Both the position numbers and the translations under genes were made by a program. Below are positions 1 through 64,000 of a DNA stretch of 64,000 nucleotides, piece after piece. Position 1 is the first letter of the stretch; each line of letters starts with the position of its first letter. The notes beneath the pieces were generated by a model. It did not search any database, was not told the DNA's origin, and saw nothing but the letters and a program-made list of their open reading frames with translations. The stretch is from Candidatus Multivorans sp. (GTDB lineage: Bacteria > Acidobacteriota > Thermoanaerobaculia > Multivoradales > Multivoraceae), in assembly GCA_965224025.1 (NCBI GenBank), contig OZ245033.1, positions 4,928,001-4,992,000 on the forward strand, read 5' to 3'.

Positions 1-3000
1 AGGTCGCCGTGCCCGCCGCGGTGCTCCAGCCCAGCACCGTGTCCGCCGCCGCGGCGCCCGACAGCTCGACCGCGAACGACAGCTCCCCGCCTTCCTCCGC
101 GCTCGCCGCCGCGACCGACACCGTCTCCGTCCCCGAGTCCGTGATCGTCGTCGTCGCCGCCGCGGCGTCGCGCTCGGCCGTACCCGCGGCCGTGCTCGCC
201 CCGGTCAGCGTCACGATCAGGGTCTCCCCCGGGTCCAGCACGCCGTCCGAGGTCGTCTGGATCTCGATCGTCCCGCTCGATTGGCCCGCCGCGATCGTCA
301 GAGAGCCGACCGGCGCGGTGTAGTCCGCGCCCGGGGTCGCCGTGCCGCCGACGGCGTAGCCGACCACCACGTCCGCCGTGCTCTCGCCGCCCGTCAACTC
401 CACCGTGAAGCCCGCCGCGGAACCCTCGGAGACGGTCGCCGAGTCCGCCGTCACGGACGCCGTCAGCGTCTCGTCGTCAACAATCGTCGCCGTCGCCGTC
501 GCGACGCCCACGGTCACCCCGTCCGGCAGGGTCGCGCCCGTGATCGTCACCGTGAAGGTCTCCTCCGCCTCCGCCAGATCGTCCTCCACCGTCGACACCG
601 TCAGCGTCCCCGTCGTCTCGCCCGCCGAGATGGTGAGCGTCCCGGCCGTCACCGCCGTGAAGTCCGTACCCGAGGTCGCCGTGCCCGCCGCGGTGCTCCA
701 GCCCAGCACCGTGTCCGCCGCCGCGGCGCCCGACAGCTCGACCGCGAACTGGACGTCCTCGCCTTCCCCGGCGGTCGAGCCGGCGATCGACACCGTCTCC
801 ATGCCGCCGTCGGTGATCGTCGTCGTGGCCGCCGCGGCGTCGCGCTCGGCCGTACCCGCGGCCGTGCTCGCCCCGGTCAGCGTCACGATCAGGGTCTCTC
901 CCGGGTCCAGCACGCCGTCCGAGGTCGTCTGGATCTCGATCGTCCCGCTCGATTGGCCCGCCGCGATCGTCAGAGAGCCGACCGGCGCGGTGTAGTCCGC
1001 GCCCGGGGTCGCCGTGCCGCCGACGGCGTAGCCGACCACCACGTCCGCCGTGCTCTCGCCGCCCGTCAACTCCACCGTGAAGCCCGCCGCGGAACCCTCG
1101 GAGACGGTCGCCGAGTCCGCCGTCACGGACGCCGTCAGCGTCTCGTCGTCAACAATCGTCGCCGTCGCCGTCGCGACGCCCACGGTCACCCCGTCCGGCA
1201 GGGTCGCGCCCGTGATCGTCACCGTGAAGGTCTCCTCCGCCTCCGCCAGATCGTCCTCCACCGTCGACACCGTCAGCGTCCCGGTGGGCTGGCCCGCCGA
1301 GATGGTGAGCGTCCCGGCCGTCACCGCCGTGAAGTCCGTACCCGAGGTCGCCGTGCCGGCCGCGGTGCTCCAGCCCAGCACCGTGTCCGCCGCCGCGGCG
1401 CCCGACAGCTCGACCGCGAACTGGACGTCCTCGCCTTCCCCGGCGGTCGAGCCGGCGATCGACACCGTCTCCATGCCGCCGTCGGTGATCGTCGTCGTGG
1501 CCGCCGCGGCGTCGCGCTCGGCCGTACCCGCGGCCGTGCTCGCCCCGGTCAGCGTCACGATCAGGGTCTCCCCCGGGTCCAGCACGCCGTCCGAGGTCGT
1601 CTGGATCGCGATCGTCCCGCTCGATTGGCCCGCCGCGATCGTCAGAGAGCCGACCGGCGCGGTGTAGTCCGCGCCCGGGGTCGCCGTGCCGCCGACGGCG
1701 TAGCCGACCACCACGTCCGCCGTGCTCTCGCCGCCCGTCAACTCCACCGTGAAGCCCGCCGCGGAACCCTCGGAGACGGTCGCCGAGTCCGCCGTCACGG
1801 ACGCCGTCAGCGTCTCGTCGTCAACAATCGTCGCCGTCGCCGTCGCGACGCCCACGGTCACCCCGTCCGGCAGGGTCGCGCCCGTGATCGTCACCGTGAA
1901 GGTCTCCTCCGCCTCCGCCAGATCGTCCTCCACCGTCGACACCGTCAGCGTCCCCGTCGTCTCGCCCGCCGAGATGGTGAGCGTCCCGGCCGTCACCGCC
2001 GTGAAGTCCGTACCCGAGGTCGCCGTGCCCGCCGCGGTGCTCCAGCCCAGCACCGTGTCCGCCGCCGCGGCGCCCGACAGCTCGACCGCGAACGACAGCT
2101 CCCCGCCTTCCTCCGCGCTCGCCGCCGCGACCGACACCGTCTCCGTCCCCGAGTCCGTGATCGTCGTCGTCGCCGCCGCGGCGTCGCGCTCGGCCGTACC
2201 CGCGGCCGTGCTCGCCCCGGTCAGCGTCACGATCAGGGTCTCCCCCGGGTCCAGCACGCCGTCCGAGGTCGTCTGGATCTCGATCGTCCCGCTCGATTGG
2301 CCCGCCGCGATCGTCAGAGAGCCGACCGGCGCGGTGTAGTCCGCGCCCGGGGTCGCCGTGCCGCCGACGGCGTAGCCGACCACCACGTCCGCCGTGCTCT
2401 CGCCGCCCGTCAACTCCACCGTGAAGCCCGCCGCGGAACCCTCGGAGACGGTCGCCGAGTCCGCCGTCACGGACGCCGTCAGCGTCTCGTCGTCAACAAT
2501 CGTCGCCGTCGCCGTCGCGACGCCCACGGTCACCCCGTCCGGCAGGGTCGCGCCCGTGATCGTCACCGTGAAGGTCTCCTCCGCCTCCGCCAGATCGTCC
2601 TCCACCGTCGACACCGTCAGCGTCCCCGTCGTCTCGCCCGCCGAGATGGTGAGCGTCCCGGCCGTCACCGCCGTGAAGTCCGTACCCGAGGTCGCCGTGC
2701 CCGCCGCCGTCGTCCAGCCCAGCACCGTGTCCGACCCCGCCGCCCCCGTCAGCTCGACCGCGAACGACAGCTCCCCGCCTTCCTCCGCGCTCGCCGCCGC
2801 GACCGACACCGTCTCCGTCCCCGAGTCCGTGATCGTCGTCGTCGCCGCCGCGGCGTCGCGCTCGGCCGTACCCGCGGCCGTGCTCGCCCCGGTCAGCGTC
2901 ACGATCAGGGTCTCTCCCGGGTCCAGCACGCCGTCCGAGGTCGTCTGGATCTCGATCGTCCCGCTCGATTGGCCCGCCGCGATCGTCAGAGAGCCGACCG

Positions 3001-3990
3001 GCGCGGTGTAGTCCGCGCCCGGGGTCGCCGTGCCGCCGACGGCGTAGCCGACCACCACGTCCGCCGTGCTCTCGCCGCCCGTCAACTCCACCGTGAAGCC
3101 CGCCGCGGAACCCTCGGAGACGGTCGCCGAGTCCGCCGTCACGGACGCCGTCAGCGTCTCGTCGTCAACAATCGTCGCCGTCGCCGTCGCGACGCCCACG
3201 GTCACCCCGTCCGGCAGGGTCGCGCCCGTGATCGTCACCGTGAAGGTCTCCTCCGCCTCCGCCAGATCGTCCTCCACCGTCGACACCGTCAGCGTCCCCG
3301 TCGTCTCGCCCGCCGAGATGGTGAGCGTCCCGGCCGTCACCGCCGTGAAGTCCGTACCCGAGGTCGCCGTGCCCGCCGCCGTCGTCCAGCCCAGCACCGT
3401 GTCCGACCCCGCCGCCCCCGTCAGCTCGACCGCGAACTGGACGTCCTCGCCTTCCCCGGCGGTCGAGCCGGCGATCGACACCGTCTCCATGCCGCCGTCG
3501 GTGATCGTCGTCGTGGCCGCCGCGGCGTCGCGCTCGGCCGTACCCGCGGCCGTGCTCGCCCCGGTCAGCGTCACGATCAGGGTCTCTCCCGGGTCCAGCA
3601 CGCCGTCCGAGGTCGTCTGGATCGCGATCGTCCCGCTCGATTGGCCCGCCGCGATCGTCAGAGAGCCGACCGGCGCGGTGTAGTCCGCGCCCGGGGTCGC
3701 CGTGCCGCCGACGGCGTAGCCGACCACCACGTCCGCCGTGCTCTCGCCGCCCGTCAACTCCACCGTGAAGCCCGCCGCGGAACCCTCGGAGACGGTCGCC
3801 GAGTCCGCCGTCACGGACGCCGTCAGCGTCTCGTCGTCAACAATCGTCGCCGTCGCCGTCGCGACGCCCACGGTCACCCCGTCCGGCAGGGTCGCGCCCG
3901 TGATCGTCACCGTGAAGGTCTCCTCCGCCTCCGCCAGATCGTCCTCCACCGTCGACACCGTCAGCGTCCCGGTGGGCTGGCCCGCCGGAA
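1..3990. repeat. 672-bp (224-aa, two Calx-beta domains) intragenic tandem repeat, about 6 copies in window
   Basis: Near-identical shadow ORFs start at 378, 1050, 1722, 2394, 3066 and 3738, an exact period of 672. Confidence 0.97.
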
Positions 3991-6900
3991 TCGTCAACGC
4001 CCCGCTCGCCGCCGTGTAGTCCTCGCCGGCTATGGCCGTATTGTCCACCGTCTCGTAATCCACCGTCACCGGAACCGCCACCGCCCCCGACAGCGTCGCC
4101 ACAAAGCTCAACGCCCCGCCTTCCGTACCCTTGGCCGGCGCCACCGACACCGTCACCTTGCTGGAGTCCTTGATCGTCGTCGTCGCGGATTCCTCCGTCA
4201 CGTCCACCTGCCGGTTCGCGGTGGTCGCCACGCCAAGCGTCACCGTTACCGTCTCGTCCGGCTCCACCACCGTGTCGGGCTGCGTCTGGATCACGATCAA
4301 CCCCGCCGCCTGCCCAGCCGGAATCGTCAGCGTCCCGCTCGCCGCCGTATAGTCGCTCCCCGCCTCCGCCGTCCCGCTCAGCGCATACGGAACCACCACG
4401 TCCGCGGTGCTCGCGCCCGCAACGGTCACGGTGAAGGTCGCCGCGGCGCCCTCGCTGGTTTCCGCCTCCGTCGTGACGGCCACCGCCAGTCTGTCGTCAT
4501 CTCTGATGGTCCCCGTCGCAGCCGCAGTCCTCAGTGTCGCGTGCTGCTCCTTGAGCAGCGCCACCGTGAAAGCCTCCGGCCCTTCGTTCAACTCGTCGTC
4601 CCGGATCGATACGGCTATCTCGGTCGATTCCTCGCCCGGCTCGAATGTCAGCGTGGCACTCGCGGGCTCGTAGTCCTCGCCAGCCGTCGCCGAGCCGTCG
4701 GAGGTCGCGTAGTCCACCGTCACTCTGCGCCCGCTCGCCGGAGAAAGGGACACGGCAAACGACAGCGACCCCTCGTCTTCGCCGGCTTCTCCGCCTTGTC
4801 GAGCCGCAGCCGTGATCGCCAGTTCCGGCAGGTCGTCGTTGTCTTCGATCAATCCGATGGCAGCGGGGTCGGCGAGCGTCGCGTTGACCGCCGAGGACAA
4901 GGTGACCGAAAACCGCTCCTCGTTCTCATCCAGCGCGTCGTCGCCTATCAGCACCCGGATGTACCGTTCCGTTTCCTCAGTTCCGAAGGTCAATGTGCCG
5001 GTCGCTTCCGTGTAGTCCCCGCCAGCCTTCGCCGTCCCGTCCTCCGTGGCGTATTCCACCGAGACCTCCCCTTGCTTCGCGCCTTCCAGCGTCACGCTGA
5101 ACACGATCTCGCCGCTGCCCTCATAGGCCGTCTCGTCGCCGATGGAAAGCGTGGGAAGGGCGCTGAAGACGACTGACACCGCCACGTCGCTCGATTCCAC
5201 CGCGCCGTCGGTCGCGTCGGCGGTGCTGACGAGTTCGCCGGCGGTCACGTCCGCCGCGGTGACCGCGTAGCTGGCCTGGCACCGGATCGCTTCCGCTCCC
5301 GGGTCGAGGGCCTCCGAGCCGCACACGAAGTCGCCGGCCCTGTCGTCACGCACAGTGATGGGCGCCGCACTCCGAACGGTTCCGGTATTGGACACCCAAT
5401 AGACGAACTCGAGTACCTGCCCGGCTCGACCGAAGCTCTCCGGTGAAGACCTGCGGAGCTCGAACTCCACTCGCCGGTCGTCATCGGTGACGGTCACCAC
5501 CGCGGTGGCGGGGTCGCCGGCCAAATAGAGGGGGCGGCCGCCGGCATCCTGGGACTCGAACCCCGTCAACCTGAACTCGTAGGTTCTCGTGGGCTCCAAC
5601 GCCTCGTCATCGGGCGTCGGCACCTCCAGATCGACCGTGTCGGAGTCCGCGGAGAAGGTCCCCAGCACGAGATCGACGAAGGTCCCATCGAGATAGCGGC
5701 CCAAGGTCGCAAGCAGTTCCTCCGTCTTGTCGCCGGTGCGGGTCAACTCGAGGGCGATGGCCTCTCCTTCTTCCACCGAATCCTCCCGCGCCGCAACGGT
5801 CACGACGGTGTCCGGCGCGTCGTCGTCCCGGATGGCGACGGTGGCGGTGTTGGGGTACTCCGGAACACCTTCGTATGCGTTGTAGGCGTCCTCGACCGCT
5901 GCGATTGACAGATCGTCTCCACCCAGGACTTGCACCGTGACCGCGCCGTCCTCCTCGTAGACGTCGTCGCCGGTGGTCGGAATCGTCACGGTGATCTCGG
6001 CCTGGCCGGGCTGGAACCGTGCCGCCGTTTCGGGCAAGCCGGACACGAAGTCTCCCCGATCGGTCACGCGGAGCCGCACGTCCGTGGCTTCGACTCCGAG
6101 ATTCTCCGCGTTCCACAACCGCGTCAGCGTGAACCGGGCGGGCGCACCCTCGGTGACTTCGGCTGCCGCGGCCGCGACAGTGATCGTGGGAAACCGGTTC
6201 AGCACCCGGACCGTGGCCGAGGCGGGGCTGCCAAGGACATAGCTCGGCCGCCAGCAGGGATCCCCGCATTCGGCGGGAGGAATATCAATATACGCCGTGC
6301 CTCCAGGCGGACCAACGTAGTTGTACTTCGCCGACAGGAAGACGCCAGGCGTCGTGCGACTTTTCTCACCTTTCCAAATCCCGAAAAGAACAGTGAGATA
6401 GAAGTTGTTACTTGTCTCGTCGTATTCTCTATTGTAATGTGAATGGTAGGGATGATTGAAAACCGTTCGATACTTCATTCGAACTTTCAGGTCGTGGACC
6501 ACATCGCCTGCGCGGTAATAGGTCCAACCGATAGCATTGCCCTCAACTATCTCATCCGCGACCGCTTCGACCGTCACCTCCGCAATGTCGTCATCCTTCA
6601 CCAGCACGGTGGCGCTGGCGTTGCTGCCGATTCGATACCCGCCGTTCGGATTCCGTTCGAGCGCCGCCACGAACTCGGCGTCGCCCTCATTGACTTCGTC
6701 CGCTTCCGTCGTCAACGTCAGCGTGGCCGCCGAGGCGCCGGCCTCGAACAGAACCGGCACGTGGTCCCACCGCATCCAGCGACGAGTCTGGTCCGTCGCG
6801 AACTTGCTGTACCCTTCGTGCGTCGCGTGGATGTCCACGTGGGCACGCACCGCTGCCCGATTGTCACCCTCGCGGGTCAAGGTGAAGACCACGTCGTCAC

Positions 6901-9900
6901 CTTCAGTCACCCGGGCAACGTCGCGGACGATGGACATCACAGGCCCCGTACCATCGTTGTCCACGACGATAACGAAAGCGATCGCGGAGGTCGGATCGCT
7001 GTCGAGCGCGTATCCAGGGCCCTCGACTATCGCCGCCGCCACGGGGGCATCGGGCTGCTGGAGATCATTGTCGTTCGTCGGCACGCTCAAGGTCGTCGTG
7101 GAGGCGCCTGCTTCGAAGGTCGCCGTCGTCGGCGGGGAACCCGCGATGAAGGGACCCCCTTCGGTCACACCAACGTTCACGGTCAGCGCGCCCCGGGACG
7201 ACTGACTCACAAAGCCGCCTGCCCGCGTCTCTCGACGCAGGGTGAAGACAACGTCCCGCCCTTCCGTCACGTATGCCCGATCCCTCGAGATCGTCACGAA
7301 TTGCAGGTTGTCGTTGTCGGTGACCGCTACCGTGGCGGAGGCGGCGGCGCCGATCACGTAGCCGGCGCCCGCGGAGATTCTCGCGGCCACCGAGCCATCG
7401 GGTTCGTCGAGGTCATCGTCGTCGGTTCGCACGTTCAGGGATGCAGTGAGAGCGCCCGGCGCGAACATCGCCGTGGCGGGCGCCGCGTCCGAGAAGAAGC
7501 TGCCGTCGCGAGTCACGCTCACGTCGACGTGCAACTCGGCCGAAACGTCTCCCACCCGCGTCAGAGTGAACGCCGCGGCCTGGCCCTCGACGCGGGTGGC
7601 ATGATCAGCGGCGATGGTCACCGTGGGGAGGTCGTCGTCCCTGATCGTGACCGTGCCCGTGCCGCCCGCGAGGAGCCCCGCGTTCCGAGAGCCGCTCAGC
7701 CTCACCGTGAAGGTCTCGTCGAGTTCGCCGCTCTGGTCGTTCGCTGGCCTCACGTCGAATGTCCGGCTGGTGTCGCCGGGGCTGAAGGTCAGCGTGCCAC
7801 TCGCCGCCGCGTAGTCGGAGGGCGCCACCGCCGTGGCGTCCTCGGTGGTGTAGACCACCGTCACCGGCCGCGCGGTGCTGTGAAGAGCACTGGCGAATTC
7901 CAGGGCCACCTCGACCTCGATCCCCTGGTCGTTCTCGCGTCCCAACACGTCTCGAACGCGAAGATTCGGGAAGGGATCGTTGTCGGTGATTCGCACCGTG
8001 GCGCTGCCGGGTTCGCCGATCTCATGGCCCGCGACATCGATCGGATCGAGCGTCACCACAACCGAACCGCCGTCTTCGTCGACACGGTCATCGTCGGTGT
8101 TCAACGTCAGCGTCGCTGTACTGTTCGCTGTGGCGAAGGTCACCGTCGCGGGCGGATCCGCGCTCAAGAACGCACCCTGCCGGGTCACGGTCACGCCCAG
8201 GGTGAGTTCTTGCAGAAAGACCTGGCGGCCGGTCCGCTTCAACACGAATACGATGCGCTGTCCTTCCGATCGAACGGCATGCGACGTCTCGATGGTGATC
8301 GCCGAAAGGTCATTGTCGATGATCGGCACCTCGACGAGGCGATCCGGGGAGCCGCCCAGATAAGACGGGTGGGGACGTAGCAGCACAAGAATGGAGTCGT
8401 CCTGAGTGAAGACGTCGTCATCGTTCGTGGCGATCAACTCGGTGATCTCGGTCACACCCGGCTCGAAGGTCAGCACCCGGTCTTCCTGGTCGTACAGGCC
8501 CTGTATGCTCCACGCCCAATACACGACTAGCCGGATCGAGCCGCCGCCGGTCCGGCTAAAGGTGATGGCCGCGCTCTCACCCTCGTCGACCGAGGTCGGC
8601 GGAGTGACGGTCACGAGCGACAGATCGTTGTCGTGGACTGCGAGCTGGGCAGTTCTGGCGGCGGCATCGACCGTGTAGTCGGAACCGACCGCCAAGTTGG
8701 AGCCGTCCGTGATCGTCACCATGACGCTGCCGTCGGCTTTGACCAAGTCATCGTCGACCGTCGGGACAATCAGGTCGGTGGTGTACGCGTCTCTCGGGAA
8801 GTTCGCCATCACCGGCGCCGGACTGGCCAGGAACCCACCGGTCCCGGCCACGTTCAACATCACGGTCAGCGGCGGCGGTCCCACCGACGCGTCGCAGAAG
8901 TCCCTGTAGCACCGCGTCAAGGTGAAGACGGCATCGTTTCCTTCCAACACATACGGCAGGCCGCCAGCCGTGGCCGGCCGTGCGCGGTCCGACGCCGCAA
9001 CGGATATCCGGGCGGTGCCGAAGAGTTCGAGTTCCTGGTCGCGGATTTCCGTCCTGGCCGTTGCCGGGTCGCCGGCTTCATAGCGCTCGTGATCGATCCC
9101 CTCGATACTCGCCGTGATCGACCCGTGGGGCGTGATGAAGCGGTTGCGCGCCGTGGCGACACGGACCTCCGCCTTCGCCGCGCCCTCGCGGAACGTCGCC
9201 GTCTCCGGGGGTTGAATGGGAGCGGAGAAATCCCCCACGAGGGTCACGTCCAGATCGACGGTGAATGCGCTCAGGGTCGATGTCCTGCCAGTGCGCGTCA
9301 GATCGAAGTAGGCGCTCGTGCCCTCCGATATCGATGAACTCCGGGCTTCGATGGTGATCGTCGAGACGTCGTCGTCGATGATCGGCACATCGAGCTGGGG
9401 GCCGCCGATGATTCTGAACACGACCGAGTTGCCTTCGTCGTACTCGTTGTCTTCCTCGGTTGGCACGGGCACCTCGAGGGTGCTGGCGTCCGCGGCGAAG
9501 TCCCTCGGGAAAGACACACCGTCCGAGCCCCGGTGACGCTCGTAGTGCTCAATCCACACTCTGCGGGAACCACTGACGTCGCCGCTGCGCGTCAGTGTGA
9601 AGGTCACGGTGTCCCCTTCCTCCACCGGCGAAGGAGTTGCCGTGATCGTGATGGCCTGCGCCCCGGCGACCGCCGGCGCCAAGAGCGCGACCCCGGCGAT
9701 CAGCAGCGCCGCCGGGAGCGCAACCCGGCCTCCTTCGGCCGGCGGCGGAAGAAGGGGAACGGCTGACGGTCTGTGCGATGTCAGGGTCCACGATTCAGGC
9801 CCATCGAAAGGATGGGAAATCTTCACTGACGTGATACGAAGAACACCCTTGTGGTGTATCCTCCGACAGCGCTCCGAATCGCACCCGGCAGCGCGGGTAC

Positions 9901-9913
9901 AATCGCTCTTCAT
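1..9913 (-). CDS. Giant Calx-beta repeat surface protein/adhesin, 3' end outside window (>3300 aa)
   Basis: Manual translation of several stretches of one minus frame found no stop. It has a signal-like segment (VALPAALLIAGVALLAPAVAGAQ), many Calx-beta-type units (…VSEGSAAGFTVELTGG…GTATPGADY…TIVDDE) and a DUF11/DUF7507-like unit at ~5190-5470 (FVYWVSNTGTV…YAVTAADVTAG). Start is ATG 9913 or GTG 9826. Confidence 0.88.
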   Translation of the reverse strand, partial: MKSDCTRAAGCDSERCRRIHHKGVLRITSVKISHPFDGPESWTLTSHRPSAVPLLPPPAEGGRVALPAALLIAGVALLAPAVAGAQAITITATPSPVEEGDTVTFTLTRSGDVSGSRRVWIEHYERHRGSDGVSFPRDFAADASTLEVPVPTEEDNEYDEGNSVVFRIIGGPQLDVPIIDDDVSTITIEARSSSISEGTSAYFDLTRTGRTSTLSAFTVDLDVTLVGDFSAPIQPPETATFREGAAKAEVRVATARNRFITPHGSITASIEGIDHERYEAGDPATARTEIRDQELELFGTARISVAASDRARPATAGGLPYVLEGNDAVFTLTRCYRDFCDASVGPPPLTVMLNVAGTGGFLASPAPVMANFPRDAYTTDLIVPTVDDDLVKADGSVMVTITDGSNLAVGSDYTVDAAARTAQLAVHDNDLSLVTVTPPTSVDEGESAAITFSRTGGGSIRLVVYWAWSIQGLYDQEDRVLTFEPGVTEITELIATNDDDVFTQDDSILVLLRPHPSYLGGSPDRLVEVPIIDNDLSAITIETSHAVRSEGQRIVFVLKRTGRQVFLQELTLGVTVTRQGAFLSADPPATVTFATANSTATLTLNTDDDRVDEDGGSVVVTLDPIDVAGHEIGEPGSATVRITDNDPFPNLRVRDVLGRENDQGIEVEVALEFASALHSTARPVTVVYTTEDATAVAPSDYAAASGTLTFSPGDTSRTFDVRPANDQSGELDETFTVRLSGSRNAGLLAGGTGTVTIRDDDLPTVTIAADHATRVEGQAAAFTLTRVGDVSAELHVDVSVTRDGSFFSDAAPATAMFAPGALTASLNVRTDDDDLDEPDGSVAARISAGAGYVIGAAASATVAVTDNDNLQFVTISRDRAYVTEGRDVVFTLRRETRAGGFVSQSSRGALTVNVGVTEGGPFIAGSPPTTATFEAGASTTTLSVPTNDNDLQQPDAPVAAAIVEGPGYALDSDPTSAIAFVIVVDNDGTGPVMSIVRDVARVTEGDDVVFTLTREGDNRAAVRAHVDIHATHEGYSKFATDQTRRWMRWDHVPVLFEAGASAATLTLTTEADEVNEGDAEFVAALERNPNGGYRIGSNASATVLVKDDDIAEVTVEAVADEIVEGNAIGWTYYRAGDVVHDLKVRMKYRTVFNHPYHSHYNREYDETSNNFYLTVLFGIWKGEKSRTTPGVFLSAKYNYVGPPGGTAYIDIPPAECGDPCWRPSYVLGSPASATVRVLNRFPTITVAAAAAEVTEGAPARFTLTRLWNAENLGVEATDVRLRVTDRGDFVSGLPETAARFQPGQAEITVTIPTTGDDVYEEDGAVTVQVLGGDDLSIAAVEDAYNAYEGVPEYPNTATVAIRDDDAPDTVVTVAAREDSVEEGEAIALELTRTGDKTEELLATLGRYLDGTFVDLVLGTFSADSDTVDLEVPTPDDEALEPTRTYEFRLTGFESQDAGGRPLYLAGDPATAVVTVTDDDRRVEFELRRSSPESFGRAGQVLEFVYWVSNTGTVRSAAPITVRDDRAGDFVCGSEALDPGAEAIRCQASYAVTAADVTAGELVSTADATDGAVESSDVAVSVVFSALPTLSIGDETAYEGSGEIVFSVTLEGAKQGEVSVEYATEDGTAKAGGDYTEATGTLTFGTEETERYIRVLIGDDALDENEERFSVTLSSAVNATLADPAAIGLIEDNDDLPELAITAAARQGGEAGEDEGSLSFAVSLSPASGRRVTVDYATSDGSATAGEDYEPASATLTFEPGEESTEIAVSIRDDELNEGPEAFTVALLKEQHATLRTAAATGTIRDDDRLAVAVTTEAETSEGAAATFTVTVAGASTADVVVPYALSGTAEAGSDYTAASGTLTIPAGQAAGLIVIQTQPDTVVEPDETVTVTLGVATTANRQVDVTEESATTTIKDSSKVTVSVAPAKGTEGGALSFVATLSGAVAVPVTVDYETVDNTAIAGEDYTAASGALTIPAGQPTGTLTVSTVEDDLAEAEETFTVTITGATLPDGVTVGVATATATIVDDETLTASVTADSATVSEGSAAGFTVELTGGESTADVVVGYAVGGTATPGADYTAPVGSLTIAAGQSSGTIAIQTTSDGVLDPGETLIVTLTGASTAAGTAERDAAAATTTITDGGMETVSIAGSTAGEGEDVQFAVELTGAAGSDTVLGWTTAAGTATSGTDFTAVTAGTLTISAGETTGTLTVSTVEDDLAEAEETFTVTITGATLPDGVTVGVATATATIVDDETLTASVTADSATVSEGSAAGFTVELTGGESTADVVVGYAVGGTATPGADYTAPVGSLTIAAGQSSGTIEIQTTSDGVLDPGETLIVTLTGASTAAGTAERDAAAATTTITDSGTETVSVAAASAEEGGELSFAVELTGAAGSDTVLGWTTAAGTATSGTDFTAVTAGTLTISAGETTGTLTVSTVEDDLAEAEETFTVTITGATLPDGVTVGVATATATIVDDETLTASVTADSATVSEGSAAGFTVELTGGESTADVVVGYAVGGTATPGADYTAPVGSLTIAAGQSSGTIEIQTTSDGVLDPGETLIVTLTGASTAAGTAERDAAAATTTITDSGTETVSVAAASAEEGGELSFAVELSGAAAADTVLGWSTAAGTATSGTDFTAVTAGTLTISAGETTGTLTVSTVEDDLAEAEETFTVTITGATLPDGVTVGVATATATIVDDETLTASVTADSATVSEGSAAGFTVELTGGESTADVVVGYAVGGTATPGADYTAPVGSLTIAAGQSSGTIAIQTTSDGVLDPGETLIVTLTGASTAAGTAERDAAAATTTITDGGMETVSIAGSTAGEGEDVQFAVELSGAAAADTVLGWSTAAGTATSGTDFTAVTAGTLTISAGQPTGTLTVSTVEDDLAEAEETFTVTITGATLPDGVTVGVATATATIVDDETLTASVTADSATVSEGSAAGFTVELTGGESTADVVVGYAVGGTATPGADYTAPVGSLTIAAGQSSGTIEIQTTSDGVLDPGETLIVTLTGASTAAGTAERDAAAATTTITDGGMETVSIAGSTAGEGEDVQFAVELSGAAAADTVLGWSTAAGTATSGTDFTAVTAGTLTISAGETTGTLTVSTVEDDLAEAEETFTVTITGATLPDGVTVGVATATATIVDDETLTASVTADSATVSEGSAAGFTVELTGGESTADVVVGYAVGGTATPGADYTAPVGSLTIAAGQSSGTIEIQTTSDGVLDPGETLIVTLTGASTAAGTAERDAAAATTTITDSGTETVSVAAASAEEGGELSFAVELSGAAAADTVLGWSTAAGTAT

Positions 9914-9958
9914 CTATGTTGATGTTGCCACTAATCTCTTGGGACGCACTGCTCCTTA

Positions 9959-10071
9959 TTACGCGAATGACGGGGAATTACGTGGACAACACATCTTCTT
10001 CGCCGACGGAAGGAAATCGACGCAATTCGCGTATCGCGTATCGCCAGCGGCCCCGTCGCGTATGATCGGCG
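9959..10071 (-). promoter_or_regulatory. Conserved upstream element, copy 1 (5' of adhesin gene)
   Basis: Imperfect direct repeat of 11226-11337 (ttacgcgaatgacgg…cgtggaca…ttcttcgccgacggaag…cgcaattcgcgtatcg…atgatcggcg). Confidence 0.7.
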
Positions 10072-10097
10072 TAGTGCTCAGCGATCCGGACAAGGAG

Positions 10098-11075
10098 TCA
10101 CGACGGGGCGGACTCGCGCACGACGCCATGATAGCGGCGGCTTACGGGCACCACGTGACCGCCGAACAGGCGCAGACGCATCCTGCCGCCTTGCCTTGAC
10201 ATCCCCTCGATGTGGCGGTGGGCGACCCAGTAGGAGCGGTGTACCTGCATCCCGTAGTCACCCAGCTCGGCCACCGCGTCCGCGAAGCGCATCAGAATGA
10301 TGGCGTGACCGGCGACGGTGTACACGTCGATGTAGTGATCATCCACCTTCAGGAAAACCAGGTCGCGGCCCAGATCGGATGGCAGGCGGTCGAGAAACGG
10401 CGCCTGCGCGGTTTCGGTCGCGTCTGGCGCCGCTTGCGTAGAGGGGCGCTCGAGCACGGAGAGGCCCAGGCAAGCGGCGTCACCTGTCTCAGCGGCAGTC
10501 CCGTCCGCAACGAGGCCACCGTTCCCAACGTCCGTGCCGTCCGCAACGCCGGCGTCGGCAGCCGGCGTCGGCGGCCCGGGCTCCGCAGCATTCCCAACCT
10601 GCTGAAAGACGATGTAGTGGCTGAACCAGCTACACAAGATCGCCATGATCGTCACGGTCAGGAATATCTGCAGCAACGATGCGGAGGCCGCGTTGTCGGG
10701 ACGAAACAGCGAGTCGACGGTGTACACGACTGCCGTGCCGAGAAAGCCCATGAGCAGCACCGACGCCACTATCGCCGGTACCGTCTCGATGAGCGATCTG
10801 AAGCGCATCATGTAGAGCACAACGGCCGACATGGAGTGACAGAACGGCCAAGCGCCGGCAGCACAAAGGGCCCCATACGCCAGCCGGCGCAGCGGTCCGA
10901 GGGCCTCGAACGCACCCAGCGGATCGAAGACAGCCATCGCCACCACAAGCAGCGATACGTTGATGATCCCCACCGCGATGGTCCGGGCTCTCAGCCATTC
11001 ACGATATGCGAATCGCATACCGCGAGCGCGAACCGCACTACCCCCTTGCCTTGACGACAAAGGCGTTTCGCCCAC
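10098..11075 (-). CDS. Membrane-anchored LytTR-family transcriptional regulator
   Basis: About four hydrophobic N-terminal helices and a C-terminal LytTR domain (VDDHYIDVYT…MRFADAVAEL…QVHRSYWVA…VPVSRRY). Confidence 0.9.
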   Translation of the reverse strand: MGETPLSSRQGGSAVRARGMRFAYREWLRARTIAVGIINVSLLVVAMAVFDPLGAFEALGPLRRLAYGALCAAGAWPFCHSMSAVVLYMMRFRSLIETVPAIVASVLLMGFLGTAVVYTVDSLFRPDNAASASLLQIFLTVTIMAILCSWFSHYIVFQQVGNAAEPGPPTPAADAGVADGTDVGNGGLVADGTAAETGDAACLGLSVLERPSTQAAPDATETAQAPFLDRLPSDLGRDLVFLKVDDHYIDVYTVAGHAIILMRFADAVAELGDYGMQVHRSYWVAHRHIEGMSRQGGRMRLRLFGGHVVPVSRRYHGVVRESAPS

Positions 11076-11225
11076 GTCTCTCCTCCCCTGTCACCTTGCG
11101 TCAGCCAGTCGTCATCCGACCAAAGCTGGACATCGGGTCGAAGGTCGCTTCCGACTGGACCGGGGCGTGCGTATGCAACCCCTCGACTCTGATGCTGCCA
11201 CCATCGCCCGGGGTTTGCTGCACCT

Positions 11226-11337
11226 TTACGTGAATGACGGAGAAGTACGTGGACAGCACATTTTCTTCGCCGACGGAAGACGTAGTCGCAATTCGCGTAT
11301 CGTGTATCGCAAGAAGCCCAGTTGCGCATGATCGGCG
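11226..11337 (-). promoter_or_regulatory. Conserved upstream element, copy 2 (5' of LytTR gene)
   Basis: Imperfect direct repeat of 9959-10071. Confidence 0.7.
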
Positions 11338-11500
11338 ACGCACTTCCCAAGATCGTCCTCCCCCACCCATCAGTGTAAGCACGAGCCGGAATCTAGCCCG
11401 ATCTTCTCCAGGGGTCCCACTCCGACAAGGTTTCTTGACCAGCCATGTGTCGTGGTGCAGCGCATCTGTGGCCACCCGAGGCGAGTGCTAGCCTCGCCCC

Positions 11501-12264
11501 ATGACCTCCCACGACGTCCGCCGCATTTCGATCTCTCCGGACGCACTGCTCTGATCACCGGCGGCAGCCGCGGACTGGGCCGTGAAATGTCGCTTGCCTT
11601 CGCCGCCGGCGCCGACGTCGTCGTCGCCAGCCGGAAAATCGACTCCTGCCGCGAGGTGGTGGCGGAGATCGAGACGATGGGCCGCCAGGGGCTCGCCCAC
11701 GCCTGCCATGCCGGTCACTGGGATGAGGTCGATAGGCTCATCAACGCCGTCTACGAACGGTTCGGCAAGGTCGACGTGCTGGTCAACAACGCCGGCATGT
11801 CGCCGCTCTACCCCAGCCTGTCCGAGGTCGGCGAGGCGTTGTTCGACAAGGTGATCGGAGTGAACCTGAAGGGACCGTTCCGGCTCGCGGCGGTGATCGG
11901 GGAGCGCATGGCCGACGGGGACGGCGGCAGCATCATCAACGTGACGAGCACGGCCGCGATCCACCCCAGCGCCAACGCCGAACCCTACGGCGCGGCCAAG
12001 GCCGGACTGAACTCGCTGACCGAATCGCTGGCCCACGCCTACGGTCCGAAGGTCCGCGTCAACGCGATCATGCCCGGGCCCTTCCTGACCGACATCTCGA
12101 AGGCCTGGGACATGGAGGCGTTCAACAGGCGGGCGAAGACCTCGATCGCCCTGGGTCGCGGCGGCGAACCGGACGAGATCGTCGGCGCCGCGCTCTACCT
12201 GGCTTCCGACGCCTCCAGCTACACGACCGGCGCCGTACTGCGAATCGACGGCGGCAGCCGCCGA
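11501..12264 (+). CDS. Short-chain dehydrogenase/reductase (apparent 5' frameshift and lost stop)
   Basis: TGGSRGLG, NNAG, YGAAK and IDGG motifs. ATG 11501 is out of frame with FDLSGRTAL, and the expected stop position reads CGA (12262-12264). Confidence 0.8.
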
Positions 12265-12333
12265 GGGCGCGCCCTCGGCTACCTGGACCGAGGGCGACCG
12301 AGCCGCGCCCCGACCGACGCCTCAAGCCTCCAG

Positions 12334-13113
12334 TCAGGCGCGGCGAACGGTCAACCCGCCGTCCACCGGCAACGCCACGCCGGTGATGAAGGACGAAGCG
12401 GGCAGGCAGAGATGCAGCGTGCCGTGGGCCACCTCCTCGGGATCGCCGTAGCGCCGCAGGGCGGTGCGCCGGCGGGCGTAGATCTGCTTGTGCTCCTCGG
12501 GGATCCGCTCCGTCATCGCCGTGCGGATCGGCCCGGGGCAGATGCAGTTGACGGTGATCCCCTCCTTGCCGAGTTCCACCGCCAGGCCTCGGGTCAGCCC
12601 GATGACCCCCGTCTTCGCCGCCGAGTAGGCGCTGTTCAGTGGCGTCGCGCCCAGTCCTTCGGTCGAGGCGATGTTCACGATCCGCGGCGAACTCGACTTG
12701 CGGAGATGGGGCAGCGCCGCGCGGATCGTCCGCTGATGGGCGGTCAGGAGCACGTTGACCGTCTCGTGCCAGCGCTCCTCGTACTCGTCGGCGTCGATCG
12801 GCCCGCCGCGCGAGATGCCCGCGTTGTTTACCAGGATGTCCAGGCCGCCGTAGCGATCGGCGACTTCGCCGACCACCCGCTGGATCGCATCCGCGTCGCC
12901 CACGTCGAGGGTCCACGCCGTCGCCTCGCGCCCCGCGGCGCGGATCTCCGCCACCACGGCCTCAACCCCCGGGCCGTTGATGTCCGTGGCCGCGACATTG
13001 GCGCCCTCGGCCGCGAACAGCCTTGCCGTCGCCCGGCCCATGCCAGAGGCGCAACCCGTGATCAGCGCCGTCTTCCCCGCCACCGATCGGTTCAGCGTGC
13101 TCAGTTCCGTCAT
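12334..13113 (-). CDS. Short-chain dehydrogenase/reductase (FabG-like)
   Basis: TGCASGMG, NNAG, YSAAK and VDGG motifs. ATG overlaps the upstream TGA. Confidence 0.92.
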   Translation of the reverse strand: MTELSTLNRSVAGKTALITGCASGMGRATARLFAAEGANVAATDINGPGVEAVVAEIRAAGREATAWTLDVGDADAIQRVVGEVADRYGGLDILVNNAGISRGGPIDADEYEERWHETVNVLLTAHQRTIRAALPHLRKSSSPRIVNIASTEGLGATPLNSAYSAAKTGVIGLTRGLAVELGKEGITVNCICPGPIRTAMTERIPEEHKQIYARRRTALRRYGDPEEVAHGTLHLCLPASSFITGVALPVDGGLTVRRA

Positions 13114-14516
13114 CAGGATGCTCCGCCGCCCGTCTCCACCCAAGCCAGGGTCTCGTCCAGGCCGCGACTGAAGCGTTCCAGGATCTCGTCGACGTCCGAC
13201 TCGGTGACGATCAGCGGCGGGCAGAAGGCCACCGTGTCGCCGAGCGCCCGCAGAATGACGCCGTGGTCCAGGCAACGATCCTGGCAGTACGTCCCGATGC
13301 CGCGCGTCACCGGGAAGGCCTCACGCGTCTCCTTGTCGGCAACGAGTTCGCAGGCGCCGAGCAGCCCGACGCCGCGCGTCTCCCCCACCAGCGGGTGATC
13401 CGCGAACCGCCGCAGCCCGGCCTGGAAGTACCGACCGACCCGGTCGGCACGGGCGTAGAGATCGCCCTTTTCCATCAGCTCCAGAGCTTTGAGCGCTACC
13501 GCGGCACAGACCGGATGCCCCGTGTAGGTGAAGCCGTGGCCGAACAGGCCCCAGCGCTCGCCCGCTTCGACGAAGACATCGACCATCTCGTCCGGCACCA
13601 GCACCGCGCTGATCGGCATGTAGGCGGATGACAGGGCTTTCGCGACCGAGACGGTATCCGGCCTCATGCCCATCGCCTCGGCGCCGAACGGCGTACCGAG
13701 CCGGCCGAACCCGCAGATTACCTCGTCGTCGATCAGCAGCACGTCGTGCTCGTCGAGGACCTTCTGGATCGCCGGGTAGTAACCCTCGGGCGGCACGACG
13801 ACGCCGCCGGCGCCCAGAACCGGCTCGGCAATGAAGGCCGCGACGGTTTCGGGCCCCTCGGCTCGGATCAACTTGTCGAGTTCGGCCGCCAGCCGGGCAG
13901 TGAACTCCGCTTCCGTCTCGCCCGGCTTGCCGTCCCGGTAGTAGTGCGGACAGGTCACGTGGCGGAACTGCGGCAGCGGCAGGTCGAAGCTCTTGTGGAA
14001 CGGGGGCAGCCCGGTCATGCTGCCGGCTGCCAGCGAGACGCCGTGGTAGCCGCGGCGGCGGCTGATGATCTTCTTCTTCTCCGGCCGACCGAGCGCGTTG
14101 TTGTAGTACCAGACGAGCTTGACCTGGGTGTCGTTCGCGTCCGATCCGGAGGTGCCGAAGAAGGCCTTCGCGTTCGCAATCGGCCCGATCTCGCGCAGCT
14201 TCTCGGCCAGCGCGACCGCCGGTTCGTGGCTGCGACCGGCGAAGAGATGGGAGAAGGAGAGCTTCCGAATCTGCTCGGCGGCGGCTTCCGCGAGTTCCTC
14301 CACTCCGTAGCCCAGGGCGGTGCACCACAGGCCGGCCAACCCCTCGATGTACTCCTTGCCGTGCTCGTCCCAGACCCGGATACCCCGACCCCGTTCGATG
14401 ACCAGCGGCCCGTCGCGGCGAAGGGCTGGAAGGTCCGTCGTCGGATGGAGGACGGACAGGTGGTCGCGATCTGACGTCGAAGGGGCGAACGTAGTCGCCG
14501 CGGCGGGTAGGCTCAT
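13113..14516 (-). CDS. Class III PLP aminotransferase (omega-amino acid transaminase-like)
   Basis: GLWC, SGSDAND, YHG, IAEPVLGAGG, DEVICGFGRLG, AKALSS and HGFTY motifs. Confidence 0.93.
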   Translation of the reverse strand: MSLPAAATTFAPSTSDRDHLSVLHPTTDLPALRRDGPLVIERGRGIRVWDEHGKEYIEGLAGLWCTALGYGVEELAEAAAEQIRKLSFSHLFAGRSHEPAVALAEKLREIGPIANAKAFFGTSGSDANDTQVKLVWYYNNALGRPEKKKIISRRRGYHGVSLAAGSMTGLPPFHKSFDLPLPQFRHVTCPHYYRDGKPGETEAEFTARLAAELDKLIRAEGPETVAAFIAEPVLGAGGVVVPPEGYYPAIQKVLDEHDVLLIDDEVICGFGRLGTPFGAEAMGMRPDTVSVAKALSSAYMPISAVLVPDEMVDVFVEAGERWGLFGHGFTYTGHPVCAAVALKALELMEKGDLYARADRVGRYFQAGLRRFADHPLVGETRGVGLLGACELVADKETREAFPVTRGIGTYCQDRCLDHGVILRALGDTVAFCPPLIVTESDVDEILERFSRGLDETLAWVETGGGAS

Positions 14517-14661
14517 GTCAACTCCCGGGTTCCATCCGTGCGCTCGACGACGAGCGCACGAACGGGTTCACGGATGGCGCGGACCGCGCCGCCCGGGTTC
14601 GGTTCATCGTCAAAGCAGGAGCAGTCTACGTCGCATCGATTTGCGACCGCACCGGCGGTGT

Positions 14662-17600
14662 TCAGAGATCGGTGTCGCCCCGGAGAAGCTGGCGAGCGAT
14701 CATCCGGTTCATGATCTCGTTCGAACCGTCGGCCACGTTCGTGCCCCGGCCAACCTTCACGTCCACCACGTCGAATCCGCGCCGTCGCGTCACCTCGCCG
14801 GTAGCGGCGAAGAACCAACGTCCAGGCGCCAGACTCACCACTGGCTCTTCTCCACCCGACTTGTAGCGGATTGCCCCCTCGGGATCGAGTGGTGTCCGCG
14901 ACCAGACCACTTGTGCCTCTTCATCGGGCGCCAGGCCAGCGACTCGAACTCGCAGCCGCCCAAGAGCCTCCAGCCGAAGCAACGCTCCGTTGACCGAATT
15001 CGGTCGCAGATCGACCGCTTCCTCCAAGTCGCCGCTCGTCGATCGCACCGCAACTTCGTAGGCGCCGGGAACGGCCGACAACGTGAAGCCACCGTCCGCA
15101 GTCGACAGGGTTCGATATATGTCGACAGATTCGGGGGAACGAAGCGCGACCGACGCTCCGACGACTGCAGCGCCCGCAGCATCGAGCACTCTCCCCGAGA
15201 AGACTCGATCGCTGAGATCCAGCCCGACCTCGTTCTCGCCCGCGACCAACTTGACGATGCGACTGACGATGCGACCGGTTGCAGGATGCTCCGCGAAAAT
15301 GGTCTGTAGTCCGGTACGAGCACGAAGCAGGAAGCGCCCATCATCCGAAGACTCGGTGGCCTTCCTGCCGATCCAGACCCGCACCGCCCTCAAGGGGCCC
15401 GATTCCGACCACACCTCGCCATGGACCATGGCGCCCAGCGGTGCCAGACGCGCAACGAAGGCGTTCTCCCCTTCGAACTCCGACACATGAACGGACCGTT
15501 GCCAAAGTTCCGTCTCGGGCGAGGAGACTCGCAGGTCGTAGTCGCCTGGCGCAAGACCGACGATCCGTTGTTCTGGCCCCGGTTGGCACGCCTCGCGCCT
15601 CCCGGAAGATCCGGTCGACGAGGTACCCAGCCGCACCATCAGCAGAGCGGAACAGTCTGTTGGCGCCCCCGCTTCGTCCTCGACCCGAACCGACACGGCA
15701 ACCCCTGGTTCACGCACTATCTCCACTGGCTGGTCCCTGAGAGCAAGACCGACGACACGTTCCGGGAGATAACCGTCAGCCGTGACCTGAAGGTTGAGCA
15801 TGTCGCCGGGCAGCAGGCCTCCGATGGAGAAATCTCCGCCCGCCATCTCGGCCTCGGCGGGATTCAGGAGAAGGGCGGGACTTCCGACAGGTAGGGAGGG
15901 AGGAGCTTCCGCACCCGCCCTGGAGTACAACACCTGAACATCCACCACCAGACGGCCATCGGCACCAAGGACTCTGCCAACCAGCTTCTCACCGGGCCGG
16001 AGAACAACGGCGCCAAGATCGATCACCGTTTGACCTGTCGCCCGCCCTGGGAGCATCCGGGTCTCCGTAACCCAACCAGACGCCGCCGCGACCAGCGCAC
16101 GACCCTCGGATCGGCCCCGAGGCAACTTCAGCCGAAACCGGCCGCCGGCATCGGAGACCGCCCAGGTTATCCCTTCCACGATCCTCCAGCGGCTCGGCGG
16201 CCCGTGGACCAAGTACGCCAAGTCGCGGTTCACTGTCGTCACTTCCGCGCCCGCTATGGGCTCACCATCCGGCCCGCAGAGTCGCCCAGCCAACCAGAGT
16301 TCGGGCACGAGGACGAAATCCGCTCGTTCGGCAGCCACCGTCGGCGGCAAGAGCACTCCAACCGAAACCGGGCCGAACCCCTCCTTATGCGCTTCGACAC
16401 GCAAATCCTCGTGCGTGGGGAGATCGACCAGACGGTACTGGCCTTCTTGGTCGGTCGTCGTCGCGGCGGTCACGAGGGCCCCGGCGACCCGATAGGGAGG
16501 CGGGTCAACCACCCGCACCGTAGCTCCGACCAGGGGAAGACCCAGCTCATCGGTCACCCTTCCTTCGATAGTCCCTGCAAGCGGCAGTGCCAGATCGATA
16601 CCTGCTCTCCCGCCCAGCGGGCGACGCGCGGGAAGACGCCCGGGAGCCCACGCCGCCAGCACCCACGCATCTCTCGAAGCGACCTGCCCATGCGGAACCC
16701 TGTGAGCAAAATGGCCTCGTTCGTTCGTGGGACTCACTTCCGGCGCGAGAGGCGACAGGGGAGAACGCCGAGCCCACCTCAATGGCCCCAACGCCGAGGA
16801 CCTTCCCCAGTCAAAGGCAGGATCCAGCCTCTGTTCGACCCAAACGAGAGCACCTTCGCCGCTTGATTCAACAGGTGACCGTACGCTACCGCGCACATTG
16901 AAACCTCGAGCGGTCGCGCCGCCTCCGCCGGACTTGAACTCACCCGGGCCCTGCGCCTCGGCGACTTGCGTGTCACTTTCCGCGCTGCGACTCGCGACAG
17001 GGTCAGTCCCTGCGGCGCTACCGCTTCCTTGCGTGCCCAAGTCGCCCCCGGGAGCCAGATTGAGCGACGAGCGGAGACGCTCCATGGACTCGAAGCGAAC
17101 GTCGCAACCCGCGTGAAGAAGCGGCCCATCCACCTCCGGGCGATTGCGACTCGCCACAGCTGGCCTCAGCGAGCCCGAGACCGTCACAAGGTCCACGGTC
17201 CCGGTCCCGGAGCCCAACGTCGTCGCCAGCATCGCCGGCCGCCATCCCGGACCGCCAGTGAACTCCTCGACTGGCCAAAGCAACGCGGGGCTCGGTTCGG
17301 CCGCATCCACCAAGCTCACCCGGCAGGTCCGACCAGCCTGAAGACGCACCGGCGGCGCCTCGACACGCCCGCCCCGAGCCATGACGAGGACCTCCTGGGC
17401 CACGGCGGTTGGCGCCGAAACCACCAGCCGGTAGCGCCCGGGAGCGACCTCGACGGCAAAACGACCACTTCTCTCGACCGGGGCCACAGCCAGAGGCGAG
17501 ACCGCGCGCTCGTGCCCATCAGCGACGTCCTCCACCCACGAGAAGTCAGGCGCCGGCCACACCGCGACAACAGCCTCGGCGTCCGCACGCCCCTCAAACT

Positions 17601-17745
17601 CCACACGCCCCCCAACCAGGACTGGAGCCAACGTCCTGTCAGGGATCTCGGGCCTCTCCACGTGCGCTGTCGTCTGCCCAACCGCCGGGCAAGCCAAGAA
17701 CGCAAGCGCGGCAACACAACGGAGACCTGTGCCGTGTTGGGGCAA
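14662..17745 (-). CDS. Secreted multi-domain carboxypeptidase-regulatory-like (transthyretin-like) repeat protein, C-terminally fused to an acyl-CoA dehydrogenase tail
   Basis: Repeated GRVTDELGLPLVGATV / GRLCGPDGEPIAGAEV / GRVLDAAGAAVVGASV units. The last ~25 aa are NVADGSNEIMNRMIARQLLRGDTDL. Confidence 0.75.
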   Translation of the reverse strand: MPQHGTGLRCVAALAFLACPAVGQTTAHVERPEIPDRTLAPVLVGGRVEFEGRADAEAVVAVWPAPDFSWVEDVADGHERAVSPLAVAPVERSGRFAVEVAPGRYRLVVSAPTAVAQEVLVMARGGRVEAPPVRLQAGRTCRVSLVDAAEPSPALLWPVEEFTGGPGWRPAMLATTLGSGTGTVDLVTVSGSLRPAVASRNRPEVDGPLLHAGCDVRFESMERLRSSLNLAPGGDLGTQGSGSAAGTDPVASRSAESDTQVAEAQGPGEFKSGGGGATARGFNVRGSVRSPVESSGEGALVWVEQRLDPAFDWGRSSALGPLRWARRSPLSPLAPEVSPTNERGHFAHRVPHGQVASRDAWVLAAWAPGRLPARRPLGGRAGIDLALPLAGTIEGRVTDELGLPLVGATVRVVDPPPYRVAGALVTAATTTDQEGQYRLVDLPTHEDLRVEAHKEGFGPVSVGVLLPPTVAAERADFVLVPELWLAGRLCGPDGEPIAGAEVTTVNRDLAYLVHGPPSRWRIVEGITWAVSDAGGRFRLKLPRGRSEGRALVAAASGWVTETRMLPGRATGQTVIDLGAVVLRPGEKLVGRVLGADGRLVVDVQVLYSRAGAEAPPSLPVGSPALLLNPAEAEMAGGDFSIGGLLPGDMLNLQVTADGYLPERVVGLALRDQPVEIVREPGVAVSVRVEDEAGAPTDCSALLMVRLGTSSTGSSGRREACQPGPEQRIVGLAPGDYDLRVSSPETELWQRSVHVSEFEGENAFVARLAPLGAMVHGEVWSESGPLRAVRVWIGRKATESSDDGRFLLRARTGLQTIFAEHPATGRIVSRIVKLVAGENEVGLDLSDRVFSGRVLDAAGAAVVGASVALRSPESVDIYRTLSTADGGFTLSAVPGAYEVAVRSTSGDLEEAVDLRPNSVNGALLRLEALGRLRVRVAGLAPDEEAQVVWSRTPLDPEGAIRYKSGGEEPVVSLAPGRWFFAATGEVTRRRGFDVVDVKVGRGTNVADGSNEIMNRMIARQLLRGDTDL

Positions 17746-17985
17746 CCCGACGGTACCTTTCAGGATAGCCTCGCCCGATCTCTTTGCCGATCAGTCAGGG
17801 TCGCAACTGATCGGTACCTGCCCGCCAGGCGTTTGACAAATGATCCCGTGCTGATTCGAGGTGCCGCTGGTGGTCCCGGGAGGACAATCGATACTGCCAG
17901 GATGCCCAGGCGACGTACCTCCGCCGCCACAATCGTTCCACGCGTTGACTCTGTCAACAATGCCGTCATTGTCGTAGTCGCGAGC

Positions 17986-18144
17986 TCAAGCCCCCCAGCG
18001 TCGCCCGTCCGCGTTCTTCGGACCACACTCAGAGGGTTGAACATTCGACGCCGAGCAGGGGCTCGAGTCGTTGCCACAGCCCGTCGCCAGCGCGGCTATG
18101 GCCACCAGCACAAGTACACCCCTTCTTTCTGCTTGCTTCTCCAT
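17986..18144 (-). CDS. Small putative lipoprotein (possibly truncated or frameshifted)
   Basis: GGAGG RBS and MEKQAERRGVLVLVAIAALATGC lipobox-like leader. Confidence 0.4.
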   Translation of the reverse strand: MEKQAERRGVLVLVAIAALATGCGNDSSPCSASNVQPSECGPKNADGRRWGA

Positions 18145-18236
18145 CGCTACTATTGCCTCCCTTCGTTGCATTGGCGTGCCCGCTCGTGACGCAGAGTGCA
18201 TCAGCGAGGCTGAGACACTCATTCGGCGAATGGAGC

Positions 18237-19883
18237 TTATCTCCTGTGAAGCGCTTGGTCCAAGGCGTCCAGCTTCTCCTTCCACAGGCCTGCCTGGACA
18301 CCAACCTCGTCGCCGACGACGAGCGCCAGGGCGCTGTCCGCCTCGTACCTCGGCCACACCGGCAAGCCCTCGCCGTTCGGATCCCCGGTCTTGGCGAAGT
18401 TCGTCCAGTAGCTCGACAACAGGTCGGCGACCTCGTGGTCCCAGTCCTCCCAGTTGATCCCGACCAGGTCGGTGTTGCCGAACACGTAGGCGAGATCGCC
18501 GGAGTGGTAAGCGCCGAACCGGCGGGGACCGCCCTCTCCACCCAGGTCCGGTCGATCCGGAAGGTAAAGCCGAAACACCGGCGGCGCGTGACTGATGAAG
18601 TAGAGATACGCGTCACCGCCGGAGGCCGACGCGTGGCGGACCCACGTACGACTCCCCCAGCCGAAGATCGTGTCGGACGTGATCAGGGTCGGCACGGCCC
18701 CGGGCGCCTGCTCCGCCTCGGCGGCATAGGCCGCGAGCAGCCCTTCTGCCGCATCGCCGTAGTTCTCCTCCAACTGCTGTTCGAGTTCCGCCCGTTCGAG
18801 CGGCGGTCCGGGCGCGAACAGGGCGCTCGACTCGTCGCCCATGAAGCCGACCATCATCGGTACGCGATTGTGCTCGCCGCGGGCGTATATCGCCGCCGGC
18901 TGGTCGGGCAGGTACCAACCGTCGACGATCGTCTTCGAGCCGGGGGACCAACCGGAACTGCCGGCGGCCGCCAGCACGTCCTCGGCGGAAGCGGCACGGA
19001 GCTCCGCGACCGCGTCCTTCCCGGGATCTTTCCCAACGCCCAGTTCGCCGGCCAGCAGCTCGCCCCGCGTTTCCGCCTGCTCCAGGGTCTCGAGCGGCGT
19101 GAAGCAACCCGCTGACTGACCGACCGCTCGGTGAAACAGACCGGCCGCAAGCGGCGAGGCAACCAGACTGCAGACGCTCATCGAACCGGCCGACTGGCCG
19201 AAGATCAGGACCCGCTCCGGATCGCCGCCGAAGGCTTCGGCGTTCGCCCGCACCCATTCGAGCGCCGCGATCTTGTCCAGCAGGCCGTAGTTTCCCGAAG
19301 AGCCGTGCTCCGACTCGGCGCTCAGACCAGCATGCGCCAGGAAGCCGAAGGACCCGAGCCGATAGTTGATCGAGACCAGAACGACGCCCTTGCGCGCCAG
19401 CGCCGCGCCGTCGAACATGAGCGACGAACCGTGGCCCACCTCGTGGCTGCCGCCGTGGAACCAGACCATGACCGGGCGCGGGCCCTCGGTAGCGGCATCC
19501 GCGGCCGTCCAGAGGTCGAGGTACAGGCAGTCTTCGCTGCGCTCGATCTCGCCGCGGCTGTAGATCGACGTGTCGGGCGTGATTCCCTGCCAGCAGGGGG
19601 CGCCCGATTCGAGTGCGCCGCGAACCCCCTCCCACGACGCGGGGGGCCGCGGCGGACGCCAGCGCAGGTCGCCCACCGGCGGTGCCGCGTACGGGATGCC
19701 GCGGAACACGAGCACGTCGCCCGCGGGACCGCGCCCGTCATCGACCGCGGCGCCCTGGACGCGGCCGGACGCCGTCTCGACGACGAGGCCCGGGCCGTCG
19801 GCGCCGGGCTCTCCCGACCCGCCACAGGCGGCAGCAGCGACGGCGATCACGAAGACAAGTAGATACGGCGGCCTGCGTTGCAT
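18237..19883 (-). CDS. Type-B carboxylesterase (PnbA-like) lipoprotein
   Basis: GIPYAAPPVGDLRW, SEDCLYL, HGG, NYRLG, GQSAG nucleophile and AAAAC lipobox. Confidence 0.93.
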   Translation of the reverse strand: MQRRPPYLLVFVIAVAAAACGGSGEPGADGPGLVVETASGRVQGAAVDDGRGPAGDVLVFRGIPYAAPPVGDLRWRPPRPPASWEGVRGALESGAPCWQGITPDTSIYSRGEIERSEDCLYLDLWTAADAATEGPRPVMVWFHGGSHEVGHGSSLMFDGAALARKGVVLVSINYRLGSFGFLAHAGLSAESEHGSSGNYGLLDKIAALEWVRANAEAFGGDPERVLIFGQSAGSMSVCSLVASPLAAGLFHRAVGQSAGCFTPLETLEQAETRGELLAGELGVGKDPGKDAVAELRAASAEDVLAAAGSSGWSPGSKTIVDGWYLPDQPAAIYARGEHNRVPMMVGFMGDESSALFAPGPPLERAELEQQLEENYGDAAEGLLAAYAAEAEQAPGAVPTLITSDTIFGWGSRTWVRHASASGGDAYLYFISHAPPVFRLYLPDRPDLGGEGGPRRFGAYHSGDLAYVFGNTDLVGINWEDWDHEVADLLSSYWTNFAKTGDPNGEGLPVWPRYEADSALALVVGDEVGVQAGLWKEKLDALDQALHRR

Positions 19884-19907
19884 GGGAACTCCCCTCCGTT
19901 CACGGAA

Positions 19908-20309
19908 TCAGTCCTGCAACAGTAGCCGCTGCACCTGCTCGGAAAGCGGCACGGGCCGTCCGGCCCTGGTGTCCAGCAACACCCAACGATGCGTGAAGCG
20001 GGCGATCTCGCGGCCGTCCGCCGCGGAGAGGACCTCGAAGTCCTGGTCGAAGCCGTGATCGTTCGCCTCCGTCGTGCGCACCCGGATCCGCGCCCCCTCC
20101 TGCCACCGCAGCGGCGAGAAGTAGGTCGCCGCGGTCGAACGCTGCACGGCATAGACGTGTTCCGGCTTGTGCCCCGCGTCGATGCCGCAGTGCGACTCGA
20201 ACCGCGCGTACGCCATTTCGGTCAGCGCCAGCAACACACCGGCGTGGACGTAGCCGGTCGCCGCGAAGCAGTCCGAGTGTCGTGTCTCGAACTCGGTCTC
20301 GAACGTCAC
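19908..20309 (-). CDS. Acyl-CoA thioesterase (4HBT hot-dog family)
   Basis: RHSDCFAATGYVH…YFSPLR…WVLLDTRAGRPVPL. Confidence 0.8.
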   Translation of the reverse strand: MTFETEFETRHSDCFAATGYVHAGVLLALTEMAYARFESHCGIDAGHKPEHVYAVQRSTAATYFSPLRWQEGARIRVRTTEANDHGFDQDFEVLSAADGREIARFTHRWVLLDTRAGRPVPLSEQVQRLLLQD

Positions 20310-20319
20310 GCGAGCGGCC

Positions 20320-22014
20320 TCAGGCCGACGCTGCCAGGTACTCCCGGGCCTCCGCAAGCTCCGCGGGCTCATCGGCGCCATCCCACGCCTCGAGCAGCTT
20401 GCCGTAGGCATCCGCGGCAGCCGCCGCGTCGCCGGCGGCGGCCTGGGCGCGAGCCAGCCCCAGCAGGGTACGGGGACGGTTCGGGGTGTAGAGCAACTGG
20501 TCCTCGAACTGCGCGATGGCGTCCGCGGGACGCTCCAACTTCAACAGCACCTCTCCGTACAACTCCCGAATCGGCTTGATCGGCGAGGCCGCGCCACGCG
20601 GCGGACCCATCGTCGACGCGATGGCAAGGCCGTCGCCGAACATCTTGACCGCGCCGTCGGCGTCGCCCTCGGCGAGCCGGACAAGGCCGGCGACCTCGTG
20701 GTGCATGAGCTGGGCGGGCTTGGTCCCCCGCTGGAGAGTCGAGCTGTCGCCTGTCTGGCGCTCGCCCGCCTTCCTGAGCCCCGCGGCGGCCTTCCGGGCC
20801 AGGTCGAGATCGCCACCGTGGACGGCGGAGATCCCGGTCGCGAGCAATTCCGCGGTCCCCGTGTCATCGGTGACCTCGCGCGTCTCCCACTGCTCCGTCT
20901 CGACGATGTACCGGGCGCGCACCAGGGGCACCGTGCTCTTCCCGCGGCCGGTGTCGCCGGTGCGTTCGACCAGGTCGTCGAGTTCATCGATCCACGCACG
21001 CGCCTTCGCGTAGTCGCCGCGCTGCAGGTCGCCGTACTGCCCCCAGTCGAGCGCGTGGACCATGTCGCCCACCCTCTCGCCGGGATCCCACAACGCCACC
21101 GCCGCCTCGTACGCCGAGTTGTTCGACTTCGACACCCGGTCCCACATGCCGCGCTGAATGAAGATGTGGGACGGCATGTGCCGCGCGTGGGAGACGGCTG
21201 CCGCGATCTCGGCGAACCGACGCGCCGCCGGCAAAGCAAGCGGCGCGTGAACCGGATCGTCGAAGGAATGGATGATGTAGTGGGCGGCGCCCGGGTGATT
21301 CGGGTTGCGCTCGAACACGCCGAGGGCGATCGACCCGGCGAGCACGTTCAGCCGGAACGTGTCGTCGGCCAGGGGCCCGACCGCCTGTAGCAGCGACAGG
21401 GCGTAGAAGGCCGCCACCTCGTCATCCTCGGGGTGGCTCTCATAGAGGCTTCGCATCGCCTCCATGTAGGCGATGCGCCGCTCCGCGAGTTTGCCCTCTC
21501 CGAACAGTTCCTCGACCGCGGAGAGGAAGCCGCGTTCGCGTTCGGTCGCGGCCTTGGCCGCCCGACCCTCCCGGGTCTCACCCAGCCGAGCCAGCGCCGC
21601 GCGCGGCGATTCCAGGTCCCGTTCCGGCAGCAGCGGGTGGTTGTAGGTCAGCGTCTCGCCCCAGTAAGCGAGCGCGAAGTCCGGCTCCAGCTCCTGGGCG
21701 GCGTGAAACTGCTCGCGCGCCTGCTCGTAGCCGAAGCTGTGGAGGATCGCGACGCCGCGGATGAAGTGCTTCTGCGCTTCGCTTCCGGCCGAAGTCGGAA
21801 AGTCGATCGAGCCGACGTCGACCGAGGCCTGGAAGTCGGAACCCGCCGCAGGTTCGGCGGCCGCCTCCGAATCCCCGGAGACGACGCACCCGGCCGAAGC
21901 CAGGCAGAGAATCGTGGCCGCGAGCAACAGGGCGACGCTGCTCGCCGAGCGCGGCGAACCGGACGTCCCGCCGGAGAAACCGGTACGGCTGAAGTTGAAC
22001 GGTGGACGAGACAT
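20320..22014 (-). CDS. TPR-containing exported protein/lipoprotein
   Basis: GSIDFPTS…FIRGVAILHSF, PNHPGAAHYIIH, HARHMPSHIF and a C-terminal TPR. Confidence 0.85.
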   Translation of the reverse strand: MSRPPFNFSRTGFSGGTSGSPRSASSVALLLAATILCLASAGCVVSGDSEAAAEPAAGSDFQASVDVGSIDFPTSAGSEAQKHFIRGVAILHSFGYEQAREQFHAAQELEPDFALAYWGETLTYNHPLLPERDLESPRAALARLGETREGRAAKAATERERGFLSAVEELFGEGKLAERRIAYMEAMRSLYESHPEDDEVAAFYALSLLQAVGPLADDTFRLNVLAGSIALGVFERNPNHPGAAHYIIHSFDDPVHAPLALPAARRFAEIAAAVSHARHMPSHIFIQRGMWDRVSKSNNSAYEAAVALWDPGERVGDMVHALDWGQYGDLQRGDYAKARAWIDELDDLVERTGDTGRGKSTVPLVRARYIVETEQWETREVTDDTGTAELLATGISAVHGGDLDLARKAAAGLRKAGERQTGDSSTLQRGTKPAQLMHHEVAGLVRLAEGDADGAVKMFGDGLAIASTMGPPRGAASPIKPIRELYGEVLLKLERPADAIAQFEDQLLYTPNRPRTLLGLARAQAAAGDAAAAADAYGKLLEAWDGADEPAELAEAREYLAASA

Positions 22015-22198
22015 CTTGTACTCCCTCCTGCCGCGGCAAGCCGCGCCGGCCATGGGGCTGCTAGTGAGACGACGCTTCGTGTCGAACAAGGATAGCGACC
22101 AGCGAGCCGCCCTGCCTCTCGGCAGGCAGTCTGTGTCAGAGTGGAGGGCCCGCCACCCGACACCCTGAACTCGCCAACCGTCCTGCTCGAACTCGACG

Positions 22199-23733
22199 AT
22201 GAAGCACCTCATCCTCGCAGCGGCGATCTCGACGCTCCTCGGGGTCGGCCCCGCACCGGGCCCGGCGCAGCCCCCTCCGGACGTCGGCGACGGCTGGTTC
22301 CGCTCCGCGCCGGCGGACCAGGGCCTGGACAACCAGGCAATCCTGCAGATCTTCGACCGGGTGCGCTCACAGTCCGACTATCGGACGGTACGGGGGAAGG
22401 TCGCCGTCTCGTGTCGCGGGATTGGATCGCCGAGTCCACCCGCGGTCAGACCGGCGGCATCGCCGACGCCCCGAACTACGGCTACCAGTGGTGGATCCGG
22501 CCCAGGGGGCGCTACCTAGCCCATGGCTACAACGGGCAGTACATCGGTGTCGATCCGGAGGCCGACATCGTGATGACGATGATCACCCTCTCAGAGCAGT
22601 CGCCGCGCCCGCAGGAGACGTACCGCTACTACTTCGAGCAGCTCCAGAATCTCGCCCGCGAAGCGATGAGGCCGGAGCGGCGGGGGCGGCTGTTGGCCAC
22701 GGCGGTGGCGCCGGAGGCCGGCTCCGATCCAGGTGAAATCACGATCGAGGTGAGGCGCGTGAACGGCAGCGACGGCGCGGTGACCCTGGCCTACGGAACG
22801 CGAAACGGCAGCGCCCGCGCCGGCCGGGAGTTCCGCCGTCTGGTCCACGTCCCGCTAATGGCGGACGACGAGATCGAACGCAGCGAACTGTTCGACCTCG
22901 TCCTGAGCGACGTCTCCGGCGGCGCCGAACTTCCGGAACCTCGCGCCGTGGGCGTGATCCAGGACATGACTGCCGGCCCGGGCTGCACGGACAGCGACGG
23001 CGCGCTCTGCCTGTCCGGCGGCCGCTTCCGGGTCGAAGTCGAGTGGCAGTCGCACAACGGCGAACGCGGCATCGGCGCCCTGGAACGCCTGAGCGACGAA
23101 ACCGGTATCGCCACGTTCTTCTCGCCCGAGAACGTGGAGCTCGTGTTCAAGCTCCTCGACGGCCGGGGCATCAACGACCACCACTGGGTCTACTACGGGG
23201 CCCTCTCCGACGTCGAGTACTGGCTCACGGTCACCGACACGCTGCACGACCGCGTGGTCGTCTACCGCAATCCCCCGGGCGAGATCTGCGGCCGCGGCGA
23301 CTCCAAGGCGTTCGCCGAGCTTGCGGCCGTAGCGGCGGTATTGACGGCACCCGGCCCTCCGGACATCTCGCCCGCTCCCGTCGTCGAGACGGAAGGCGAT
23401 TGCCGCGAGGGGGCGCTCTGCCTGCTCGACGGCCGCTTCGAAGTGACGGCGGAATGGACCAAGGCCGACGGCGAGAGCGGCGTCGCCACCCCGTTGCCGG
23501 GCGCAGGCGCCACCGGAACCATGTGGTTCTTCTCGCCCGGGAACATCGAGCTCGCGGTCAAAGCCCTTGACGGCAGGGCGAACAACAACGCATTCTGGGT
23601 CTTCGCCGCCGGCCTCACCGACGTCGACTACCAGTTGACCGTCACCGACACGGTGGCCGGCGTATCGAAGACGTACTCCAACCCGAGCCGCCCGTTCTGC
23701 GGCCTGGGCGACACCTCGGCGTTTCCGCAGTAG
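22199..23733 (+). pseudogene. Serine hydrolase (beta-lactamase-like) + Calx-beta + two C-terminal repeat domains; catalytic core deleted
   Basis: Signal peptide and N-terminus (…APADQGLD…) jump out of frame at ~22390 to the C-terminal part (WIAEST…YGYQWW…GYNGQYI). No SxxK motif is present. Confidence 0.75.
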
Positions 23734-23743
23734 TTTCGCGCGG

Positions 23744-24595
23744 ATGGAAGGGTTCCGAGGTCACGGCGCAGCCGTGCGCGCTCTGGCGGCGTTGGCCCTG
23801 GTGGCGGCGCTCGCGGCTCCCGCGGCCGCCCAGGTCAACACCGAGAAGATGCGGGTCGGCGCCAACGAACCCGGATGGGGCGGCACGTTCGATGTCAACG
23901 CCTCGCTGCAGCGAGGCAACACCGAGCGCGAGATCCTCGGCGCCGGTGCCCGCCTCCAGTACGCCTGGCCTCAGGTCGAAGCCGACGGCGCCGGTGAAAC
24001 TGAGTCGGACGACGAAACGACCGGCCCGGCCAACGTCGTCTTCCTGGTCTCGAACTACTCCTTCACCCGCCTGAACGACAACCGCTACGTCAACAACGCC
24101 CAGGGGCATCTGCGGTTCATCCGGCAGCACAGCCCGAGGATCTCCTTCGAGGTCTTCGGCCAGTACCAGTTCAACGAGTTCATCCGTCTCGAAGACCGCT
24201 TTCTCGCCGGCGGCGGCGGCCGATTCGCCCTGATCCAGGCCGAACGGACCGAGGTCTTCGCAGGTGTCGGCTACATGCTCGAGCAGGAAACCCTCGACCT
24301 GCCGGCCGCCCTGCCCGATGGGACGAGCAGCGAGCACCACCGGTCGACCAACTACCTGACGGTCCGCTACAACAGCAAGGACGAACGCCTGCGCCTGATC
24401 CAGACACTCTACGCCCAGCCCCGCCTCGACGATCCTGAGGACTTCCGGCTTCTCTCCGAGACGTCCTTCGAGATCCAGCTCTTCCGTCAACTGGCTCTCG
24501 CGGTCAGCCTCAACGTCGCCCACGACAGCGAGCCGCCCACCGGGGTGAAGGAGACGGATGTCGTGCTGTCGAACTCGCTCAGGTACTCGTTCTAG
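23744..24595 (+). CDS. DUF481-like outer-membrane beta-barrel protein
   Basis: Signal peptide, QRGNT motif, GGGGRF and terminal LRYSF. Confidence 0.82.
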   Translation: MEGFRGHGAAVRALAALALVAALAAPAAAQVNTEKMRVGANEPGWGGTFDVNASLQRGNTEREILGAGARLQYAWPQVEADGAGETESDDETTGPANVVFLVSNYSFTRLNDNRYVNNAQGHLRFIRQHSPRISFEVFGQYQFNEFIRLEDRFLAGGGGRFALIQAERTEVFAGVGYMLEQETLDLPAALPDGTSSEHHRSTNYLTVRYNSKDERLRLIQTLYAQPRLDDPEDFRLLSETSFEIQLFRQLALAVSLNVAHDSEPPTGVKETDVVLSNSLRYSF

Positions 24596-24800
24596 GAGTC
24601 GCCCTGCCCGGCCGAGCGTCTCGGCGACAAAGGCCAGACAATCGTGACCGAGTAGTCGAGCACGAAGGGCATCGGCGACCTTCGTCGCGAAGGTCCTTCC
24701 AGTGCAGACCACCCAACGTCAGGCGCGCTCTCCGTCTGCGGAGTTCAGCGATGGCGCTTTCCGTTTCGCTCCGCTCCACCTGTCCCGCGGGAACAGGCAG
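24596..24800 (-). pseudogene. Relic of Phd antitoxin C-terminus plus PIN toxin N-terminus
   Basis: Diverged copy of 28218-28375 (VPAGQVERSETESAIAELRRRRARLTLGGLHWKDLRDEGRR; MPFVLDYSVT). Confidence 0.8.
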
Positions 24801-24826
24801 CAAACCCACCGCGAGCAACCCAAGAC

Positions 24827-25330
24827 TCACTGACCATCCCCCCCACGGACCGACAGCCACGACATCATCTGGTAGAGAAAGACACATCCAGACAGCAGCA
24901 TCATGCCTACCCGCCGCTCAAGAACATGAAGCGAGCCGCCTTCGCGCAGAGACCAGAAGGCGGCGTAGAGGTACAGTGCCGCTCCAACGGTTCCCAAGCC
25001 AAAGGCCACTGGACGAAACCACGCGGGATACAGGCCAAGCCTCCGCGAATTGACGCTTGAGGTCTTCCAGCTTTCGCGCTTACCCCACTTGGCCTGGACG
25101 GCGCCGGCGACGACCAGCGCCACGACGCAGCCCCCAATGATCAACAGCGGGCGTCTCGCCTCTCCCCAAGGGCCAGCGTCGGGACCTTCCGGGAAGCCGT
25201 CGAAGAACAGCAGCTCCGCGGGAACAACGAAAACGAAGAGCGCGAAGCTCCACCACTTGTACCAGTGGTCCTCCCTGGTGTGCAGCCGACGGGTCCACTT
25301 CGAAGTCGGTTCCGGATCGCTGGCGGCCAC
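24827..25330 (-). CDS. Hypothetical membrane protein (~4 TM)
   Basis: 167-aa ORF with hydrophobic segments. Confidence 0.55.
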   Translation of the reverse strand: MAASDPEPTSKWTRRLHTREDHWYKWWSFALFVFVVPAELLFFDGFPEGPDAGPWGEARRPLLIIGGCVVALVVAGAVQAKWGKRESWKTSSVNSRRLGLYPAWFRPVAFGLGTVGAALYLYAAFWSLREGGSLHVLERRVGMMLLSGCVFLYQMMSWLSVRGGDGQ

Positions 25331-25378
25331 CGACCGAGTCTAGCCAAGGAACGGCCGCCGATTCCGAACCTGACATCC

Positions 25379-25815
25379 TCAATGCCAAGAGCCGTCGTCC
25401 ACACGCCGCCGCAGGGCGGCCATGGATCTCCGAAGACTCTCCGACGCCCCCACGGCTCGTTCAGGGTCCCAGGTGAAGCGTGCGAACGCCACGATGCGAG
25501 TCACGTACTCGGGCCCGACCAGCCTGCCGCCACCCTCTCTCGGGGTCATCCCCCCACGGACATCAGCGCGTCGCGACCTCCTGCAGATGTCGATCAACCG
25601 CCGCTTCGGGTCCTCCAGCGAGTCAGGATCCCTGGGCAACTGCCTCAGCGCTACGCTGAACTCTCGCGCGAACCACTCCCGGTCAGCCAGGAGCCAACTC
25701 TCGACCGCGCGGACCGGAACTCGAAGGGCAACACGCCGAGCCATCGGTTGCCGGCCAAGGAGGTTCGGAACCAGTTCGGCAGGACAAGGAGCGTCGTGGT
25801 CAAGGCAGTTGGCCT
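25379..25815 (-). pseudogene. DUF4276-like (TOPRIM-type) protein, N-terminus missing
   Basis: LDHDAPCP…LRVPVRAVESWLLADRE…DPK…VGPEY…SESLRR. Confidence 0.7.
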
Positions 25816-26095
25816 GAGAGATCGTCGACGTGCTGAGGCCTCGTGCGTGGCCCCAGTATCTCGGCCAAACTCAGGCCGCTCTCAAGCAGCCGGGCAGCAC
25901 CGTCGACCGAAGTTCCCGGCACTGCCTCGGTTCCCTCGGTTCCGGGTTCCAGGACGACGACTTCGTCCAACCCCAGGCCCTGTCCTTCATGATCTCCTCT
26001 GAATGAAGTCGTGAGAAGGACCTGCGGGCCTCCGGTGCCGCGGAATCGACTCAAGATGGATGGCAACTGCCGCACTACGGAAGAATGCAAATGAA
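25800..26095 (-). pseudogene. C-terminal fragment of an ABC/AAA_21-type ATPase
   Basis: LHSSVVRQLPSIL…QVLLTT(H-loop degenerate)…GLDEVVVLEPGTEGT. Walker A and B are absent. Confidence 0.65.
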
Positions 26096-26173
26096 CCACG
26101 CGACACGGCAGGACCAATACTACCTTTTTCCTGATACCATATAGTCTGTTTTCGTCTTACGAAGAGTACAACC

Positions 26174-26485
26174 ATGCCAACACCACACCACCCGCCGGCC
26201 GCCGTCAGGCGAACCCTCCGCAAGCTCGGCGCCGACCTGCGCGACGCGCGACGGCGAAGACGGCTGCCCATGCAGGTGGTAGCCGATCGGGCCTTCACTT
26301 CGCGCTCCACGCTCCAGCGCATCGAAGCCGGCGACCACCGGGTGGGGATGGGCATCTACGCTGCAGTGATGCATGCACTCGGCCTGCTGGAAGGGTTGGG
26401 CGAGGTGGCGGATTGGCGCCGCGACGCCTTCGGTCAGGCCCTGGCTACCGCTGAACTGCCCAAGCGAGTGCGCTCCAGGCGGTAG
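26174..26485 (+). CDS. XRE-family HTH antitoxin (HipB-like)
   Basis: LGADLRDARRRRRL…VADRAFTSRSTLQRIEAG, directly upstream of a HipA-like gene. Confidence 0.88.
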   Translation: MPTPHHPPAAVRRTLRKLGADLRDARRRRRLPMQVVADRAFTSRSTLQRIEAGDHRVGMGIYAAVMHALGLLEGLGEVADWRRDAFGQALATAELPKRVRSRR

Positions 26486-26503
26486 CTGTCAGGGACCGGG
26501 ACC

Positions 26504-27772
26504 ATGACCGACTCTTCCGCTGAACGAGAGGTCGAAGTTCACGTAGACCTCGAAGGTCGCCCGCATCGTGCAGGACTCCTGCGCCGCCATGCCACCAGGC
26601 GGCGCGTAGACACCCTGACCTTCGAGTACGACAGGGCCTGGCTCGACGACGAGCGGCGCTTCCCGCTCGACCCCGCTCTGCCCTTGACACCTGGCCTCTT
26701 TGAAGCGAACCGAACAGGGCGCCTCGCCGGAGCGATCGGCGACGCCGCTCCCGACACCTGGGGACGCCAGTTGATGCAACGAGCTGTCCGGCGCCGAGCT
26801 GACCTGGAAGGCGAACACGTACGCAGCCCGCAGGAGCTGGACTGTCTGCTCGGCGTCATGGATGAGGTGAGGATGGGCGCCCTACGGTTTCGAGTCAGCG
26901 GCCGAGCCCGGTTCGAGGCCCGGTCAGGCGCTGGAGTGCCGCCGCTCGTCGCCCTCCGCCGACTGTCGAGCATCGTCGACCGCGTCCTGCGCGACGAAGA
27001 GTCCGACGAGGACCTCAGGCAACTGCTGGCGCCCGCCTCCTCACTTGGAGGCGCGCGACCCAAGGCCGCGGTGCTCGACCAGCGCGGCCGACTCGCCATC
27101 GCCAAGTTCCCCCGGGAGACCGACGAGTACAGCATCGAGACTTGGGAAGAAGTGGCGCTCCAACTCGCGGAGCGGGCCGGCATCGCTACGCCGCGCCACG
27201 AACTCGTCAGGTTCGGGAATCGGGCAATCCTCCTTTCACGCCGTTTCGACCGAATCGGTGCCGTCCGAATCCCCTTCCTCTCGGCCATGTCTCTCACGGA
27301 CTCGTTCGACGGCGAACCCGGAAGCTACCCCGAGATCGTCGACGAGATCGCCCGCCACGGCGCTCACGCCAAGTCCGATGCCGCCGCTCTGTACCGGCGA
27401 ATGGCCTTCAACGTACTGATCTCGAACGTCGACGACCATCTTCGCAACCACGGCTTCCTGCGCCTGGAACGCAGTGGCTGGTCGCTTTCGCCCGTATACG
27501 ACCTGAACCCGACGCCAGCCGATATCAAGGCGCGTGTGTTGACCACGCGGATCGACCTCGACGACGGGACCTGCTCGCTGGAGCTCGTCCTCAGTGCCGC
27601 CTCCTACTTCGGACTTCCCCTGCGCGCCGCCCATGACATCGTGCGAGAGGCGGCAAACGCCGTTGAGGCCTGGCGTGGCGTGGCGCGCTCGGTCGGCGCC
27701 CCGCCCGCCGAGATCGAGCGAATGGCGAGCGCCTTCGAGCACGACGATCTCAAGCGAGCATCGGTCATCTGA
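26504..27772 (+). CDS. hipA: HipA-family kinase toxin
   Basis: PDTWGR, SLGGARPK, IAKFP, RRFDR, NVDDHLRNHGF and LSPVYDL motifs. Confidence 0.93.
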   Translation: MTDSSAEREVEVHVDLEGRPHRAGLLRRHATRRRVDTLTFEYDRAWLDDERRFPLDPALPLTPGLFEANRTGRLAGAIGDAAPDTWGRQLMQRAVRRRADLEGEHVRSPQELDCLLGVMDEVRMGALRFRVSGRARFEARSGAGVPPLVALRRLSSIVDRVLRDEESDEDLRQLLAPASSLGGARPKAAVLDQRGRLAIAKFPRETDEYSIETWEEVALQLAERAGIATPRHELVRFGNRAILLSRRFDRIGAVRIPFLSAMSLTDSFDGEPGSYPEIVDEIARHGAHAKSDAAALYRRMAFNVLISNVDDHLRNHGFLRLERSGWSLSPVYDLNPTPADIKARVLTTRIDLDDGTCSLELVLSAASYFGLPLRAAHDIVREAANAVEAWRGVARSVGAPPAEIERMASAFEHDDLKRASVI

Positions 27773-27834
27773 CCTCCTGCATCTCTCGCGACCTCCTGCA
27801 GATGTCGATCAATCGCCGTTTCGGGCCGCTCAGC

Positions 27835-28248
27835 CTACGACGGCAGCGTCTCCACGCCCAGTCGCCGGGCCGCCCGGGCCAAACGTCGGTCCAGCGTCGC
27901 CAGGGCGACTCCCCGCCGAGCTGCCAGTTCCAGGTACGCCGCGTCGTAAGTCGTCAGATCCTCCGTTCGAGCTAGCGACAGGATCTCGCGGAACGCACGG
28001 CTGTCCGTCTCGGTGTCGGTCGCCACCGGGAGGCGATCGAGAAGCTCGAGGTGCGCCGACGTCTGGGCAAGCGCGATGCGCTTCCGCCGCTCCGCCCGCG
28101 CCAGCACGTTGCCAACCTCCAGTCGCCAGAGCCCCGGAACCAGCGCATCGCCATCCTTCAGCCGGTCCTGGAGCGCATCCACAGCCGGTGTAGCCTCGTC
28201 CTCGAACAGCCAGGCAACCGTCACCGAGCAGTCGAGCACGAAGGTCAT
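27835..28248 (-). CDS. vapC: PIN-domain (VapC) toxin
   Basis: FVLDCSV…LEVGN…LTTYDAAYLELA…LATLD. Confidence 0.92.
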   Translation of the reverse strand: MTFVLDCSVTVAWLFEDEATPAVDALQDRLKDGDALVPGLWRLEVGNVLARAERRKRIALAQTSAHLELLDRLPVATDTETDSRAFREILSLARTEDLTTYDAAYLELAARRGVALATLDRRLARAARRLGVETLPS

Positions 28249-28514
28249 CGGCGACCTTCGTCGCGAAGGTCCTTCCACCGCAGACCGCCCAACCTCAGGC
28301 CCGCGCGGCGCCTCCTGAGTTCAGCGATGACACTCTCCGTTTCGCTCCTCTCCATCTGTCCGGCGGGAACAAGCCGCGCGACAGGCTTGCCCCTTCGGGT
28401 GATGACCACTTCACGACCTTGTGAGACCTTGTCCAGCAACGCCGAAAGGTGGGTCTTCGCAGCAAACGCGCCAACACTCAGAGTAGTCTCTCGGGACTCA
28501 TCCAACCAGTTCAT
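28245..28514 (-). CDS. Phd/YefM antitoxin
   Basis: GAFAAKTHLSALLDKV…EVVITRRGKPVARLVP, overlapping the toxin start (ATGA). Confidence 0.9.
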   Translation of the reverse strand: MNWLDESRETTLSVGAFAAKTHLSALLDKVSQGREVVITRRGKPVARLVPAGQMERSETESVIAELRRRRAGLRLGGLRWKDLRDEGRR

Positions 28515-28650
28515 TCAACTAGTTTACACAGAACCCTGTCCGCGCGTCCCACGGCTCGCCGCCATGCGGTCTGACGTGCGGATTCCGTCGAGCCAGGATC
28601 GCGGCACATGCGAACAGCACGCCCACCGCCGCCCGATAGGCTGCCCCTCC

Positions 28651-29022
28651 ATGTTGGCCATCACCTCACTGCTCTCGCTTCTGTTCCTTTTCACGGCCGG
28701 ATCCGCCGCAAGGGCCCAGGACTACGGCAGCCGCAGCAACCTGGGCGAAACCGCGACGACCACAGAGCGGGCCGAGATCGAGGCGCTCTACCAGCGCTTC
28801 ATCCCCTACATCGACCAGGCGCGGACCGAGCTGACGATGGTCCGCGCCGTCGCCCTGGTCCAGGACGAGTTCGGGATCGAACCCGACGACTGGGTGACCC
28901 GAATCGCGCCATCCGCGTTTCCCGGTCGGCCCCACACCCGCCTAGACGAAAACGGCCGGCCCCCGAAGGGACCGGCCGCCAAACTGCAAGGTCCGCCGAA
29001 CGTCTGCGGCGGACCGATCTGA
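28651..29022 (+). CDS. Small secreted hypothetical protein (possibly truncated)
   Basis: Signal peptide ending AARA-Q and GC-rich third codon positions. Confidence 0.55.
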   Translation: MLAITSLLSLLFLFTAGSAARAQDYGSRSNLGETATTTERAEIEALYQRFIPYIDQARTELTMVRAVALVQDEFGIEPDDWVTRIAPSAFPGRPHTRLDENGRPPKGPAAKLQGPPNVCGGPI

Positions 29023-29031
29023 CGTAGGCGC

Positions 29032-30771
29032 CTACTCGCCGCCGCCCGCCGAGATCATCAGCACCGAGCCCTGACGGTGCTCGGCGTGACGCGAGGGAGC
29101 GTTGGAGTTCGTGGTCCAGGCGTTGCCCGCCTCGTCGAACTCGATCTCGCGGGTGTAGGTGACCTGCATCGGCATCCGGTACTCGACGAACTTCTCCGTC
29201 TTCGGGTCGAAGCGGAGCATCGAGTCGGAGCCGGTGCCGGTGATCCAGATCTCGCCGTTGGTCGGGTTGATGTTCAGCGCGTACGGCAACGAGTTCGGGC
29301 CGTGCGGCAGGTCGTAGACCTTCCACTCTTCCGTTTCCTCGTTGAACGACGCGATGTCGCCGGAAGCCCAGCCCGGCACCCAGACGATGCCGTCGGGGGC
29401 CACGTGCAGGCGGCGTGGACCGTGCACCGGCGGCTTCCACTCGACGATCTGCTCGGGATCGCCGGCATCAAGTTCCGGACGGATGCGACCGACCCGCTGG
29501 CCATTCAACTTGGTGTAGAAGACGTGGCCGTTCGGCGCCACGTCGATGCCGTACGGGGTCACGCCGCGCGACTCGCCGCGGGCGCCGCCGCCGCGGACCT
29601 GGTCGGCCGACGGCAGCTTGTACTCGGTGACTTCCCAGCGCTTGCCGTCCCAGGTCTCGGGATCGAGCGAGAGAACACCGACGCCGCTCGGGCTGCCGGC
29701 GTCGGTCCACCAGAGAATGCCGTTGGGCGCGAAACGGAGGGTGTGCGGATAGCCGCCGCGCGGGCGCGGTGCGGCGCGGCCGGGGCCGACCCGCCATTCC
29801 TTCGTCTCGACATCGAACTCGGCCATCCGGCCCGAGTAGGCCAGGGTGGCCCACATGTTGCCGTCCTCGGCCTTCTCGATCGAGTGGATGCCGGTCGTGA
29901 TGCTGGACGGCGACAGGTAGTCCTTGCCGCCGGGCACCGTGTAGAAGGCGCGCTCCCCGGTTGCCGGATCGAGGGTCTCGATCACGTCCTGGGCCATGTC
30001 GACCGTGTAGACGAGGCCGTCGTCGCCCAGTTCGAGGTCGTGGATCACGGCGCCGGACTGGTCGCCCATCAGCCACTCGCGAACTTCGCCCTTGAGGGCC
30101 TCGCCCTTGGGCGCTTCCGGCGGCACGAAGTCCGGCCAGTCTTCCTCGGCCTCACGGCCGTAGACGCTGACGATCTTGTCGACCAGGCCGTCCTGGGTGT
30201 GCTTGTACAGGCCCTGGAAGCCGTCCATCCGGGTGAGCATGACCTCCCAGTCCACCGGCTCCTCGGGCGAACGGAAACCGACGGTCCCGACCTGGTGGCA
30301 GTAGGCGCACATCATCCTGAAATTCAGAGCGTCCTTGTCGTCTTCCCACTCCAGCATGTTCATCAGGTCGTGGCCGGGGCGCTGCGACTGCAGGGCCCAA
30401 CCTTCGGCCTTGCGCAGGCGAACCTGGATAGGAGTCGGCTCGGTGGTCTCCTTGAGATCCTTCCACTCGTCGAGCCAACCCATCAGGCGGACACGGAGCT
30501 TGTACTTGCCGGCGGGAACGGCCGGTAGCTTGTAAGCGCCGTCCGGCTGGCTGTAGACCGAGATGCTCCGCTGTTCGTCGGTCGAGAACAGCGACACGGT
30601 GGCGCCGCGGACCGGCTGGCCGTCGTTGCCGACGATGGCGCCGGTGTAGACGGTGAGCGGCGCGTCGAGCGCGTTGTTCGGTGCAGCCGCGGCAGTCGCC
30701 GAAGCGGCGAGCGCGAGGACTGCGAAGCTGGCGAGCGTGACCAGCGCCTTTGACGGACTGGGTCGAGACAT
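29032..30771 (-). CDS. Exported carboxypeptidase-regulatory domain + c-type cytochrome (CAYCH) + Vgb-lyase-like beta-propeller protein
   Basis: Signal peptide, CxxCH heme motif and propeller repeats (PHTLRF, PYGIDV, PRRLHV, PYALNI). Confidence 0.85.
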   Translation of the reverse strand: MSRPSPSKALVTLASFAVLALAASATAAAAPNNALDAPLTVYTGAIVGNDGQPVRGATVSLFSTDEQRSISVYSQPDGAYKLPAVPAGKYKLRVRLMGWLDEWKDLKETTEPTPIQVRLRKAEGWALQSQRPGHDLMNMLEWEDDKDALNFRMMCAYCHQVGTVGFRSPEEPVDWEVMLTRMDGFQGLYKHTQDGLVDKIVSVYGREAEEDWPDFVPPEAPKGEALKGEVREWLMGDQSGAVIHDLELGDDGLVYTVDMAQDVIETLDPATGERAFYTVPGGKDYLSPSSITTGIHSIEKAEDGNMWATLAYSGRMAEFDVETKEWRVGPGRAAPRPRGGYPHTLRFAPNGILWWTDAGSPSGVGVLSLDPETWDGKRWEVTEYKLPSADQVRGGGARGESRGVTPYGIDVAPNGHVFYTKLNGQRVGRIRPELDAGDPEQIVEWKPPVHGPRRLHVAPDGIVWVPGWASGDIASFNEETEEWKVYDLPHGPNSLPYALNINPTNGEIWITGTGSDSMLRFDPKTEKFVEYRMPMQVTYTREIEFDEAGNAWTTNSNAPSRHAEHRQGSVLMISAGGGE

Positions 30772-30889
30772 GGGATCTCCTGGGCCTGCTAGGGGGTATC
30801 TTGGGGTATATCTGGATTGGGACTATACAGCAACACTTCAGCCCGTCAGCAATCTCCGCCGGCTCGCCCCCACGCGGTAACCTCCGCCG

Positions 30890-32332
30890 ATGCAGGAGCG
30901 ACCCGGGGCCGATCGCCTGGACCGTTTCGTCGCGAATCCGCGACGGGCGCTCTGGCTGCTGGCGATGCCGATCCTGATCGGCATGTCCATCCAGACGCTC
31001 TACATGATCGTCGACATGTTCTTCGTCGGCCGGGTGAGCCCGGAAGCGTTGACGGCCCTCGCCTTCAACATGCCGCTCGTGTTCCTGGCGATGGGCGTGA
31101 CCTTCGGCCTTGGCACCGGGATCACCGCGGTCATCGCGCAGGCGATCGGCGCGCGTGACCGCGTACGCGCCGACCGCGCGGCCGAACACGCCGTGCTGAT
31201 CGGCGCTTTGGTCGCCGCGCTGACGACCGGTTCCGCGCTCGGATTCGGCGTTCCCCTGCTCCACGCGCTCGGTGTCCCCGAGGATCTCGTGCCCCAGGCC
31301 TGGAGCTACTTCCGTGTGCTCGCCTGCGGCTACCCCTTCATGGTGCTGGCGGTCTTCTTCCGCTCGATTCTCTCCGGCGAGGGCAACGTGAAGACGCCGG
31401 TCATGATCCAGGGCGCGGCGACGCTGCTCAACATCGCGCTCGACCCCCTGTTCATCTTCACCTTCGGTATGGGCGTCGCCGGGGCGGCCCTGGCCACGAT
31501 CGTCAGTCAGGCAATCGCGGCTCTGGCCTTCATCTACCTCCTGTTCATCGCCAAGCTCTCGTACGTCCGATTCAACCTCCGGAACTTCCGCTACGACGCC
31601 GCAATCGCCCGCAGCATCTGCGTCATCGGCCTGCCGGCGTCGCTGTCCTTCCTGGTCATGTCGATGGGCGGCGGCGTGCTCAACCGCATCCTGGTCGAGC
31701 ACACGCCCGACGCCGTGGCCGCGCTCCAGATCGGCAGCCGCCTCGACCACGTCGTGATCCTTCCCCAGGTCGCCGTGGCCTCGGGTCTGGTCACCCTGGT
31801 CGGCATGTTCTACGGCGCCCGGCGGGGCGACCTGCTGCGCGGAATCGTCCGCTACGCGATGGCGCGGACGATCCTGCTCAGCCTCGCGATCGCCGCCGCC
31901 TTCTACGTGCTGGCTCCCGGGCTCGTCGCCTTTTTCACGGACAGCCCGGGCATCCGCGGCCTGGGCGTCGATTACCTGCGGGTGGTCGTGTTCGCCTACC
32001 CGTTCATCGGCGTTTCGATCCTGACCGGACGCACGCTGCAGGGCCTGGGCCGTGGTTCCCCGGAACTCTGGCTGTCCCTGCTGCGGGTCATCCTGATCAG
32101 CGCGCCGCTTGCCTGGGCGGTGACCTTCTGGCTGCGCCTACCCGTCCAGTGGGTCTGGTACTCGTCGCTGGCGGGCACCGTCATCTCGGCTTCCGTTGCA
32201 CTCCTGTGGCTGACCCTCGGTTTGCGCACGGCGATCCGCACCATCGGTGAAGGCGCACCGCTTCCAGTCGACCAGGCCCGCGGCAGCGATCTACGGGTCG
32301 AGGCCGCGGCCGAGGCCGCGGAGCCGGCATGA
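30890..32332 (+). CDS. MATE-family efflux transporter
   Basis: LYMIVDMFFVGR, GEGNVKTP, NIALDPLFIF and GVAGAALAT motifs. Confidence 0.93.
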   Translation: MQERPGADRLDRFVANPRRALWLLAMPILIGMSIQTLYMIVDMFFVGRVSPEALTALAFNMPLVFLAMGVTFGLGTGITAVIAQAIGARDRVRADRAAEHAVLIGALVAALTTGSALGFGVPLLHALGVPEDLVPQAWSYFRVLACGYPFMVLAVFFRSILSGEGNVKTPVMIQGAATLLNIALDPLFIFTFGMGVAGAALATIVSQAIAALAFIYLLFIAKLSYVRFNLRNFRYDAAIARSICVIGLPASLSFLVMSMGGGVLNRILVEHTPDAVAALQIGSRLDHVVILPQVAVASGLVTLVGMFYGARRGDLLRGIVRYAMARTILLSLAIAAAFYVLAPGLVAFFTDSPGIRGLGVDYLRVVVFAYPFIGVSILTGRTLQGLGRGSPELWLSLLRVILISAPLAWAVTFWLRLPVQWVWYSSLAGTVISASVALLWLTLGLRTAIRTIGEGAPLPVDQARGSDLRVEAAAEAAEPA

Positions 32333-32961
32333 GCCGTTCGGCATCCGGCGCCGCCGTCATCCTGTGCGCGGCCCTGGCCACGGCACCCGTCGGCGGCCTG
32401 CAATGCCCCCGGCCGATGCCCCACGCCCTGTTCCCTCAGGACATCTACGTGCTGCGCGGTTTCGTGACCGAGGTGGCCGCTCTGCCGGCGGAAGACGACG
32501 GCGCCTACCAACTCGAGGTCCAGGTCGAAGGCTCGGTCCATCTGCCCACGCCCCGGTCGCGCTACGTGGTCACCGTCGAGGTCACCGAGGAGGACTGCTC
32601 GGTGCGGCCGATGACCGCGCCGGAAATGCGCGACCGCTTTGCCGTCGCAGACGAGGTGAAGATCGTGGCCCATGCCGTGCCCGGTTCGCATCGATCTCTC
32701 GTCGCGCCCTTCGAACGGGTGGCCCTGGTCATGGCCGAAGCCGGTGAGAGCGACTACATCAAGAACGAATTCGACTACTACGACGCACTGCTCGAGTTGG
32801 ACGCTCGCTTCCACGACCACGACAAGTTCTCCCTGCTCTCCCAGATGGGCCGCTACCTGGACCGCCGGGACGACTTCGAGCGCCTGCTCGAGGAACAAAT
32901 CCAGCAGCGTCGTCTCAGACGCCAGTTGCTCGATCTCTACGACGTGCTGAGAGAACGGTAG
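32329..32961 (+). CDS. Hypothetical exported protein
   Basis: Translationally coupled (ATGA) to the MATE gene; signal-like N-terminus. Confidence 0.65.
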   Translation: MSRSASGAAVILCAALATAPVGGLQCPRPMPHALFPQDIYVLRGFVTEVAALPAEDDGAYQLEVQVEGSVHLPTPRSRYVVTVEVTEEDCSVRPMTAPEMRDRFAVADEVKIVAHAVPGSHRSLVAPFERVALVMAEAGESDYIKNEFDYYDALLELDARFHDHDKFSLLSQMGRYLDRRDDFERLLEEQIQQRRLRRQLLDLYDVLRER

Positions 32962-32978
32962 CTATCGAAAGCCGGCCT

Positions 32979-33473
32979 CTAGCGAGCGGTTGCATCGCGC
33001 TCCATCACCAGAAAGTGGCACGGGCGAAGCGGCCTTCTCGTTGGCGGCGGATTCACCGCTTCGAACGGTTCGGTGCGCACCAGCCGGTATCCCATCCGTC
33101 CGTACCAGTCGGAGAGCTCGGGCCGCGTGCTGAGCACCCAGAGCTGGAAGACGCCGCATCCGGCTTCACGCAGCCAACTCTCGGCCGCTGCCATCAGATC
33201 GCGGCCCAACCCGATGCTCTGCCGCGCCGTCGCCACCGAGACCAGACCCAGATAGCCGGTCTCGCCGCGGCGCTCGACGTACACGCAGCCGTCCAGACCG
33301 CCTCGCTCCGCATCGCAGACGAGGAAAGCTCCACGCTCGAGCCGGTTCCTGACCTCCGGAATCCCGATCCGGTCGCCGGTGAGCATGTCCGCCTCGATCT
33401 GAAAAGCGTCGTTGACGAGGACGACGAGGGCTTCCGCGTCGTCGGGCGTCGCATTGCGGCAGGTGAAGGGCAT
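32979..33473 (-). CDS. GNAT acetyltransferase
   Basis: LVSVATARQSIGLGRDLM…WYGRMGY. Confidence 0.88.
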   Translation of the reverse strand: MPFTCRNATPDDAEALVVLVNDAFQIEADMLTGDRIGIPEVRNRLERGAFLVCDAERGGLDGCVYVERRGETGYLGLVSVATARQSIGLGRDLMAAAESWLREAGCGVFQLWVLSTRPELSDWYGRMGYRLVRTEPFEAVNPPPTRRPLRPCHFLVMERDATAR

Positions 33474-33578
33474 GAAGAAGGGTTACAAGCTCGGTCGAAC
33501 GAGCCCGCCACAGGAAGCGGCGAATCTTAGCGCCGCCCCTGTATCCTCGCGTTCTTCCTCAACCTACGGGGTCAGTCC

Positions 33579-36500
33579 ATGCCGCAACTCGAACGGGTCC
33601 TGATCAGCAACCGCGGCGAGATCGCCATCCGCATCGTCAAGGCCGCCTCGGCGCTCGGCATGGAATCGGTGGGCGTCTATCCGGCCGCGGACTCGCTGTC
33701 GCTTCACACCCGCCTCGCGACATCGGCCGTCGAGATCGGAAACGGCGTTGCCGATGATCCCGTTGCCGCCTATCTCGACGCCGAGGCGCTCGTGGCGGCG
33801 GCGCGTGGGAGCGGCTGCGACTGCGTCCACCCCGGATACGGCTTCCTGGCGGAAAGCGCCGCGTTCGCGCAGCAGTGCGCCGAGGCCGGTCTCGTCTTCG
33901 TGGGACCGCCCCCGGCCGCGCTCTCGCTGTTCGGCGACAAGGTACGCTCCCGCCGGCTCGCGGCTTCCTTCGACATTCCCGTGGTTCCCGGCAGTGACGA
34001 CCCGATTCCGTCCGCCTCCGACGCGGCGGACCTTGCCGCGTTGCTCGGCTATCCCGTGATGCTCAAGGCGGCCGCCGGCGGCGGCGGTCGCGGCATGCGC
34101 AGGGTCGCGTCCGCCAGCGCGATGGCCGAGGCGTTCGCCCGCTGCCGGAGCGAGGCGAAGGCCGCTTTCGGCAGCGGCGCCGTGTTCGTCGAGAAGCTGA
34201 TCGAACGGCCGCGCCACATCGAAGTCCAGGTGCTCGCCGATGGGGACGGCAACGTCGTCCACCTGCACGAGCGGGACTGCTCCGTCCAGTTGCGCAACCA
34301 GAAGGTCATCGAGACGGCGCCGGCGCCCGCGCTGGACGGCACGCTGCGGGACCGCATCCTCGCCGACGCGGTCAAGCTGGTTGCGGCAGCGGGCTACGCC
34401 AACGCAGGCACGGTGGAGTTCCTTGTCGTCCCCGAGACGGGCGAGCACTTCTTCATCGAGTGCAACGCGCGCATTCAGGTCGAACATACGGTCACCGAGC
34501 AGGTCACCTGCATCGACCTCGTCGAGGCGCAGTTCCGGATCGCCGCCGGCGCCACGCTTGCCTCGCTCGGCCTCGGCGACCAGGGCGCGATCGGTGCACC
34601 GCGCGGCACCGCCGTCCAGGCCCGGGTGGTCGCGCGCGGCGCCGGAACGCTGAGCGCCTACAAGGAGCCCACCGGCCCCGGCGTACGCGTCGACGGCTGC
34701 GGCTACGTCGGCTATGCGCCGCCGCCCCAGTTCGACCCGCTGCTCGCCAAGGTCACGGCTTCGAGTTCCTCGTCGTTCGGTTCCGGTGACGCCTCCCACG
34801 TCGCCGCGGTCGACCGCCTTCTCAGAGCACTGGACGAGTTCCACATCGGCGGTCTCGCCACCAACCTGGATCAACTGAAGGCGATCCTGGCCCACCCCAC
34901 CGTCCGCGCCGGCGAAGCGCGGACGACACTTCTCGCTGAACAGCCGAAGCTGCTCTCTCCCGCCGCCGATGCCGGCGGCAACGGCGCCCTCACGCTGCTG
35001 CGGCGGCAGGCGACGGTGATGGGCGTCTCCGTGGCGGGCGGCGCCGGCGCCCCGATCGCGGCGACGTCGGCAGCGGCCGAACTGGCCGTTCAGCCCGGCC
35101 AGCACGCCGTCGCCTGCCCCATGGCCGGATCCATCCTGGAGGTCCGGGTCGCCGAAGGCGACCGCGTCGCCGCGGGCGAAGCCCTGCTCGTCGTCAGCGC
35201 GATGAAGATGGAGTCCCAGGTTGCCGCGCCGCTCTCCGGCACGGTGGCGGCGCTCCAGCCGCTCACCGCCGGCGACACGGTGGAGGCGGACCAGGTCGTC
35301 GCGGTCATCGCGCCGGCAAAGGGGGCAACAGGCGACACGCAACCGGAACGGCGAGACGACACCTGGACCCCGCTGCTCGAGGACGTCGGCACCATGCAGG
35401 CGCTTGCGGCTGGCGCCCGGCTCCGACGAGCGCGGCGTCGTGCGCCAGCGCAGCTGCGGCAAGTTGACCTGCCGCGAACGCATCGACCTTCTGCTCGACG
35501 ACGGCAGCTTCCACGAGATCGGCAGCATCGCGGGTTTTGCCTCGTACGACGAGAGCGGAGCGATCGTCGACTTCACGCCCGCCAACCACGTCGGCGGCTG
35601 GGGCAGGATCGAGGGGCGCACCGCCGTCGTCTGCGCCGACGACTTCACTTCCCGGGGCGGCCACGCGGACGGCGCGATCGGGGAGAAGAGCCGCCATCTC
35701 GACAAGCTGGCTCTGGAGATGCGGGTGCCGTCGGTCCGCCTGCTGGACGGCTCGTCCGGCGGCGGCAGCGTCGCGGCGATGGTGCCTCAGCAGAAGAAGG
35801 AGGGCGAGAGCAAGGCCAAGGAGAGCCACGGGGCGATCAAGGCCGGCCGCCCCCGGGTCGCGGGCGCGGGCGGGTCCTTCCTGCCCAGCCACCTCGGCAG
35901 CACGATGTACACCGAGCAACTGAGCACGGTGCCGGTCGTCAACCTGCTCCTCGGAAGCGTCGTCGGCATCGGCGCCGCCAAGGCCGTACTGGGCCACTTC
36001 TCGGTCATGGCGCGCGACATCGCGCAGTTGTTCGTCGCCGGACCGCCGGTCGTCCGTCCCGCGATGGGCTACGACATCACGAAGGAAGACCTCGGCGGCT
36101 GGCACATCCATTGCCGCAATGGCTCGGTGGACAACCTGGCCGAAACGGAAGAGGAGGCGATGGCCCTCACCCGGCGCTTCCTGTCCTACCTGCCCGCCTC
36201 CGTGTACGAGACGCCGCCGGTCTCGACGCCGGACCCGAACGACCCGGCCGACCGCCGCGACGAGGAACTGCTCGGTCTGATTCCCCGCAAGCGCACCGCG
36301 ACTTTCGACGCACGCCGGGCAATCCGCCTGATGGTGGACAGGGACTCCTTCTTCGAGATCGGCCCGCTCTGGGGCACCGACCAGGTCACCGGCTTCGTGC
36401 GCATGAACGGCCACCCGATGGGCGTCGTCGCTTCCGACAGCCAGCACGCGAACGGCGGCGCCCTCACCGCCGACGGCTGCCGCAAGCTCACCCGCCATCT

Positions 36501-37014
36501 CGACGTCTGCGACCTCTTCCACCTGCCGGTCCTGAACCTGGTGGACAACCCCGGCTTCGCCGTCGGTCTCGAACACGAGATCACCGGCACCATCCGCTGG
36601 GGCGGCCAGTGGATGATCGCCTTCTCCCAGGTCACCACGCCGATCTTCACCGTCATCATGCGCCGCAGCTTCGGCGTCGCCGGCAACAACTACGCCACGC
36701 CCAGAGCCGAGCCGTCGATGCGCGTCGCCTGGCCCGCCGCCGACACCGGCGGCATCCCGCCCGAAGGCGGCATCGAAGCCGCCTACAAGCGCCAGTTGGC
36801 CGAAGCCGAAGACCCGAAAGCCCTCCGAGAGGAGCTGATGGCGAGGATCGAAAGCGCCCGCGGCCCCGTCGGCCCCCTGTCCCGCTTCCAGATCGAAGAG
36901 ATGATCGACCCGCGTGACACACGCAAGATGATCTGCGAGTGGCTCGAGATGGCGTGGAAGGTCGTTTCGCAGCCGGCGCGGCTGAAGGCGCGGCCGATCC
37001 AGTTCCGGCCGTGA
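33579..37014 (+). CDS. Single-chain biotin-dependent acyl-CoA carboxylase (BC-BCCP-CT), frameshift at ~35410
   Basis: NRGEIA, HPGYGFLAE, GGGGRGMR, ERDCSVQ, AMKME biotin site; the CT domain (RERIDLLLD…DDFTSRGG…DPRDTR) continues in another frame. Confidence 0.88.
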
Positions 37015-37027
37015 GGCCGGAACCACA

Positions 37028-37660
37028 TCACGAGAAGGCGCGAGGCCTGAAGTCGGGTTCGTTCGTGATGGTGGCACTGTTGCCGGTGGCGCGGATCACG
37101 AACAGGCCCTGCCGCTCGGCGTGGACGCACACGGCGGCGTCCGCCTTGAGGTAGGCCACGGCGCCAAAGATCGTGTGCCGCCGGTACTCCGGGCACCATT
37201 CCCGGAACTGGCCGAGCTTGGCCAAGAAGCGCTTCACGCTCTTCTGCCTAAGCGTCGTTTTGACCTCCACCACCACGACCTCGACACCATTGGCGGCGAC
37301 GATGTCGACCTCGAAGTGCTCCCCGTTGCACCGGCCGGTCATGTTCTGGAGCGTCCGTTCCACAGCGATGCCGCGCTCCTTCAGCAGGGGTACGAGATCG
37401 CCCTCGACCAGGCTCTCCAGGAACCTGCCCCACCTGGAAGTGAACAGGTTCTCCGCCTTCCTGAGGCGCCGGTCCGTCTCCAGCATCTGCCGGGCGGTCT
37501 CCTGCATCTGCCGGGCGGTGGCCTCCTGTCGCTCCCTGAACTCCTTCATGTCCTCGCCAAATCCGGCCGAGAGCCGGGATGCGAGTGCCAGGTTGGCCTC
37601 GATCCGGTCGAGGGCGGTCGACGCCGTTCTGTCACTGCTCGAGTTCGTCTGCTCAGTCAT
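37028..37660 (-). CDS. Coiled-coil + PD-(D/E)XK nuclease-like protein (DUF3782-like)
   Basis: QETARQM heptad repeats, WGRFLESLVE, EVDIVA…VEVKTTL. Confidence 0.8.
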   Translation of the reverse strand: MTEQTNSSSDRTASTALDRIEANLALASRLSAGFGEDMKEFRERQEATARQMQETARQMLETDRRLRKAENLFTSRWGRFLESLVEGDLVPLLKERGIAVERTLQNMTGRCNGEHFEVDIVAANGVEVVVVEVKTTLRQKSVKRFLAKLGQFREWCPEYRRHTIFGAVAYLKADAAVCVHAERQGLFVIRATGNSATITNEPDFRPRAFS

Positions 37661-38002
37661 TCTTGCCTACCTCGTTTCACGGCATCGGGGGTGCCGGGGG
37701 CGCGGGCGTCGGCAGGGGGCGGTCCAGCCGAGGAGAAGCTCTGCAGCGAACCGCAAGTCCGACTCTACCAACCTGGGGCCCGTGAGGAGCACCATGGCGT
37801 CGTGGGCGAACACGCCCGTGCACAGCTCCAGGACTAGCCGAGGGCCTCGGGATTCCGGAACTTCAAGTGCTCCACAAGACCGTCGAAGAACTGGTCAAAG
37901 TCCGACGGATCAGACCGCAACGCCGGCCCATCCGTGAAGTCGACTTCGGCGAGAACGTATCCCTCGAACGTACAGGTGGCCCAAGCCGGCTCTATCGCCT
38001 CT

Positions 38003-38988
38003 TCAACCGTGACGGTCAAGGGGTCGGCCCGGTCGCTCGGGGTCCACCGAACCACCGGTACCGGGGCGAGGCACGACCTCGACGCGGCTGAACATGTGGG
38101 CCGCCTGATGCGACATTCGTGCCACGCAGGCCTCGAAGTACTCCGTCTCGACCTCGACGCCGACGCTGTTCCGGCCCCACTTCGCCGCCGCCGACTGCGT
38201 GGTGGCCGTGCCCATGAAGGGATCGAAGACCGTGTCGCCCGCGAAGCTGAACATGCGGATCAGCCGCTCGGCGATCTCCAGCGGGTAAGGGGCTGGATGA
38301 TGCCGTGTGGAGGCCCCTCCGACTCCCTCCCAGACTTGGCGGAACCACTTGTGGTGGAGGTCGGCCGGGATCAAGCTGAGCACCTTGGCCGCCGGTGTGG
38401 GCCGGCGATAGCCGCCCGGCTTGCGCTGCATGAGGATGAACTCGATGTCGTCGTAGGCCGCATTGGCGATCTTGTGCCAGATGATCGGCGCCAGGTTGTC
38501 GAAGCCGATGCGCCGGCAACGCTCCTGGATCGAGGCATGCAGCGGTACCACGGCGTGACGCCCGTGGCGCCGCCGCGAGAGGCAGACATCGCCCACCACG
38601 CAGACCAGCCTGCCGCCAGGCGCCAGCGCGTCGTAGCAGCGTTTCCAGACCAGGTCGAGCTGGTCCAGGAAGTCCTCGTAGTCCTCGACCCAGCCCAACT
38701 GTCCGTCAGCGACCGGGTACTCCTTCAGAGTCCAGTAGGGCGGCGACGTGACCACGAGGTGGATGGACTCCGGCGCCAGCGGCGGCGTGGCGCGGGAGTC
38801 GCCCAGGAACAGCTCGTGCCCGTGGGCACTTCGCCGAGCAACGCCTCGATCCGGGCCGTGGCGCTCGGATCCCTGGCGAGTTTCGGCAGATCGCGGCGCG
38901 GATTCGCGAAGGACCGCCAACGCCGCGGCACCAGTTCGAGCAGCGGGTCGGCAGGGTTCCGCGCCGCCTCTGCCGATACCGAACTCAT
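38003..38988 (-). pseudogene. N4/N6 DNA methyltransferase (beta class), frameshift at ~38820 and probable in-frame internal deletion
   Basis: TSPPY and DPFMGTATT motifs; the N-terminus MSSVSAEAA… is in another frame; IANAAYD is joined directly to DIEFILMQRKPGGY. Confidence 0.8.
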
Positions 38989-39136
38989 GCCGGGGACAGT
39001 ACCACCGCCGCAGCCCCGAAGCGGCTCGCCCGAGGACTCAGGCCGGAGCCGATTCAACTCCGACTCGAACGCGGCCGGAGCAGCCGGAGGGCGGCGCAGA
39101 ATTGACACGAATCTCGTGTTTCACTATTTTCTCGTC

Positions 39137-39385
39137 ATGAAGAACATCACCATCACGTTGCCGGAGGACATCGCCCGATGGGTTCGCGTCCGGGCGGCGA
39201 AGAACGAGTTGAGCGTCTCTAGGTGGCTGGCACAGATCATCGAAAGCCAGAGGCACCGGGAAGACAAGTACGAGGTCGCCATGGAGCGGTTCCTGGAGCG
39301 AGCTCGCCAGCCACGCACCTTCGACTGGGTCGACGGTCGCAAACCGACCCGAGAGGAAGTGCATGACCGCGCCGGTCTTCGTTGA
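39137..39385 (+). CDS. RHH/CopG-type antitoxin
   Basis: MKNITITLPEDIARWVRVRAA…SVSRW…PTREEVHDR, overlapping the PIN gene. Confidence 0.85.
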   Translation: MKNITITLPEDIARWVRVRAAKNELSVSRWLAQIIESQRHREDKYEVAMERFLERARQPRTFDWVDGRKPTREEVHDRAGLR

Positions 39386-39826
39386 CACGAACGTCCTCGT
39401 GTACCTGCACACCGATTCCGATCCGGCGAAGCGGAAACGAGCCGACGCGTGGGTCGACTTCCTGATACGACGCCGTGCCGGCAGGCTGAGCACCAGGTTC
39501 TCCAGGAGCTCTACGCGGTGCTGACCCGCAAGGTGCGACCTCCCCTGGAACTGGAGCTGGCGCGCTCCATCGTCCGGGATCTCGGTTCGTGGAAGCCCTT
39601 GTCGCTCGAACCAGCCGTACTGGAGCGCGCGTGGAACCTGGAGAGTCGCTATTCACTCTCCTGGTGGGACTCTCTGATCGTTGCGGCGGCCCAAGCAAGC
39701 CGATGCGGCGTACTCCTGACCGAGGACCTTCAGAACGGGCAGCAGTTCGGCAGCCTGCGAGTCGTCGACCCGTTCTCCAGAGAAGCGCTGGATCCGCGAA
39801 GCGTGCTCGAGTCACGGGTGCACTGA
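39363..39826 (+). CDS. PIN-domain toxin, frameshift at ~39493
   Basis: VFVDTNVLVY in one frame; QVLQE…SWWDSLIVAAA…LLTEDLQ in another. Confidence 0.82.
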
Positions 39827-39982
39827 TCTGGCGGCCGCTGGCCCGAATGCACCGCCGAAACCGCGCAGTCCCGCGCGCCTCGCCAGCTAGTAGCATCCCG
39901 CCTCGCTCGAAGCGGCCCCGAACGGCGAAACCGCGAACCACGACGACTTCAAAAGCACAGACGGCGCATGCCAGGAGCGGTG

Positions 39983-42234
39983 ATGGCGAGCAGAGACGAT
40001 ACGAATGGACCGCAAAGCCCCGCCGACAAGGCGTGGGACACACGAAGAGCGGAAGATCCGGACTCCGGAACGAAGGCGGCGAACAAGGCATGGTCGACTC
40101 GTCGGTGGAATGCCTACGTCAAGAAGGTCCGGCCCTACGTCGAGAGCGGACAACTTGACAGCGAGGAAGTCGAGTACAAGCTGAGGATCGGGGACGCTCT
40201 CAAGCAAGCCCGAAAGGCGGCCTTGGCGAACCGAAGCGATTGGCCGGACCTCGTGAAGGCTGCCACGCAAGGCAAGTACCACCCGATGGCCTGGCGCGAT
40301 GCCAGCAAGCTGCGCCAGTGGATCGACGACGAGCCCGACGCCGCGTTCAAGGCCCTTCGCGCTCTTTGGACCGAAGACGACCGATCGGCCGGCGAGCGCA
40401 TCCGCAGCTTCTCTGCTCTCTATCCCTGGGAGTCGAAGGGCGGGGAAGTACCGCCGGAGGGAGTGCGTCACCCCGAGTACGGCACCAATGGCAGAGGCAC
40501 GCGACTCAGGACGATCTCGGTTCTGCTGATGGCGCTCGACCCATCTACCTACCCACCGTTCATGCGATCCGTGTTCGATTCCGCGTACCGGCGCCTGGGC
40601 GTCGAAGTCCCGTCGGGGGAGACGGCCGAAGAGGCTCAGTATGAACACGCACTAGGCTTCCTCGACGAGTTGATCCGTCGCACGACTGAGCATGGCCTGA
40701 GGCGGCCGAGCACCCGGCTCGAAGCGCAATCCGTCGTCTGGGCAGTCAGGGACGACGACCAGCCACCAGACCGGCCACCCGTCCCCGAGTCCCGGCCATG
40801 CTGGTTCGTCGGCGCCTCCTTCGGCGAAGGGACGGAAGACCAGACCGCCCGGTTCATCAGCGAAGGCACCTGGGAGCACGGCGGAGCGAAGAGCGACCTG
40901 TTCCTGGATCAGTTGAAGTCGATCGAGCCCGGAGACCGCATCGCGATCAAGGCCACTTACTTGAAGAAGCGTGGGCTTCCGTTCGACAACCAGGGAGAAC
41001 TCACGTCCACCATGGCGATCAAGGCGCTGGGGGCAGTGACACACAACCCTGGAGATGGTCGCCGCCTTCTCGTGGATTGGGAGCGGGTCGACCCGCCTCG
41101 CGAGTGGTACTTCTTCACATTCATTCCCAGAGTCTGGAAGGTGTCACGGGAGACCGCGAACCTGCCGTGGGCGGCAGACGCCCTGATCGACTTCGCTTTC
41201 AACGGAACCGAGCAGGACTACGACCTCTTTCTTCGATACTGGTACCCGGACCGCTACGAGCGACCAGTACAGTTCACGCGACGGCTCGCGGACGCCGGCG
41301 TTGCTGAGCTCGCAGCCGAGCTTCTCTACGACGAAGCCAACCTGCAACTGATCACGGCACTCCTCGACGACAAGCGCCAAGTCATCTTCCAGGGGCCGCC
41401 CGGAACCGGTAAGACGTACGCCGCCCGCCAACTCGCCCGGTTTCTCGCCGGTTCCAACGACCGCGTCACCCTCGTCCAGTTCCACCCGTCATATGCGTAC
41501 GAGGACTTCGTTCAGGGCTACCGACCGACTCTGCAGGGCCGCCAAGCCGGTTTCACGCTCCGTGACGGCCCGTTGGTCACGGCGGCAGCCGCGGCCCGAG
41601 ACAAGCCGCACGCCCCACATTTCCTGATCATCGACGAAATCAACCGCGGCAACCTGGCCAAGCTGTTCGGCGAGTTGTATTTCCTGCTCGAGTACCGCGA
41701 CGAAGACATGACGCTCCAGTACGCCTCGGCCGAGGACGACGCGTTCAGTCTGCCCGAGAACCTCTACATCATCGGCACGATGAACACGGCCGATCGCTCG
41801 ATCGCCCTGGTCGACCTGGCGCTGCGTCGACGATTCCACTTCGTCGAGTTCCATCCCGACAAGGCGCCGGTCGAGGGATTGCTCGGCCGCTGGCTGGAAA
41901 GGAACGCGCCCGAGATGGCTTGGGTGGCCGACGTCATGAGGCGAGCGAACGGCAAGCTGAATGACCGGCAGGCAGCCATTGGACCGAGCTACTTCATGAA
42001 GGAGGATCTCGACGAGGAAAAGTTCGGCTGATCTGGGAGCACAACGTCCTGCCGTATGTGGAGGAGCACCTCTACGGCGAAACCGACCGGCTTTCCGAGT
42101 TCGACCTCGACAAGCTGCGGCGCGAAACGGAGTCCGCCGCTACTGCCGCCGCCTCTGACAGCCTCGAAGCAGCCGGAGACTCAGGCGTCGACGGCCAAGG
42201 ACTAGACGAAGAAGCCGACGATGCGGAATCTTGA
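39983..42234 (+). CDS. mcrB: McrB-like AAA+ GTPase with extended N-terminal recognition region; 1-nt frameshift at ~42020
   Basis: GPPGTGKT, QFHPSYAYEDF, IIDEINRG, MNTADRS and ALRRRF motifs. The tail LIWEHNVLPYVEE follows in another frame. Confidence 0.9.
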
Positions 42235-43438
42235 TCTCCGGGAGTGGACGCCGACCGAAGCGCCGGTGCCACTCTCGGTCCGGGAACGCGACAAACTGAA
42301 ACCCCTCCTCGCGAGCATCGAACCCGCTCCCGGGACAAGCGACGCCTACTACCTCAGGCCTGGTTCCACGGTCGGCGCGCTCGAGATCGGCGATCTCTCG
42401 GTCTCCATCGAACCCAAGCTGCCCATCGGCCGCGTGCTCTACCTGGCGTCTTACGCGATGGGCGTCGATTTTCGGGAAGAACGTTTCGACTACGTGAGGC
42501 AACCGAGGCTTGTCGAGGTGCTCGTGCCGGCACTCACGCGGGCCGCGCGCCGGGCCTTCGCCCGAGGACTCCTCCACGGCTATCGCACGGAAGAAGAAGC
42601 GCTCCAAACCGTTCGCGGACGCATCCGCGTCGCCGATCAACTTCGCCGCAGGTTCGGCGTGCCTCTGCCAGTCGAGGTCCGCTACGACGACTTCACCGAC
42701 GACGTGCTCGCCAACCAACTCGTCAAGGCCGCAGCCCACCGCCTCGGCAAGCTCCGCATCCGCTCACCCCGTTCCCGACTGGATCTCGCCTGGGTCGCCG
42801 CGACGCTCGACAACGTGAGCCTGGTCGAGTTCCCGACGAAGGCCGTCCCGGAGGTCAAGTTCGACCGGCTGAACGAGCACTACCGGGAAGTCGTGACCCT
42901 GGCGCGGCTGATCCTCCGCCATGCGTCCATCGAGACCGGGCGCGGCCGGGTGCGGGCGAACGGCTTCCTGATGGACATGAACCTTGTGTTCCAGGAGTTC
43001 GTGACGCGGGCACTGCGCGAAGAGCTTGGCCTTTCCGAACGTACGTTCCGGTCCGACAGTCGACTGCCGCCAATCCACCTCGATACGGCCGACCAGATCC
43101 GGCTCAAGCCCGACCTCTCCTGGTGGAACGGCCCGACCTGCACCTTCGTCGGCGACGCGAAATACAAGCGGGTCAAGCACGCCCACGTGCCCAACGCCGA
43201 CCTCTACCAGCTCCTCGCCTACACGGCCGCCCTTGACCTAGCCGGCGGTCTCCTGATCTACGCGGAAGGCGAACCACGCGACGCCCGCCACGAGATCCGT
43301 CACCTCGGCAAGCAACTCGAGATCACCACGATGGACTTGTCGGGCACGATAGAGGATCTTCAACGCGAGATCGCCAGGCTGGCTGCGCGAGTCCGTGCCC
43401 TCAACCGTCGCGCTCTCGAGCTCCGCCCAGCCGCCTGA
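42221..43438 (+). CDS. mcrC: McrC-family PD-(D/E)XK nuclease subunit
   Basis: IEPK, DMNLVFQEFV, LKPDL, DAKYK and DLYQLLAY motifs. Confidence 0.92.
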   Translation: MRNLDLREWTPTEAPVPLSVRERDKLKPLLASIEPAPGTSDAYYLRPGSTVGALEIGDLSVSIEPKLPIGRVLYLASYAMGVDFREERFDYVRQPRLVEVLVPALTRAARRAFARGLLHGYRTEEEALQTVRGRIRVADQLRRRFGVPLPVEVRYDDFTDDVLANQLVKAAAHRLGKLRIRSPRSRLDLAWVAATLDNVSLVEFPTKAVPEVKFDRLNEHYREVVTLARLILRHASIETGRGRVRANGFLMDMNLVFQEFVTRALREELGLSERTFRSDSRLPPIHLDTADQIRLKPDLSWWNGPTCTFVGDAKYKRVKHAHVPNADLYQLLAYTAALDLAGGLLIYAEGEPRDARHEIRHLGKQLEITTMDLSGTIEDLQREIARLAARVRALNRRALELRPAA

Positions 43439-43622
43439 AACCTCTGGACATCGATCGGCGTAGCTACGCCCGCCCAGAGGCGACGCACAACGCGGCCGTC
43501 ACCTGTCCCTCTAATCGGTCATAAGGCGCTCGGATCTCGCCCGGCATGTCGTTGGGCGACTCCCGGTGGCGTTCACCGAAAACCGGGTCCGTAGGCGTCG
43601 CGCCTCGTGCTACCAACGGGGC

Positions 43623-45839
43623 ATGACACTGCTGGCACTGGTTTTCTTCCTGGCTCAGCCGTTTGACGCATTCGCCGCTGAGCAGCGTCCGATCCAACCA
43701 GACGGCGCGACTCACGTCAAGGGAACCGTTCGTGACACGACGGGTCTGCCGTTGCCTGGTGCCACGATCGAAATCGACAATTCCCTGGTCGCCGTTTCAG
43801 ACGCCAAGGGCTGCTTCGAGATCGCCCTGGTGTCCGGTGCGCGTTACCAGGCGATCGTGAAACTACCTGGGTTTGACCGACATGAATCCGTTTTCGAGGT
43901 GAGCCACGGCGTGCGACTCGACGTCGTGCTGGCGATCAGCCCCATGCAAGAGCAGATAACCGTCACGCCCACGCCCCCGTCACCCGAGGAAGAGGTCACG
44001 CGTCCTTTTCTGCTCCAACCTGTCCAAGTCTACCGGACACCCGGCGCCGACGCAGATCTGTTCAGAGCCCTCCAAACGCTGCCAGGTGTCAGCGCACCTG
44101 ACGACGGCGCCGGTCTATTTGTGCGCGGCGGCGACGTCAGCGAGGTGCTGGTGTCACTCGATGACGCCGTCATCGCCCATCCCTACCGGCATGAGACACC
44201 GACCGGCGGATTCAGGGGCACGGTAGACCCGCTGCTCATATCGGGGCTCAGCTTCAGTACTGGCGGCTTCTCCGCCCGCTACGGCAACGTCCTCAGTGGT
44301 GTCCTCGACCTGCAAGGACTCGAGCGGCCCGACGCGCGGCAGACGACCGCGACGTTTGGACTCGCGGGCGTGTCTGCCTCCATCGCCGCACCGGTCGGCG
44401 ACCGATTCGGCGCGCGGGGCGCGTTCAATCGAACCCTCACCCGCCTCCTCTTCGCCGTCAACGGGAGCCCGCGCTCGTTTGACCCGCCGCCCGAAGGCTG
44501 GGATGGATCCGCCGGGTTCACCTGGAATCTGGGAAGACGCGGTCGACTCAAGAGCTTCGCGCTGATGCAGCGGGATCGGCTGGGGGTCGGAATCGAGCAG
44601 GACGCGTTCACGGGGCTGTTGCAATCCTCGACGACTCACAGGTTCGTCGGCACGCGGTGGGATGGTCCGCTTGGAGGCTGGGCGGCCTCGGCGTCTTTCG
44701 GCCGCGACGACTACCGGCGCAAGACCAACGTCGGCATCCTGGACCGGACGGTCACGGACAGCGTGGCATCGTGGCGAATCGATCTCAGCCCACCACCGGC
44801 CGGTGCGGTCGAGTGGCGCGTCGGCGCCAACGGCTCCTTCACCGATGCGTCGATTGCGGGACGCGTACCGGTGAGAGGTGGCGACCTGGGTGGCGTTGCC
44901 GGTGACGCCCGGTTCGATGCCGGCGTCGACGACTGGTTTGGAGGCGCCTATCTGGAGGTCACGACACACCTCGGGGCCGTGTCAGCCACGATCGGGGCGC
45001 GCGCTGATCGGTTCGGCCTGGCGCGCGCGACCACCATCGATCCACGGCTCAACGTCCGCATCGGTCTGGGCCGCACGCATGCGCTGCGCCTCGCGGCCGG
45101 TGTGTACCACCAGGCCCCCTCCCCCTCGTACTACGACCGCGAACGAGGGGCTACGCGGCTGCCACCCATGCGGGCGCTGCACTACGTCGCCGGATACGAG
45201 ACCGGTCGCGAGGCGGAAGGCCTTTATGTTCGGGCAGAGGGGTTCGTGAAGACGTACGCCGACCTACCCCTCGAAGATGACGTCCGAGGGTATACAGCCG
45301 ACGGATACGGGTCGGCCCGCGGGGTCGATCTCTTCGTCCAGTGGCTGTCAAGCCGACTCGAGGTGCGCGGCACCGCCAGCTGGCTGCGAGCCAAGCGGCG
45401 ATGGACGCCGGTCGATCAGCGCGAGCGATACGACCTTCCGGACGGGACCTGGACACCGGACTTCGAGATTCCCTCGTGGGTGCAGATCATCACCACCGTG
45501 CCCCTCTCGAACGGTGTGAACGTGAGTGCGTCGTGGCGCTCGGCCGCCGGCCGACCCCACACCCCGATCGTAGCTGGCCGGGCGACCGGCGACAGCTTCC
45601 TTCCCGTCTTCGGTTCCGTCAACTCCGAGCGCCTCCCGCGCTACGAACGACTTGATCTCTCCTCGAGCTGGCTCATACCGGCTGGCGATGGGGCGGTGAT
45701 CTTCTTTCTGTCCGTCGACAACGTCCTCGGACGGGCCAGCTTTTTCGACTACGTCTACGCGCCCGACTATGCGTCACGGCAGCCGGTCGTCAACGCTGCA
45801 CCCCGTGCGATGTATGTCGGCGTTTCCCTCAGGAGGTAA
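43623..45839 (+). CDS. TonB-dependent receptor with N-terminal carboxypeptidase-regulatory-like domain
   Basis: DLFRALQTLPGV…LFVRGG…FSTGGFSARYGNVLSGV…NSERLPRYERLDLS. Confidence 0.9.
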   Translation: MTLLALVFFLAQPFDAFAAEQRPIQPDGATHVKGTVRDTTGLPLPGATIEIDNSLVAVSDAKGCFEIALVSGARYQAIVKLPGFDRHESVFEVSHGVRLDVVLAISPMQEQITVTPTPPSPEEEVTRPFLLQPVQVYRTPGADADLFRALQTLPGVSAPDDGAGLFVRGGDVSEVLVSLDDAVIAHPYRHETPTGGFRGTVDPLLISGLSFSTGGFSARYGNVLSGVLDLQGLERPDARQTTATFGLAGVSASIAAPVGDRFGARGAFNRTLTRLLFAVNGSPRSFDPPPEGWDGSAGFTWNLGRRGRLKSFALMQRDRLGVGIEQDAFTGLLQSSTTHRFVGTRWDGPLGGWAASASFGRDDYRRKTNVGILDRTVTDSVASWRIDLSPPPAGAVEWRVGANGSFTDASIAGRVPVRGGDLGGVAGDARFDAGVDDWFGGAYLEVTTHLGAVSATIGARADRFGLARATTIDPRLNVRIGLGRTHALRLAAGVYHQAPSPSYYDRERGATRLPPMRALHYVAGYETGREAEGLYVRAEGFVKTYADLPLEDDVRGYTADGYGSARGVDLFVQWLSSRLEVRGTASWLRAKRRWTPVDQRERYDLPDGTWTPDFEIPSWVQIITTVPLSNGVNVSASWRSAAGRPHTPIVAGRATGDSFLPVFGSVNSERLPRYERLDLSSSWLIPAGDGAVIFFLSVDNVLGRASFFDYVYAPDYASRQPVVNAAPRAMYVGVSLRR

Positions 45840-45841
45840 CC

Positions 45842-46618
45842 GTGGCAAGCACTCACATCGTGGCAGTCGCACTGGTCGCAGCGATGACTGCGCCAGCACC
45901 TTCCCTGGCGCAGGAAGTCGCGTGGTCCGAACTCACCGAGCGGCTCGAACGCGCGGCACTGGCCGGATCCGGGCAAGAGCTCCGGGCCGTTCGGATGGAT
46001 CTCCTCCGACAACTGATTCATCCCGCGGAACAGGCGCCCGGGCGAGCATTCGTGGAATACGCGATCGCCTACGTCGCGTGGCGGTCGGCCAACCTGACGG
46101 ATGTTCCCGAACAGGAACAGGCTGACCTTCTAGATGACGGCGTCGAGCGACTGCAGGCCCTCGTAAACGACGATCCGGAACACACCGAAGCTCGCGCGCT
46201 GCTCGGAGCGCTCTACGGTCTGCAGATCGGGCGGGATCCGTCCCGAGGGGCCGAGCTGGGCGTGCGTTCCTCGGGCGCTCTCGACCGCGCCGAGGCCGCG
46301 GCGCCCGACAACCCGCGCGTCACGCTCCTGCAAGGCATCAGTGCGTTCCACACGCCGGTCAGGTTCGGCGGTGGCCTCGACAGAGCAGAGCGTCTGCTTC
46401 GTCGCAGCCTCGATTCGTTCTCACGCGAGCCGCTGGACAAGCCGTGGCCCAACTGGGGACGGTTCGACGCCCACGTCTGGCTTGGCCAGACACTCGCCCG
46501 ACAGAACGACCCTTCGGGGGCCCGCGCCGAGTACGATGCGGCCTTGTCCCTGGCCCCCGATTCGGGGTGGGTGAAGTTCGTGCTGCTGCCGGCCCTGAAT
46601 GACGCTGGTCGACCTTAG
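45842..46618 (+). CDS. Exported TPR protein
   Basis: Signal peptide; PDNPR…HTPVRFGGG…PNWG. Confidence 0.8.
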   Translation: MASTHIVAVALVAAMTAPAPSLAQEVAWSELTERLERAALAGSGQELRAVRMDLLRQLIHPAEQAPGRAFVEYAIAYVAWRSANLTDVPEQEQADLLDDGVERLQALVNDDPEHTEARALLGALYGLQIGRDPSRGAELGVRSSGALDRAEAAAPDNPRVTLLQGISAFHTPVRFGGGLDRAERLLRRSLDSFSREPLDKPWPNWGRFDAHVWLGQTLARQNDPSGARAEYDAALSLAPDSGWVKFVLLPALNDAGRP

Positions 46619-46628
46619 TGGAGTAGAC

Positions 46629-47737
46629 ATGGCACACGCTATCGATCCGCCCGGTTCCCATAGGCGCTACCGCCCCTGGCTGGTTGTCGCCGGCTGGATG
46701 ACGGCTGCCGTGATCCAGGCGCTCGCGCTGGATGCGTCGGCGGCGGCGCCGTTCGAGGACGGGCTCCCGAACGGGATTGTCAGCCATGCGGTGCTGGGCA
46801 TCCTCGTCTGGCAGGTGTGCCGGGCGCATGCCTACCTTGAGCTCTGGAAGCGCCGTCCCCTACGCGCGGTGTCTGTGCACGCCACCGCGGGGGTCGGAGC
46901 GCTCGCGATCTGGAGCGGGGCCGAGGTGACCTACACGCGCCTCGTGTACGGGGAGGACTTCTGGCCACTCGTGTACGCCAATAGCTGGGCGCTGCAACTG
47001 CTTAGCGCCGCGCTCCTGTATGCGGCGGCGGTCGGGCTCGGCGTCATCGTCCAGAGCTTCGACCGGGAGCAGCTCCGCCACCAACGTGAAGCCGAGCTCG
47101 AACTCGTGGCCCGGGACGCGGAGCTGACCGCCATCAAGTCACAACTGCAGCCGCACTTCCTGCTGAACTCGCTCAACTCGATCTGGCGCTCGTGAAGCAC
47201 GACCCGACGAGGGCGAGCGCCATGCTCGAACGGCTGGCCTCGTTTCTGCAGTCAGGGTTCGACCGTCTCGACGAACCGCTCGTTCGTCTGCACCGTGAAC
47301 TGGACACGGTTCGCGACTACCTGAAGATCGAGCAGGTTCGATTCGCGGATCGCCTGCGCTTCACCATCGAAACAGACGGCGAAACGGAGCAGGTATCGAT
47401 ACCTCCATTCCTACTGCAGCCACTCGTAGAGAACGCTGTCAAACACGGTATTCAGCCGCACCCGCGGCAGGGCGAAGTGCGCGTCGCGGCGCGTCGTCAG
47501 GGCGCCCGCGTTCACGTCACGGTATCCGACACCGGGAGCGGTCCGAACGCCTCGCACGGTACGAGCGGCAGGGGTATCGACCTGACTCGACGGCAACTGC
47601 GGGCAACATACGGCGACGACGGGGCCTCGATGATCATGTGCCGCGAAGAGAGCGGGGGCTTTACGGTGAGTCTGGACCTCCCGGCAGAACCCGAGCCACT
47701 GGGAGGTTCCTCCTCACCTGCTGCCAATGGCTCCTGA
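46629..47737 (+). CDS. LytS/YehU-family sensor histidine kinase, frameshift at ~47185
   Basis: TM helices, QLQPHFLLNSLNSI, then YLKIEQVRF…LQPLVENAVKHG…DTGSG in another frame. Confidence 0.88.
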
Positions 47738-48479
47738 CCGCCTCCGCCTGATCGTGGCGGACGACGAGGTGCTGGCGCGACGGCTCGTGCGGGACTACGC
47801 GGCCCGATCTAGCGGCGTGAGCATCGTGCACGAGTGCGTTGACGTGGCGAGTTTGGCTGCCGCGCTTGAACAGGGGGGAGCGGACGCAGCGATGCTCGAC
47901 ATCCGAATGCCGGGACGCGACGTGTTCGAGGTCCTTGAGGACATCAGGCAACGCCAGCCGTTGCCCGCCCTTGTCTTTGCAACCGCGTACGACCGTTATG
48001 CGGTTCGCGCGTTCGAGATGAACGCCGTGGACTACCTCGTGAAGCCCTTCACGGAATCTCGTTTCGCGCAGACGATTGGGCGACTGCGGCAGGACCAACG
48101 GCCCGGTGCTCCGGCCGACGGCGTCCCGCGCCTGCTGCGTGATCTTGGGCGCCGCCCCGACCGGCTGCTCGTGCCCGAGGGGCGACGCATCGTACCCGTC
48201 GCCGTCTCCGCCATCGGCTGGATACAAGCGAAAGGCGACTACGCGCGAATTCACGCGGGCAACAAGAGTTACCTCGTCTACCGTACGCTCAACGAACTTG
48301 AAGAGAGGTTGGACCCAGCCGAGTTCCTGCGGGTACATCGCTCCGCGATCGTGCGGCTCGATCAGATTCTCGAGGTAGTAGCCGTCGGAAGTGGCCGCTA
48401 TCGCTTGACTCTGAAGGGCGGTGGAACCCCGACCGTCAGCCGTGGCCGCGCCCAGGCCCTCAAACGGTTCATCCTGTGA
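47727..48479 (+). CDS. LytTR-family response regulator
   Basis: ADDE, LDIRMP, TAYD, DYLVKP and FLRVHRSAIV motifs. Confidence 0.93.
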   Translation: MAPDRLRLIVADDEVLARRLVRDYAARSSGVSIVHECVDVASLAAALEQGGADAAMLDIRMPGRDVFEVLEDIRQRQPLPALVFATAYDRYAVRAFEMNAVDYLVKPFTESRFAQTIGRLRQDQRPGAPADGVPRLLRDLGRRPDRLLVPEGRRIVPVAVSAIGWIQAKGDYARIHAGNKSYLVYRTLNELEERLDPAEFLRVHRSAIVRLDQILEVVAVGSGRYRLTLKGGGTPTVSRGRAQALKRFIL

Positions 48480-48506
48480 CATGAGAGCAACCGCGACCAC
48501 CACACC

Positions 48507-49250
48507 ATGCCCCGACTCACCGACTACCGCGTCCTGACGTTCGACTGCTACGGCACTCTGATCGACTGGGAGACTGGCATCTGGGACGCCTTGCAGCCGC
48601 TGATCATGCGGAACCCGGACGCCGAGGTCACCCGCGACGCGGCGCTGGTTGCGTTCGGGCAGTGCGAGAGCCTTCAGGAGCAAGAGACGCCTGATCTGCT
48701 CTATCCCGACCTGCTGGCCCAGGTCCATCGGCGGATCGCCGACCACCTGGACATGCGATCCACCGCGGAACTCGACGAGGCGTTCGGCGCTTCCGTGCCG
48801 GACTGGCCGGCGTTCGCGGACACCGCCGACGCACTGCGAATCCTCAAGCGGCACTTCCGTCTGGTCATCCTCTCGAACGTCCACAAGGACGGCATCGCCG
48901 GCTCGAACCGGAAGCTCGGCGTCGAGTTCGACGCGATCTACACGGCCGAGGACATCGGCTCCTACAAGCCGGCCGACGCGAACTTCGACTATCTACTCGC
49001 CCACCTCAAGTCCGACTTCGGGCTCGGCCGGTCCGACGTGCTGCACACCGCGCAGAGCCTGCACCACGACCATGTACCGGCGAACCGGTTCGGGCTCGCA
49101 AATGCCTGGATCGACCGCCAGCGCCTCTCCGAGGGCGGGAGCTGGGGAGCCACCGACCGCGTAGCGACGATGCCGACGACCGACTTCGTGTTCTTCTCCA
49201 TGGGAGAGATGGCCGCCGCCGTCGCGAAGCGCCTGAGCCGCGGGACCTAG
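48507..49250 (+). CDS. HAD-superfamily hydrolase (haloacid dehalogenase type II-like)
   Basis: FDCYGTLIDWE, LSN, SYKP and HTAQSLHHD motifs. Confidence 0.9.
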   Translation: MPRLTDYRVLTFDCYGTLIDWETGIWDALQPLIMRNPDAEVTRDAALVAFGQCESLQEQETPDLLYPDLLAQVHRRIADHLDMRSTAELDEAFGASVPDWPAFADTADALRILKRHFRLVILSNVHKDGIAGSNRKLGVEFDAIYTAEDIGSYKPADANFDYLLAHLKSDFGLGRSDVLHTAQSLHHDHVPANRFGLANAWIDRQRLSEGGSWGATDRVATMPTTDFVFFSMGEMAAAVAKRLSRGT

Positions 49251-49275
49251 CCGGCCAGCGGTCTGTCTCCAGCGC

Positions 49276-49710
49276 CTAGCCCTGCAACGGATTCCGCGTC
49301 GGAAGGTCGGGAAATCGGCTGAAGTCCCGGTCGGCGGTCCAGAACTCGGTCACGCCATGCCCGAGGCAGAGCGCGGCGACGCGCGCGTCGTGGACCATCG
49401 GTCCCTTGACCTGCCCCTTTCGGAGCAGGTCCTTCAGCAACTCCCAGTGCGTGTAAGTCTCCGTCAGGAGATTCACTACGGGAGACTCGAGCCAGACGTC
49501 GACCTGCTCGATGGCCGCATCGAGAGCCGAAGGCGGGTCGTAGATGCGCGGGTGGGTCACGATGCCGAGGTACTCATGCACGCACGGCCATGGCAACCCC
49601 CACGCCACCCTCCCTTCCGCCAGTGACGCCAGGCAGCACCGGGCCTGCTGGTGCCACTCGGAATCGGTCCGATGCGCGTAGATGAGCAGGTTCGCGTCGG
49701 TCCCGATCAA
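49276..49710 (-). CDS. vapC: VapC PIN toxin
   Basis: DANLLIYAH…THPRIY…VHDARVAA…WTADRDFSRF. Confidence 0.92.
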   Translation of the reverse strand: MIGTDANLLIYAHRTDSEWHQQARCCLASLAEGRVAWGLPWPCVHEYLGIVTHPRIYDPPSALDAAIEQVDVWLESPVVNLLTETYTHWELLKDLLRKGQVKGPMVHDARVAALCLGHGVTEFWTADRDFSRFPDLPTRNPLQG

Positions 49711-49952
49711 CCGCCGCGTCCCTCGTACAGCGCTTCACGGATGCGTGCCCAGTCGGCGTCCCGGAACTCCGGCCGTAGACCGCGTCCACCGACACTCGCA
49801 TCTCGCAGTACGAAGCCGGCGTTCTCCCGGTCAGCCTTCATCGCCAGTTGCAAACCGCGCTCGAACAGCTCTCGCAGCGTGATGTTCTCTCTTGCCGCGT
49901 GAGCCTTCGCCTCTCTCGCCAAGTCGTCTGAGATCTCGATCGTGGTCTTCAC
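49707..49952 (-). CDS. VapB-type antitoxin
   Basis: KTTIEISDDL…TLRELFERGL, overlapping the toxin start. Confidence 0.85.
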   Translation of the reverse strand: MKTTIEISDDLAREAKAHAARENITLRELFERGLQLAMKADRENAGFVLRDASVGGRGLRPEFRDADWARIREALYEGRGG

Positions 49953-50059
49953 TATGGGTCCCCATACCGTCTGATACGGCTTGCCACCTTACTTGCCACC
50001 CACCCTCGGGTCAATGGGTCGGCAAGGTTCCAAGCGAGAGAGTCGACGACGGCCGTCTC

Positions 50060-51589
50060 TCAGCCATCCTCCTCCACCGTCAGCCGGTAGTTCGCGGCGG
50101 CCAGAAACTTCGCCTCCTGACGGAGGTCGGCTCGCGTCAACGGCGACGTTTCGAGCCACGCCTTCGGCAGCACGAGCCTCAGATCGCGGCCATCGACGTC
50201 AAGCCCGACCGCCAGAGGTTCCGGTCGACGGCTCCTGTGCAGGACCACCGCCAAGCGCAACAGAACGGCAACGCGGCGCGCCGGTTGCCGCCAGGCCGAG
50301 GGTAGCCGATCGAAGATCTGGCGCGGGAACTTGCGCCGGTGGCTCCGCACCAGCGACGCGAGAGCCAGGTGCTCCTGGAGCGAAAAACCGTGCATTTCCG
50401 CGTTCTCCACGATGTAGGCGCCGTGCTTGTGGAAGCCGGCGTGGTTGATGTCGAGGCCAACCTCGTGCAACTGGGCCCCCCAGGAGAGCATGAGCCAGGG
50501 AAGTTCTCCCGCGAGGTTCCACGGCTCCGCGCACTGTTCGAGAAGCCGTAGCGCGGTCTCGCGCACGCGCTCGGCCTGGTCCGGCTGCACATGGTAGCGG
50601 CGGGCCATCGACTCGACCGCCGCGTGCCGCGTGTCCTCGTGGTGCAGCCGGCCGAGCAGGTCGTACAGAGCACCTTCCCGCAAGGCACCGCCCGCGACCC
50701 GCATGCGCTCGATGCCGAGCGCCTTGAACACCGCCAGCAGCACGGCGACGCCGCCGGCGAATACGGGCGCCCTGCCCTCGCTCAGGCCCTTGACGCCACC
50801 GCCCATGGTGCTGCCGCGTTCCACCAGCAGTTCGCGAAGGCGGAGCAGCGCCTCCAGGGTAATGCCGTGCTCGCACCACCCCGCGGCTCGCACTACTTCC
50901 GCCACCGAACGGACCGTGCCCGACGAACCGACGGCCACCGTCCAGCCGGCCCCGGCGCGGAAGCGGCGCTCGATCGGTTCCAGCTCCTGTAACGCCGCGA
51001 TCTCGGCCCGCTGCCAGCGCTTCTCCTTCACCCGGCCATTCGGGAAGTGGCGCAAGCTGAAGCTCACGCAGCCCATGTACAGGCTCTCCAGATCGAGCGG
51101 CCGCGAGCCCTCGCCGATGATCAGTTCCGTCGACCCGCCGCCGATGTCGACGGCCAGGCGCCGTTCGTCGCCGGCAAGACTCCTCGACACGCCGAGGTAG
51201 ATCAGCCGCGCTTCCTCGAGACCCGAGACGATCTCCACCGGAAGGCCCAGCGATCGTTGCGCCGCTTCCAGCAGGTCGCGGGCGTTTCGCGCCTGGCGCA
51301 GCGTGTTCGTGCCCACGACGCGGACCGTCCCCGGCGGAAAGGCCCGCACGCGCTCACCGAATCGACCGAGACACTCGAGCGCCCGGGCCACCGCCTCCGG
51401 AGTCAGGCGTTTGCGTTCGTCGAGCCCGGCGGCAAGCCGGACGAACTCCTTCCGGCGGTCGACGAACACGAGTTGGCCGTCCCGAACCTCCGCCACCACC
51501 AGGTGGAAACTGTTCGAGCCGAGGTCGGCGGCGGCGACCACCTCCGTGTCGGCCTGTGGTCGCCCTGACTGGGACCCGGAATCGTCCAT
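50060..51589 (-). CDS. ppx: Exopolyphosphatase / Ppx-GppA
   Basis: DLGSNSFH, TNTLR, EEARLIY, DIGGGSTE, ALREG and LHEVG motifs. Confidence 0.93.
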   Translation of the reverse strand: MDDSGSQSGRPQADTEVVAAADLGSNSFHLVVAEVRDGQLVFVDRRKEFVRLAAGLDERKRLTPEAVARALECLGRFGERVRAFPPGTVRVVGTNTLRQARNARDLLEAAQRSLGLPVEIVSGLEEARLIYLGVSRSLAGDERRLAVDIGGGSTELIIGEGSRPLDLESLYMGCVSFSLRHFPNGRVKEKRWQRAEIAALQELEPIERRFRAGAGWTVAVGSSGTVRSVAEVVRAAGWCEHGITLEALLRLRELLVERGSTMGGGVKGLSEGRAPVFAGGVAVLLAVFKALGIERMRVAGGALREGALYDLLGRLHHEDTRHAAVESMARRYHVQPDQAERVRETALRLLEQCAEPWNLAGELPWLMLSWGAQLHEVGLDINHAGFHKHGAYIVENAEMHGFSLQEHLALASLVRSHRRKFPRQIFDRLPSAWRQPARRVAVLLRLAVVLHRSRRPEPLAVGLDVDGRDLRLVLPKAWLETSPLTRADLRQEAKFLAAANYRLTVEEDG

Positions 51590-51615
51590 CGGGCGCCAAG
51601 TATGATCGCCCGGCC

Positions 51616-52656
51616 ATGAACGCCCCGGTCGATCTCCGCTCCGACACGATGACCCGGCCGTCGCCGGCCATGCGCAGGGCGATGGCCGCGGCGGAAGTCG
51701 GCGACGACGTGTTTCGCGAGGACCCGACGGTCAACCGGCTGCAGGAGCGCGTCGCGGACCTGCTCGGTCGGGAGGCGGCCCTCTTCGTCCCTTCCGGCAC
51801 CCAGGGCAACCTGTCCTGCCTGCTGGCGCACGAGCTGCCGCGCGGCAGCGAGGTCCTGCTCGAGGCGAACGCGCACATCATCAACCACGAGATGAACGGG
51901 ATCACCGGAGTCGCCGGCCTGCTGCCGCGCGCTGTTGCGGCGGCGGCCGACGGCACTCTTCTACCCGCCGAGGTCGAGGCCGCGATCGCGCCGGACGACC
52001 CCACCCTGGCCTCGACGCGCCTCCTCTGCCTGGAGAACAGTTGCAACCAGGCCGGCGGCACGATCTACGAACGGGACCGCACCCAAGCCCTCTGCGACAC
52101 CGCCCACAGCCGCGGTCTGCGGGTCCACCTCGACGGCGCCCGGCTGTTCAACGCCGCGACCGCGCTCGCCTGCACCCCGGCCGAAGCCGCCGGACCGGTC
52201 GACTCCCTGTCCTTCTGCTTCTCGAAGGGGTTGGGCGCGCCGGTCGGGTCCATCGTGGTCGGTTCCCGCGACTTCGTCCGGAACGTCCGGCGCTACCGGC
52301 AGATGTGCGGCGGTCAGATGCGCCAGGTCGGCGTCCTCGCGGCGGCGGCCGAGGTAGCCCTCGACGAGAGCCCTCCCCTGCTCGTCCAGGATCACGAGAA
52401 CGCCCGCCTGCTCGCGGACACCCTGAAGGACCTTCCCGGCGTCGTCCTGATCGCCGAGCAGCGCACGAACATCCTCATCTTCTCGGTCGAGGGCACGGGC
52501 CGCGGCGCCGAGGAATTCCTTGAGGCTCTGGAACGCGAGGACGTGCTTTGCCTGGCGATCAGCCCGACCCACATCCGCCTGGTGACGCACCGCGACGTGA
52601 GCCCCGAGCAGACGGCGCAGGCGGCCGAGGCCCTGGTCCGGGTATTCGGTGGCTGA
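51616..52656 (+). CDS. ltaE: Low-specificity L-threonine aldolase
   Basis: DLRSDT, SGTQGN, HLDGARLFNA, SKGLGAP and MRQVG motifs. Confidence 0.93.
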   Translation: MNAPVDLRSDTMTRPSPAMRRAMAAAEVGDDVFREDPTVNRLQERVADLLGREAALFVPSGTQGNLSCLLAHELPRGSEVLLEANAHIINHEMNGITGVAGLLPRAVAAAADGTLLPAEVEAAIAPDDPTLASTRLLCLENSCNQAGGTIYERDRTQALCDTAHSRGLRVHLDGARLFNAATALACTPAEAAGPVDSLSFCFSKGLGAPVGSIVVGSRDFVRNVRRYRQMCGGQMRQVGVLAAAAEVALDESPPLLVQDHENARLLADTLKDLPGVVLIAEQRTNILIFSVEGTGRGAEEFLEALEREDVLCLAISPTHIRLVTHRDVSPEQTAQAAEALVRVFGG

Positions 52657-52662
52657 AAGACC

Positions 52663-53472
52663 TTAGGAAGAAGCGAGAGGTTCGAAGTCAAAGACGGTCG
52701 ACGCGGCGCCGGGCAGAGGCACCGCCTCGACGCGGAACACGCACCGCACAAGCTCCGGGGCCAGGACCTCGGAGGGCGGGCCCTCCGCGACCAGGGCGCC
52801 GCCGTCGAGCACGGCCACCCGATCGGCAAAGCGGGCGGCGGCGTTCAGGTCGTGCAGAACGAGCACCACCGAGCGTCCCTCGTTGACCAGCCGGCGGGCG
52901 AGACCCAGGAGGTCCAGGCCGTGGGCCAGGTCGAGGTTCGACGTCGGTTCGTCGAGCAGCAGGACTTCCGCTTCGGTGGCCAGGCAGCGAGCCATCAACA
53001 CGCGTTGCAACTCGCCGCCGGAGAGCGTCGTCACCCTGCGATCCGCGAGCGCCAGCACGTCCGTGTCGTCCAGGCAGCGGTCGATCCAGCCACGATCGGC
53101 CGAACGCGTGCCGAAGAGCCGGCTCTCGTGCGGGTACCGGCCCAGGGTGACGAACTCGCGCACCGTGAACTCGAACGACGGACGCACCGACTGCGGCACG
53201 TACGCCACCCGCCGCGCCGCCTGCCGGCGCGGCAGCGCGGCGAGATCGAATCCTCCCAGCAGCACCTGACCCTCGGTCAATCGCCAGGTGCCGGAGAGCA
53301 GCCGCAGCAGGGTCGACTTGCCGGCCCCGTTCGGACCCACCACCGACGTCAGCATCGACGGCTCGATGACGAGGTCGACGCCTCGCAGCAGCCAGCGACC
53401 CCGCCGTTCGACGCCACCGCCCACGAGTTCCAACCGCGGCGCCCTGAGCGCCGGTGCCGATGTCGCCGTCAC
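52663..53472 (-). CDS. Iron-chelate/cobalamin ABC transporter ATPase
   Basis: GPNGAGKST, LSGGE, LLDEPT and LHDLN motifs. Confidence 0.92.
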   Translation of the reverse strand: MTATSAPALRAPRLELVGGGVERRGRWLLRGVDLVIEPSMLTSVVGPNGAGKSTLLRLLSGTWRLTEGQVLLGGFDLAALPRRQAARRVAYVPQSVRPSFEFTVREFVTLGRYPHESRLFGTRSADRGWIDRCLDDTDVLALADRRVTTLSGGELQRVLMARCLATEAEVLLLDEPTSNLDLAHGLDLLGLARRLVNEGRSVVLVLHDLNAAARFADRVAVLDGGALVAEGPPSEVLAPELVRCVFRVEAVPLPGAASTVFDFEPLASS

Positions 53473-54527
53473 CGCGACACCGCCACTTCCTTCTCATGAC
53501 GCACCAGCAGGTAGAGGAAGAAGGGAGCGCCGACGAAGGCCGTGACCACGCCCAGGTGGACCTCCTTGGGCGCCGCCAGCGTCCGCGCCAGGAGATCCGC
53601 GCCGACCACGAACCACGCGCCGGTCAGGAACGCGGCCGGCAGCAGGCGGCGATGGACCGGTCCCAGCAGCAGGCGTACGAGGTGCGGCACGACGAGCCCG
53701 ACGAAGCCGACGACGCCGCTGACCGCGACGGCGCTGCCGGTCAGAATGGCCGCACTCCACAGCACGGCTCTCTTCGCCCGCTCGATATCGACCCCGAGGG
53801 ACGCCGCCACCTCCTCCCCTTCAAGCAGCAGGTCCAGGTCGCGCGCAAACCAGGCCGCCACAAGGCAGCCCACGGCCATCCCCGGCAACAGCATGCCGGC
53901 GTGTCCCCAGTCCCTATCCGTCACGCCGCCCATCATCCAGAAGGCGATCTGGCGCGCCGCCTCGTACTGTTCCCACGACCGGGCGATGAGCCACGAGTTG
54001 ACCGCGGCGAGCAGGGCGTTGAGCGCCACGCCGGCCAGCAGCAGGGTGGTAACCGGCGTATAGCCGTCGCGGGTGGCGATCCGGGTCACGATCAGCAGCG
54101 ACAGCAGCGCGCCCCCGACAGCGAACAGCGGCGCGGCAAGAAGGAAGGTGCCGGCCAGGCCGAAGGTCAGGGCGAAGACGGCGCCCACCGCAGCACCGGT
54201 GCTCGTGCCGACGATCCCGGGCGATGCGAGGGGATTGCGGAACAGCCCCTGCATCTGGGCGCCGGCGAGCGCCAGGCAACCGCCGACCATCGCCGCCACG
54301 ACCACCCGCGGCGCCCGTAGCGACCACACGATCGTCTCCACCTGCGGATCCACGGGACCGCGATCGCCGGGCAGCAGGTGCCGGGCCAGCACCGCCATGA
54401 CTTCCGCCGGATCGAGAGCGACCGAACCCCGGAACAGGCCGACCGCCGCGAACGTCACCAGCAACACAGCCCCGGCGGCCATGTACCACCAGAATCCGAC
54501 CCGGTGCACCCCGAGAGCCGTCGTCAT
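53469..54527 (-). CDS. FecCD/BtuC-family permease
   Basis: LRAPRV, QGLFRNPLASP and GFVGLVVPH motifs. Confidence 0.93.
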   Translation of the reverse strand: MTTALGVHRVGFWWYMAAGAVLLVTFAAVGLFRGSVALDPAEVMAVLARHLLPGDRGPVDPQVETIVWSLRAPRVVVAAMVGGCLALAGAQMQGLFRNPLASPGIVGTSTGAAVGAVFALTFGLAGTFLLAAPLFAVGGALLSLLIVTRIATRDGYTPVTTLLLAGVALNALLAAVNSWLIARSWEQYEAARQIAFWMMGGVTDRDWGHAGMLLPGMAVGCLVAAWFARDLDLLLEGEEVAASLGVDIERAKRAVLWSAAILTGSAVAVSGVVGFVGLVVPHLVRLLLGPVHRRLLPAAFLTGAWFVVGADLLARTLAAPKEVHLGVVTAFVGAPFFLYLLVRHEKEVAVSR

Positions 54528-54581
54528 GCCGTACCGACCATCCTCATTGCGTACCGACCATCGATGCCGCCCCGATCATCC

Positions 54582-55640
54582 TCATCGAGTGCCAGCCGCC
54601 GCCGGGCTGCGACCCCCCGCGGCTTGCATCCGTTCCGCAGCATCCACCAGCGCGTCCGCGAGCCGGTCAACCAACCCGGCAACGTGGTGCGAGACGGCAG
54701 CCATGTCCCGACCGTCGAGGGCCACGACGTTGCCCAGCCCGGCAGCCCGAGTGCCGTCCGGGACACCCACCGCCGCGACGTCGGCGACATACGAGTCAGT
54801 GAAGATCACGTCCGGGTTCCAGAGTACGACCTGTTCGGCGCTGATCCGCGGCCAGCCGACAAGGCCTTTCTCGGCGGCGAGGTTCACTGCACCCAGGTAG
54901 CGAATGGCGTCGTCGAACACGGTCCGTCCACCCAGCACCACGCCACCGCTGTAGTGGACGACTCGCAAACCCGCGATCCGGGCGCCCGCCCGCGCCCGCG
55001 CCGCCTCCAGCCGGGCCCGCATCGACTCCACAAGCCGCTCCGCCTCGCGCTCACGGCCGATCGCGAAGCCCACGACCCGGATGTTGTTTTCGATTGCCGC
55101 CAGGCTCTCGTGGTCGAGCAGGACGAGCACGGGCACACCCGCCGCCTCCAACTGGGCGAGCGTCTCCTGGGTGTTGAAGCCGGCCGCGAACACCAGGTCG
55201 GGCGAAACCGCCAGGATCTCCTCCGTGCTGAACCCGCCCACACGCCCCACGCGTCGCGCCGCTTCCGCACTGGGACTGAACGCCGGATCGCCGGCAAAGG
55301 GCGACAGCAGGGCGATCCGTTCGGGCTCGGATATCTCCAGCAGGATCTCGTCCGTTGCCAAGGTCCGGGACGCGATCCGCTCGGGCGGCCCCGGCAACCG
55401 CACCACCCGACCGCCGCAGCGGATCTCGCGCCAGACGCCGTCGCCGCCCGGTTCGACGAGTTCCAGCTCGACGCCAGCCACGCCGTCCAGGTACTCGGCG
55501 TGCTCGACGCCCAGGGCCGCTACACCCGTGACTCCGGCCGCATCGCCATCGGCCGCATCCCCATCGGAAGGGCCGGTGCACGCACCGACCAGCAACGCAA
55601 GGGCGAACGCACGCAACAGGGGCATCCGAACCCCGATCAT
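54582..55640 (-). CDS. ABC substrate-binding lipoprotein (BtuF/HmuT-like)
   Basis: LVGAC lipobox, PERIAS…DEIL, EEILAVSPDLV and NPDVI. Confidence 0.88.
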   Translation of the reverse strand: MIGVRMPLLRAFALALLVGACTGPSDGDAADGDAAGVTGVAALGVEHAEYLDGVAGVELELVEPGGDGVWREIRCGGRVVRLPGPPERIASRTLATDEILLEISEPERIALLSPFAGDPAFSPSAEAARRVGRVGGFSTEEILAVSPDLVFAAGFNTQETLAQLEAAGVPVLVLLDHESLAAIENNIRVVGFAIGREREAERLVESMRARLEAARARAGARIAGLRVVHYSGGVVLGGRTVFDDAIRYLGAVNLAAEKGLVGWPRISAEQVVLWNPDVIFTDSYVADVAAVGVPDGTRAAGLGNVVALDGRDMAAVSHHVAGLVDRLADALVDAAERMQAAGGRSPAAAGTR

Positions 55641-55727
55641 CCCCGTCTGTCCACGCCGCCGCACAAGTGGCGATCATAGTTATACTGCCGCCCCCATCGG
55701 ATCCAGGAACGTCAGGGAGCAGAGTGC

Positions 55728-56234
55728 ATGAGCATCAAGACCGGGGACGCGGTCCCCGAAGCCAGCTTCAAGCAGATGACATCGGACGGCATCGTCGACA
55801 TTTCGACTCGGGAGTTGTTCGAGGGCAAGAAGGTGGTCCTGTTCGCCGTGCCCGGCGCGCTGACGCCGACCTGTTCCGAGGTTCACATGCCCAGCTTCGT
55901 CGAACACCTGGAGACGATCAAGGCCAAGGACGTCGACACGGTGGCCTGCGTCGCGGTCAACGATGTCTTCGTGATCAACGAATGGCGCAAGGCGCGGAGC
56001 ATTCCCGACGACATCCTGCTGCTGTCCGACGGCAACGGCGAGTTCACGGCCAAGGTCGGACTGGAACTCGACGCCTCGCGCTTCGGCATGGGCACGAGGT
56101 CCCGACGCTACGCCGCGGTCGTCGACGACGGCGTGGTGCAGTACCTCGGCGTGGAGCCGGCGGGTCAGGTCGGCGTGAGCGGGGCCGAAGCGGTACTGGA
56201 GGAACTCGGGTGGCGCGTTCCGCGTCAGCCGTGA
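55728..56234 (+). CDS. Peroxiredoxin (Prx5 type)
   Basis: [25 protein letters not shown] and RSRRYA motifs. Confidence 0.92.
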
Positions 56235-56262
56235 ACCAGTCCATGCGCCCGTCATCGGGCGC

Positions 56263-57270
56263 ATGGATGACACTCGGCTGATCCAACCTGGCTATCCCTG
56301 GCCCGGGGGTCTCTTGACCAACCACAAGGTCGACTCTCTCACCGACTCGATCTACGTCACCTTCGACGAGGAGGCGTGGGGGCGTCTCCGTGCCGACACC
56401 CCGAATCCGCTGTCCGAGGGCGAACTGGAGCGGCTGCGCGGCATCAACGAGAACGTGTCGCTGGAGGAGGTGGCGCAGATCTTTCTGCCGATGTCCCGGC
56501 TCCTGAATCTCTATGTCGGCGGCACCCAGGACCTCTACCGGGCCAGCACGACCTTCCTCGGCGGTCTGGCGCCCAAGGTGCCGTACATCATCGGCATCGG
56601 CGGCAGCGTCGCGGTGGGCAAGAGCACCACCGGCCGCATCCTGCGCGAGCTGCTCGCGCGTTGGCCCAATCATCCCCAGGTCGACCTGGTGACCACCGAC
56701 GGCTTCCTCCACCCCAACGCCGTCCTGGAGGAGCGGGGGCTCATGGAGCGCAAGGGCTTTCCCGAGAGCTTCGACATTCGCACCCTGGTCAACTTCGTCC
56801 TCCAGGTGAAGTCGGGCGAGCGGCGGGTCGAGCACCCGGTCTACTCGCACCACTCCTACGACATCCTGCCCGGCGCCACCGAGGTCGTCGATCAGCCGGA
56901 CATCCTGATTCTGGAGGGCTTGAACGTGCTCCAGGCACGGTCGCAGGCGCCCAGGAGCAGCCGGCTGATGCTCTCCGACCTGTTCGACTTCTCGATCTAC
57001 GTGGACGCCGAGACCGAGGTGGTCGAACGTTGGTACGTGGAGCGCTTCCTGACCTTCAGGGGTACCGCATTCAAGGACCCCGACGCCTACTTCCACCGCT
57101 ACGCGAGCCTGAGCGAAAAGGACGCCATCGAGACGGCGCGCGGCATCTGGAAGGCGATCAACGAGCCGAACCTGACCCAGAACATCCTGCCGACCCGCGA
57201 GCGGGCCGATCTGATCCTCGAGAAGGCGTCCGACCACGCGGTGCGTCGGGTGCGGCTGCGAAAACTGTAG
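56263..57270 (+). CDS. coaA: Type I pantothenate kinase
   Basis: [27 protein letters not shown] and NILPTRERA motifs. Confidence 0.95.
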
Positions 57271-57274
57271 CTGG

Positions 57275-58843
57275 CTACGGCGCCTGCCAGTTCGGGTTTC
57301 CCAAAGCGCCGGACTCGTCGAGGAGTTCGTCCAGGCGCCCGGACAGGCGGTCGAACAGCTCCTTGAGTGCCAGCACCTCGGCTGCGTCTTCGCCGTCCTG
57401 GCTCCGCGCGTTCCTGGCCGCGACCGCCAGTCGCGTCTCGACGTTGCCGGCGCCGTGGCGGGTGATGAAGTCGCCAAGCAGGTTGTTTCTCTCCGCCGGG
57501 TCGGCCTCCAGGTCGTAGAGCTCGTAGCGGTCCCAAACGCCGTGGAATCGCATCAACTTGTAGCGGTCCGTGCGCACACCCAGCACGGTCGGCGTCTGCG
57601 GGAAGGACCGTTCCCAGAAGTACTCGTAGAGGAAGGCGTCGCGCCACGGCGACGCATTGGTCCGGTCGCCTTCGATCAGTCCCAGGAAGGAGCGCCCCTG
57701 GACGGTTGACGGGATCTCGAGTCCCGCGGCCTCCAGGAAGGTCGGCGCGAAGTCCAGGTTGACGATGAGTTCCGGGCGCCGCAAACCCCCGGCGCCGCCC
57801 TCGAACCCCGGCGCCAGGACGACCAGCGGTACGCGGATCGACGCCTCGTACATCGTCCGTTTGTCGATCAGGCCGTGCTCGCCGAACTGGAAGCCGTTGT
57901 CGGAGGTGAACACGAGCAGCGTCCGTTCCAGATGCCCCTGCTGTTCCAGGGCGCCTACGATCCGCCCGACACTGTCATCGACCGCGCGCATGGTCTCCGC
58001 GTAGTCCAGCGCGAACTGCTGGAAGTCGACCCGGTTGTCGTACAGGCCGTCGACGCCGTGCCAACTCCGACGCTGCGCCTCGACCCAGTTCGGCTTGCCC
58101 TCGTAGTTGTCATGCCGGTTCGCCATCGTCGGCGGAGGTGGATACCGCCGATCGGCGTAGCTCCCGAGGTGGCGTTCCGCGGGCCGGAAGGGCGAGTGAA
58201 CGGCCTTGTGCGACACGTAGAGCAGGAAGGGCTCATCCGCCCCCTCGCGGGCGGCCAGGAAGTCCAGCGCGTAGTCGGTGATCAGGTCCGTGGTGTAGCC
58301 CTGGCGCGGCACCCGTTCGCCGTCGATGTTGAAGGTCTGGTTGTAGTAGAGGCCCTGACCCGGAAACGAGACCCAGCGGTCGAATCCCGGCCGCGGCTCG
58401 TCGGAGCTGCCTCCCATGTGCCACTTGCCGACGAAGGCGGTCCGGTAGCCGGCGCCCTGGAGTTCCTGCGGGAAGGTCGGCGTCGACGGATCGAGGCGAG
58501 TGCGGTTGTCGAGCACACCGTGCCGATGGGCGTACTGCCCGGTGAGGATCGACGCCCGGCTCGGCGAGCAGAGCGACGTGGTCACGAAGGCGTTCTCGAA
58601 CAGCACCCCGCGTTCGATCAGCCGATCGAGGTGCGGAGTCTCGAGGAACGGGTGTCCGAGCGCGGAAGCGGCGTCGAAGCGCTGGTCGTCGATCAGGATG
58701 AAGACGATGTTCGGGCGCTCGTCGGCGAGCCCCGGAGCGGCCGCCATCAGAGTCAACCCGCACGCCGCCAGCAGGCGCACGCCAAGGCGTCCGGTCCTTC
58801 GCCACCGTCCCGGTTCCCTGTTCGTCATCTCAGCTCCCGTCAT
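57275..58843 (-). CDS. Sulfatase (Cys-type)
   Basis: PNIVFILIDD, CSPSRASILTG, GKWH and SDNG motifs. Confidence 0.93.
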   Translation of the reverse strand: MTGAEMTNREPGRWRRTGRLGVRLLAACGLTLMAAAPGLADERPNIVFILIDDQRFDAASALGHPFLETPHLDRLIERGVLFENAFVTTSLCSPSRASILTGQYAHRHGVLDNRTRLDPSTPTFPQELQGAGYRTAFVGKWHMGGSSDEPRPGFDRWVSFPGQGLYYNQTFNIDGERVPRQGYTTDLITDYALDFLAAREGADEPFLLYVSHKAVHSPFRPAERHLGSYADRRYPPPPTMANRHDNYEGKPNWVEAQRRSWHGVDGLYDNRVDFQQFALDYAETMRAVDDSVGRIVGALEQQGHLERTLLVFTSDNGFQFGEHGLIDKRTMYEASIRVPLVVLAPGFEGGAGGLRRPELIVNLDFAPTFLEAAGLEIPSTVQGRSFLGLIEGDRTNASPWRDAFLYEYFWERSFPQTPTVLGVRTDRYKLMRFHGVWDRYELYDLEADPAERNNLLGDFITRHGAGNVETRLAVAARNARSQDGEDAAEVLALKELFDRLSGRLDELLDESGALGNPNWQAP

Positions 58844-59769
58844 CTCAATTCTGCTGGGGGAAGTTCGCCCAGACCGACCGCCGCCAGTTCCCCGGGCTCG
58901 TAGTTCCAGCGCCGGTAGTTCCACATCCACTGCTCGGGCTGCGCCCGCACTCTCCGTTCGATCGCCCCGGCGATGCGCTGCGACAGCTCGACCGCGTCCC
59001 GCGTCCCGCCCGGAGAGCGGAGGATCTCACTCTCCAGCCGGTACGAGAAGGGGCCCTCGCGGACACAGAACGCCGCGACCAGGGGACAGTCGCGCTTGGC
59101 CGCCAGCGCCGCCGGGCCACCGACGAACTCCGTGCGGCGGCCCAGGAAAGAGACCTCCGGACCGCGCCGCTGGTCGGGCCGCTGATCGACCACCATGATC
59201 AGCGTCTCCTTCCGCTTGAGGCAGCTCAGCATGTCGCGCAGGAGAGAGGCACGCCCGCTCCAGATCACCCGAACCCCCGCCCGCGCCCGCATCCGCTCGA
59301 CAAAGAGCGACGTTGCCGCGGAACGCGCGGGCTTGGCGACCGCGCACACCGGAGAGGCGGCCGTGCGTACGATGCTCTGAGCCAGCAGTTCCCAGGCGCC
59401 TAGGTGGGCCGTGACCAGCACCTGGCCGCGGCCGCAACCCTCGACCTCTTCCATCAACCGCTGCAGGTCGCCGAAACCCTCCATTGCCCCTACGTCGAGC
59501 CGCTTCTGGTCGAAGCTGATCCGCACTGTCTCGAGCGCCGCCACGATCTGGTGCCGCACGCAGCGCCACTCCAGGTCGCGCGCCTCCGGCGACCCCGGAG
59601 GCAAGCCCACGACGACCGCCAGGTTCCGCCGCATCAACCGCACGTCGCGCGGCGTGACCCAGCGGCAAAGGGCCAGCAGCCCCGCCAGCGGGCCGAAGGC
59701 TGCAGCCGGCAGCAGGCGCAACAGCCACGAGGCGGCTAAGAGGAAGACTCCCATGGAGCGGTTGGACAT
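58840..59769 (-). CDS. Lipid A biosynthesis acyltransferase (LpxL/HtrB family)
   Basis: TAHLGAWE, VDQ, FLG and PEQWMWNYRRW motifs. Confidence 0.88.
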   Translation of the reverse strand: MSNRSMGVFLLAASWLLRLLPAAAFGPLAGLLALCRWVTPRDVRLMRRNLAVVVGLPPGSPEARDLEWRCVRHQIVAALETVRISFDQKRLDVGAMEGFGDLQRLMEEVEGCGRGQVLVTAHLGAWELLAQSIVRTAASPVCAVAKPARSAATSLFVERMRARAGVRVIWSGRASLLRDMLSCLKRKETLIMVVDQRPDQRRGPEVSFLGRRTEFVGGPAALAAKRDCPLVAAFCVREGPFSYRLESEILRSPGGTRDAVELSQRIAGAIERRVRAQPEQWMWNYRRWNYEPGELAAVGLGELPPAELR

Positions 59770-59844
59770 CGGGCTGCCAGTCTAGGAGTGTCCGCAGCGT
59801 TGTCGCTGCGCTGTCGCGCAGGGAACAGGCAGCGAGTAGCCAAC

Positions 59845-59873
59845 GTTACAGCGGCGTCGTGGGTTCATAGAGT
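59845..59873 (+). promoter_or_regulatory. Putative sigma70-like promoter for the IS110 ncRNA
   Basis: GTTACA-17 bp-TAGAGT, ending 5 nt before the RNA closing stem. Confidence 0.4.
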
Positions 59874-59878
59874 TGGCC

Positions 59879-60032
59879 GCGCTGGGCAGCGAGGCCGCGC
59901 AGGCACTGGTGTGTTGGCGCCCGACTAGGAGTTTGGCCCGGACCGTGATCGGCGCTCTGACGCTGGCGGCGCGGCTTGTGTCGCGACCCCGTATGCAAGA
60001 TTGAGCTTTTCGCCGCGGTCTCTGCCCAGCGC
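59879..60032 (+). ncRNA. Putative IS110 bridge RNA
   Basis: Closing stem gcgctgggcag (59879-59889) / ctgcccagcgc (60022-60032). Internal ctaggagt (59925-59932) and atgcaaga (59993-60000) match the left and right element junctions. Confidence 0.68.
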
Positions 60033-60066
60033 GACGATTGGATTCCACATCTACGGGAGGCAGGGG

Positions 60067-61386
60067 ATGGCAAAGCGGAAGGCGGAGCGTCTGGAAGTCG
60101 TTCACCCGGATTGCGCCGGTGTGGACGTAGGCAAGCGCAAGCACTACGTGGCGGTGGCCCCGTCGCGTTTCGAGCGGCCGGTGCGCAATTTCTCGTCGTT
60201 CACGGAGGACCTCGAGGCGATGGCCTCGTGGCTTCAGGAGTGCGGCGTGCGTGAGGTGGCGCTGGAGTCGACGGGGGTGTACTGGATTCCGGTGTTCGAG
60301 GTGCTGGACCGGGCGGGGTTCGAGGTGCATCTGGTGAATCCTCGGGCGACCAAGCAGGTGAGTGGCCGCAAGAGTGACGTTCTGGACTGCCAGTGGATCC
60401 GGCAGTTGATGAGCTACGGGCTCCTGCGCGGTGCGTTTCGCGCGCCGGACGAGTTGTGTCCGCTGCGTTCGTACACGCGGCAGCGCGCCCAGTTGGTCCG
60501 CGACCGCAGCCGCGCGGTGCAGCACATCCAGAAGGCTCTGGTGCAGATGAACGTGCAGTTGGACAACGTGCTGAGCGACATCATGGGCAAGACCGGCCAG
60601 TTGATCGTGCGCGCGATCGTCGCCGGCGAGCGCGACGGCGCGGCGCTGGCCCGTCACCGGGACGGTCGCTGCAAGGCTGGTCCGGCTGTGATCGCGGCGA
60701 GTTTGCAAGGCAACTGGCGAGACGAGCACCTGTTCGCTCTGGGCCAGGCGCTGGCCCGCTACGACATGCTGCAAGGCCAGATCGAGATGTGCGAGAAGCG
60801 CATCGACGCCGAGCTCGACGGTCTGGCCCAAGACGGCGTCGAGGACGCGCCGCCGCCCGGTTCGAAGGCGCGCGAGCGCGCCCTGCGGAAGCGGCTGCAT
60901 CGCATGCTCGGCGTGGACCTGGTCGCCATTCCGACGGTCGGCGTCGAAACCGCGCTGACCTTCGCCGCTGAGATCGGCCCGGACCTGTCCCGGTTTCCCT
61001 CGCAGGGCAACTTCTGCTCGTGGCTGTGTCTGGCTCCACCGACCAACATCAGCGGCGACAAACGGCTGAACGGCCCTCCCGTGAAGCAGACCAACCGGGT
61101 CGGCCAGGCGCTGCGCCAAGCCGCCACCACAGCCCGCAACAGCAAGACCGCCATCGGAGCCTCTCACCGCCGGCGTCTCCAGCACATGGAGAAGGCGAAG
61201 GCCATCAAGGCCACCGCTCATCAACTCGGCCGACTGATCTACGCCATGCTGACCCACGGCGAAGAGTACGTCGAGCGCGACCTCGCCGAAATGGAGGCCG
61301 TCCGACGCGAACGACAAATCAGAAACCTGCAGCGTCAGGCCCGCCGCCTGAATCTGGCTCTCGTGCCGACCGAACATGCCGCCTGA
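60067..61386 (+). CDS. IS110-family DEDD transposase/recombinase
   Basis: GVDVGK, ALESTGVYW, RKSDVLDC (DEDD RuvC-like) and C-terminal AEIGPDLSRF…NISG serine motif; GGAGG RBS. Confidence 0.95.
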   Translation: MAKRKAERLEVVHPDCAGVDVGKRKHYVAVAPSRFERPVRNFSSFTEDLEAMASWLQECGVREVALESTGVYWIPVFEVLDRAGFEVHLVNPRATKQVSGRKSDVLDCQWIRQLMSYGLLRGAFRAPDELCPLRSYTRQRAQLVRDRSRAVQHIQKALVQMNVQLDNVLSDIMGKTGQLIVRAIVAGERDGAALARHRDGRCKAGPAVIAASLQGNWRDEHLFALGQALARYDMLQGQIEMCEKRIDAELDGLAQDGVEDAPPPGSKARERALRKRLHRMLGVDLVAIPTVGVETALTFAAEIGPDLSRFPSQGNFCSWLCLAPPTNISGDKRLNGPPVKQTNRVGQALRQAATTARNSKTAIGASHRRRLQHMEKAKAIKATAHQLGRLIYAMLTHGEEYVERDLAEMEAVRRERQIRNLQRQARRLNLALVPTEHAA

Positions 61387-61453
61387 ATCGCGCAACCTGC
61401 GCTGCCAACAAGGAACCCCTACCCGTTTGTTCCATGCAAGACTGCGCAGGCTC

Positions 61454-62830
61454 CTACGGATCGGCGCCCATGCGCTTGCCGCGCTGCACTTGGCCCCAGC
61501 GTTCGAGGCGCAGGTGGGTGGCCCGCCCTGTCTCCGCATCCACCTCGAAGATCGCGATCTGCTCCCGGTCGCGGGTGCCGACGAAGCGGTGCTCCCCGAT
61601 CGGCACCGTCTCCGTGCCGGCGATCATCAGCTTGCCGTCCTTGACCAGGACGGGGATCGGGTTCCGGCCGAAGTCGTAGATGCCGGCGTAGCGCTTCAAC
61701 TCGTCCGGTTCCAGTGTCACAGCGGCGTGTTCGGCCTCCTGTACGCCGAGGACCGCGCGGGCGATTCGGGCCTCGAGCGGGCCCGGTTCGGCTGACGTGC
61801 TGTTGCTGAGCACGGCGACGACCAACTCGTCGTCCGGGTACCAGGAAAGCTGGCTCAGGAAACCGTTGATTCCGCCGCCGTGGGAGATCTTCCGGTGACC
61901 CGCCATCTCGCCGACCTGTAGGCCGAGGCCGTAACCGATCTCCTCGCCGCCCGGCAGCCGGCGCCTGGTGGTCATCGCGCTGAGGCTGTCCGGCGTCACG
62001 ACATCGCCGGCGCCGAGCGCCGTGGTCCAGCGCGCGAGGTCGAGAACGCTCGAGCCCAGGGAGCCGGCCGAGAAGGGCAGCAGCATGGAGAGCGGTTCGT
62101 CGTTCAGCAGGACGCCGTCTTCGACCCGGTAGCCCTCGGCACGGTTGGGGACGATCGGATCGTTGTAGAGGTAGTGCGACTCCCGCATTCCGAGCGGGCG
62201 GAAGAACGTCTCCCGGAGGTACTCGGCGTAGCTGCGGCCGCTCGCCTTCTCGATCAGCAGGCCGGCCAGGTAGTAGCCGGAGTTGCTGTACTGGTAGCGG
62301 TCGCCGGGCTCGAACTCGTAGGGCTGGGCCGAGAACAGTTCGATCATCTGCTCGTGGGAGAGGTCGAGCCGGCTCTGCTCCCAGAACGACGGCATCTCGG
62401 TGTAGCCCTTGATTCCCGAGGTGTGATCGAGCAACTGCCCGACCGTGATGTGGAACTCGCCGACCGGGTAGTCGGGGAAGTACTTCGCGATCGGCTCGTC
62501 GAGGGTGACCTTGCCCGCCTCGGCCAGCTTCAGAACCGCCGCGGCCGTGAACTGCTTGGTGACCGAGCCGATCCGGTAGACCGTGTGCTCGGTTGCCGGC
62601 ACCCGGTTCTCGACGTCGGCGAGGCCGTAGCCCTTGGCGAGGATCAGCTCGCCGCCGGACTGGACCGCGACGGAGATGCCAGGCGTCTGCGTGGCCTCCA
62701 TCGAGTCGGAGACCAACTCGTCGATTCGTTCGAGCAGAGCGCCGCGGTCGTCGCCGGCGGCCGACCCCGGCGCCGGAATCGATGTGAGCGCGGCGAGGAA
62801 GACGGGCCCGGCCCTTGATCTGATTCGCAT
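61454..62830 (-). CDS. Serine hydrolase (class C beta-lactamase-like)
   Basis: GSVTK, LLDHTSG, YSNSGY and HGGGING motifs. Confidence 0.92.
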   Translation of the reverse strand: MRIRSRAGPVFLAALTSIPAPGSAAGDDRGALLERIDELVSDSMEATQTPGISVAVQSGGELILAKGYGLADVENRVPATEHTVYRIGSVTKQFTAAAVLKLAEAGKVTLDEPIAKYFPDYPVGEFHITVGQLLDHTSGIKGYTEMPSFWEQSRLDLSHEQMIELFSAQPYEFEPGDRYQYSNSGYYLAGLLIEKASGRSYAEYLRETFFRPLGMRESHYLYNDPIVPNRAEGYRVEDGVLLNDEPLSMLLPFSAGSLGSSVLDLARWTTALGAGDVVTPDSLSAMTTRRRLPGGEEIGYGLGLQVGEMAGHRKISHGGGINGFLSQLSWYPDDELVVAVLSNSTSAEPGPLEARIARAVLGVQEAEHAAVTLEPDELKRYAGIYDFGRNPIPVLVKDGKLMIAGTETVPIGEHRFVGTRDREQIAIFEVDAETGRATHLRLERWGQVQRGKRMGADP

Positions 62831-62944
62831 GGTGTTTGATCCTATGGCCCCGAGCAGGTCGGCGGTCCGCGGCTACAGGGGGCCAAACAGCGTTAGAGTG
62901 TTGGTTTGGCGGAGGGGCAGCGGCAGGCATCGCCGGGTCGGGCG

Positions 62945-63155
62945 CCCCGTTGTGGGTGTCGCTGGAGCCGATGAAGCCGATCTTGAACGGGTTGCCGCGG
63001 CCCTCCTGCTTGAGCGGGAAACCCGCGAGCAGGTCTACGATGTCGCCTGCTCGGACGGCGGCGCCGTCGATCCGGAAACCCACCGCTGCCCGGACAACGG
63101 AGCGACGGTGGACCTCTCCGACTGCTCCTTCAGTGACGGCGCCGGCGCACCCAGT
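62945..63155. pseudogene. Two oppositely oriented fragments of a DUF3604-like gene
   Basis: Minus strand: NPFKIGFIGSSDTHNGAP. Plus strand: EQVYDVACSDGGAVDPETHRCPDNGATVDLSDCS. Family assignment is from recall. Confidence 0.6.
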
Positions 63156-63164
63156 GAGCGGCCC

Positions 63165-63240
63165 TGGTGGGCCGTGAGGGGATCGAACCCCCGACCCTTG
63201 GATTAAAAGTCCACTGCTCTACCAACTGAGCTAACGGCCC
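63165..63240 (-). tRNA. tRNA-Lys (UUU)
   Basis: GGGCCGTTAGCTCAGTTGGTAGAGCAGTGGACTTTTAATCCAAGGGTCGGGGGTTCGATCCCCTCACGGCCCACCA: 76 nt with encoded CCA, and TATACT -10 box at 63246-63251. Confidence 0.97.
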
Positions 63241-63307
63241 GGCGCAGTATAGTGCCGCGGGCCTCTGGCCTGCGTTTCGAACGGCATCCGCCGCAGGCGG
63301 ATTCCGC

Positions 63308-64000
63308 CTACTCGCCGACGGACCGCACGGTCCCGAACCGGTCCCCCAGCCATCCCTCGAGCCGCCCGCCGCCGCTGAAGACGGTCTCCTCGCGCCGAGG
63401 GCCGGAGGAGATGAGATCCGCGCTCGCGTCGAGCTCCTGTTCGAGGAAGTCGATGTAGTCGAGGGCCGCCCGCGGCAGCTCGCCGCGGTCGAGGACCCCA
63501 CGCGTGTCCTGCTTCCAGCCTGGGAAGGTGCGGTAGACGGGCTCCGCGCCGGCCAGGCGCGAGGTCACCGCGGGCAGATCGCGGACCACCTCGCCGCCGA
63601 TGCGATAGCCGACGCAGACCTGGAGTTCGTCGAGCTCGTCCAGCACGTCGATCTTCGTCAGCGCCAGGCAGCGGGCGCCGTTGACGCGGGCGGCGTGGCG
63701 CAGGATGACCAGGTCGAGCCACCCGCAGCGCCGGTGCCGACCGGTCGTCGTGCCGAACTCGTGACCGCGGTCCCGCAGGTGCAGGCCTACGTCGTCCTTG
63801 AGCTCGGTAGGCATCGGCCCCTCGCCGACCCGGGTCGTGTAGGCCTTGACCACGCCGATGGCGCCGTCGATCGCGGTCGGCGGCACGCCGCTGCCGACCA
63901 CCGCCCCGCCGGCGGTCGAGTTCGAGCTCGTGACGTAGGGGTAGGTCCCGTGATCGACGTCCAGCAGGGCGCCCTGCGCGCCCTCGAACAGCACGGTGCC
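63308..64000 (-). CDS. purA: Adenylosuccinate synthetase (5' part outside window)
   Basis: FEGAQG, HGTYPYVTSS, KAYTTRVGEGP and EFGTTTGRHRRCGW motifs. Confidence 0.96.
   Translation of the reverse strand, partial: GTVLFEGAQGALLDVDHGTYPYVTSSNSTAGGAVVGSGVPPTAIDGAIGVVKAYTTRVGEGPMPTELKDDVGLHLRDRGHEFGTTTGRHRRCGWLDLVILRHAARVNGARCLALTKIDVLDELDELQVCVGYRIGGEVVRDLPAVTSRLAGAEPVYRTFPGWKQDTRGVLDRGELPRAALDYIDFLEQELDASADLISSGPRREETVFSGGGRLEGWLGDRFGTVRSVGE

What the first reader, a model, noticed from the sequence alone, without database searches (positions are those of the whole stretch)
59782..61441. IS110 element with a readable guide (bridge-like) RNA carrying copies of both junctions
Seen: the ~280-bp non-coding region 5' of the DEDD recombinase is closed by a perfect 11-bp stem (59879-59889/60022-60032), extendable by gaggccgcg/cgcggtct. 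Inside it, CTAGGAGT (59925-59932) equals the left junction (59782-59789) and ATGCAAGA (59993-60000) equals the right junction (61434-61441). Both junctions share AG. Known: IS110-group elements such as IS621 encode a bridge RNA whose loops pair with target and donor DNA around a 2-nt core. Inference: this is an RNA-guided recombinase with an AG core, target ..CTAGG-AG-ACTG.. and donor ..ATGCA-AG-TGTC... The guides sit inside one long closing stem, which appears to be a different layout from IS621. Right-side guides are only weakly identifiable by eye.
Basis: partly seen in the sequence, partly recalled or inferred. Interest (0 to 1): 0.85.

Follow-up and report, generated by a model that had tools for sequence, protein, structure and literature searches.

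The report
IS110 element with readable bridge RNA
This is an intact, recently multiplied IS110-family insertion sequence whose upstream non-coding region encodes a bridge (guide) RNA that spells out its insertion site and its own end; the system is of a known kind, but its guides lie in the opposite order to the textbook element IS621.

Summary
The window holds a 1,652-bp IS110-family element (59789-61440). It is one of 14 near-identical copies in this genome, all inserted in a REP-like repeat at CTAGG-AG|N-CTGCGC. The 439-aa recombinase has both IS110 domains and the D-E-D-D plus Ser residues.

The 5' non-coding region folds, with strong compensatory covariation in 29 homologues, into a long closing stem around two stem-loops, each with an internal loop. 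CTAGGAG (59925-59931) and ATGCAAG (59993-59999) lie on the 3' side of loops 1 and 2.

Across homologues:
- The loop-1 word tracks the left flank: 10 of 13 distinct words, 0 of 10,000 permutations.
- The loop-2 word tracks the right end: 7 of 8 words.
- The AG core never changes.

GCGCAG (59897-59902), on the 5' side of loop 1, is complementary to the right flank at +2..+7. The base after the left guide tracks the first base of the element, like a handshake guide. No right-donor guide was found.

Guide order is the reverse of IS621, and the core AG is the complement of IS621's CT. This order is known for IS1111-type seekRNAs. RNA expression and circle formation are untested. Verdict: a new member of a known kind.

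The parts
59782..59786 (+). Left half of the host target (CTAGG), not part of the element
   Evidence: Present in 14 of 14 copies, with unrelated sequence further left. Present in empty sites in the same genome and in the empty orthologous site of a relative.
59787..59788 (+). Left copy of the AG core dinucleotide
   Evidence: AG is the only sequence shared by the left junction, the right junction and the empty sites. AG is invariant in both guide words in 29 of 29 aligned RNAs.
59789..61440 (+). The insertion sequence (1,652 bp, counting the right core copy)
   Evidence: 14 copies at 99-100% identity. Contig depth is about 282 inside against about 19 in the flanks in run X1.
59789..59834 (+). 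Left-end terminal region with GC-rich hairpins and the subterminal repeat GGGAACA (59821-59827)
   Evidence: Inverted repeats I1, I9 and I12. The CGCAGGGAAC block is conserved across homologues.
59866..59873 (+). A/T-richer patch just upstream of the closing stem; possible -10 box (inferred only)
   Evidence: TATAAA-like words at the aligned place in homologues. The consensus promoter scan found no site.
59875..60036 (+). Bridge RNA gene (structured core, about 160 nt)
   Evidence: Consensus structure from 29 sequences: 37 pairs, 93.7% of cells paired against 34-44% with slid partners; 24 pairs have changes on both sides; 0 of 500 shuffles reach this.
59878..59889 (+). Closing stem P1, 5' arm
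   Evidence: I13; helix 1.
60022..60033 (+). Closing stem P1, 3' arm
59893..59938 (+). Target-binding stem-loop: outer stem GGCC 59893-96 / GGCC 59935-38, inner hairpin 59907-59923
   Evidence: Helices 2 and 3 (99.1% and 96.5% paired, both with compensatory changes); coordinates.
59897..59902 (+). Right-target guide (GCGCAG; CCGCGCAG from 59895) on the 5' side of loop 1. [quoted passage not shown]
   Evidence: In the 14 window-type copies the match is 6 of 6 in 7, 5 of 6 in 4, and 2-3 of 6 in 3. Over 17 guide types and 53 insertions the mean is 3.57 of 6 against 2.10 permuted (0 of 5,000). Of 22 offset-and-mode combinations only this one stands out (0 of 2,000).
59925..59931 (+). Left-target guide (CTAGG + core AG) on the 3' side of loop 1. 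It has the top-strand sequence, so it would pair with the bottom strand.
59932..59932 (+). Handshake-like base: equals the first base of the element's left end
   Evidence: Identity 0.90 over 30 non-redundant elements, MI 1.26; 0.83 over 35 rows by alignment columns.
59951..60014 (+). Donor-binding stem-loop: outer stem GGCG 59951-54 / CGCC 60011-14, inner hairpin 59964-59991
   Evidence: Helices 4 and 5; coordinates. Both inner hairpins open with an invariant U-G pair followed by G-C (pairs 56/81 and 123/169).
59993..59999 (+). Left-donor guide (ATGCA + core AG) on the 3' side of loop 2
   Evidence: Equals the right end in 23 of 26 rows and 7 of 8 distinct words.
60067..61386 (+). Recombinase gene (439 aa); ribosome-binding site GGGAGG at 60055-60060
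   Evidence: PF01548 and PF02371; NF033542. D20, E67, D104, D107 and S329 align with the catalytic residues of IS621 chain 8wt6_A.
61387..61440 (+). Right end: hairpin GGAAC 61412-16 / GTTCC 61429-33, left donor ATGCA 61434-38, core AG 61439-40
61441..61449 (+). Right half of the host target (A-CTGCGCAG)

Best explanation
It is an active or recently active IS110-family insertion sequence. Its DEDD/Ser recombinase is guided by a bridge RNA encoded in the 285-bp left end.

The RNA is a long closing stem around two pseudo-symmetric stem-loops, each with an internal loop.

- Loop 1 reads the target, a REP-like repeat. [quoted passage not shown] - Loop 2 reads the element's own joined ends. [quoted passage not shown]
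- The base after the left-target guide matches the first base of the left end, as a handshake base would after strand exchange.
- Recombination occurs at the AG core without a target duplication.

Shown here: element boundaries, target, core, RNA structure covariation, guide-to-DNA covariation, and intact catalytic residues.

Inferred from the published IS621, ISPpu10 and seekRNA work: that the RNA is made, binds the recombinase, and pairs with DNA in a circular-intermediate pathway.

The guides are in the reverse order to IS621. Read on the opposite DNA strand (core CT), the layout matches IS621's: a 5'-side guide, a hairpin, then a 3'-side guide ending in AG followed by a handshake base.
For: - Protein family and catalytic residues.
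- 14 copies at 99-100% identity with exact common ends. Contig depth is about 15 times higher inside the element than in the flanks.
- Empty targets: 17 in the same genome and 1 at the orthologous site of a relative.
- RNA structure: 24 of 37 pairs have compensatory changes, and 93.7% of cells are paired against 34-44% with slid partners. G-U pairs occur only in the + sense, including invariant U-G pairs at 56/81 and 123/169. This fits an RNA read from the + strand.
- Guide covariation: left-target guide 10 of 13 words, left-donor guide 7 of 8 words.
- Right-target guide: significant only for complementarity at +2.
- Handshake-like base.
- The 3'-side guide is strict: 14 of 14 copies are perfect here, 12 of 13 and 4 of 4 in two other multi-copy relatives. 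The 5'-side guide tolerates mismatches. This is the same asymmetry by RNA position that the ISPpu10 preprint reports (passages).
- A 51%-identical element on a Burkholderia vietnamiensis plasmid shows the same layout, with the words TTGAGAG and TCAGGAG matching its own junctions.
Against: - No guide for the right donor (the start of the left end) was found. Scans of the loop-2 5' side and of the segments after both guides gave at most about 2 of 5 matches.
- No sigma-70-like promoter was found inside the element, and by eye none across the joined ends.
- No right-end/left-end circle junction exists in the assembly (0 matches), and none was reported among the joints of four runs' contigs.
- Rfam has no matching family.
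- Right-target pairing is only partial in many relatives. It is absent in relatives whose left-target word equals their own right end.
- 8 of 39 rows did not match their left flank within one mismatch at the aligned column. Four of these are one-column register shifts and four are disrupted or misaligned.
Confidence: 0.9

Rival explanations
1. It is the same RNA-guided system, but my added assignments are wrong. [quoted passage not shown]
For: Right-flank pairing is partial: the per-type mean is 2.71 of 6. The window's own flank holds the palindrome CTGCGCAG, so pairing polarity cannot be read from this copy alone. The ISPpu10 preprint reports a target stem-loop that contributes beyond base pairing. 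The window's target also forms TAGGAG...CTCCTA (I9).
Against: Among 22 offset-and-mode combinations only complementarity at +2 is significant (0 of 2,000). Single-position co-changes are seen: the last guide base is G with C at +2 and C with G at +2, and the second-last is A with T and G with C.
Confidence: 0.12
2. The internal copies of the junction words act as DNA sites, for example recombinase-binding repeats, and not through an RNA.
For: No transcript data are available, and no promoter was found. A 7-nt word on the loop-2 5' side (CTGACGC, 59957-59963) recurs as DNA in the left ends of the miniature elements, and 6 of 7 in the element's own left end.
Against: The word in loop 1 tracks the host flank, which is not part of the element. 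The surrounding helices keep pairing through compensatory and G-U changes, as expected for RNA. The family's RNA guidance is established experimentally for IS621, ISPpu10, ISEc21 and CazIS110-1 (passages).
Confidence: 0.04
3. The matches are chance or a by-product of insertion into a repeat, and the region is only a 5' untranslated leader of the recombinase gene.
For: The single-sequence fold is not exceptional: z = 0.51 for 59782-60066 and -1.82 for 59870-60040. The genome is GC-rich and full of REP-like palindromes.
Against: Thirteen different loop-1 words in relatives follow thirteen different flanks (0 of 10,000 permutations). Structure covariation is strong.
Confidence: 0.01

Closest known systems
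IS621 of Escherichia coli and its bridge RNA (Durrant et al. 2024, PMC11208160; Hiraizumi et al. 2024, PMC11208158; passages read)
   Same: DEDD/Ser recombinase with the same two domains. The RNA is encoded in the left end upstream of the gene. There are two internal loops, one for the target and one for the donor. A 2-nt core is included in the guides, a handshake base follows a 3'-side guide, and there is no target duplication.
   Different: - The protein is only distantly related: E 6e-9, with the N-terminal part and a weak C-terminal stretch aligned. It is 439 aa against a 328-residue chain.
- The core is AG, not CT.
[quoted passage not shown]
- A 12-bp closing stem encloses both loops here. 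The papers describe a separate 5' stem-loop for IS621.
- No junction promoter was recognised.
- The right-target pairing starts at +2 and skips +1.
ISPpu10 of Pseudomonas putida (bioRxiv 10.64898/2026.03.19.712850; passages read)
   Same: Inserts into one class of REP sequence in a Pseudomonadales host. One guide is strict and the other tolerant. The target can form a stem-loop.
   Different: Per the text, ISPpu10 has a CT core and follows IS621 pairing logic. I did not compare sequences.
IS1111-type seekRNAs: ISEc11, ISKpn4, ISPa11 (Siddiquee et al. 2024, PMC11187229; passages read)
   Same: The segment complementary to the top strand lies 5' of the segment complementary to the bottom strand, as here. 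Subterminal inverted repeats are present (here GGGAACA / TGTTCC).
   Different: In IS1111-type elements the non-coding region lies downstream of the gene and the transposases are 330-350 aa. Here it lies upstream and the protein is 439 aa, the size range that paper gives for the subgroup containing IS110 itself (395-455 aa). In a plasmid search at E <= 1e-3, none of the up to 85 rows listed carried an IS1111-group product name.
ISEc21 (IS110-type, Siddiquee et al. 2024)
   Same: Upstream non-coding region that gives a guide RNA.
   Different: The reported guide order is the opposite one. The protein shares 26% identity over 96 residues. My own word search on the fetched ISEc21 locus was inconclusive.

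Membership tests
IS110-family bridge-RNA-guided recombinase element | Recombinase with an N-terminal DEDD RuvC-like domain and a C-terminal Tnp domain | tested here: met
   PF01548 at E 1.1e-25 and PF02371 at E 2e-11. NF033542 at 271 bits against a cut-off of 140.
IS110-family bridge-RNA-guided recombinase element | Catalytic D-E-D-D and the Tnp-domain serine | tested here: met
   D20, E67, D104, D107 and S329 align with the corresponding residues of IS621 chain 8wt6_A. The native IS621 numbering is recalled. The chain index is offset by two.
IS110-family bridge-RNA-guided recombinase element | No terminal inverted repeats and no target duplication; a short core shared by target and donor | tested here: met
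   The AG core lies at both junctions and in the empty sites.
IS110-family bridge-RNA-guided recombinase element | Long non-coding end that encodes a structured RNA with two internal loops | tested here: met
   five helices, 24 of 37 pairs with compensatory change.
IS110-family bridge-RNA-guided recombinase element | One loop covaries with both halves of the target | tested here: met
   Left half: 10 of 13 words. Right half: 0 of 5,000 and 0 of 2,000 permutations, though the pairing is partial.
IS110-family bridge-RNA-guided recombinase element | The other loop matches both donor ends | tested here: inconclusive
   The right-end side is met: 23 of 26 rows, 7 of 8 words. No guide for the left-end side was found.
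IS110-family bridge-RNA-guided recombinase element | The RNA is expressed and bound by the recombinase | not testable with these tools
   No RNA run was listed for this sequence.
IS110-family bridge-RNA-guided recombinase element | Circular intermediate with abutted ends, often creating a promoter | tested here: inconclusive
   There are 0 right-end/left-end junctions in the assembly, and none was reported among the joints of four runs' contigs. No consensus promoter was found. Assemblies and contigs would not be expected to keep a rare circle.
IS621-type bridge RNA layout | [quoted passage not shown] | tested here: not met
   Here the words with top-strand sequence lie on the 3' sides, the word complementary to the top strand lies on the 5' side, and a closing stem encloses both loops. 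The IS621 layout is taken from passages.
IS1111 group | Non-coding region and guide RNA downstream of the gene; transposase of 330-350 aa; subterminal inverted repeats of 7-17 bp | tested here: not met
   The non-coding region is upstream (285 bp against 54 bp downstream) and the protein is 439 aa. Only a 6-7-bp conserved subterminal repeat is present. The guide order does match this group.

The most novel reading that the evidence does not exclude
The long-recombinase IS110 subgroup (about 400-450 aa, here spanning Pseudomonadales MAGs to a Burkholderia plasmid) may use a bridge RNA class not yet described. It would be encoded in the left end like IS621 but wired as its mirror image: core AG, strict 7-nt guides plus a handshake base on the 3' sides, and tolerant guides on the 5' sides separated from the core by a 3-nt insert. 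It would be clamped by a long-range stem and perhaps driven by an internal rather than a junction promoter. If so, guide order is not tied to which end carries the RNA, and the gene can sit in either orientation relative to the order of strand exchange. This clade also leaves natural products of half-site targeting. These are miniature 59-bp donors, insertions into the guide-coding DNA of sister copies, and head-to-tail arrays.
Probability: 0.3. Interest if true: 0.5.

Novelty: new member of a known kind. Interest (0 to 1): 0.35.

Why it matters
This adds a clean natural example of a bridge-RNA system with several useful properties. It has a non-CT core. Its guides are readable. It has 14 fresh copies and 17 still-empty perfect targets in one genome. 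A family of roughly 59-66-bp miniature donors shows how little DNA the donor side needs.

For people who mine or engineer bridge recombinases, the reversed guide order in a left-end-encoded RNA is a practical warning. Models built on IS621 will mislabel left and right guides in this clade.

It does not change the understanding of the mechanism.

Tried and rejected
- Rfam scan of 59300-61900 at E <= 10: only three chance-level matches, no bridge RNA family.
- Single-sequence folds: not better than shuffles (z 0.51 and -1.82). The structure came only from the comparative fold.
- Promoter and terminator scan: 0 promoter-like sites. The two terminator-like sites are on the minus strand.
- Public runs: no RNA holder listed. 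Laying four runs' contigs gave no joint between right and left ends and no skip of the whole element. This says nothing about circles or expression.
- Right-donor guide: four RNA segments were scanned against the left end at 38 offsets in both modes. Only weak values came out, at most about 2 of 5, with small permutation counts that relatedness alone can produce.
- A mutual-information scan of left-end columns against RNA columns gave nothing clear.
- ISEc21 was fetched to test my orientation logic. The word search did not reproduce a clear pair of guides, so I rely on the papers' text for IS621.
- Citrobacter plasmid relative (46% identity): I could not parse an equivalent RNA by eye or by pattern.
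- Exact-sequence cluster look-up gave no name for the protein. ISfinder could not be consulted.
- Literature: three searches and passages of eight papers showed no statement of a left-end-encoded RNA with this guide order. Figures and supplements were not visible. A 2026 preprint reports 86 covariance models for 32,190 bridge RNAs, many unlike IS621, so the family may already be catalogued there.
- The right flank gene of the window is not next to the left flank gene in nine relatives. The empty-site evidence therefore rests on the left flank plus the repeat that follows it.
- Rows dropped. Of the 59 related loci, 46 entered my table. I left out L034-L040, L052, L055 and L068 (further copies of one element, used later) and L071, L073 and L074 (partial proteins). 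Before aligning I dropped L049, L059, L060 and L061 (less than 300 nt upstream), L058, L065 and L076 (upstream region unrelated or rearranged), and exact duplicates. That left 40 rows including the window. For the structure alignment (29 rows) I also dropped L027, L056, L072, L079 and L047.
Full report
**What is there**

The ORF at 60067-61386 (+) encodes a 439-aa protein with the two IS110 domains, PF01548 and PF02371. It matches NCBIfam NF033542, 'IS110 family RNA-guided transposase', at 271 bits against a cut-off of 140. Against solved structures the only hit is the IS621 transposase (8wt6_A, E 6.3e-9). In that alignment D20, E67, D104, D107 and S329 sit opposite the catalytic Asp-Glu-Asp-Asp and Ser of IS621. 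The flanking genes on the minus strand are a lipid A acyltransferase-family gene (58840-59769) and a beta-lactamase-fold gene (61454-62830). The element therefore lies in an intergenic gap.

**Boundaries, target and core**

The host genome (5.14 Mb, 67.6% G+C, three contigs) holds 14 copies at 99-100% identity, plus one 85%-identical relative.

- Left side: in 14 of 14 copies the shared sequence starts exactly at CTAGGAG|TGTCC, and the bases further left are unrelated.
- Right side: all copies end at CCATGCAAG|. The next base is A in 5, C in 6 and T in 3. In 11 copies it is followed by NTGCGC or CCGCGC.
- Empty sites settle which bases belong to the host. Of 54 matches to the right-half consensus, 6 are occupied, 6 are preceded by CTAGGAG, 11 by nnAGGAG, 8 by another word ending in AG, and 23 by something else.
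- Genome-wide there are 17 unoccupied CTAGGAG-N-[CT]TGCGC sites and 11 occupied equivalents.
- In the closest relative examined (91% identical left flank), the orthologous position carries an empty CTAGGAG-C-TTGCGCC.

So the target is a REP-like repeat and the core is AG. AG is the only sequence common to both junctions and the empty site. The element is 59789-61440, 1,652 bp. In run X1 the contig depth is about 282 inside and about 19 outside, and contigs break at 59782/59787 and at 61440/61447.

**The RNA**

A scan of one genome per species returned 59 related loci, with 45-86% protein identity, mostly Pseudomonadales MAGs by record title. An alignment of 29 distinct upstream regions gives a consensus fold with five helices. 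Counting pairs on that structure gives these figures:

| Measure | Observed | Control |
|---|---|---|
| Cells forming a standard pair | 93.7% | 34-44% with partners slid by 1-3 columns |
| Pairs with changes on both sides | 24 of 37 | — |
| Shuffles reaching any of the five measures | 0 of 500 | — |

In window coordinates the parts are as follows.

| Part | Coordinates |
|---|---|
| Closing stem P1 | 59878-59889 / 60022-60033 |
| Stem-loop 1, outer stem | 59893-96 / 59935-38 |
| Stem-loop 1, inner hairpin | 59907-59923 |
| Linker | 12 nt |
| Stem-loop 2, outer stem | 59951-54 / 60011-14 |
| Stem-loop 2, inner hairpin | 59964-59991 |

The two inner hairpins open with the same invariant U-G, G-C motif, so the two modules are pseudo-symmetric. 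G-U pairs occur only in the plus sense, which points to an RNA of the same sense as the gene. The proposed extension of that stem competes with the outer stem of stem-loop 1 and is not conserved.

**Guides**

CTAGGAG lies on the 3' side of internal loop 1 and ATGCAAG on the 3' side of internal loop 2. I defined the left boundary by alignment of the conserved left end, not by the guide word.

- Left-target guide. The 7 bases left of the element equal the loop-1 word in 29 of 39 rows, and 2 more differ at one base. Of the other 8, four are one-column register shifts and four are disrupted or misaligned. By distinct word, 10 of 13 match their own flank, and 0 of 10,000 permutations reach that. 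A direct search found an exact copy of the loop-1 word 111-172 nt upstream in 33 of 40 rows.
- Left-donor guide. I anchored the right end on the conserved GTTCC motif. The loop-2 word equals the 7 bases that end the element in 23 of 26 rows, 7 of 8 words (1 of 10,000 permutations).
- Core. The AG in both words is invariant in 29 of 29 sequences.
- Handshake-like base. The base after the loop-1 word (59932) equals the first base of the left end in 0.90 of 30 non-redundant elements, or 0.83 of 35 by alignment columns. IS621's handshake guide is described as lying just 3' of a 3'-side guide.
- Right-target guide. The 5' side of loop 1 (GCGCAG, 59897-59902; CCGCGCAG from 59895) is complementary to the right flank from +2. 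The consensus flank CTGCGCGG matches 8 of 8. The 14 copies score 6 of 6 in 7, 5 of 6 in 4 and 2-3 of 6 in 3. Over 53 insertions of 17 guide types the mean is 3.57 of 6 against 2.10 when guides are permuted among types (0 of 5,000). Weighted per type it is 2.71 against 1.90 (2 of 5,000). Of 22 offset-and-mode combinations only this one is significant (0 of 2,000).
- Right-donor guide. I found none.

**Comparison with what is known**

[quoted passage not shown] Here the order within each loop is reversed, the core is AG, and a long-range stem encloses both loops. AG is the reverse complement of CT. Read on the other DNA strand, this RNA has IS621's order: a 5'-side guide, a hairpin, then a 3'-side guide ending in AG followed by a handshake base.

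The strict-versus-tolerant asymmetry also follows RNA position. The 3'-side guide is matched perfectly in 14 of 14, 12 of 13 and 4 of 4 copies of three multi-copy elements. The 5'-side guide tolerates mismatches. The ISPpu10 preprint reports the same for its 3'-side RTG and its 5'-side LTG (passages).

Siddiquee et al. state that IS1111-type seekRNAs carry the top-strand complement 5' of the bottom-strand complement, and that the IS110-type ISEc21 has the reverse (passages). The present element therefore combines an upstream non-coding region with the IS1111-type order. Its protein length falls in the 395-455 aa range that paper gives for the subgroup containing IS110 itself. Its plasmid-borne relatives run down to about 30% identity in Streptomyces, Rhodococcus and Arthrobacter. 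IS621 and ISEc21 are only remote relatives. A 51%-identical element on a Burkholderia vietnamiensis plasmid shows the same layout, with different words that match its own junctions.

A 2026 preprint reports 86 covariance models covering 32,190 bridge RNAs, many unlike IS621 (section read). The family may already be catalogued there. I could not see figures or supplements.

**What is not shown**

- No RNA run holds this sequence.
- No consensus promoter was found. An A/T-richer patch with TATAAA-like words in relatives lies just upstream of P1. That is a guess at an internal promoter.
- No circle junction is in the assembly or in the laid contigs.

Expression, recombinase binding and the circular intermediate are therefore inferred from the characterised relatives.

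**Distribution**

Among 42 species representatives of the genus, counting this genome, 4 carry a match. This genome has 15. One other has a single 100%-identical copy, one has two 86%-identical copies, and one has a fragment. This fits recent acquisition followed by a burst in this genome.

**Verdict**

It is a new member of a known kind. Its layout differs from the textbook element in a way that matters for annotation and engineering more than for mechanism.

Noticed in passing
L011:3160-3218 (G000:C1:5044166-5044224); other copies listed: This is a family of miniature elements of about 59-66 bp. They begin TCGAGTCGCGG after a CTAGGAG or CCAGGAG site and end GTTCCATGCAAG. At least 13 copies are in this genome. 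They share the element's left-target word and right end, so the full element could mobilise them in trans. They look like natural minimal donors.
   Followed up: partly
L037:2821; L079:1261-1370; L017:1495 (G000:C1:4134221): The DNA that encodes the left-target guide is itself hit by insertions. In L037 a whole sister copy abuts the TTTGGCCCGG that follows the guide word. In L079 an 86-bp miniature element does so, and in L017 a right-end-like terminus does. The guide-coding DNA mimics half a target.
   Followed up: partly
L026, L027, L045, L048, L050, L051, L075 (left junctions): In these relatives the loop-1 word is a right-end-type word of the family (ATGCAAG, ATGAAAG and similar; identical to the element's own right end in L026, L027, L045 and L050). 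These elements sit directly after a right-end-like sequence, and in L027 and L050 head-to-tail with another copy. The 5'-side guide does not match their right flank. This resembles the tandem and half-match products described in two 2026 preprints (passages; abstract start).
   Followed up: partly
L015 (G000:C1:2129247-2130563, minus strand) and L016 (G000:C1:908921-909290): A second IS110-type element (85% protein identity) is split. One locus has the gene and right end but no RNA region. The other has the left end and RNA but no gene. Both break points abut the same GGGGATTATA-type terminus in opposite orientation. This suggests an inversion mediated by another insertion sequence.
   Followed up: partly
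window 59957-59963 versus 59811-59817: The 5' side of loop 2 carries CTGACGC. The same word occurs in the left ends of the miniature elements, and 6 of 7 in the element's own left end just before the conserved GGGAAC. Three clades of relatives show matching variants (GACGC, GTCAC/GTCGC, TTCAC). It matches by identity, not complementarity, and lies about 23-31 nt from the core. It does not fit the standard guide model and could be shared ancestry.
   Followed up: partly
window 59783-59802 and 61437-61456: The two halves of this particular target form an imperfect palindrome, TAGGAG...CTCCTA (I9). The unoccupied site could therefore form a hairpin, as reported for ISPpu10 targets.
   Followed up: no
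G048:C2:1347923-1349239: Another species of the genus carries a single copy of the recombinase gene at 100% identity, while 38 of the 42 genomes searched (this one included) have none. This suggests recent horizontal transfer.
   Followed up: no
L086:930-1200 and 2530-2570: An element on a Burkholderia vietnamiensis G4 plasmid (51% protein identity) lies in tandem with another IS110-family gene. It shows two CA[AG]TGG-type loops whose 3'-side words TTGAGAG and TCAGGAG equal its left junction and right end.
   Followed up: partly
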